A stretch of 64,000 nt of DNA from Antechinus flavipes (GCF_016432865.1 NC_067404.1:75640001-75704000); one strand, 5' to 3'; numbered from the stretch's first letter, positions 1 to 64,000 are shown. Notes: a model not told the origin generated them from the sequence alone. A program made the numbers and translations.

Positions 1-120
1 ACAATGTATATACCTTTGATCTGACGATTAGGTTCACAGGTGGATGTCATTAGGGATAAAAGTAAAAAGATCTTATGCTGTGCCAAAAAACCCTTCACCT
101 TAGAGAACATGACAAAAAAG

Positions 121-320
121 GTAGTGCATCACAGTGGATAAAGTACTGGCCCTGACATCAGAGAAATCTGGATTCAAATTCTATATTTGATGCTTATCAG
201 CCATACAGACAGAATCAAGTCCTTTAATCCAATCACTAATTTCATCATTTGTAAAGAGGAGCCAATGCCTGTAGTATCAACCTCACAGGGCTAATGTACC
301 ATTCAAATGACAAACTACAT
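121..320 (+). mobile_element. MIR/CORE-SINE, degraded
   Basis: CAGTGGATAAAGTACTGGCCCTG...CTGGATTCAAATTC and TTCATCATTTGTAAA...ACCTCACAGGG resemble the MIR consensus; boundaries approximate. Confidence 0.6.
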
Positions 321-554
321 ATCAGATAACATGTTACAGAACTTTAAAGCTGGCACATGTGTGGAAATATAGATAGATCCATCAGATAGCATTATATATT
401 AATTCACAAACCTCAGAAATCTGTAGGTCATGATTAGATTTTGAATTTAAACTTCACCAAAGAGTTCTTAACACATATGGAACTAAAGAAGTCATATGTG
501 TCTGTAGGTATTGGTAACTGAAATTCTAAGAATAATTGCAGGTACCATCTACAC

Positions 555-755
555 AGCACTTTAAGGCTTGCCATTATCTCATTTGATCCTCACAACTCTA
601 TAATGTAGATGCTGTTATTATCCTCATTTTACAGAGGAGGAAACTGAGGGTGAAATAGGTCAAGTGACTAATCCAGTCACACAATTAGCAAGGACTTGAA
701 ATTAGGTGTTCCTAATTACCAGGTCTGGCACTAGCACTTTATCTGCCACACCACT
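555..755 (-). mobile_element. MIR/CORE-SINE
   Basis: CTCATTTGATCCTCACAAC...TATCCTCATTTTACAGAGGAGGAAACTGAGG is the reverse-orientation MIR core. Confidence 0.65.
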
Positions 756-2225
756 TAGGGACTGTTATATGTTCAATCCCTAAAAGTTAGCTTAAGGAAT
801 TTTTGGAAAGGCACGGAAAGCAAAGGGAATTTAATTTAGCATTTCATAGTATCATTTTTTATCACCAAAGTCTAGGAAGATACCCAGCATAGGGGGTGGG
901 GAACCACAAATATATTATGTATGATAGCCTTTTCTTCTCTTCTTGCTTCATAGAAATATTTGCACATTCTCATATTGTTCAAAAACTAAATATAAATGTA
1001 AGGGGGGAAGAGGATAGTCCATTAAAATAAAGCAGATAAAATAAAAGCCGAAGTCTGAGGGCCACTCAGCCACTCCTACCCTCTACTGATCTAAAACCAA
1101 ATGTGTGCCAGAGCAATTTCAACTGAAGGCTGCCCACTAGAATGCCTTCTAAATTCCTCTAGCAACTTAGATACATATGGGGTTCTCCTCAGGGGGCAAA
1201 ATGGTTTTACTATAAGTTTTCCAATAGAGATACCATGAGAGGGGGAAAAGGGGGGAGAGCTTATCAAAGGAATATAGGGAATATTTTGATTGAATTTTTT
1301 TAAAAAACTGATTCCTAATCAATGAAGCGACAAATTTTTTGATGTACCCTTGGAAAAGTACTCCTTACTAAACATTCTCATAAGGTTTTATATTTAGAAA
1401 TTCTTAAATATTTTATTATACTTCTAAATTAATCTGCTTTAAGTACATATGTATAGTAGAGCCTACAATGTATTGCCTTCATTTGTTAAGTCAGGAAGGG
1501 AAAGTCACTTTGATCTCCCAGCCTTAGTTTGCACCTTTTACAACTATAGAATTCTCCAGGACTCAATTCTCACCCACCATTATTTCTAGTCCAGCCTCAA
1601 ATGGAGCTTGTTCTGGGGAACAAGAGTCTTAAAAAGAAGATCTCCCTCATTACCCCTCCCCCTCATCTCAGCAGGGGCTCGAGGTTGGGGGCCCCGGGTT
1701 CAAAGCGTGCCTCTGCACTTTATGACTTTTGAGGAGGCGGGACTGAGAATTCTTTTAAAATGATTTTGCTTAGATCGTTTTCACGTATTTGTGACACTCA
1801 AAGCCAGGAATCTGAGAAACGGTCAGGGGGCCGATGCTGCCAAAAGGCTGAGTAGCCCTAGCTTACTACCCACTCCTCACTCTGCCGAGGAGGGAACAGA
1901 GGCTCCGGGGGGGCCAGTCCAAGGAGACACAAGTATTAAGGAGTTGAGGAGAGAATCGAACTCGCGTCCTGAGACTCAGAGTTCAACGTTTCTCATTGAA
2001 CCACACCGCGTCCCTATTTGGGAGTTGCCCCTTTCCTTAATCTCAGTTTCTTTAAGTGGCAAGTGAGGGGAGTGAAAACAATCGCCTCCGGGGTCCCTTC
2101 AGTTCCTAAACCCATTCCAATTTTCTTCCCGGCTCCCCGCCCCGCCCCCTCTGTTTCTCCTCACAGAAAACAAATAGCTCTGACTCCCAGGGGCTACGGG
2201 TCGGAACCCGTCCTGGTCCACTCAC

Positions 2226-2360
2226 CGATCCCAAATCCAGAAAGATAAACGCCGACAAACGCAGAAACGATCCCGACTAACGTCGAGACCGCTTAGCAGC
2301 CAAACAAACGCCCCACAGGCGACGACGACTTGACGACGACGACGACGGCAGGAAGCGCAA
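2226..2360 (-). other. Putative non-coding first exon of a divergent gene running off the left end (TAF7L expected by synteny)
   Basis: Minus-strand donor CG|GTGAGT at 2225-2220 at the edge of the CpG island; (GTC)n tract; no downstream coding exon recognised in 1-2220, so identity rests on synteny only. Confidence 0.45.
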
Positions 2361-2760
2361 CGCCCGAGGATCTGGGCGGGCACCGGAAATGTTCGGCGGC
2401 CCCGCCCCCTCGCTTCGCGAGCTCTGGGCGGGGTTCCGAGTGGAGGGTTACCCAGAGCGAGGCAGCGGAAGTGAGGCGGGGTCGGGGAGGCTGCGGGAAG
2501 GCGGGATTTTCGCAGGTGCTGCAGTAGGGCGGTTCGCGAGTCTCCCTCCCTTCCTCTTCTCCCTCTCTTCCTCCCTCCTTCGTCGTGTGGGCGAGGCGAG
2601 GTCAGGGCTTGGGGAACACGCGCTCGGCTTTAGGACAAAGGTAGGGGTGGCCGCGGTGAGGGGATTTGGAGGGGGGGGTGCCAGATGTGAGCAGCTGAGG
2701 AGGGCCGGAAGTGAGCCGGCCTAAAGCCCTGCCCTCTTTAAGCGTCCCTAACGGTCTCCC
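2230..2760. promoter_or_regulatory. CpG-island (probably bidirectional) promoter
   Basis: Very high CpG/GC content; ETS/GABP motifs CCGGAAAT 2383, GCGGAAGTG 2465, CCGGAAGTG 2705; GC boxes; no TATA. Confidence 0.8.
2470..2640 (+). other. Putative first (5' UTR) exon of the NIPA-like gene
   Basis: Donor AAG|GTAGGG at 2640/2641 inside the CpG island; TSS position is a guess. Confidence 0.5.
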
Positions 2761-4321
2761 ATTACAATTTTTTTTTTTTATTTGTATTTTCCCCTCCTCG
2801 TTTAAAAAAAAAAATCGGTGTTACCAGGGATGATTCACTGGGGTGGGATGTCTTAGAAAATTAAGATAAAAAAATTTTTTAAGGAAAAAAAAATCTTATG
2901 CTGCCCCTTTCGACACAGGGCCCTGCCTTAATGCTTCAGCAGCTTCCACTGAGAGAACAGAATTGAGCTGGGTGGAAACACAGCCCTTCGCTGAGCCCCC
3001 CCCACCTCAAAGAAGTTCCTCAGCTTGAAAGAAAATTACCCTCCGATAACCTGTCCTAAAATATATTTTAAATATATATGTATGCACATACAATATTTTA
3101 GACATTTTATTACAATATAAATAATTTATATAAAAATTATTTTTATTTTATAAAATGTTATTTTATTACAGTTAAATAACATGTAAATTATTTTATTTTA
3201 TAAATAAGATATTTTGTTATTACAATATAAATAATTTTATATATAAATATACATACATATACACACACATATTTATTTTGAGAGAGAGAGAATGAATGAA
3301 TGAATCTTCCCCCAGGATTCAGTTTCCCACCTCTCTAGGCAGGCAGCCTTTCATTCTCCAAACAGAATGTTTTCCCTCTTTTCCACCAAATGGGCATTGG
3401 ATGAGATTTGGTGTCCCAAGCACTGGTTTTTAGGGTGCAGGCATGAAAGATATCACTGCATTCTAATTGGGAAAATAAAACCTAAAGGTGGGAAAGGACA
3501 GTGGAACTGTGCTACATGGAGGAGTGAGTAATGTGACTAAAGAAAATGTAGGAGATTTTATTGGTTCGTTTTTATAATCTGTATCTTTAGAGTAACATTT
3601 AATCAATGGAATTTTTTGTTTTAATTAAGTTTTTATTGCTATCTTTTGTTTTTTATATCACTATAATTTACCTGTCATCCCCCCTCCCAGAGAACCAGCT
3701 CATGTAATACTGTATTTAAGAAAAAATTAAAAAGGACTCAATAACTGATCAATACAACAAAAATAAGGCTTGAAAATATGGGCAAAAGTACAGCATTTGT
3801 GGACTTCCTACTTCTGCAAAGGAGTGGGTATCTTCTCATATTTCTTCTTTAAACTCATGCCTGTTCTTTATAATTTTGCAACTAAAATTAGGGGTTTTGT
3901 TTTAAATTTTAATTTTAGTTACATTTGGAATGTTGTTATTCTGGTGGGGAAAAATCTTATGATTTTATATTCAATAAATGTTTATCTTTTTTTTTTTTAA
4001 ATTGTCTCGATTTTCACCCCCAGCAAAATGTGTTGTGTGACCCTTTGGTGTTAAGTGAATGATAAAGAAGATGCATGTAGTAGAAAATCAAAGAAGGATT
4101 ATTTACAGCTATATTAGAACTTGAGAAATGGGCAGAACTAATACAGGTGAGAAAATGAGTGAAAGAATATATAAATTTGAACATAGTTATGGGGTTAAGA
4201 ATGGAAAATTAAGAGAAGAAGAGAGGGGAATTGGGATAGGTTAAAACAGACTAAAAATAGAGATTAAGAAAATAAAGACACTGAAACTTGAAATTGGAAG
4301 ATTGCAACTATTTTTTTTTTT

Positions 4322-4445
4322 TGAGGGGCAATTGGAATTAAGCGACTTGTCCAGGATCACACAGCTAGTAAGTGTTAAGTGTCTGAGGCTGTATTTGAAC
4401 TCAGGTCCTCCTGACTCCAGGTCTGGTACTCTATCCACTGTGCCC
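4322..4445 (-). mobile_element. WSINE1-like marsupial SINE
   Basis: T-tail then GACTTGTCCAGGATCACACAGCTAGTAAGTGTTAAGTGTCTGAGGCTGTATTTGAACTCAGGTCCTCCTGACTCCAGG. Confidence 0.7.
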
Positions 4446-5261
4446 AAAAGATTGGAACTATTCCAAGATAGCCATTTTACAAACACTGGCATGTTGGATT
4501 TGTTCTGTTCTGAGTGTTGAACCATATCATTATGAGAGTTACTCTAAATTACTAGAAGCTAAGTCCCAAAGTAGGACTGATGAATAGATATCCATCTGTG
4601 TACGCATACAGGCATATATACAGTAAGCACATGTAGTGTCTCTTCTGTGTTCTTTAATACAGTGCTCCTGCTGCCTGGAATAAGGGCCTTTGGACTCTTT
4701 TGCCTCCAAAAACTCAGTCTCTTTCATGGTGGCAAGCAGACAGCACATGTGTGGCACTCTCTATTTAAATTGCCTAGTCAGTGCCTTAGTTAAGAAATGC
4801 TTATGGATGAGGAGGAGGACAATGTGCTAGTTAGTTTGCCTGTCTGAAAAATCAACTTTAAAAACACACTACAGCATTTTAATCTTTTCAGGCTGCTTAA
4901 ACAAACTTAAAACATTTAAACAACTTCAAGGAAAAAGCCAGCCGCCCGTCTGTTGTTCAGGGATGAAATAATAAGGTGATATGCACAAGAACAAGGGTTA
5001 AAGTTAATGTAGTTTAATTATCTTAGTAAAAATCAAATGGTCACAGTGAAGAATAAAATTACTCAATTTGGTGAACTGTCTGAAGTCATCAAGACTTTTT
5101 CTAGCCTGCCAATTTGAGAAGTGTTGTCCCTCAGAAGGAGGAATCTTAGGCATCTGAGATCTTCATGAATCCACAGTGTAAATGCTGAACTTGGTCAAAG
5201 GGAAAATGTCCTCAAATTTACTTTTTTAAAATCTCAACAGGACCAGTGCTGGCCAGAGACA

Positions 5262-5391
5262 ATGGCTGGCAACCGTAACTTCTATATTGGTCTGACCTTG
5301 GCTCTCTGCTCCAGCATTTTCATTGGTTCGAGCTTCATCCTAAAGAAGAAAGGACTTCTTAAGCTTGCCAGCAGGGGCTCTATGAGAGCAG
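5262..5391 (+). CDS. NIPA2-like coding exon 1
   Basis: Acceptor AG 5239-5240; [43 protein letters not shown]; donor GTATAG 5392. Confidence 0.93.
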
Positions 5392-8300
5392 GTATAGCAA
5401 ACTCTATATTCCTGAGTTGACATGTCAGAATTCTCCTTTCTTTTTTGGACTGAAAAGATAGGTGGTGTTAATATAGAAAGGAGGCTAAATGGGACTCTTT
5501 AGGTATTGTTATTGCTAATTGACTATCAGAAAAGGTTGAAATTAATTCAAAGATACATTTTAGGAATGTCACTGAATTTGATTTATCTTTATCCATGATA
5601 ATGGAGGAAAGGGATAACTGGTGGGCATTGGATGTACTTTCTGGTTTGGAGAAGACCTGAGCTTTTGAAGGCACTGTGCTGAAGATACAGCAGTTACTCT
5701 GTACATCTCTAAGAAAAAGTCATTTAAGGAGAAGTTAATAGGTTCAGATTTTAAAAGCTTATTCCATTCAAATTCTTTTGTTCTGGGTTCATGCTCAGAA
5801 GTTGCATAGTATAGACCAGAATTAGGTTGTATTTGCTTCAGCTCTTGCCCATCGGTATGTGCTGTGCCCAGATCCAAAGCCCACTTCCTGAGGCAGAGTT
5901 TCCCCTCTCTGGATGTGTTCCCCTCTCTGCCACAGGTTTTGGGTTCTGTGGGTATCTTCTGCAGAAGAACTGTGCAAGCTCTGTTCAAAATGCTCAGTCT
6001 TTGAGGGGCTAAAAAAGAAAAACCTTTAGGAAGTTAGCAGGAGGAACCCTCCAAATTATAGCAGGTCAGGAAGAAAGGGAAAATTGTCTTTTTGTCCAAA
6101 GAAAACTGCTCCAGTTGGATTATTGCTCTCCTTTATTCCAGTGCTTTAGATCTGGTAGCTTGATAATTTCTCTTCCTTTTTTCAGGTCATGGTGGCCATG
6201 CATACCTAAAGGAGTGGCTGTGGTGGGCTGGACTAATATCCAGTAAGTCTTCTGGTTTGTTCATGAAATTGCAGCCTGAAAGATAAATAGCAAAACGAGA
6301 CAACCAGTTCTTTTAGAGTAAGCTGGAAAGATAACCATTCTGCATGATGCTTGTAAAACAGGTTTTTCCATTGTAATCCTATCAACCAATTGTATTCTGG
6401 TAAAAAAATATATATGTCAATGTGCCTAACAGATTTTTGATCACACCATAACTTGGTCTAGCATAGACTAACAGGCCCTCATGAGTTTCTCTTTTGCTTC
6501 CAAAAGAATATTTCTTTTCCTACATCATGAACACTAAAATGCATAAGTATACCCACACATTGTCACACAGGTAGAGACACATCTTCACTCCCCTTTCCCA
6601 TGTGAGAAGCCTCTCAGGTGTCTTCCTATCCTAGCTCCTTGTCCATTTTCCAAGTAGACAAATTCATGGCAGGGGCAACGTTGCTTCTGGGGCCTTGACT
6701 TAACGTTACAGTGCTTGGGCCTCTCACCACTTACAGATGACTTTCTAGGAGAGCTGTACAAAACAGTGACATTCAGGGGACAAGTATTAGCATGAAACAA
6801 AGATTACCCTAGTGTTTAACACTTGCAGGTGCTCAAGGGCCTTGAATGAAAATCCTGATTCTTCAGACTTTTGCTCCAGTAGAATGGTCTTGTAATCACA
6901 GCAAAATGAAATGCTTATTACCTCCTGTTAGTTCTGCTAAACTTATTTTAATATTTAATCAGATCATCCACGTTTATTTTATAGTACATTTTGAATTAGG
7001 GTGTAATACTTAATCCTTGCTTCCTAGAATTATACACCCAATTTGCCAGGGTAGCCATCAGTTACTGGTACAGGATCCTAATTTCACTCCTGCTCAAGGA
7101 TTTATGATATCAAGGAACAAGTTACATAGAAGAACAAGGTAAAGAAGAGTTTGTTAAGCAAACACATGTAAGAGCTCAAGACTTTGCATTAGGTAGGCTT
7201 GACTTGAATGGTTGAATGAATGAACAAATAAATAAATGAAGCACTTTTGAAGCATTTACCATGTACTAAATACTGAGCTAAGCCCTGGGATTACAAATAG
7301 AATAGTCACACAATCCACAGTCCTCTTAGGGAGCTCACATTCTAATGGGGGGGGGGGAGGGGAAACAACCCATTTAGAAAGTTTCCACTACCAGTGGGAT
7401 GGAAAGGTCCTAGGGTATGTGGCAAAGCACATGGTTCGGTCTCTTCTTTAATAATATTTCTACTGTTAAAATCATATCAGTTTCTGATGTTGAACCGTCA
7501 GACAGGGCCAAGGATTTTGGTCCAAGAATTTCCTTTTCTACATCTTCAGTAACTTTGTCTATAGCATCCGCTAGAGCAGTGAGTGGGCTGCTTCTCCACG
7601 GGAGTTGCTGCCCAGGGTTGATAGCTGAGGGCTCTGGGCTCGAACAGGTGCTATTCCCGAGGTTCTTGGGCCCAGGGCTCTGGGCTATCACCATTGGGAT
7701 CTGAGGGGAGATGGTGGTGATGGTGGGGATTTCACTTTTCTGGCACATGCTGCCTCCTGTTTTTCCCTCAGGGTACCTGACTGCTTCAGCTAGGCTGGCT
7801 TGCCTGTTCTGTGTGTAAGAGGTGGTGGGGCTGGCTGGCCCCTTTTCCACAGGAGTTGCTTCCCCAGATGATGGCAGGACCAGTGGTCTGGGAGCCACTC
7901 CTAGGGCTCCCGTGCTTATCCGCCTGTTGGTGGCAGTTGGTCAGCAATTGTTGGTGGTGGTGATGAGGAAGGTGGGACCCTTCTCCACGATGATTTCTCC
8001 CCTCCATGTGGCTGTGGGGGCTGGGCTGGTAGCAGATCTGGTGGTGTGGGGGGCACTGCTTTTCCTAAAGTTCTTGGGTTCAGGGTCCCAGACTGTCCCC
8101 ATCAAGATCTGGCGAGAGATGGCAGTCACCCTGTAGTTGCCGTAGATAATGACATTGTACTTAGGCTAAGTTTTCTTTGTAATGAAGATTATTTTTCTAA
8201 CCAGGAAAGTTGCTTCTCCTTTGCAGTGGGAATCGGAGAAGCTGCCAATTTTGCTGCGTATGCTTTTGCCCCAGCCACACTAGTAACGCCCTTGGGTGCA

Positions 8301-10862
8301 CTGAGTGTGTTAGTCAGGTAAGCAATATTTAGGTGCTTGATTTGAGTCTGTGTCCTAGCAACATGAAGTGATGATGTATTATTGTTCAAAATATTTTACT
8401 CCATTTTTCCAATATTCTTGTTCTCTTATATTCTTTTCCTAAACTTTAGTGATTGGACTTGGTTTCACTTCCTAGGAGGAAAAAAAAATTGTTTCCCTTA
8501 ACTATCTAATTTGGGGGGAAAGTTTCATTTTGGAATTACTGGAGTCTACTTTTGTGATGAATTCTTTTTTGTGAACAGAGAAGACTGTTTTCTTCCTGCC
8601 CCTCCAACCATGACCCAGCTTGACTGGGTTTTATATATCTTGCTATGTCCTCTCCTGGTTCTTCTTTTTTTTGTTTTTGTTTTTGTTTTAGGAGCTGCTC
8701 GGTCCAGTTAAATGCTTAGCCATCTCACTCCTGTTGAAGTTTTATATAATAAAAACTCTTACGAATCTTGTTGCTCTTACTGTCCCTCAGTATCCTCCCT
8801 GTCTTGAGCTAGTATGGTATTGATTTATAGATGGAGGTTATTAGTAAAAAATCTCTGCTTAGGTCTTCTTGACATGTTTTATGTTTCCCCTCAGTTCGGT
8901 TTTGTCCTCTTTCTTCTTGAATGAGAAATTGAACATTCACGGGAAGATTGGCTGTATGCTAAGTATTTTGGGCTCAACAATGATGGTGATCCACGTGCCC
9001 CAGGAGGACATGAAACTCACCTTGGCAGAGATGTCTGAGAAGTTGCGAAGTCCAGGTACCAGACGTGGAATTCTAGCATGATTTTGGTTTGACAAAAAGT
9101 TTGGTCAGCATTATAGTTTCTTCTGGCTCCCTTATGGTTTAGGGAGTCCCCATTTTTACACTGTCCCAGTTTGATACTTCAGGCCTATTCCAGTGTCTGG
9201 TTGTGGTACAGAGGTGGCTATGCATTCTCTAGGCTTGTGCAAGCTCTGCTATGATTGGGTTCTAAGCTGAAAAGGCTCCGAATATGATTCTTTTGACAAC
9301 AGTATCTATTGTCTGAGGATTAGCCTTCCTAAATGTAGAGCAGCATCTCCTCAGTTGGATGGCCACTAGTCAATAAAGGCTTTGGACAGGACACCCAATT
9401 TCTTCCATCTTCTACTTCTTACACTTTTTCTAATTCACTAAACTCGCTACTCTCATTACCTGTCTCTGTTTCTGATTATGTTAATCTGAGCATATCTAGC
9501 AATTTCTTGGAAAGTACTATCTTGGAAGACAAGAGATAAGAGGAAATCTCCAACTCTTTCTGGGATAGTATATTTTGTTAACTCTGGGCTTTATTAAACA
9601 CATCTGTGAGTTTCATACTACATGATTGATCATATCAGTAGTTTTTAGCATTTTTATGACATCTCCTGCCTCCCCCTGCCATAATTCACTTTGTGAGAAC
9701 AAACAAGGTTTGGTTTGATCCCTAGAGAAAGAGAAGTTTTGTTTTCCTCCATAAAGTTCAGAGGTAAACTTTCCCATTTGTTTAGTGAATAAAGATGGTA
9801 GCCATAATGCAACTCGGGACCAGGACAAGAGACAGTGGTAGCTAGTTGTGAGGAGGCTGTGGACAGACCATAGCAATGATCTCTGACTGGGATCTTTAGG
9901 GCCCTCCTCCTGGTATTCCTTCAATTTTCATCAGAAAATCAGAACTGCTGCTATAGCACAGGAGGCCAGACAAACACATTGAGACTTACATTTCAGAAGC
10001 AGAGCCAGATCTACTCTTAGCTCTCTGCCCCACCTTCTCTCTGACTCTGCCCTTCTAGGATCTGAGCCAGACAGAGTGGATGGCAAAGGCCATTGTGTCC
10101 AAGCTGGACCTGAAAAAGAATTCCCAGCAGGTGGTAATCTAGCCCTTCCCGAATCCCTTCAGGGAGAGGGAACTCACTCCCTGCATGAGGCCTTTACCCT
10201 CATGGATAAAATTAGTAGCTAGGAAGTTTTTCCCAATATCAAGCTGAAATTTTCCCCTGTCCAGCTTCTACCCACTAATCCTAATTTTTCTATGTGGAAC
10301 CAAAAGAACAAGGCTCATTCCTTTTCTTTATAATCTTGAAACGGCTCTCTGGTTCAACCTTTTACAGTTTTAAGCATTCCCTACTTCCTTCAGCTGATCT
10401 TCATACATCATCTATGAATAGTGAATATTATTTATCTGTAAATATAAATAGTGAACATTTTATCTATCACTAGCCTGCTTACTCTCCTCTCAATATTCTC
10501 TGCTTATCATTGTCCTCCCTAAAATGTAGAATACACAGCAGTGTCCACTGTGGAATTGACCAGGCAGTGATGCTGGAACTTCCCTAATCTCGGACAGAAT
10601 GTCTCTTAATGTACCCCAGTGTTGCATTAGTTTTTTTGGCAGATATTTCAGTTACTCATTGAGCTTGTTGTAATCCACTACACCCTGGGCTTTTTTCAGA
10701 GGCTCTTGTGAATAGCCATTTTGTATTTGTGAACTTGATTTCTCTTAATCCAAATATGAAACCCCATGAATTAAAAATTTATGGAATTATGAAATGGGGT
10801 AGCTGTGCCTGGTAGTTGAAAGTGAGACTGCATTCTCAAATTTTATTTTATTTTTTTTAATC

Positions 10863-10909
<47 letters not shown>

Positions 10910-13900
10910 TTTAAAATAACTTTTTATTGATAGAACTCATGCCAGGGTAATTTTTTACAGCATTATCCCTTGCATTCACTTCTGTTCCGATTTTTCCCCT
11001 CCCTCCCTCCACCCCCTCCCCCAGATGGCAAGCAATCCTTTACATTGCACTCAAATTTTAATAAGACACAGAAGGTAGAGGGAGGAACAGGGACAGAAAG
11101 TATGAGGCAGACATTGTGGAAATGGGGGATAAGGGTGGCAGAGGAAAGGAATCATCGTGGTGAGAGGAGGGGGAAGGGGTATGAAGAATCACTCCCGTAA
11201 CCATGGATTAGAGTTGGGAATCCTTGGCAGCATGGATTCAAGTGGAGGGAGAATATTACTGAAGGGGCGGGAATTGGAGGTCTTGCTTTTGTAGTTTTGG
11301 GAGGGGAGAAACAAACTCCCTTTTGTCTGTGCCACTTTGGAGTTAGTTCATTAACAAATCCACCTCATTATCCCAGATGCTTTCCTCTGAGCGAGCTCAT
11401 ATTACCAGGCTGTGATTTGGGGTTAATATTCAATAGGTTGTAAATCATGCTCCTTTTATCTTTGAAACAGTTTGTACACAGCTTCAAGATTCCCCTTTGC
11501 AAACTTATTTCCTGCTATGGCTCCTTATAAACTTATATAGCATACTAACTAGGAAGGAAGGGGAGGTGACCAGAGAACCCAAAGTAATATACAGTTTTAA
11601 CATACCACATCTTATCCAATTGAATCCTGTCTCTTTTTTTTTATAGCTTTTTATTTACAAAACATACACATGGGTAATTTGTTCAACATTGACCTTTGCA
11701 AAATCTTCTATTCCACATTTTCCCCTCCTTCTCCCCACCCTCCCCTAGATGGCAGATAGTCCAATATATGTTAAATATGTTTAAATGTATGTTAAATGCA
11801 ATATATGTATACATATTTATACAGTTGTCTTGCTGCACAAGAAAAATCAGATCTAGAAATAAAAAAAAACTTGAGAAGGAAAACAAAAATGCAAGCAAAC
11901 AATAACAGAAAGAGTAAATATGTTATGTTGTGGTCCACACTCAGTTCCCATAGTCCTCTCTCTGGGTGTAGATAGCTCTCTTCATTACTGAACAATTGGA
12001 ACTGGTTTGAATCATCTCATTGTTGAAGAGAGCCAAGTCCATCAGCATTGATCATCGTATAGTCTTGTTGCCGTGTACAGTGATCTTCTGGTTCTGCTCA
12101 TTTCACTCAGCATCAGTTCATGTAAGTCTCTCCAGGCCTCTCTGAAATGATTCTGCTGATCGTTTCTTATAGAACAATAATATTCCATCACATTCATATA
12201 CCATAACTTATTCAACCATTCTCCAATTGATGGGCAGCCACACAGTTTCCAGTTTCTTGCCACTACAAAAAGGGTTGATACAAATATTTTTGCACATATG
12301 GGTCCCTATCCCTTCTTTAAGATCTCTTTGGGATATAAGCTCAATAGAAACACTGCTGGATCAAAGGGGATGCAAAATTTTGATAACTTTTTGAGCATAG
12401 TTCCAAATGGCTCTCCAGAATGGCTGGATCCGTTCACAGTTCCAACAGTGTATCAACGTCCCAGTTTTCCCACATCCTCGCCAACATTTGTCATTATCTT
12501 TCCCTGTCACTCTAGTCAATCTGAGAGGTGTGTGGTGGTATCTCAGAGTTGTCTTAGTTTGCATTTCTCTGCTCAATAGTGATTTAGAGCCTATTTTCAC
12601 CTTTTCATATGACTAAAAATAACTTCAATTTCTTTGTCTGAAAATTGTCTGTTCATATCCTTTGACCATTTATCAATTGGAGAATGGTTTGATTTCTTAT
12701 AAATTTGAGTCAATTCTCTATATATTTTGGAGATGAGGCCTTTATCAGAACCTTTGAATGGAAAAATGTTTTCCCATTTTATTGTTTCCCTTCTAATCTT
12801 GTCTGCATTAGTTTTGCTTGTACAAAAACTTTTTAACTTAATATAATCAAAATTATCTATTTTGTGATCAATAATGATCTCTAGTTCTTCTTTGGTCACT
12901 AATCCCTTCCTCCTCCTCATGTCTGAGAGGTAAACTATGTTCTTCTGATTTTAACTCCTGTCTTTTTAAGTTTGATCTGGTGATCTAGTCTGTTGAAGTC
13001 CTTTTGGATCTTCATTCTGTTATCCTTTCTAGATTTGTATCATCTGCAAATTGATAAGCATACCCTCTATGTCTTTTTCCAAGTTATTGGTTAAATAATG
13101 TTAAATAGCACAGAACTGTTTGACACAGCTTGTGGACATCTCATTGTGAATATTACAAACTGAAGTTACCTTCTCGCTTAAATTTGCTTTCCAGCCTAAC
13201 CTCTTCCTTTCTGTTGATAGTACCTTTTCTTGTCACTAGAGATTGAAACCTTGGGTTCATTTTTATTTATTGGTTCTCAGTAAAGCACCTCCTATGTAGA
13301 ATGTAGGATTAAAACATAGACACCCCAGCGAGAGGCACTACAATCCTACAAGGAAAACACTTTCTCCTTTTTATAACTATAACATTGTGAATATTACAAG
13401 CTGAAGTTACCTTCCCACTTAAATTTGCCTTCCAGCTTAACCTCTTCCTTTCCATTGATAGAGTTCTGGCCCATAACAATAGTACTCTTTCTTGTCATTG
13501 GAGATTGAAACCTTGGGTCCATTTTTATTTATTGGTTCTCATTGAAGCACCTCCTATGTAGGATTATAGTATCACCAAGGACAATACTTTGTCCTTTTTA
13601 TAACTATAACATTGTGAATGTTACAAGCTGAAGTTACCTTCCCACTTAAATTTGCCTTCCAGCCTAACCTCTTCCTTTCCATTGATAGAGTTCTGGCCCA
13701 CAGTAATGATACTCTTTCTTGTCATTGGAGATCGAAACCTTGGGTTCATTTTTATTTATTGGTTCTCAGTAAAGCACCTCCTGTGTAGGATTTAGCATCA
13801 CCAAGGACAACACTTTCTCCTTTCCCCTCTCCCCAGATATTTTCTCTCTTCTCTGAATTAAGCAAGTTAGACAGACACCTCCTAGCTAATCTATTTCTCC

Positions 13901-15061
13901 AATTTTTTATTACATTTTTTCAGAGTTCAAGGTACATTTCCTATAATTACCCAGATTTAATAGTTCATATGATTTCTAACCTTTTTTGTAATGTTTTAGG
14001 TACCCGAATGTAAGTCCTTAACAAGAGCAGTGCTTCCAATGAGTCAAGGTATTAACTTGATGGCTCAAAAGCCATTTTCTCCATAATGAATTCCCTCCTA
14101 ATGTACCTGAACTCTGCTCTGATATGCCCTGACACACACAAATACACACACCTCAGGTTGTTTCCTGACAAGTATCTCTGGTGCAGATCCTATCTATCTC
14201 TTCACATTAAACCTTTTTTGATGTGGGCAGATGTAAGGAGAAAATTTAGAACTAAAACATAATTGGTTAATACGATTAAAGGACTGAAATGGATCCACAG
14301 TGCCTCTTGCTGGGGTGTATATATTTTAATGATTTGCCTGTCAGACATAACTGAAATAACTGAACATCAACAATGAAAATGTCTGTATAGTAATAGATTT
14401 CCTATTTTAAGTAACTTTTCTCCTTTTTTTTCCCTCAGGATTCATTGGCTTTGCCATTTATGTATTGCTCACTTCCACTACCCTCATCTTTGTGATAGGA
14501 CCTCGATATGGCCATACTAACGTCCTGGTGTATGTTCTGATCTGCTCCTCAGTTGGTTCTATTTCTGTGTCTTGCGTTAAGGGTTTGGGCATCTCCCTGA
14601 GAGAGCTCATTTCAGGGAAGCCTGTCCTGAAGGAGCCCCTTGGTTGGGCGCTTTTGTTTTGTCTGGTGATTTGTATAAGCATTCAGGTCAACTATCTGAA
14701 CCGAGCTTTGGACATTTTCAGTACTTCGATAGTTACTCCCATCTATTATGTCCTTTTCACCACAGCTGTTATGACCTGCTCTGCCATTCTCTTTAAGGAA
14801 TGGCAACTTATGGACCTAGACAGTGTCATTGGCACGATCAGTGGTTTCCTAACCATAGTTTTTGGCATTTTCCTTCTTCATGCCTTTCGAGAAATCCCTT
14901 TTTCTCCTGATCTGATTTATTTTTCTCAGAGGTCAAGTTTGGGTAATAACCACGCTGCTCCCCAGAGGGAAAACGAAAGGCAAATTCAGCCTCTCCTAGA
15001 GGAAGATGACCTCAACAAAGAGTTCCAGAATATTGAGGCTGAAGAGGTTGAAAATCTGTGA
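5262..15061 (+). CDS. Magnesium transporter NIPA2-like (NIPA/DMT family), spliced CDS, 353 aa
   Basis: Exons 5262-5391, 6186-6242, 8227-8317, 8895-9055, 14439-15061 total 1062 nt, frame intact, all GT-AG. Protein [33 protein letters not shown]...[13 protein letters not shown]...[24 protein letters not shown]...LNIHGKIGC...[10 protein letters not shown]...GIFLLHAF matches NIPA2/NIPAL1 motifs. Strong Kozak ACAATGG. Confidence 0.95.
6186..6242 (+). CDS. NIPA2-like coding exon 2
   Basis: 57 nt, [19 protein letters not shown]; CAG|...|GTAAGT. Confidence 0.93.
7205..7350 (-). mobile_element. L2 3'-end fragment
   Basis: GAATGAATGAA...AAGCATTTACCATGTAC...GAGCTCACATTCTA is the reverse L2 tail. Confidence 0.6.
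7410..8165 (-). pseudogene. Antisense coding-like relic in NIPA intron 3 (252 codons, one internal stop); parent unknown
   Basis: ORF-track ORFs 7941-8129 and 7410-7898 share one frame, separated only by TGA at 7943-7941; the frame opens at 8165; GC-rich relative to flanks; internal repeats. Confidence 0.45.
8227..8317 (+). CDS. NIPA2-like coding exon 3
   Basis: 91 nt, (M)[29 protein letters not shown]; donor GTAAGC. Confidence 0.95.
8895..9055 (+). CDS. NIPA2-like coding exon 4
   Basis: 161 nt, [38 protein letters not shown]...KLRSP; donor GTACCA. Confidence 0.93.
10090..10790 (-). mobile_element. L3/CR1 LINE fragment, old
   Basis: Degraded CR1-type 3' ORF2/tail sequence recognised by eye; boundaries approximate. 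Confidence 0.45.
10866..10904. repeat. (TA)n microsatellite
   Basis: About 19 perfect TA units. Confidence 0.95.
11633..12955 (-). mobile_element. 5'-truncated L1 (ORF2 C-terminus and 3' UTR)
   Basis: ORF-track peptides [13 protein letters not shown]...[31 protein letters not shown] and [26 protein letters not shown] are L1 ORF2; poly-T at the left end; possible TSD TCCTGTCT at 11625 and 12956. Confidence 0.92.
13142..13823. repeat. Tandem triplication, ~230-bp unit
   Basis: Units start CATTGTGAAT(A/G)TTACAA at 13142, 13383 and 13610. Confidence 0.9.
14439..15061 (+). CDS. NIPA2-like last coding exon
   Basis: Acceptor TTTTCCCTCAG 14438; [32 protein letters not shown]...EVENL*; TGA 15059-15061. 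Confidence 0.95.
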
Positions 15062-15717
15062 ATAATCTTAGGCAGAATGCTGTCTGTATTTTTGTTTCTG
15101 TTGGGTAAGGTGGCCTTTGTACTTTTGCTTAAGATTTACCCAGACCTCTGACATCCAGCCAAACCAAATCAGATCATATTGTGGAGAGGAGCAAATTAAT
15201 CATTAACTAGTAAGCAGTGGAACAGCAAAATCTTCCCAACTGCCATGTTGTTTAGTAGTCTCATTTGCTTCCCTTGCATAATATATACTGTGATTGTAAG
15301 ACATGGTGCTAGATGTATAAGTGGATGTATATATACACCAGTGAAGTATTTGTGAAAAAAACCATCTATCCCTCATCACTAGGTCATACAGAAACCTAAA
15401 AGCATTGTTGTTTGTCTGATTTACTTGGTACTTGGTACTGGATTTACTTGAGAACTCAAGTGTTTTAAGTGTTTCATGAATTCTAGTTTACTTTTTGAAA
15501 AAATGTTTTTAAAGGTGTTTTTGTGTCACTTTTAGTGCTGAATCCTGATCATCCTGAAGTTTGTACCAAGGACTTGAGTATAATTACTAATAACTGCTGG
15601 CTGCTGCCACCTGCCTGGTAAGAGGATTTGATTCTAAAAACCACATTCAGAAATTATTACTTGTTCTTTCTCTTCCCCCCCCCCGCCCCCAAAGCTCTAA
15701 TACCTAAGATTCTAGAG

Positions 15718-15723
15718 AATAAA
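15718..15723 (+). terminator. Candidate polyA signal of the NIPA-like gene
   Basis: AATAAA about 660 nt after the stop; alternatives ATTAAA 15817 and AATAAA 16172. Confidence 0.45.
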
Positions 15724-16779
15724 GATTAATTAGCTTCCTAGTATACCTATTCCAGTCCCAGTAGACTCTCTTTTACACTTAGGAGAACTGGGTGGGCCCA
15801 CTTCCTTGTAGATAGCATTAAAGTACTTTCAGAGTCCCTTATATTGTAATGTGTGCAAGACCAAAAAGGGAAGCAACTTAAAGTTGAGGGGTTTTTTGGC
15901 TTGGCTTAAAGCAAAGAGTTCCTTTGTCCCTCACCAATTCCCTGAAGACTTCAGAATTTAGTGGCAGCCTCCACATGAGGACAAACAGCAGTTATAGGTA
16001 TTATACTTCCTGTCTGTAGATCATCTTGGAGTTTGGAGGGTTCTTTCCTGGAATCGTAGCAATGTACTGAGTCTTTGGGAGGCTCATGATGTTTGAAACA
16101 GATCACTAGAATGTAAGCTCCTTGAGAGCAGAGGACACTGGTTTTTATTTTTGTATCCATGCTTGATGCTTAATAAATGTTGATTCTTGATCAGTAATAT
16201 AGGCATGTGTTACTGTTCTTTTGGGAAAAGCTTCGAGTTGGGGGAAATTGAAAAAGGGATTTACTCCTGGCAACTTTAAGCTCAATTTCCTTTAGCTATA
16301 GATTCCTTAAACAGCCTTACAAAAAAGATAATTGAACCATCTCTTTGTCACCCATTGTCATCTAGGACATGTGATTTCATCTCACAGATCATCTGTAGCT
16401 TAATTTTGGATAGTTGCCTAAGAGAGACCGCAATGAACTGGCTTGTCCAGGGTCACACAGCCAGTATAACATGGAAGAGCCAAGGCCAGTCCTCTCTACC
16501 AATTCAGCTGCTTCATCATCTCTATTAGACAACTGTTTGTTAATCCATGATCTGTACAAAGGATAGAAGTATTGAGTTATTATATAAGGTTGAATCTAGA
16601 ACTTTTATATTTGTGAATTATGAATTATAAAAGATCATGGGGTGAGAGTAATTCCTTCATTTTACAGATGAAGCTGAGGCTGAGAAAGATGAGTCCACCG
16701 TCACACATACTAAGGGGCAGAACAGATGCACTTGCTCCTTTGATAATTCCATTTTTCTGACAGGGGAGGTAGATGGTGC

Positions 16780-17010
16780 TGCAGTGGATGGAATGGGCGG
16801 GGTGGGACTAGAGTCAAGAAGACAGCTTCCTGGGAAGAATTCAAATCCAGCCTCATGACTTAACTTTGTGACCCTAGGCAAATCACTTGGCTCTATTTGT
16901 TTGTTTCCTGGTCTGTAAAATGAGCTGGAAAAGTGGGAAAGCACTCTGGTATCTTTGCCAAGAAAACCCCAAAATGGGATCACAAGAGTCAAACATAACT
17001 GAAAATGACT
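16780..17010 (+). mobile_element. MAR1-type marsupial CORE-SINE
   Basis: GAATTCAAATCCAGCCTC...GTGACCCTAGGCAAATCAC...CTGTAAAATGAGCTGG...TTTGCCAAGAAAACCCCAAA. Confidence 0.75.
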
Positions 17011-18372
17011 GAACAAAAACATTTCTATAAGGCAAAGAAAACTTAGTGATCCAATAGCTTTGGTGACTAAACTTAGTCATAAACTAACTTCAGATTTACA
17101 CACAGAGGCTGCCTTTATTTTCTGTCGTTCTTGTTGGGCACCAAATACCAAGTAGCAGCAATGTGTAAAGCATGGCCCTGGCAAAAACAAGAACTTATTT
17201 GGCAATTCCATCATATCCACAAATCTCTGTATGTAGAACAAAAAGAAACAAAGGGGGAAAGAGGGGGCCAGACTTCAGAAAGAAGATTGATTTCAAAGCC
17301 ACATTGGGAACAGAGGCTGCTTCAGTGAATTTGACCAAAACATTGCACTTGGAATGACTTGAATGGGTGAGATTTTCTGGGGCTTAATAATGGGACCAGG
17401 TTAGTAAACCCATTTATTAAAATAAAATCCTTGTCATCTAATGCCACTCTCTCAAAATCAATACCTTTCCAAATCCTTTTAACAAACCAATCTGGCTTGA
17501 ATGGCTTTACTGGAGCATCCCCCCCACATGTGCACACTGTTTTTGTTTTATATTTACCATCCAGATTACTAAATATTCTGAAGTAATTTTCCTATTTTGT
17601 CTACCAGTTAAAGAGGAAGTTCAAATGCAATGACTTTACTTAGAAGGGAATTTTAAGATCTAGTCTAATTTCAACTCCACAAGTGAGAAAGCCAGGGGAC
17701 CAGGGATTAACTTGCTCCCGATCTCCTAGGTTCTCCGAAGAGCTGGGACTCTTATTAACTTGAAAACGAATTTCAAATCCCTCTCTTCCCACAATACCAC
17801 TAAATCCCTTTTAGCATACAGCTAAGATGTGCAAACCCTATTTGAGCATTTCTAAGCCAGAGGCCTCTTGCTTAGAAGTCTGTCTAGGGAAGAGTGAGGC
17901 TGGCAGCCATCGCTGTTCTGCTAAGCAATGTGATCATCCTAGGGAATATAGAGCAAAGTTACTATCACAGGTTTGGGGTTATTCGTACAATTTTGCCTTC
18001 TATACAGTAGCCACTCAGCAAATCCTTATTGGGTGACAATTTTTAATACTGGCAGCAGCCCATGTCCAAGTTTTGCCTGCCAAGATATCTAAAGTAGTAA
18101 AGGCTGTGATGTACTTAAAATAGCCCTGGCACTGGAAGTAAAACTTCAAGCCCCAGCTCTGCCATTCAGGATCTTTGGCCGGGTCACAATTACTTTGAGT
18201 TGTCTGATCAATGAAATGGGGAGTGTGGTAACGATCCTGTATGTTATGAAGTATGAGAAAAGTGTTTTGTAGGCTCTGAAGTACTACAAAAATGAGGACA
18301 CAAGCGTTGAAGGGTGAGAACCAAAGAAAGAAAAGTTTTTTTCCAAAATCATATCAACCTGAGGCAAAGATT

Positions 18373-18378
18373 TTTATT
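18373..18378 (-). terminator. Candidate TIMM8A polyA signal
   Basis: AATAAA on the minus strand followed by a U-rich downstream tract. Confidence 0.55.
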
Positions 18379-19211
18379 TCAGTAACCAGAAGACTTGCAG
18401 TAAATGGAACAATGAATCAATACATTAAGTATGCCCCTCTACCTGAAACAATGGCTAGCTGGGGTGGTGGCTGGTTTAAACCTTTACAACTAATGCAGGC
18501 ACATCTTTCAGTCACTTAAAACCCTGAAACTCAGGGTAAATTATTCTCATTTTGAGACTGTCAAGAGAGAGGCAAAAGTTATATTCACTAGATAAATTAA
18601 GATAGGTTGCTCTGTATCCAAAGGCCTCTAGCCTCTCAGCATTGTCTACTGGGACCTATTGTATATAGGTATTTAAAATAAGTCACAGTAAAGGAGGAAG
18701 ATGGATACCATTGGTAGTGAGGTGTATAATCTGGGCACTGTATTACAGATCTGCTCAGCCTCATTAAGTCACAAAATGGATGAGGCCTGAAACTGAAATA
18801 CCAAATGGCTGCTCCCCTCCTGTTGCTAGATCCAGAGATTCATTATCTCAACCCTACCCTCCCACAGGTTTAGAATTATCACATATAGATGAGAGAGTCT
18901 ACCTATATGGTCCCAGTTTGAATGCCTACAAAGAAGCCAATGAAACGATAACAACATAGCCCTGTGTACAGTTTGAGTAGTCTTCCATTCAAATGTCCAA
19001 AATTTTCACAAAACCGGCATTTCAAAACAACAAAACACAACCCGCAACCTCACAAAACTCTTCTTTGCTCATTTAGATGACAACTTTCCAAAAGCTGGGA
19101 TAAAAGATGTAAGTCATCTCCCCAAAGCCTTTTCTTTCACAACCATCCCATCACAGTTTTTTCTTGAACTATAAAGTTCTTTTAAACATGGAACAGAGAG
19201 TTGTGCTGACA

Positions 19212-20980
<1,769 letters not shown>

Positions 20981-20999
20981 TCACGAACGCGAAACAGCC

Positions 21000-21430
21000 A
21001 GCCGCAACAACCCACCGACCTTCACGTGCCTTCAGGGCGGAAACGGAAACAGAAACCACCGGCTCCGGGACGGCCCCGCCTCCTTCGAGTCCCCTCCCCT
21101 CCCCTTGGGTCCTGCCTCGGGCACACTGCGCCTGCGCTTCGTCTGGGCCAATAGCTGGCCCGTAAACTGTAGCGTTCCCACGAACGCCTTGCTCCTGCGC
21201 GTAGTCTGGACCAATAGCTGGGCAGTAAACTGTAGCGAGCGCAGAAGCACGCTGCGCCTGTGCGTGTCCTGGGCCAATGGCTGGGCGGCAAACTGCAACG
21301 AACGCACTGCGCCTGCGCCCGGCCTTAGCCAATGGCTGGCCGGTAAACTTTCGGGAGTCCGGTCCGAGGCGCCCAAAATGCAAACTTCCCGCGTAAGCAC
21401 TGGCTGCCTTGGCTGGGTCGGGTGGGCTCA
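21000..21430 (-). promoter_or_regulatory. TIMM8A CpG-island promoter with four tandem NRF1-like/CCAAT modules
   Basis: CpG-rich; CCAAT at 21148, 21211, 21274 and 21329, each preceded by a TGCGCCTGCGC-like motif; tandem ETS GGAAACGGAAAC near 21040. Confidence 0.8.
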
Positions 21431-22827
21431 AGGGGGCGGTCTTGGAACGTGTTAGCGGCTTCTCCGGTTTCAGCAGTCTCCGAGTACCTCAGCTTCTTAT
21501 GTGAAGTGGTGTCGGCTTAAAGTTGGCTGTATCTAAGGCTTCATCTGTGTGCAAGTCAAGAAGCCTTCTCGAAGTGCCTCCTGAGGGCCGGGGTTGTAAA
21601 GTTCACAGGGCAACATCAAGCAGGCCCTTACCTCTCACTGGGACTTAGTTTCCTTCTCTGAAATATGAGGAGGTAGGACTTTAAGGGCTCTTCCAGCTCT
21701 GTGTCTGAAGCAGGAGTTCGGAGAAGGCTATTCCTGCCTTTGGGCCTCAGTTCCTTGGAAAGTGAGGGATTTAAACTAGATGCCTTTCCAGGACCCGTCT
21801 AGCTTTTTTTGTATCATTGAGAATCCCAGAATTTGACACTGCAAGGGCCCTCGAGCCAGCTCTTAGCCTACTTTAGAAAGGCTTTCCCCCCTATGAAAGC
21901 CTACATTTACCCCCTTCTTTGTTCTGCTGCTTCTCTCTATGGACCAAGCAGAACAAGTCCGATCCCTCTTCCCCATGACAGCCAGTCACATCACGTGTGG
22001 GCAGCTAGCATGTCCATCATTCCCCTCTTAAGTTCCTTCAAACAATCTTCATGTTCCCAGAATTCAAGATTCACCATTCTGGTGTCTCCTCTGAACTCTC
22101 CCTGGCTTAAAAGTTCTTAAAAGGTGATACCCAGAGCTGAACATAATACCAAGTGTGTGATTTGAGCAAGGCAAAGGACCTCGGAACTCTAGAGCAATAA
22201 GTAGTTTTAAAGTGCTGTCTATGCCGGGCACTGGGCTAGAAAGAAAAAAATAGCCTTGCCCCAAAAGAGTTTACATTTTAATGGGGAGGCGTGTATGTGT
22301 ATATATATTTCACATGTCCCCAGGCCCATTGGTGTGGGTCACTGTCATTGGTGAAAATCAATGCCCTGCCCCTGTGTAAGGAGTAGGGAAGAACTGATGA
22401 GAGAGACCATGAGCAAGAGGCTTTTTGTCAGGTTCTTCAAGTCTCTCCAGTCTCTACTTTTGAAGTCTTTTCAAGTCTCATCAGAGTCGGCACTTCCAGC
22501 TTTCAGCTTCAAGAGAGAAGATGGAAGTTGCCAATCCCACTTCAGGCTGCTAAAGGGAAAATAAGACTCTGGGAAGAAAATGTCATACGAGGAGCCAGAA
22601 GCCTCTATCATGTCCCTATCCCCAAGTTGGTATTCTAGAAACTTCAGGGAATTCCTCTTGGGTGAGATCTGGTATCTATATGTGATTCTCACACTCAGTG
22701 GGAGAGCTCTTTTGCTTTGTATTGTTTGATATTCTCCTACGCATACCTTTTCTGATTTGTTTGGCTATTAAACCAGATAAATGGGTTCCTTTGCTATTTA
22801 CTATGTACGTGTATTGCATTTAGTGGG

Positions 22828-23281
22828 TGTAATATTCTTCTCTAAAATATAATGTTCTCTGGGAGCAGGTTTCTCTGGGGGCTTCTGGAGGCAGCCTTAG
22901 TTTCACTTCAGTAAATACCCCAAATGCAGCCAGGAGTTAAAGTCCAAATCTTTTGTTGTTTCTTTCCAAGTCTTATCTCCTTCACTTGGGGCTCGGCTAG
23001 TTTTTCTTAGAGGCCTTCTGTAGTTTTGGTTCTGAGAGCTTAAGCTGCCTTCTCTGGCTTATGAATCTCCTGGACTGAATCCTGGCGGAGGCTCCGAGCT
23101 TCTAGTGGGCTTCGGTGTCTGGCCCTGAGAGCTTCTTGTTTATATGCTGTATACTGAGTACACACCAATCATTATATCACTAGGAAACTGTTATTTGTTG
23201 TAGGATTAAATCAGTTCTAAACTAGATTTAACCACTGTCTCCTCAATTCCATTTACTTAGCACCTTGTAAAAATCCTAACA
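22828..23281 (-). mobile_element. Probable solo ERV LTR
   Basis: TG...CA termini (minus-strand start TGTTAGGATTTTTACAAGGTGCTAAG); TATAAA at 23144-23139; degenerate polyA signal near 22955; no clear TSD. Confidence 0.5.
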
Positions 23282-23499
23282 TCACCTGCTTTCTTTTGAT
23301 TTACATATCATCTTGGGTTTCTTTTTTCTCTGTTAATGGACAGCAATCAAGAGTTTAACTTGAACCTGAAAGCATTATCCCTAGACTGACATTTAAGGAA
23401 GCACCTAGATATAATTCTAGCCCAATAGCCCTTCTCTCTGGGGATGATGTAAATGGGAGATCATCTCAGAGGGAAGGCATAGCAGTGATTTGTTCTAAA

Positions 23500-24900
23500 A
23501 AAGACCTCTTAAATTAGGAGGGGAGGAAAAAATTTGCTTTTGTGCAGTTTTTGTAAATATGATTGTTTTGACAAAAAAATTTGAGATTTTAGCTGAGACT
23601 TGGAAGATGCTGGGAGGTAGAGGTGAGAAGGAAAAGCATTCTAGGCTTAGGGAATAGCTACTGCAAAGGCCCAGAGATGGGCCTATAAGTAGTATAGTGT
23701 GGTTGGATTGTAGAATATGGAGAGGGGAGGAAGTTAGAAAAAGACTGGAAAGGTAGGAAAGGCCCAGGCTGTGAAGGACTTTAAAAGACAATGGGGGGGG
23801 GGCAGCTAGTTGGTGTAACGGATAGAGCACCAGCCCTGAAGCCAGAAGGACCCGATTTCAAATCTGGCCTCAGATACTTAACCCTGGTTGGGTGACCCTG
23901 GGCAAGACACTTAAACCCAGTTGCCTCAGCAAAATAAAAAAGACAATGGGAGGATTTTACATTTGATTCTGGAAGTAATAAAGAACCATTGGAGTTTATT
24001 GAATATGTGAAGGAGGCAGTGGGGAGATGACATGGTCAGACTTGGGCTTTAGGAAGGTCACTTTGATGACTGAGGGGCAGATGGATTGGAGTGGAGAGAG
24101 CCTGGCAGCAGGCAGCTCCCTCCTCTCCCCCAGCAGCTATTGCCTAGTCTAGGTGTGATGTGATGAGGGTCTGCCACAGGGTGGGGACAGTGTGAGAGGA
24201 GAGAAAGATACATATAGACAGTAGCCCATTGCCTGGGGATTGTGAGGATTGGATAGAAGGGAGTCCCGGAGTGGCGAATGTGAGTGGATAATGACAGTGA
24301 AGTTGCACGCCTGGATTACTGAGAGAATGATGCTGCCCTTGACAATAATAGAGATGCTGGGAAAAGGGGATGATTTGGGAGGGAAGGTGAGTTTTGTTTT
24401 GGACATACTGAGTGTAAGGTGTCCAAAATGCAGTAGGTGATGTGCGACTGGAGGAGGATGGGAGGTAAGTTAGGGCTTAATAAATAGATCTGAGCATCCT
24501 TTTTATAGAGATGACTTTTTTCCCTGAGAGCTGGGGAGATCACCAAATGAAAGAGTAAAGAGAACAGAAGAGGGACCAGGGGAGAATTTTGGCATTAGAT
24601 GAAGATTCAGCAAAGGAGACTGAAAAAAATGTTGTTAGTCAGCTAGGTAGAGAAGCATGAATTACATTTGGCAATCAAGAGATCACTGGACATTTTGGAG
24701 AGAATACTTTCAGTGGAATGATGAGGTCAGAAGCCAGACTGGAGGGGCTTCAGAAAAGAGTGAGAGCAAAGGAAGTGGACCCACAGACTGGATCTGGTTT
24801 TCTCAGGGTGCCCCTCACATATCTCAGGCCAGTGCAAGATCAATCACATTACCAGGTTGTCACATCCCAGTATTGATATACATTGGGCTTATCCTACACT
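23500..24900 (-). mobile_element. L2 fragments with a nested SINE (23790-23930)
   Basis: Purine-rich reverse L2 ORF2 sequence (GAGTTTTGTTTTGGACATACTGAGT..., GAATACTTTCAGTGGAATGATGAGGTCAGAAGCCAGACTGG); boundaries approximate. Confidence 0.6.
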
Positions 24901-26259
24901 GAGAAATATTCTCTGGTTTTCAGAAGGCTTTCACTGAAAATCAGATGTTGATGAGGAGTCACAGGGGATAAAAAGATGGCTAAGAGGCTTCATGGTTTAG
25001 TGGAGAGGACCTTAAACTTGAAGTAATAAAGATCTGATTTCAAATCCTGCCTCACAGACTTATGAATTGTGACCTTCTATTTGTCCTGCATATATCTTAC
25101 ACGTACATAGTCAGTGGTATGTTTTGTCCTCCATTAGAATGGGCTGTCCTTGAAAGTTGAGTCTGCAATGTGGTTTTGCCTCTCTGTATTGCCTCTGCTT
25201 AGCGCAGTGCCCACCAGACAAGTACATGCTGATATACTGGCTGACTGAGCCTGCACAATTTCCTTAGTTTCCCTCTGTCTCAGTTTCCACATTTGTATCA
25301 TGAAAAGATTATTTTCATTGGCCTCTAAGGTCTGTTCAGCTCTGAATTGTTGATCAAATGCAAATTATCCATTTCTCTCCTCCCCCTTCCCTGTAACGTC
25401 TGAGGACCCACACCTTAGGAACTTTTAAGTCTTAATTCCCCCATCACAGACGTTCATATTAAGGCTGAAAAAGCAGCTTGCTCACAGTAATCCGGCGAGG
25501 GAGATACCTGTGCTGAGCTTGGCTTGTTCAGCTCTGTGGAACTCAACCTCTGGGGACAATCTGGCTCTCAACCAGCCTTTGGGCCTGCTTGTTGAATGAA
25601 TCAGGTCAGCCTGGGCTCGTCAAGGGATCAAGAGAGAGGCTGAGCCCATAGTTTTAGAAGCATAGCAGACATTTTCTGGGGTGCTGAGCTCTGTAGAATG
25701 TAAGCTGTCAGAAGGCAGGGGCTTTTAAAATTTTCTCTTACTACCAGTATTTAGCAAAGTGCTTGGTAAAGAGTAGGGCTTTAATGAATGTTTGTTAAAT
25801 TAGACTGAAACTAGGAATATTAGCTTTTAGTTGTGCAGAGATAGATCTGACCATTAGGGCTGTCTCAAAGTAGATGTGGGGCTGTTTTGTATTTGCTGGG
25901 TATCCACTTACATATGGGAAGCAGTGTATGATATGTATAGTGTGGCTGCTAGGGGACTGACCTTGGAGTAAGGAAGCACTGGCTTGGAAATCTTGCAGTT
26001 TAATCTTACTTGCAGCAGGAAGAGAGGCAAGCCATTACTTAATATTCACTTTGAGGGCCTCAGTCCTCTCTCTAAGCCAAAACTTGGAAACACTTAGTGA
26101 GCTCTATCAGTGGACTGAGCTGACAAACCAGTTCCCTCCACCAATGGAAATCACAGGTTCGGACCAAATTACTTTGTGTCAACTCACTTTCTCCCAGTAG
26201 AACTTAAACTCCTTAAACTAGCCCCGGTTTGTTTTTCTCCCATTGTTGGTCAGTCCTTC

Positions 26260-26470
26260 CTGCTTCTCTGTCCCCATTTGGGGGTTTTCTTGGCAGTGGT
26301 ACTGGAGTGGTTTTGCCATTTCCTTCTCCTGCTCACTTTAGAGATGAGGAGACTGAGGCAAGCAGGGTGAAGTGACTTTTCCAGGGTCACAAAGCTAGTA
26401 AGTAGGTACCTGTCTGAGGCTAGATTTGAAGTGAGGAAGACAAGCATTTCCTAACTCCAGAGCCTGTTTT
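26260..26470 (-). mobile_element. MAR1-type SINE
   Basis: TTTGGGGTTTTCTTGGCAG...TTTGCCATTTCCTTCTCC...GAGGAGACTGAGGCAAG...TTTGAAGTGAGG. Confidence 0.75.
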
Positions 26471-26723
26471 TTCTATTAGCCTAGTGCTAATAGATAGCTA
26501 ATAATGCAAAGGCATACCCCACTAGTGTGAATATACTTTTTGGATTGAATGAAATTGAGCCTGACGCAGATAAAACCCTGCTTTTGTGAAGGCAGTGACA
26601 TCTAAAGGGAGGCTGTGTAATGATAAAAGATAATGGAGACACAGTCCCCTAACCAGGCCTGTTGTTATAAGTACCTCTTATCACAGTCACATTATCACAG
26701 TCACATGGAGGCCACCCAAAGGG

Positions 26724-26729
26724 TTTATT
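26724..26729 (-). terminator. BTK polyA signal
   Basis: First AATAAA on the minus strand, about 380 nt after the BTK stop. Confidence 0.65.
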
Positions 26730-27106
26730 TGCTCATATGCACACACATCCACACACATACATCCTACAATTTGTTCTTAACTGCTAGGAGGAATTTTTCT
26801 CTCCTGGAGCAACAGCGTATTCTGAAGAATGAAGCTACTATTCCTCAGCTTTTGCTCGGGCCAGAGAAAGTCCCTGGGGATCAAAGGTGTGAGCCATTCT
26901 TAGATGTACAGTGCCACATTTAAGGAGTGCAGGAGGAGTGTAAAGGTTTTCTCCCCTGCTCCCATCCCCTTCCTTTTCTCTTGCCCTCCCCTTCCCTTCC
27001 CTTTCCCACCCAGGCGCTGGAAGCCTTGAATTTCTTCAGAGAAAAGTGAGTGAGCAAATGGAGCGAGGAGTGGAGACGGAAGGACCAGAGAAGTGGGCTG
27101 AACGGC

Positions 27107-49657
<22,551 letters not shown>

Positions 49658-50139
49658 CTAGAAACAGAAATAAGTGGTGAGCACCCAGTAGACTACCAAC
49701 TGGCCTCCCTTCATCCTTAGCCCACCTCAAGAAGCCCTGTTTTCAACAGTAATACCACCACGGGGCTCTTTCACTGATCCCCTCTTGCTACAGCACCTAG
49801 ATACCGAAGCAAATCCTAGGGAAAGGAAATTTTGAGGTAAACTCTCCTACCAGGAGGAGGCTCTGTTAGACTGAGTCATTGTAATAATCAATTATCTTGG
49901 ATACTGAATCTACTTGTTGGCTCTCCAGGTACCAAAGAAGCAGACCTGCATCAGCACCAACAAGACCCATTTTATATTGAGTATGAATAAATATAGGTCC
50001 TGTGCAGCTGTTGATCCTATTGGTCACCTTGCCCCTGCCAAGAGATCAGGAATTTAATACAGGGGCTGGTTGGGTAAGTCCAAGTTTCCTAGACAGTATT
50101 TTTTTTTTTTTTTTTTTTTTGCCAAAGCGAAGGGTTTGC

Positions 50140-50760
50140 TTTTTTTTTTTTAGTTTATACATATACATTTTTTTACATATTTTCATATGTCATCTTAGAA
50201 AAGAAAAATCAGAAGAAAAGGGAAAAAACACAAGAAAGGAAAAAAGGTAATAAAAAAGGTAAAAAATACCTTTCTGCATTCAGTTTCCATCATTCTCTCT
50301 CTGGATGCGCATGGCTTTTTCCATCCCAAGTTTATAGGATCTACCTTGGATTACTGAATTGCTGAGAAGAGCTAAGTCACCCAAGCTTGCTATTACTGTA
50401 TACAATGTTTTCCTGGTTCTGCATGCTTCCCTCTGCATCAGTTCATACAAATCTTTCCAGGCTTTTCTGAAGTCAGCCTGTTCATCATTTCTTATAGAAC
50501 AATAATATTCCATTACTTTCATATACCACAACTTGTTCATTCCCCAGTTGGTGGGTATCCATTCATTTTCTAATTCTTTGCCACAAACAGAGCTACTACA
50601 GACTTTTTTTTTTTTTGCACCTGTCAGTCTTTCTCTCTCTTTTATGATCCTTTTGGGATACAGACCCAGTAGACACATTGCCGGATTAAAGGGCATGTGG
50701 TTGAATAGCCCTTTGGGCATAGTTTCAAATTATGCTCCAGAATAGTTGAACTAGATAGTA
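50140..50760 (-). mobile_element. L1 3'-end fragment
   Basis: ORF-track peptide with [36 protein letters not shown] (L1 ORF2 C-terminus). Confidence 0.85.
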
Positions 50761-50844
50761 TATTTAATTATTTTCATGCGGCATCCCACTGGAGTCTGTA
50801 GCCCAGGAGGATTTGGGGAAGATGAGAGGAACATTCCTATGGAT

Positions 50845-51080
50845 GGCAGCTATAAGGTGATGCTGCAGTGGATAGAGCACCAGCCTAGTGTCAAGAAGAC
50901 CTGAATTCAAATTCTACCTCAGACACTTACTAGCTATGTGACCCTGGGCAGGTCACTTCACCCTGTTTGCTTTAGTTTGCTCGTCTGTAAAACGAACCAG
51001 AGAAGGAAATTGCAAGCCACTTCAGAATCTCTGCTGAGAAAACCCCAAATGGGGTCACAAAGAATTGGACTTGTCTCAGC
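50845..51080 (+). mobile_element. MAR1-type SINE
   Basis: GCAGTGGATAGAGCACCAG...GAATTCAAATTC...GTGACCCTGGGCAGGTCACTT...GAAAACCCCAAATGGGGTCACAAAGA. Confidence 0.75.
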
Positions 51081-54000
51081 ACAGTAGGATTGATCCAGCC
51101 TGAGCTGAAGGAAAGAAAATGAAAACTCTGAAATTTTGCTGGGGATGAGGATGTAAGATTTTATTCTTGGAACCATACATGGTGACCAGTTTTAGCAACA
51201 ATAAGAACAGTGATAGCGTGCTAACTGCAAAATATAAAGATCACATTACTGCCTCGGCGTGATGGTAATTCCCTGCTTTGATCCTATCGTACATCTCAGA
51301 TATATGAGCCATGTATGACCAGGAAATAACTTAGTGATTCTCCAGATAGGGAGATATTACTTATGACTCTTTTGGAGAAATGAACTGAGCTAGAGAATGG
51401 TGACAAAAGGTGAAAAGTGACTTGTCCTCAGATCCAGGAATAAATTTAATTTTAAGAAAACAATGCTTTTCAAAAAGACATTATTATTTTAAGATTTATG
51501 GATGCCTTTTACTTTTATATTTCAGTCATTTCCAGATGTAGCCTTCCCATTTTGTACAGTAAGACTTCTCATATATCAATGGAAAACTTTCAAACATCAC
51601 CATCCAGCAACAGTGCATGTAACCTTGTGCATCCATGGGCCCCAACCTCTCCACAAAAGAAAGGAGGTGTTTTTCTTCTTTCTTCTTAGGGGCCAAGACT
51701 AGACATCACAGCTTTTGTTCTTTTCACCAAGCAATGCCTTTTGCCTATCGCTCACATTAAACATATAAGACATGCTCTATTATTGATTCTGAAACACTAA
51801 AGTTTCCATTAGAAAGATGAAGGAGAAAAGCATCATGGCAAGAGTAAATAAGTGCTACACATTGGTTGGTTTTTAACTGACCTCCCTCCCTGTAATGGCA
51901 GAATAGTAGCAGGATCATAGATTTAGAACTGGAAAGAACCTCAAGCATCATCCAGTCCAATCCTCTCATTTTACAGAGGAAGAAACTGAGGCCCTAGGAG
52001 TTCAAGTGACTTGCCCAAGATGGCATATAGAGTAAGTGGTAGGGCTGAGATTCCATTTCAGGTCCCTGGGTTGCAGGGTCAGTGTTCTTTTCACCAGATC
52101 ATTCTGGCTCCAATGTCTGGTCTCATTAAAGTTGGCCCCTTATTCCGGCTTGGATCCTGATTCAGCTACCTAATTAATTTAGCTATCCTTCCAATTTCAC
52201 ATCACCTGCAAATCAGAAAAGCAGACCACTTAGATCTTTAATTAAGCCGTCAGCTTAAAAATAGCACATATATTACTGGTCTTCTCAAGGGCTGGGGCCG
52301 GATGAGAGAGAGGGAGAAAAATTGCAAGTCACAATTTTTCAAAATGAGTGTTAAACATTTTTTAATGTAATTGGGAGATATTTAATGAAATGACTAAAAA
52401 AAATTCTATTTTTGAAAGTTCTTGGGGAGTGGGGGGAAGGGAATATCAACCGGAACAGGGCTAATCAAGAACATAGTCTGAAAGCACACCGCTAGAGACT
52501 TTTTTTTTCCAAGTTGACATCCATCCAATAATCAGGATACTCTTTAAGATACAGTTGCCCAAGAACAAATCTCGCTCTTTGTTTCCCTTCTCTCTGCTGA
52601 TTATCTAGATTTTTCCTGTGGCCTCATAAGTAGGCAGAACCTGCCACAGCTAGACCTGGGAGACAAAGGGGAATAGCTGCTGGGTGAGGCCTTGAGATGC
52701 TCACATAGTAACCTCAGAACTCCATAGCAACCTGTGATTTACCTAAGGGAACAAAGAATGAGGCGACCATTCAAAACAGCAGGCTCTAATAAGCAGTGTG
52801 ATTGTGTGGGGGAGGTGGAGAGAGCATCGAATTTGGAGTCCAAGGACATACATTCAAATCCTGGTTCTGCTACTTTTTGGCCAAGTGACCTTGGACTAGG
52901 CACTTCCTTCTCTGGGCTCAACTTCCTCATCTGAGGAATGGCCTCAATGAGGGGAATGGCCTCCAAGATCCTAGGTAGCTCCAAATCTATGACCCTCTGA
53001 TCATGTCTTCTTAGCTTTATCATGCTATACCTCGTGCCTCTGGCAACGATGTGACCTTGGGGTCTCTACACGATGTCAGCAAGTCACTGGGCAAGTCACT
53101 TAACCCCAACTGTCTCAGAAAAAAAAGGAAAAAAAGGAAAAGAAAAAGAAAAGAAAAGAAAAAAGAAATTCTCTGATCACGGCAATCTGTGAAACATGGG
53201 CAACCCGACCCATGTTCACCAAAAGAAACCCTCGATCTCAGGGCTGGATGGGACCTCAAAGACTATCTTGTCCAACCTTTACCCGAAGCATGAATTCCAT
53301 CTTCAAGGTCCCTTACAAATGGCTCTCAGTCCCAGTGATTGGGAGTTCAGTGCTTCAAAAAGGAGTCAGTTCCTTCTGGGCAATAGCTCTAATTGTTAAG
53401 TTTGTCTTTATGCTGAGTCAAAACCTGAGAATTGTTATAATAACCTCTAGGGGACCTAAAAAACCTCTTACTCGGTCTCCCTTCCTCTAGGCTTTCTTCT
53501 GAACGTTCCTTTGGGCCACTGTGAGAAGCATCTCCTTTAAAATATCACTTTTCAAATGTCATTCCTCAGCCCAACATTATATGTACTAACTTCCCACGGC
53601 TTCTGAGATCAAGGGGAGGCTTGCCCTAGGTTTTCCAACTTGAAGACTGTACCCAACTCCCCCAGGAGGCATCTTCCATTACCATCATTGTGAATGGAGA
53701 GGCTTTGAAAGGGACATCTACTCCCTTCTAACATATGTCTTTTGTGCCTTCCTAATGTGGCTTTTTATTTGAATGCATTTCCACAGTCCTGGAATGAACG
53801 CTCAGTCGGCAGACAAAATGTTCCACGCTAGCCGAGCTCACTGGTTGCAGCGAGGGAAACCCTGTTCTTTTTTTGTTCTCTTCCATGGTCCTGCCCTTCG
53901 GGATGCTCCATTGTGAAGATTAATGGATTTCTAAAAGTGCTTGGTCAGGGGTAGAGAAGGTAGCTGATGTACTAAAGTGGACCTGAAACAATTTCCTATT

Positions 54001-57000
54001 AGCTCCTGGGAGAAACTCCTGAAATCAGGCTTGGGGATTCCCTGATCTTATAACCTAGAGGATACCCAGGTGTCTCTGCAGAGATTCTCTGGTGGCTACT
54101 CAGTTCACCAAGGCTTGGTGGGCTTGTAAGAAGGCCAGATACAGCCCCACTGAGGCCTAGAGAAGACTGAGAGTTAAGGACAGAGCCAGCGATGGAGGGA
54201 AGGCCTCAGGGCTGACCCTGAAGTTCATCAAACTTGTGGCCTGACTGACCAGAAGTTGTTCTCTAGCATTCTAGAGGGCACATCAGGGCTCAGAAGATGA
54301 CTCCATCCCAGTCTCCGAAGGTCTTTGGGATATTGCTCTATCACTGGCAGTGTTTCACAGGTTTCTTCTGTGGCTTTGGGAGTTTCTGGACCACCGGGGA
54401 GTTTTTTCCCTCTGTATCTCGCTTGGGGAGATGAGTTCCTCCAGTGCAGTGAGGGTACTGCCAGGTAGCTAATTTGTCAGTTTTGCATGTGGCAGCAGAG
54501 GGGATTAGTCACCCACGAACCTGAAATGGAGTGCTCCTCTTTGCTCTGGAGTGGCACTCTGGCTCCAGGTTTTTCTGGCTCCATTTTGATTGGACCATGT
54601 GGTTCTTAATTCAGCTTTAGTGTGCCTGGCTTCCTCCTGTGCCTCTTGTACCTGCCTGTCCTTGGCATCATGTCTTAGTGTTTCTGTACTGTTTTCACTC
54701 GAGTGCTCTCTCCAGCATCTCCAGTCTCTCCTTTGCCACTGACTTCTTCTCATTTACCTACAAACATGTCCAGTGTTGCCAGGTCCTAAAGTATTCCCTT
54801 TATCCTTCTGCCCCATCCACCACTACTCCACCCTCACCCTATCCCTGTGTCTGTCTGTCTGTCTAGCTTTCCTTTTCTGGCTTAGAGAGATCATATTCCC
54901 CTAGTTATCTATCGTTCCATCTCGGCCTCTTTCCCTGACTCTTCCTCCTTTATTCCAATACCTTGACTTGGATGCTCTCAAAGATCTTGTCTTTGGTCCT
55001 CTTTCTTCTCTTTTCTTTCTCTTTCCTCTGCTCCATAGACTCATTTATTCCTAAAGCTTCAACTACTATTTCTAAAGAGATGACTTCTTACTTTGATGTG
55101 CTAATAAATGTCTAACAACCAGATCTCAGAAAAAAGATACCCAGGACACGTTTTAGAGTTTAACCTGCATTATAAATGCTTTCTTAAGTCCAGACAATCA
55201 ACAAAATAATCAACCAAGCCCTGCTTTACAGCATTTGCTCTCCAAAGCCAGTTCAAGCTGGCTTGAGCAAAGCCATGTTCTCAGCCCTTCTCTTCTGAGC
55301 TCCAGAGTCACAATTCCAGCTGTCTCCAGGATATTTCTATCTGGATGTCCTGCCAGCACATCAGACTCACCATAGCCACATATGAGGGAGCTATAGGAAG
55401 TTGTGCCACAGCAGCCGCAGTGATGGCAGAAGAAATGAGGGACTCCTCTGACTTTTGCCAATGTCCACGGTGTTTTTTGATTCACTCTTCTCCTGTCTGT
55501 TTCCGCTGTCTGCACCTTAGCACAGACCTTCATAACCACTCACCTAAACCATGCAACAGACTCCTTACAAAAAGATTCTTTACTTTTTCCCCACACTGAT
55601 CCATCCTTCATTTCCATGGTATGAATGAGCTCCTCATGCATAGATTTGCTCATCTAACTCTGCTGTTCAAAACCCCAAAATGGTGAGTGGTTCCATGGGA
55701 CCTACTGATAAAGCTCAAACTCCTCTGCTCATCATTTGAGGTCTTTGCCCAGCTGGTTCCAGGGACCTCTCCAGCTTTCGAATGCTACTACCTGCTCTAC
55801 TATCTACCCTACCATCATGTTCCACCTACTGTATACTCCAGTTGAACCAGACTCCTCTGTCCAAGAGATGTAACCCACTTGAGGGGAGAAAATTTATTCT
55901 GACTTTGTACCCCGGTGGGTCTTGCATGCTGCTTGACACAGAGGAAGAACTTAAGCAGTGCTTTGGGATTAAATTCTTGTCAGAATTCCTCCTGTGTTTG
56001 CTCATCTTTGATTTTATTTATGCTGTTCCTTGGAATGTCTTCCATCCTCCTCTTCACCTGTTGAATTGCCTTCCCATCCCCAACAGGTCAACTCAATTCA
56101 GCTCAAATGCTACTTCCCTCATGAAGCCTTTCTCCCTTCAGACCTCAGAGCTCTTTCTTTGTTCCACATCTCAGAAAGTATTTCTAGGCTCAGGAAAGAG
56201 TGTGAAAGTGAGTGAGAAAGGACCCCAGAGAGCCAAGAGATCCTCTCAGATGACAAGATGAAAGCTTTAAGAGGTTAATGACCTTCTTAAAGTTTCATGG
56301 TCAGTAAAGAGTCGAGCCAGGATCTCCGGATTGGCAATTCCACCGCTCTTTCCTCTCTGCTGCACTGCCTCTCATCACGTCTTACTTAGTATCTTGGAGT
56401 GCAAGGCGGCATAAAAATTGGCGTTTGCATCATAGCCTCCTATTGAACTGGAAGCTCTAAGAGGGTAGGGATCTTGTCTTATCTAAATGTTGTGTCACTC
56501 CCGGCTCCCACCTGGGGGCCCTGCACACAGCAGGAACTTAATACGTGCTTGTTGTAAGTTGACCTGTCCATGCTTCTCTGCCATGGCACTGGCTCACGTG
56601 TCTGGGTTTGCACCCCTTCAAACCTCCAACTTCTAGTGCTCAGACTCTTTTCTATCCAGAAATGTAGGCATGTGGGGGGTGAGCCCCACCCAACACACTA
56701 GTTTATTATTTCTGGGGGCCACACAGTATGACTAAGCTGAGCCGTCACTGGCCACTATCAGTCAGGATCCTGGGCATCTGGGAGAGCATATGCTGGGAGG
56801 AAGGGTCCAGCCCCTGCTCTTTGAAAGCCTGCCTTCCCTTCCTGGCTTCCTTCCTTCTTGCCCCCTTCACTGCATTTTCAGCTTCACTGAAACTGAAAGC
56901 CCCATGGGGCCCAATGGTATCTTGGTTCTGCCTGAATTCCTCAGCAATCGGATTTGCATAACTGAGAGGCCTCCCCAGGACATGTGTCAGGTTGGTGAGC

Positions 57001-58310
57001 TATCTCCTGAAGCTTCTCCCTCAGGGAGGACTCACAGAAAGTCCTTACTCTCCTGCCTTCTTTCCCTTCCCAGCTCAGAGTCAAGAAGATGCTTGGGAAC
57101 CACCGGAACACTGGCTTGGATAAGCAATATTGGCCCTTCTTCCCAAGTCTCTTCTTGGTATAGGTAGACTGCATTTAAAAAAAAAAACTGAGGAAATACA
57201 CAATTGTGGATATACCAAATGAGGCCCATAAATTTTTTAAGGGACCTTAATACCCTCCGAAAAGGATAGCAAGATAAGTCCAGGACCACAAAGGATTTAG
57301 AAAAAATGAACAGAGGAACAACATGGACAGCCTTTGAGATCTGGATACAGGACTTTTAAGTGTAACAGAGAGATTAGAAAGCAAACCCTTTCTGGGAGGT
57401 TAAAATGTTCCAAAGAGCTTGGAGGATCTACAAAAGGGAAATAGAGGCAATATACGCTCAGTGTAAAGAGTCTGGCAACACTGTACAAGTATCCCTTTCT
57501 CGTAGAGGAGTTAAGCTTCCAAATAAAGCAGTTTCAGACATAATATTTTCCTGAGTTGGTGGCCCAGCAACTCACCTATAACTTCCAGGCTGAAGAGAGT
57601 TATTTGGGCCTTGAGAGGTGAAATTAGTTGGACACAGTCACATAGCCTATCAACACATGACACCCACCCCATAGCTGCATCTCACCAGGATCCATGTCGA
57701 TCAGATAGTCAATATTATTTCAGAAAACTTTCTACCTGGTGTTCAATCTCTTATCACTTTTCTCCCCATTTCTTTCCTCCCCTTGTATCTACAGCACAGA
57801 GAGCAGGAATAATTAAGTCATTTTCCAGGTTTCAATTTGAATGTTCTAATAATGCTCAGTTGTGGTGCTATGACACTGCAGGAACCATTTCCCACCTCCA
57901 GTGGACACCACCCTCTCCATGAGACCCCTTAAATCTAGTATAAATTGTTTTCCTTTGATCTTCCTAACAACCAAGGGAATAAGGTACCAGAGACAAGATT
58001 TTTCCTATTTGTAGGTAAGGAAACAGGCTCAGAGAGGCAAAGGGATTTGGGCAGGGCTCCAAAGCTCATGGGTGGCAGCAGTGGGATGCTCACTGCAGGC
58101 ATAGTGAGCTCCAAAGGAGATCTGGAGTTGGGAGCTAATTGCCTTTCTCTTGCTTGAGTGGCTTGGTAGGCAAGAACAAGGCATATGGGACAACCATCTC
58201 TATCCTGTAGGGCCCAAGCCTTTGGATGAGGCCCTTCAAGGAGACCGGGCAGCCCTGGTCACAGACATTCTAGCATGGTCTGTCAGCCCTGACTTACCCC
58301 CAGTCATACC

Positions 58311-58723
58311 TGCATGCATGTACACACACACACACACACACACACAGAGCCACACTGCAGGCATGTACACAATACAGAAACACGGTCACATGTGCACACA
58401 TGTACATGAAGACACTTAATGTGTGCACATATACACAGCCACATACACATGCATGTATATACACGGCCACACTGCATGCACATACAGAAATACACAGTCA
58501 CATACACATGCACACCCAGCTACGGTGTATCTATGTACACATATAATATACACACCCACACAGAGATGTGTACACACATGGTGACACATGTATGCATGTG
58601 CACACAGAATTATACACAGCCACACACATGCATATATACACACACCCAGAAAGACACGAGCCATATATGCATGTATGTAAACACAGAGAAATATGTCCAG
58701 CCACATGTGCAGGCATGTATACA

Positions 58724-58766
<43 letters not shown>
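58311..58766. repeat. Degenerate (CA)n/alternating purine-pyrimidine tract with perfect (CA)n ends
   Basis: About 450 bp of CA/TG/TA alternation with recurring TACACAGCCACA / CATGCATGTATATACAC subunits. Confidence 0.9.
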
Positions 58767-58769
<3 letters not shown>

Positions 58770-60254
58770 TTTAGAGAGAAAAAGGATCTTGGTAGTCAAG
58801 TCCAGCTCTCTCAAGTATATAACTCTAGGCCCGAAAGCTGGCAGGAAGCCTCAGGTGAAGGACCATGGGAGAGGCAGGTCATAGAACAAAGAGACAGATG
58901 CATATGTAGGCGGGTCAGGTGCTTTGCTGAGGCCCTCAGAGGTGGAATACTTTGGCCACAGTGAGCTAGGTAGTGAGTGGCAAAGCCAGCATTTGATCCC
59001 AGGCCTCAGACTTCAAATCCCCTGTTCCCCCACTAGATTGAAGGCCCTGATTAGGGTCAGCAACAGTGATGAGTGGCGATAGCTCAATAAGGCCCAGTAG
59101 AGCCAAGGAGAGGAGAGAAGGAAGGGGGAACAGGAGAAAGAGCAAGAAAAAGAGGAAGAAGGAGAAGTAACTCATGAGGAAAGGAATGGGAGAATGAAAA
59201 GAGGCACACATAAGATGTGGGATAGGAGAGAAAGGATTTCCAGTGATGCACATCTAACAACTCTCTGAGGGACACCGGCTGCTTTCCCTAGACGTAAAAA
59301 ATCGGATTTTTAAAAAATCAAATATGAACATTAAATTGACTCTGACTGTGTTTTTGCCTTATACTTGCTTGTTGTGCCTTCATGGCATCTCAGGTAGATA
59401 TCCCATAATTTCTAACTGTGCCTTGGCTACTTGTGGTCTCCCGATCATCCTAGAGTGGGACTTCCAGCTCATTCACATTCAGCTCAGAGGATTTTAAGAC
59501 TACAGGACTGAATACTAGGTAGAACCATCAAGATCCCTTAATGGAATCCTCTTATTTTACATAAAGGGAAACTGAGCTTCAGAAGGATGAACTAGCTTGC
59601 CCGATATCTGGACCGAATGACTTCCCAAAGCACCTTTTAGCACAAAAGCTGGGCTTCCATCATGATGAATTTAGAGCTGGAAGTCAAAGCAGCTGCCTCC
59701 GGGGGTGATGGGCTCCCCTTTCCGGAGGCCATCAAAGGCTGGGGAGCCAATTGTAAGGAATGTGGTAAGGGGACTCGGCCGTTCTCTGACTGCATGGTCA
59801 CACGGCCGAGCTGGGAATCAAAACTCTGCTTTTCACCTCCAGATCGGCTCACCGAGCCGCTGCCTTCTGAGGTCCACTCGAACGTTAAAGCAGAATTTGT
59901 GAAGGGGTCTCGAGACTACAGCCAGAAGGCCCTTGTGGTGCAGAGGCTAAGAATGGGAGAAGATCTGATTTGGACTGTGCTCGTGCTTCTTAGTGACCCC
60001 CAACTAATTCAGGGCCACCTGCTTGTTGGTCCTTCCTTTCACTTTCCTCTGTCCCTCCCTCAGATCATAACTGTTACCCCTCTTGGTCATCTAGCACTAA
60101 GTATCAGAACTCGGTGCTTTGAAGCTTCCCACCACCATCATCTACCTCCTGCTGCCATCTCAGACACCAGCCATGTTTTCTCCCATATGGCCCTGAGGGG
60201 GAAGGTACTCACTGCACTTCCCAGTCATTGCTGCTCCATTCGTTACTCACCCAC

Positions 60255-60417
60255 CTCAGTACTGTCTTAATGCTGGCAGTTTCCCAGATGCATTAAGCTG
60301 CCCAGGCTTGGAAGGGGGGACTCGATCCTTGCAGAGACTGGCTCTGGAGACATATTCTTACAGTCCAGAGAGGAAGGACAGTGTGAGCAAACCCCACCCT
60401 TTCACAGCCACTCAGTT
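60255..60417 (-). other. BTK: BTK non-coding exon 1
   Basis: Minus strand AACTGAGTGGCTGTGAAAGGGTGGGGTTTGCTCACACTGTCCTTCCTCTCTGGACTGTAAGAATATG... matches my recollection of the human BTK mRNA 5' end; donor GAG|GTGGGT at 60254. Confidence 0.88.
60267..60353 (-). other. Upstream ORF in BTK exon 1, 28 aa: MSPEPVSARIESPLPSLGSLMHLGNCQH*
   Basis: ATG 60353, in-frame second ATG 60293, TAA 60269-60267; read directly from the sequence. Confidence 0.75.
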
Positions 60418-60450
60418 CCCCTTTTTTTGTTTCCTGACTTAAACCAATGT
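60380..60450 (-). promoter_or_regulatory. BTK TATA-less promoter with PU.1/ETS and Sp1/Sp3-type sites
   Basis: AAAAAAAGGGGAACT (PU-box like) at the TSS, CAGGAAAC just upstream, GGGTGGGG GT-box. Confidence 0.7.
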
Positions 60451-63399
60451 CTTTTTTTTTTCTTCTCCCTTCTCAGAGGCATGGTATCTTATTTCCCCTT
60501 CCATTTGCTTGGAACCCCCAACACTGCCACCATGAGTTGGGCTGGCAAAAAGCCCTCTCCGCCTACTTTGGTGTCACAGAGGCTCAGACCATAGCGCCTT
60601 GACCAAGCAGCCAGGCCATGAAGGTGGTTTCAAGATTGCAGGAATGGGCAGGCAGAGAGAAAGGAGAAATGCAGAAATGGGGGGGGGCAGGGCAGGGAGA
60701 GAGAGGCAGAGAGACGGGTCAAGCTCTTGGTGAAGAAGAGTTGTATTATACAACCTTTGGCCCTATGTGATGGAGGGGCTTGGAGATGAAACAACTGGAA
60801 TGAAAGGGAGGGGTAGGGCAGAGGGGACAGAAAATGACAGAGCTAGAGATAGGAAGACTTCCTCTGTTGAGTCATTTTCTAAGAAAAAAATTTTTTTTCA
60901 ACAGATAAAAATGTCAGAACATGAACCAGGGCACAAACTTGCACTCTTCCGTATTTTCCAGGGATGATGAATTTTTTTTCCCATTTAAGACCCTTACCAT
61001 GAGACCGTGGCTTGAATTCTCTAGGGTTCTCTAATCCTGGAAAGCACACCTCCTGGGATCCAGTGGGGAGAACTTTTAGTCCTATCCCAACTGGCAGTAG
61101 CCAGTGGGCTGAGCGCCACTCCTGCCTCTGACCTGCCGCTTTACTACTCTCCATTGGGCATTCCAGGAAAGAACTAGATTCTCCCAGGAACTAGTTTGTG
61201 TTAACATATACGATCCCAAGAATCACAATCCTCGGGCAGCAGTTGGTGAGGGCATCAAGCTTTAGGCACTACATTGTAATGCTTGCTATATACCAGCATA
61301 TCCTTAGTTGCCTGAACTCAGACTCTGATGTCTGATGGAAAAGATCTTCCTAGTTTCTGTTGGAAGTTCATTAAAATTACTGAAACTGTTTAAATGTCTC
61401 TTGGATGCTTTTCTTTATATTGCTGTCACCTCTGGCTCTCTCCCATGCCCGGAAGTCCCTGTAAACCTTTTCTAAACAGCTGAGTGAAATAATAGATATT
61501 GACCACTTCTGACAACATACGCCTCATCATCCGCCCATGATCCCCTACCTCTTTGCAAAGAGGACAACAGTCTAATTTGCTGCATTCCAAATCTGTCTTG
61601 GATACTTGCTAGTCATGTGACCCTTAGCGGGTCACTTTGGTTTCCTTATCTCTATTACGGAGATAATAATAGCACCTACCTTACAGGATCTCTGGTGAGG
61701 AAAAAAAGAGGTAATATATGTTTAGTGTTTTGCCAGCCTTAGTCCTCGGGAGTCAAGATTGGTCATTGGATTGATGTGAATTCTAACCGTCTATTGACTG
61801 AGTAACTGACTCTTACTTCTGCCTCAGTTCACCATGTCTTCCCAAGCTTCTCTGAAGCCTTTATGTGCCTCTCAAGATTCTGAAAGCAACAAAGTTGTCT
61901 TAACTGGATACATATTTTTTAAAAGTCTTTTTATTGGCCAAGTATTGGCCTGGCTGATTCTCACATTTGCTCAAGGTAGATGGATAAGTAAAAATAACTG
62001 ACCTTTAAGTGGTGCTTTAAAGTTTGCAAAGAGTCAGTATAGTTACAAAAGTTATTATTATACTTATTTTACAGTCACGGAAACTGGCCGGGTAGCCAAT
62101 AAGCATGAGAAGTTGTATTTCAGTTTGGAGCTTCAGATGTCTGCTCTATACTTGTCACTTGAATCTCACTCTGTCCAACGCTGTAAACAAAACGCTTATC
62201 TCAGCAAGGATGCATCTGATTAGAGAAAGGTTTGGAGAGCCTGACTGTTAATTTTGTTTCCTTCCAAGTAGTAAAGCACTGGATTGGGTACCTTCCGTGG
62301 TCTGTGTTTTCTAGACAAATTGACAGAGATGGGCTGGCTTGTCCTTTGTGCTGCTGGATTTCTTAGAACACACTTAACTTGAAGTGGTCATCACATGGGA
62401 GCATGCACTCAAAGGAAGCCAAAGTGGGGTTCTGGGATATTCTGTTTGATTACTGGCTGCTAGCCTTCAGCTTTCTGGGGAGACAGGGGGAAAAGGCAAT
62501 GGAGACTTTCTCTTGGAAGGGATGATTTGCAGGTTACAGATGCTCCACGATTTCAGGTCGACCCCAAACTACAGGCATCTAATTTATTCAATCTAACCAA
62601 ACCAATTCTGTAAATTCTGGTAGTTAGCCAAAAGCCCAGGGAATGAAAGGGGAGTGATTGCCCCCCTATACACTGGATATTTCAGCAGTGTTATTGAGTG
62701 ACCAAGGTCTTGTGGCCTTCGGATCCTTTTGTATTGGACCAGGAAGATGGAGGGCCAGTCCCCCTGTGCCCCAGGGAACCGAGGATTTGGGGCTAGGAGG
62801 GTGATCATTCATATAGCCCCTTCATTTTACAGTTAGAGAAATGGAGGTCCAGAATGGGCCATGGAAGTAGGAAGTGGTAAGGTCAAGATTTGAGGTCATG
62901 TATTATTATCCAAAGAATTCAGAAATTAGCTCTCATTTGGTTGGCTCAATGTGGAATTTTGCACTTAAGAATAACAAACAAATAAATAATGAATAAATAA
63001 AAAATAAATAATGAGAAACAAACAATAAATAAAAAGTATCCCCCATCCTAGTGGAAAGAAAACTGGAATTGGTGTCAAAAAGCCTGGGTTCAAATCTATC
63101 CTTGTGTCATTGAGCAAGCTTCTTGGCCTCCCTGGGTCTGATTCCTTTTCTGTAAAATAAGTTCTGAGTAGATAACTTCCAAGGCTCTTCCAGCTCTGCC
63201 TCTGGTCCCCAGGATCCTATGTCTTTTTATGCCTCATCATGCCAGGAGGTGACTCAGCTTTGTAAGCACAGTATCTGCAAGCTGCAAATCGAATCAAGCT
63301 CAGACCAGCCCTTCTAAATTGGAAAGGCTTTGAGAGTGGGCCAAATGCTGGACTGTATACAATAGTGTCGATAATTTGCCATCTAGGTCAGCTAGGTGG

Positions 63400-63610
63400 G
63401 CTGGGAGTCTGGAAGGGCAGAGTTTAAATCTGGCCTCAGAGCCTTCCCAGCTGTGTGACCCGGGGCAAGTCGCTTCTTACTGTTTGCCTCAGTTTCCTCA
63501 TCTGTCTAATGAACTGAAGCAGGAAATGGCAAGCCACTCCAGGATCTCTGTCAAGAAAACCCCTAACGGGGTCACAGAAAGTTGGGCACAACTAAAACGA
63601 GAGACCAGCA
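63400..63610 (+). mobile_element. MAR1-type SINE
   Basis: GAGTTTAAATCTGGCCTCAG...GTGTGACCCGGGGCAAGTC...GGAAATGGCAAGCCACTCCAGG...CAAGAAAACCCC. Confidence 0.75.
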
Positions 63611-64000
63611 ACAATGTGCAGGAAGGGGTCGGAAGACTTTTGAGCTCTAGAAAAGACAGAGTTTTCCTCGGAGAAGAGTTCTGAGGCAGTGGTTTCCTCA
63701 AATGAAAAACCAGGCACGTCTAGAATGCCTTCAATCGGACTTGGGGATCACGGGGCTCTGTGACTTTGGACAAGTGCTTTTATTTCTCCGGGCCTCAGTT
63801 TATTCGCCTGTCATAGGAGGGGGTTGATCATGGGTTTAGAGCTGGAAGGGAACTTAAGAGATGTCACGCAAAAATATCATTTCCTTCTGATCTTGTCTTA
63901 TCTGAACGACGTCAAAGAGTCTAAACGTCTTCAAAGAGTCGGTCAGGCAAGGCGCGGGGGTGCTGTGGGGGAGTGTGTGGGAGGGGAGGAAGTCGGAGAA

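What the first reader, a model, noticed from the sequence alone, without database searches (positions are those of the whole stretch)
5262..15061. Intact X-linked NIPA Mg2+ transporter: candidate fourth ohnologue lost in eutherians
Seen: a complete 353-aa NIPA-family ORF with five coding exons, so not a retrocopy, next to TIMM8A-BTK. Established: human NIPAL1 neighbours TXK/TEC (4p12), NIPAL4 neighbours ITK/CYFIP2 (5q33), NIPA2 neighbours CYFIP1 (15q11), and I know of no NIPA gene at the human BTK locus. Inference: the BTK paralogon kept its own NIPA copy in this lineage and eutherians deleted it. That would be an uncharacterised transporter with its own acidic C-tail (…[24 protein letters not shown]), divergent from NIPA2.
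Basis: partly seen in the sequence, partly recalled or inferred. Interest (0 to 1): 0.85.

Follow-up and report, generated by a model that had tools for sequence, protein, structure and literature searches.

The report
Extra NIPA transporter gene beside BTK
This marsupial window holds an intact gene for a magnesium-transporter-like membrane protein that sharks, fish, birds, platypus and marsupials all keep next to TIMM8A and BTK, and that placental mammals have lost, leaving only a broken last exon at the same spot.

Summary
Five GT-AG coding exons (5262-15061, + strand) splice to a 353-aa NIPA-family protein. It is identical to the public model 'magnesium transporter NIPA2-like [Antechinus flavipes]'.

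It is not a NIPA2 copy. The gene order TAF7-like / NIPA / TIMM8A (with BTK beyond it where the flank reached) recurs in two other marsupials, platypus, a bird and spotted gar. Elephant shark has NIPA tail-to-tail with TIMM8A. In trees this clade (support 96/100) is separate from NIPA2 and NIPAL1, and it contains no placental protein. Forcing the marsupial genes together with NIPA2 is rejected (AU p = 2e-5).

The new result concerns the loss. Five placental loci carry a decayed last exon at the syntenic site. They share two frameshifts and one stop codon, and they branch as sister to the marsupial genes. So placentals pseudogenised the gene rather than cleanly deleting it. Hystricognath rodents later lost that segment.

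All NIPA2 substrate-site residues are conserved. Marsupial dN/dS is 0.23-0.44, but the Antechinus branch alone looks relaxed.

'Fourth ohnologue' is plausible but unproven. The nodes between clades are unresolved, and NIPA1 and NIPAL4 sequences could not be retrieved.

The gene is annotated in databases, but I found no paper describing it. Interest is moderate.

The parts
5262..5391 (+). NIPA-X coding exon 1 (ATG; 130 nt; TM1)
   Evidence: The ORF starts at 5262 and the donor GT follows 5391. Pfam PF05653 E 2e-11.
6186..6242 (+). coding exon 2 (57 nt; [19 protein letters not shown])
   Evidence: AG/GT boundaries. The 57-nt length is the same in gar, bird and marsupials.
8227..8317 (+). coding exon 3 (91 nt; holds E67 = human NIPA2 E70, G86, S89)
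   Evidence: AG/GT boundaries.
8895..9055 (+). coding exon 4 (161 nt; TM4 and the 4-5 loop, with the acidic patch reduced to E-D-M)
   Evidence: AG/GT boundaries. Pfam E 4e-15.
14439..15061 (+). coding exon 5 (623 nt including the stop; TM5-TM9 and a disordered acidic C-tail). This is the exon that survives as a relic in placentals.
   Evidence: AG acceptor and TGA at 15059-15061. Pfam E 3.8e-54. Tail pLDDT is below 50.
13349..13823 (.). 227-bp tandem duplication (2.1 copies) inside intron 4; not part of the gene product
   Evidence: Tandem Repeats Finder, 92% matches.
19212..20965 (-). TIMM8A (two coding exons), tail-to-tail with the NIPA gene; its stop codon lies 4.15 kb from the NIPA stop
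   Evidence: ORFs. Pfam PF02953 on both exons. 98% identical to opossum TIMM8A.
39638..39841 (-). BTK SH3-domain exon (context: BTK lies upstream of TIMM8A on the same strand)
   Evidence: The motif scan found KPLPPEP...ALYDY...WWRARDKNG. Pfam SH3_1 E 9e-13. BTK adjoins TIMM8A in every placental, bird and gar locus fetched.

Best explanation
The gene is the Antechinus flavipes orthologue of an old, separate jawed-vertebrate member of the NIPA (SLC57, drug/metabolite-transporter fold) family. This is the paralogue that databases label 'NIPA2-like' in tetrapods and zgc:101583 (or wrongly 'NIPA2') in fish. It has kept one genomic address since before sharks and bony vertebrates split, namely tail-to-tail with TIMM8A (shown directly in elephant shark). 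Bony vertebrates from gar to marsupials also have a TAF7-like gene on its other side. BTK lies beyond TIMM8A in the window, gar and the bird. It most likely works like NIPA2, as a nine-helix alternating-access carrier that lets Mg2+ (and possibly nucleotides) move down their gradient. This follows from two observations: every residue that lines the two NIPA2 substrate sites is unchanged, and the core is 69% identical to human NIPA2 without a single gap. What is its own is a disordered C-terminal tail with a conserved (H/Q)QPLL motif followed by acidic residues. In marsupials the loop 4-5 acidic 'staple' is also weakened (EEE to EEM, or EDM in Antechinus). Placental mammals inactivated the gene. 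A frameshifted, stop-containing last exon survives in carnivorans and one other boreoeutherian, and the segment was later deleted in hystricognath rodents. Shown here: gene structure, orthology, synteny, clade separation, the placental relic and its shared lesions, and purifying selection among marsupials. Inferred: transport function and substrate, origin by the two rounds of vertebrate genome duplication, and loss in the placental stem rather than somewhat later.
For: The gene model matches the public protein exactly. The order TAF7-like(-)/NIPA(+)/TIMM8A(-) is seen in Sminthopsis, Dromiciops, platypus, a gannet and spotted gar, with BTK(-) beyond TIMM8A in gannet and gar. Elephant shark has TIMM8A(+)/NIPA(-). 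Careful ML tree: NIPA-X 96/100, NIPA2 100/98, NIPAL1 100/100, with species-tree order inside NIPA-X. The AU test rejects marsupial NIPA-X plus NIPA2 as one clade (p = 1.8e-5). Axolotl and the lizard Hemicordylus each have both a NIPA-X and a NIPA2 protein. Placental relics give tblastn E down to 1e-24 with NIPA-X queries, against 1e-11 with dog NIPA2. The matches include the NIPA-X-specific tail (HQPLL..ED) and lie on the strand opposite TIMM8A, 3-4 kb beyond it. All five relics share a 2-nt deletion, a 1-nt deletion and a stop at the codon of R298. The relic clade (100) is sister to marsupial NIPA-X inside tetrapod NIPA-X (100). Human NIPA2 structure 9z6n matches at E 1.9e-147, ungapped over residues 3-306. 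The residues named in PMC13500462 (E70, S192, Q232, F28, G89, S92, Y252, Y253, F256, K145, K197, F268) are all conserved. The AlphaFold model has pLDDT 83, and Foldseek gives TM 0.83 to NIPA2. Pairwise dN/dS among marsupials is 0.23-0.44 and about 0.09 against the bird.
Against: On the Antechinus terminal branch there are 17 nonsynonymous and 6 synonymous changes (omega about 0.87, not different from neutrality, p = 0.46). The Sminthopsis branch has 9:11, so constraint may be fading in this species. The Antechinus-only changes at conserved sites are mild, however (E131D, K201R, I35L). No expression data could be examined. The branching order of NIPA-X, NIPA2, NIPAL1 and the fish CYFIP-linked type has under 50% support. 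NIPA1 and NIPAL4 are represented only by Foldseek identities of 42% and 50-51%. A separate NIPA2 in Antechinus itself was not retrieved. The relic is demonstrated only in carnivorans plus one other boreoeutherian. Sirenian-type loci showed nothing within the 10 kb that could be fetched.
Confidence: 0.85

Rival explanations
1. It is a recent or translocated duplicate of NIPA2 that arose in marsupials or therians, as its database name 'NIPA2-like' suggests.
For: Its closest reviewed proteins are NIPA2 (62-71% identity), and the public name says 'NIPA2-like'.
Against: It groups with platypus, sauropsid, amphibian and fish genes, not with tetrapod NIPA2. The constrained tree is rejected (AU p = 1.8e-5). 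The same neighbours are found in gar, bird and shark. Introns and exon lengths are conserved from gar onwards.
Confidence: 0.02
2. The paralogue is old but is not a 2R ohnologue. It could stem from a local or segmental duplication before or after the vertebrate genome duplications, and its position next to a TEC-family kinase would then be coincidental.
For: The nodes joining NIPA-X, NIPA2, NIPAL1 and the fish CYFIP-linked clade have 45-47% support. Basal NIPA-X tails (Amia, Hypomesus, coelacanth) share an RRNG-type C-terminus with NIPA2, which could point to a specific NIPA2/NIPA-X sister relationship. The paralogon argument rests on remembered human map positions that were not tested here.
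Against: Lamprey branches outside all jawed-vertebrate clades (92/88). The gene is present in shark and bony vertebrates. A short, unresolved burst of four lineages is what 2R predicts. From established maps (not tool-tested), NIPAL1 adjoins TXK/TEC, NIPAL4 lies near ITK/CYFIP2 and NIPA2 adjoins CYFIP1. In a teleost the NIPA2-type gene lies between HERC2 and a CYFIP gene.
Confidence: 0.25
3. In Antechinus the gene is an intact-looking open reading frame that is already drifting neutrally towards loss, repeating what happened in placentals.
For: The Antechinus branch has N:S = 17:6 and omega about 0.87. The marsupial stem is long (0.37 substitutions per site). The acidic staple is reduced to E-D-M. 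The koala model is flagged LOW QUALITY and the wombat entry is partial.
Against: There is no stop, frameshift or splice-site defect. All substrate-site residues are intact. The Antechinus-specific replacements are conservative. The pairwise Antechinus-Sminthopsis comparison still shows fewer nonsynonymous changes than neutrality predicts (p = 0.01). The counts are small.
Confidence: 0.12

Closest known systems
NIPA2 (SLC57A2), human structure 9z6n/9z7r
   Same: Same Pfam family and fold. The core is 69% identical and ungapped over residues 3-306. All Mg2+/nucleotide site residues and the K145/K197/F268 contacts are conserved.
   Different: It forms a separate clade and has a different locus (TIMM8A/BTK rather than CYFIP1/NIPA1). 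Its C-tail is unrelated (QPLL plus acidic residues, against RKDEK...SRRNGNL). The third acidic residue of the 4-5 loop patch is lost in marsupials.
zgc:101583 of zebrafish and its gar/coelacanth orthologues (named 'NIPA2' by NCBI in fish)
   Same: They fall in the same orthologue clade. Gar has the same five-exon structure and the same TAF7-like/TIMM8A/BTK neighbours.
   Different: Fish tails lack the tetrapod HQPLL-acidic ending, and some keep an RRNG-type C-terminus like NIPA2. I found no functional study.
NIPAL1 (NIPA3, SLC57A3) and NIPAL4 (NIPA4, ichthyin)
   Same: Same family, with 57-59% and 50-51% identity in Foldseek alignments. They are presumed sister ohnologues beside TXK/TEC and ITK/CYFIP2 (map positions are from general knowledge).
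   Different: They carry an N-terminal extension of about 60 residues that this protein lacks. NIPAL1 forms its own 100/100 clade, which includes an Antechinus NIPA3 (P0347). NIPAL4 was not placed in a tree.
Other genes kept by marsupials and monotremes but left as relics in placentals (for example vitellogenin remnants)
   Same: A syntenic, frameshifted exon remnant with lesions shared across orders shows loss by decay rather than by deletion.
   Different: Here only the last exon was detectable. The dating rests on carnivorans plus one other boreoeutherian, not on all placental superorders.

Membership tests
NIPA / SLC57 transporters (Pfam PF05653, DMT superfamily) | Mg_trans_NIPA domain above the Pfam gathering score | tested here: met
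   184 bits against a cut-off of 26.2 on exon 5 alone. Exons 1 and 4 also score above the cut-off.
NIPA / SLC57 transporters (Pfam PF05653, DMT superfamily) | Nine-helix DMT fold superposable on NIPA2 | tested here: met
   The alignment-based AlphaFold model has pLDDT 82.8. Foldseek gives TM 0.83 and E 1e-29 to NIPA2 models. The sequence match to solved structure 9z6n has E 1.9e-147.
NIPA / SLC57 transporters (Pfam PF05653, DMT superfamily) | Substrate-site residues of human NIPA2 (E70, S192, Q232; F28, G89, S92, Y252, Y253, F256) | tested here: met
   All are identical in the window protein (E67, S189, Q229, F25, G86, S89, Y249, Y250, F253).
NIPA / SLC57 transporters (Pfam PF05653, DMT superfamily) | Measured Mg2+ (or nucleotide) transport | not testable with these tools
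   This needs expression and flux assays.
NIPA2 orthologue group | Falls inside the NIPA2 clade | tested here: not met
   The clades are separate (96/100 against 100/98). The AU test gives p = 1.8e-5 against joining them.
NIPA2 orthologue group | Lies beside CYFIP1/NIPA1 | tested here: not met
   The neighbours are TIMM8A and BTK. In a teleost the CYFIP/HERC2-linked gene is a different clade.
Vertebrate 'NIPA2-like'/zgc:101583 orthologue group (NIPA-X) | Monophyly with species-tree order from fish to mammals | tested here: met
   The clade has 34 rows at 96/100. Mammals 95/88, tetrapods 100/99.
Vertebrate 'NIPA2-like'/zgc:101583 orthologue group (NIPA-X) | Conserved position tail-to-tail with TIMM8A | tested here: met
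   Seen in the window, two other marsupials, platypus, a bird, gar and elephant shark.
2R ohnologue quartet (NIPA1/2, NIPAL1, NIPAL4, NIPA-X) | Duplication after the split from invertebrates and before the jawed-vertebrate radiation | tested here: inconclusive
   Invertebrates and lamprey fall outside (100/99, 92/88) and shark falls inside NIPA-X (98). The nodes between clades are under 50%, and lamprey is a long branch.
2R ohnologue quartet (NIPA1/2, NIPAL1, NIPAL4, NIPA-X) | Each copy sits in one of four paralogous chromosome blocks (TEC-family kinase, CYFIP, GABA-A clusters) | not tested
   Only the BTK block and a teleost HERC2/CYFIP block were seen.

The most novel reading that the evidence does not exclude
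NIPA-X is the fourth 2R ohnologue of the NIPA2/NIPAL1/NIPAL4 set. That would make it a seventh ancestral vertebrate SLC57 transporter that human-centred nomenclature has missed. It would have been inactivated once, in the placental stem lineage, by lesions still readable today (a 2-nt and a 1-nt deletion and an Arg-to-stop change in the last exon). Marsupials, monotremes, birds, amphibians and fish would therefore have a Mg2+/nucleotide carrier with no placental counterpart.
Probability: 0.55. Interest if true: 0.55.

Novelty: new member of a known kind. Interest (0 to 1): 0.45.

Why it matters
The SLC57/NIPA family is listed with six members because the list was drawn up from human genes (PMC9333335). 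This gene shows that jawed vertebrates ancestrally had a further, well-conserved member, which most non-placental vertebrates still carry. It also exposes a naming error. In fish the BTK-linked gene is called 'NIPA2' and the CYFIP-linked one 'NIPA2-like'. Zebrafish or medaka 'nipa2' results may therefore concern the wrong orthologue of the human epilepsy-associated gene. The placental relic gives a clean, datable case of transporter loss on the conserved part of the X chromosome. Zebrafish zgc:101583 offers a ready knockout model. This is a tidy evolutionary and annotation finding, not a new mechanism.

Tried and rejected
- **Single-sequence AlphaFold.** The model was unusable (pLDDT 42) and was replaced by an alignment-based model.
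- **NIPA1 and NIPAL4 sequences for the tree.** I could not obtain them. The 50%-identity representative search returned a frog NIPA3, lamprey and invertebrates at the top. The NIPA3-seeded search returned only NIPAL1 and fish long forms in its 120 rows. I spent the third search on TIMM8A, to reach placental loci. Only Foldseek identities stand in for these two paralogues.
- **A separate NIPA2 beside CYFIP1 in the Antechinus genome.** This could not be confirmed. Earlier scan notes had nothing on it and the kiwi NIPA2 look-up found no record.
- **tblastn-only exon mapping.** It missed the 57- and 91-nt exons, so I replaced it with exact peptide matching.
- **Relics of exons 1-4 in placentals.** Per-exon HMMs against six-frame translations found nothing above noise.
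- **Relics in other placentals.** None was found within 10 kb of TIMM8A in porcupine, two mole-rat species or sirenian-type loci. DNA alignment shows the rodents lack the whole cat segment 14.8-20.3 kb. For the sirenian-type loci the flank is simply not alignable beyond about 14.9 kb, so nothing can be said.
- **Literature searches.** Searches for zgc 101583, NIPA2-like, NIPA with ohnolog, TIMM8A+TAF7L+NIPA2 and NIPAL1+NIPAL4+TXK+ITK found no description of this gene.
- **Species names for loci L007 and L015-L018.** No tool supplied them.
Full report
**1. What is in the sequence**

The + strand between 5262 and 15061 carries five open segments whose translations read like a NIPA transporter. 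All four introns have GT...AG ends. The exons are 5262-5391, 6186-6242, 8227-8317, 8895-9055 and 14439-15061.

- Three of the exons, scanned separately, match Pfam PF05653 Mg_trans_NIPA, with 184 bits for exon 5.
- A protein search with exon 5 found a 100% match to 'magnesium transporter NIPA2-like [Antechinus flavipes]' (P0001, 353 aa, on an 86.6-Mb contig). My spliced product is identical to it.
- The window therefore comes from the yellow-footed antechinus, and the gene is already in public annotation under an uninformative name.
- Downstream on the - strand lies TIMM8A: exon 2 at 19215-19373 and exon 1 at 20840-20965, both PF02953. Further on lies a BTK SH3 exon at 39638-39841.
- The NIPA gene and TIMM8A are tail-to-tail, with stop codons 4.15 kb apart.

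**2. Orthologues and synteny**

The best hits after the marsupials are 'NIPA2-like' proteins of platypus, birds, tuatara, squamates, turtles, salamanders, caecilians and lungfish. After these come coelacanth, gar and teleost proteins that UniProt calls zgc:101583 and NCBI calls 'NIPA2'. Placental proteins appear only as true NIPA2, with lower coverage.

Fetching the DNA around several orthologues gave these gene orders:

| Species | Order |
|---|---|
| Gannet, spotted gar | TAF7-like(-) / NIPA(+) / TIMM8A(-) / BTK(-) |
| Sminthopsis, Dromiciops, platypus | TAF7-like(-) / NIPA(+) / TIMM8A(-) |
| Elephant shark | NIPA tail-to-tail with TIMM8A |

Exact mapping of the known proteins onto these loci shows five coding exons everywhere. 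The internal exons are 57, 91 and 161 nt from gar to marsupials.

**3. Phylogeny**

I built a careful IQ-TREE analysis of 69 full-length proteins: this clade, tetrapod NIPA2, NIPAL1/NIPA3 including the Antechinus NIPA3, a teleost long form, lampreys and five invertebrate outgroups.

- Support values are NIPA-X 96/100, NIPA2 100/98, NIPAL1 100/100 and teleost long form 97/97.
- Inside NIPA-X the order follows the species tree: ray-finned fishes, coelacanth, lungfish, amphibians, then mammals plus sauropsids, with platypus next to marsupials.
- Forcing the five marsupial genes into one clade with tetrapod NIPA2 costs 112 log-likelihood units and is rejected (AU p = 1.8e-5).
- Axolotl and the lizard Hemicordylus each contribute both a NIPA-X and a NIPA2 protein, so the two are paralogues, not alternative names.
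- The teleost long form lies between HERC2 and a CYFIP gene and shares the NIPA2 tail signature (RKEER...SRRNG). It is therefore the fish counterpart of NIPA2, and the NCBI names in fish are effectively swapped.
- The order in which the four clades join has under 50% support.
- NIPA1 and NIPAL4 could not be retrieved as sequences. A Foldseek search of the AlphaFold model against Swiss-Prot gives identities of 62-71% to NIPA2, 57-59% to NIPA3, 50-51% to NIPA4, 42% to NIPA1 and about 25% to NIPAL2/3. The protein is therefore not a displaced NIPA1 or NIPAL4.

**4. What happened in placentals**

I used the TIMM8A exon to find placental TIMM8A proteins, then fetched TIMM8A with 10 kb of flank from a range of placental assemblies. 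In every case BTK precedes TIMM8A and no gene is called downstream.

- tblastn with NIPA-X proteins nevertheless finds a match in five loci (L007, L015, L016, L017, L018). It lies on the strand opposite TIMM8A and 3-4 kb beyond it, which is exactly where exon 5 should be.
- E-values reach 1e-24 with the platypus protein on L017. Dog NIPA2 gives only 1e-11 there and does not reach the tail.
- A DNA alignment with functional exon 5 from six species shows the whole exon, riddled with indels.
- All five relics share four lesions: a 2-nt deletion at exon-5 position 143, a 1-nt deletion at 174, a 3-nt insertion at 498, and a stop at the codon of Antechinus R298 (CGA to TGA or TAA). Four of them share further 1-nt deletions. 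Two carry separate SINE insertions.
- The frame-corrected read-through, with X at each break, keeps family motifs (FKEWQ, GFLT, LLH.F) and the NIPA-X tail motif HQPLL..ED.
- In an exon-5 tree the five relics form a clade (100) on a long branch. That clade is sister to marsupial NIPA-X (83), with platypus next (83), inside tetrapod NIPA-X (100) and inside NIPA-X together with the elephant shark exon (98).
- One caveat applies to that tree. The read-through was framed on NIPA-X DNA, which could favour this placement. The unguided tblastn scores and the position point the same way.

Four relic loci contain Can-SINE-like heads and are carnivorans. L018 has none and is only 76% identical to L007 at the DNA level, which is about the divergence L007 shows against the rodent and sirenian-type loci (66-79% for most aligned blocks). 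It is probably from another boreoeutherian order. The species names I could attach to the accessions come only from memory, so I do not rely on them.

Hystricognath rodents lack the whole segment that holds the relic in the cat-type locus. Sirenian-type loci are not alignable beyond about 14.9 kb, so they are uninformative. No relics of exons 1-4 were detectable.

The gene was therefore already dead in the common ancestor of carnivorans and at least one other boreoeutherian lineage. Loss in the placental stem is likely, because no placental protein joins the clade, but it is not demonstrated.

**5. Is the Antechinus copy functional, and how would it work?**

The protein aligns without gaps to human NIPA2 over residues 3-306 (69% identity, E 1.9e-147 to PDB 9z6n). 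The 2026 cryo-EM study of NIPA2 (PMC13500462) gives the following picture:

- Site 1 is formed by E70, S192 and Q232.
- Site 2 is formed by F28, G89, S92, Y252, Y253 and F256.
- An acidic patch E133-E135 in loop 4-5 acts as a staple, through K145, K197 and F268.
- NIPA2 is a passive carrier of Mg2+ and nucleotides.

All site and contact residues are unchanged in the window protein. The patch is E-D-M in Antechinus and E-E-M or E-E-T in the other marsupials, while platypus, both birds and nearly all other NIPA-X proteins sampled keep E-E-E (tuatara and an anole have E-E-V). The alignment-based model is confident in the membrane core (pLDDT mostly above 90) and disordered from residue 307.

Selection results:

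- Pairwise dN/dS is 0.23-0.29 for comparisons with Dromiciops, 0.44 for Antechinus-Sminthopsis, and about 0.09 against the bird.
- The Antechinus-Sminthopsis comparison has fewer nonsynonymous changes than neutrality predicts (27:18, p = 0.01).
- Polarised with Dromiciops, the Antechinus branch has 17:6 (omega about 0.87, p = 0.46) and the Sminthopsis branch 9:11 (omega about 0.25).
- The Antechinus-only replacements at conserved sites are conservative.

My reading is a working transporter under weakened constraint in marsupials. There is a minority chance that the Antechinus copy is drifting towards loss.

**6. Comparison with what is known, and novelty**

It is a member of the NIPA/SLC57 family and most likely works like NIPA2. 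It is not a member of the NIPA2 orthologue group, since both the clade test and the synteny test failed. The family table in PMC9333335 lists six human members. Six full-text searches found no paper describing this seventh vertebrate paralogue, its linkage to BTK, or its loss in placentals.

Automated annotation and orthology databases already contain the gene. What is new is the interpretation, the placental pseudogene relic and the fish naming problem, not a new kind of molecule.

The 2R-ohnologue reading fits four things: the shark-to-mammal distribution, the outgroup position of lamprey, the unresolved four-way split, and the known adjacency of other NIPA genes to TEC-family kinases and CYFIP genes. 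The last point was not tested with tools here.

**7. Verdict**

Interest is moderate.

Noticed in passing
L003:10001-19672 (teleost Tautogolabrus locus) and proteins P0311, P0323, P0327, P0328, P0346, P0381: Teleosts have a 540-690-aa NIPA protein that NCBI names 'NIPA2-like'. It lies between HERC2 and a CYFIP gene and carries the NIPA2-type tail (RKEER...SRRNG). The BTK-linked paralogue in the same fishes is the one named 'NIPA2'. The two names appear to be swapped relative to human orthology.
   Followed up: partly
L003:27496-28134: An FNDC9-like gene (fn3 plus FNDC9_C) is nested inside the CYFIP gene next to the fish NIPA2-type gene. In human, from memory, FNDC9 is nested in CYFIP2 rather than CYFIP1.
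   Followed up: no
C-terminal tails of NIPA-X proteins (alignment): Tetrapod NIPA-X tails share PF(S/T)PDLLPLFL...(H/Q)QPLL followed by acidic residues. This motif is still legible in the placental relics. Basal fish NIPA-X (Amia, Hypomesus, coelacanth) instead end in an RRNG-type motif like NIPA2. The tail may carry a sorting signal.
   Followed up: partly
P0005 (koala) and P0009 (wombat): The koala orthologue is flagged 'LOW QUALITY PROTEIN' and the wombat entry is a 272-aa partial labelled NIPA2. This could be an assembly problem or the beginning of decay in vombatiform marsupials.
   Followed up: no
window 13349-13823 (intron 4): There is a 227-bp unit repeated 2.1 times at 92% identity. 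It produces a series of near-identical short ORFs on both strands. An L1-like ORF2 fragment lies nearby at 12597-12920 (- strand).
   Followed up: partly
L008:1-8475 (elephant shark): The gene upstream of TIMM8A in this scaffold is a mitochondrial-carrier gene, not BTK. The TIMM8A-BTK adjacency is therefore absent here, or lies beyond the flank.
   Followed up: no
L011:1-8660 and L017:1-21847: Two public gene models look chimeric. One is a BTK product of 1002 aa that starts with a Melibiase_2 (GLA-like) domain. The other is a 927-aa MAGUK/PDZ model spanning the whole BTK-TIMM8A locus.
   Followed up: no
window 10866-10904: A perfect (AT)19.5 microsatellite lies in intron 4.
   Followed up: no
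L007:~15480-15690 and L016:~15500-15680 (- strand, within the relic): Independent SINE insertions, with Can-SINE-like heads, interrupt the exon-5 relic at different positions in two carnivoran loci. They could be useful as lineage markers.
   Followed up: partly
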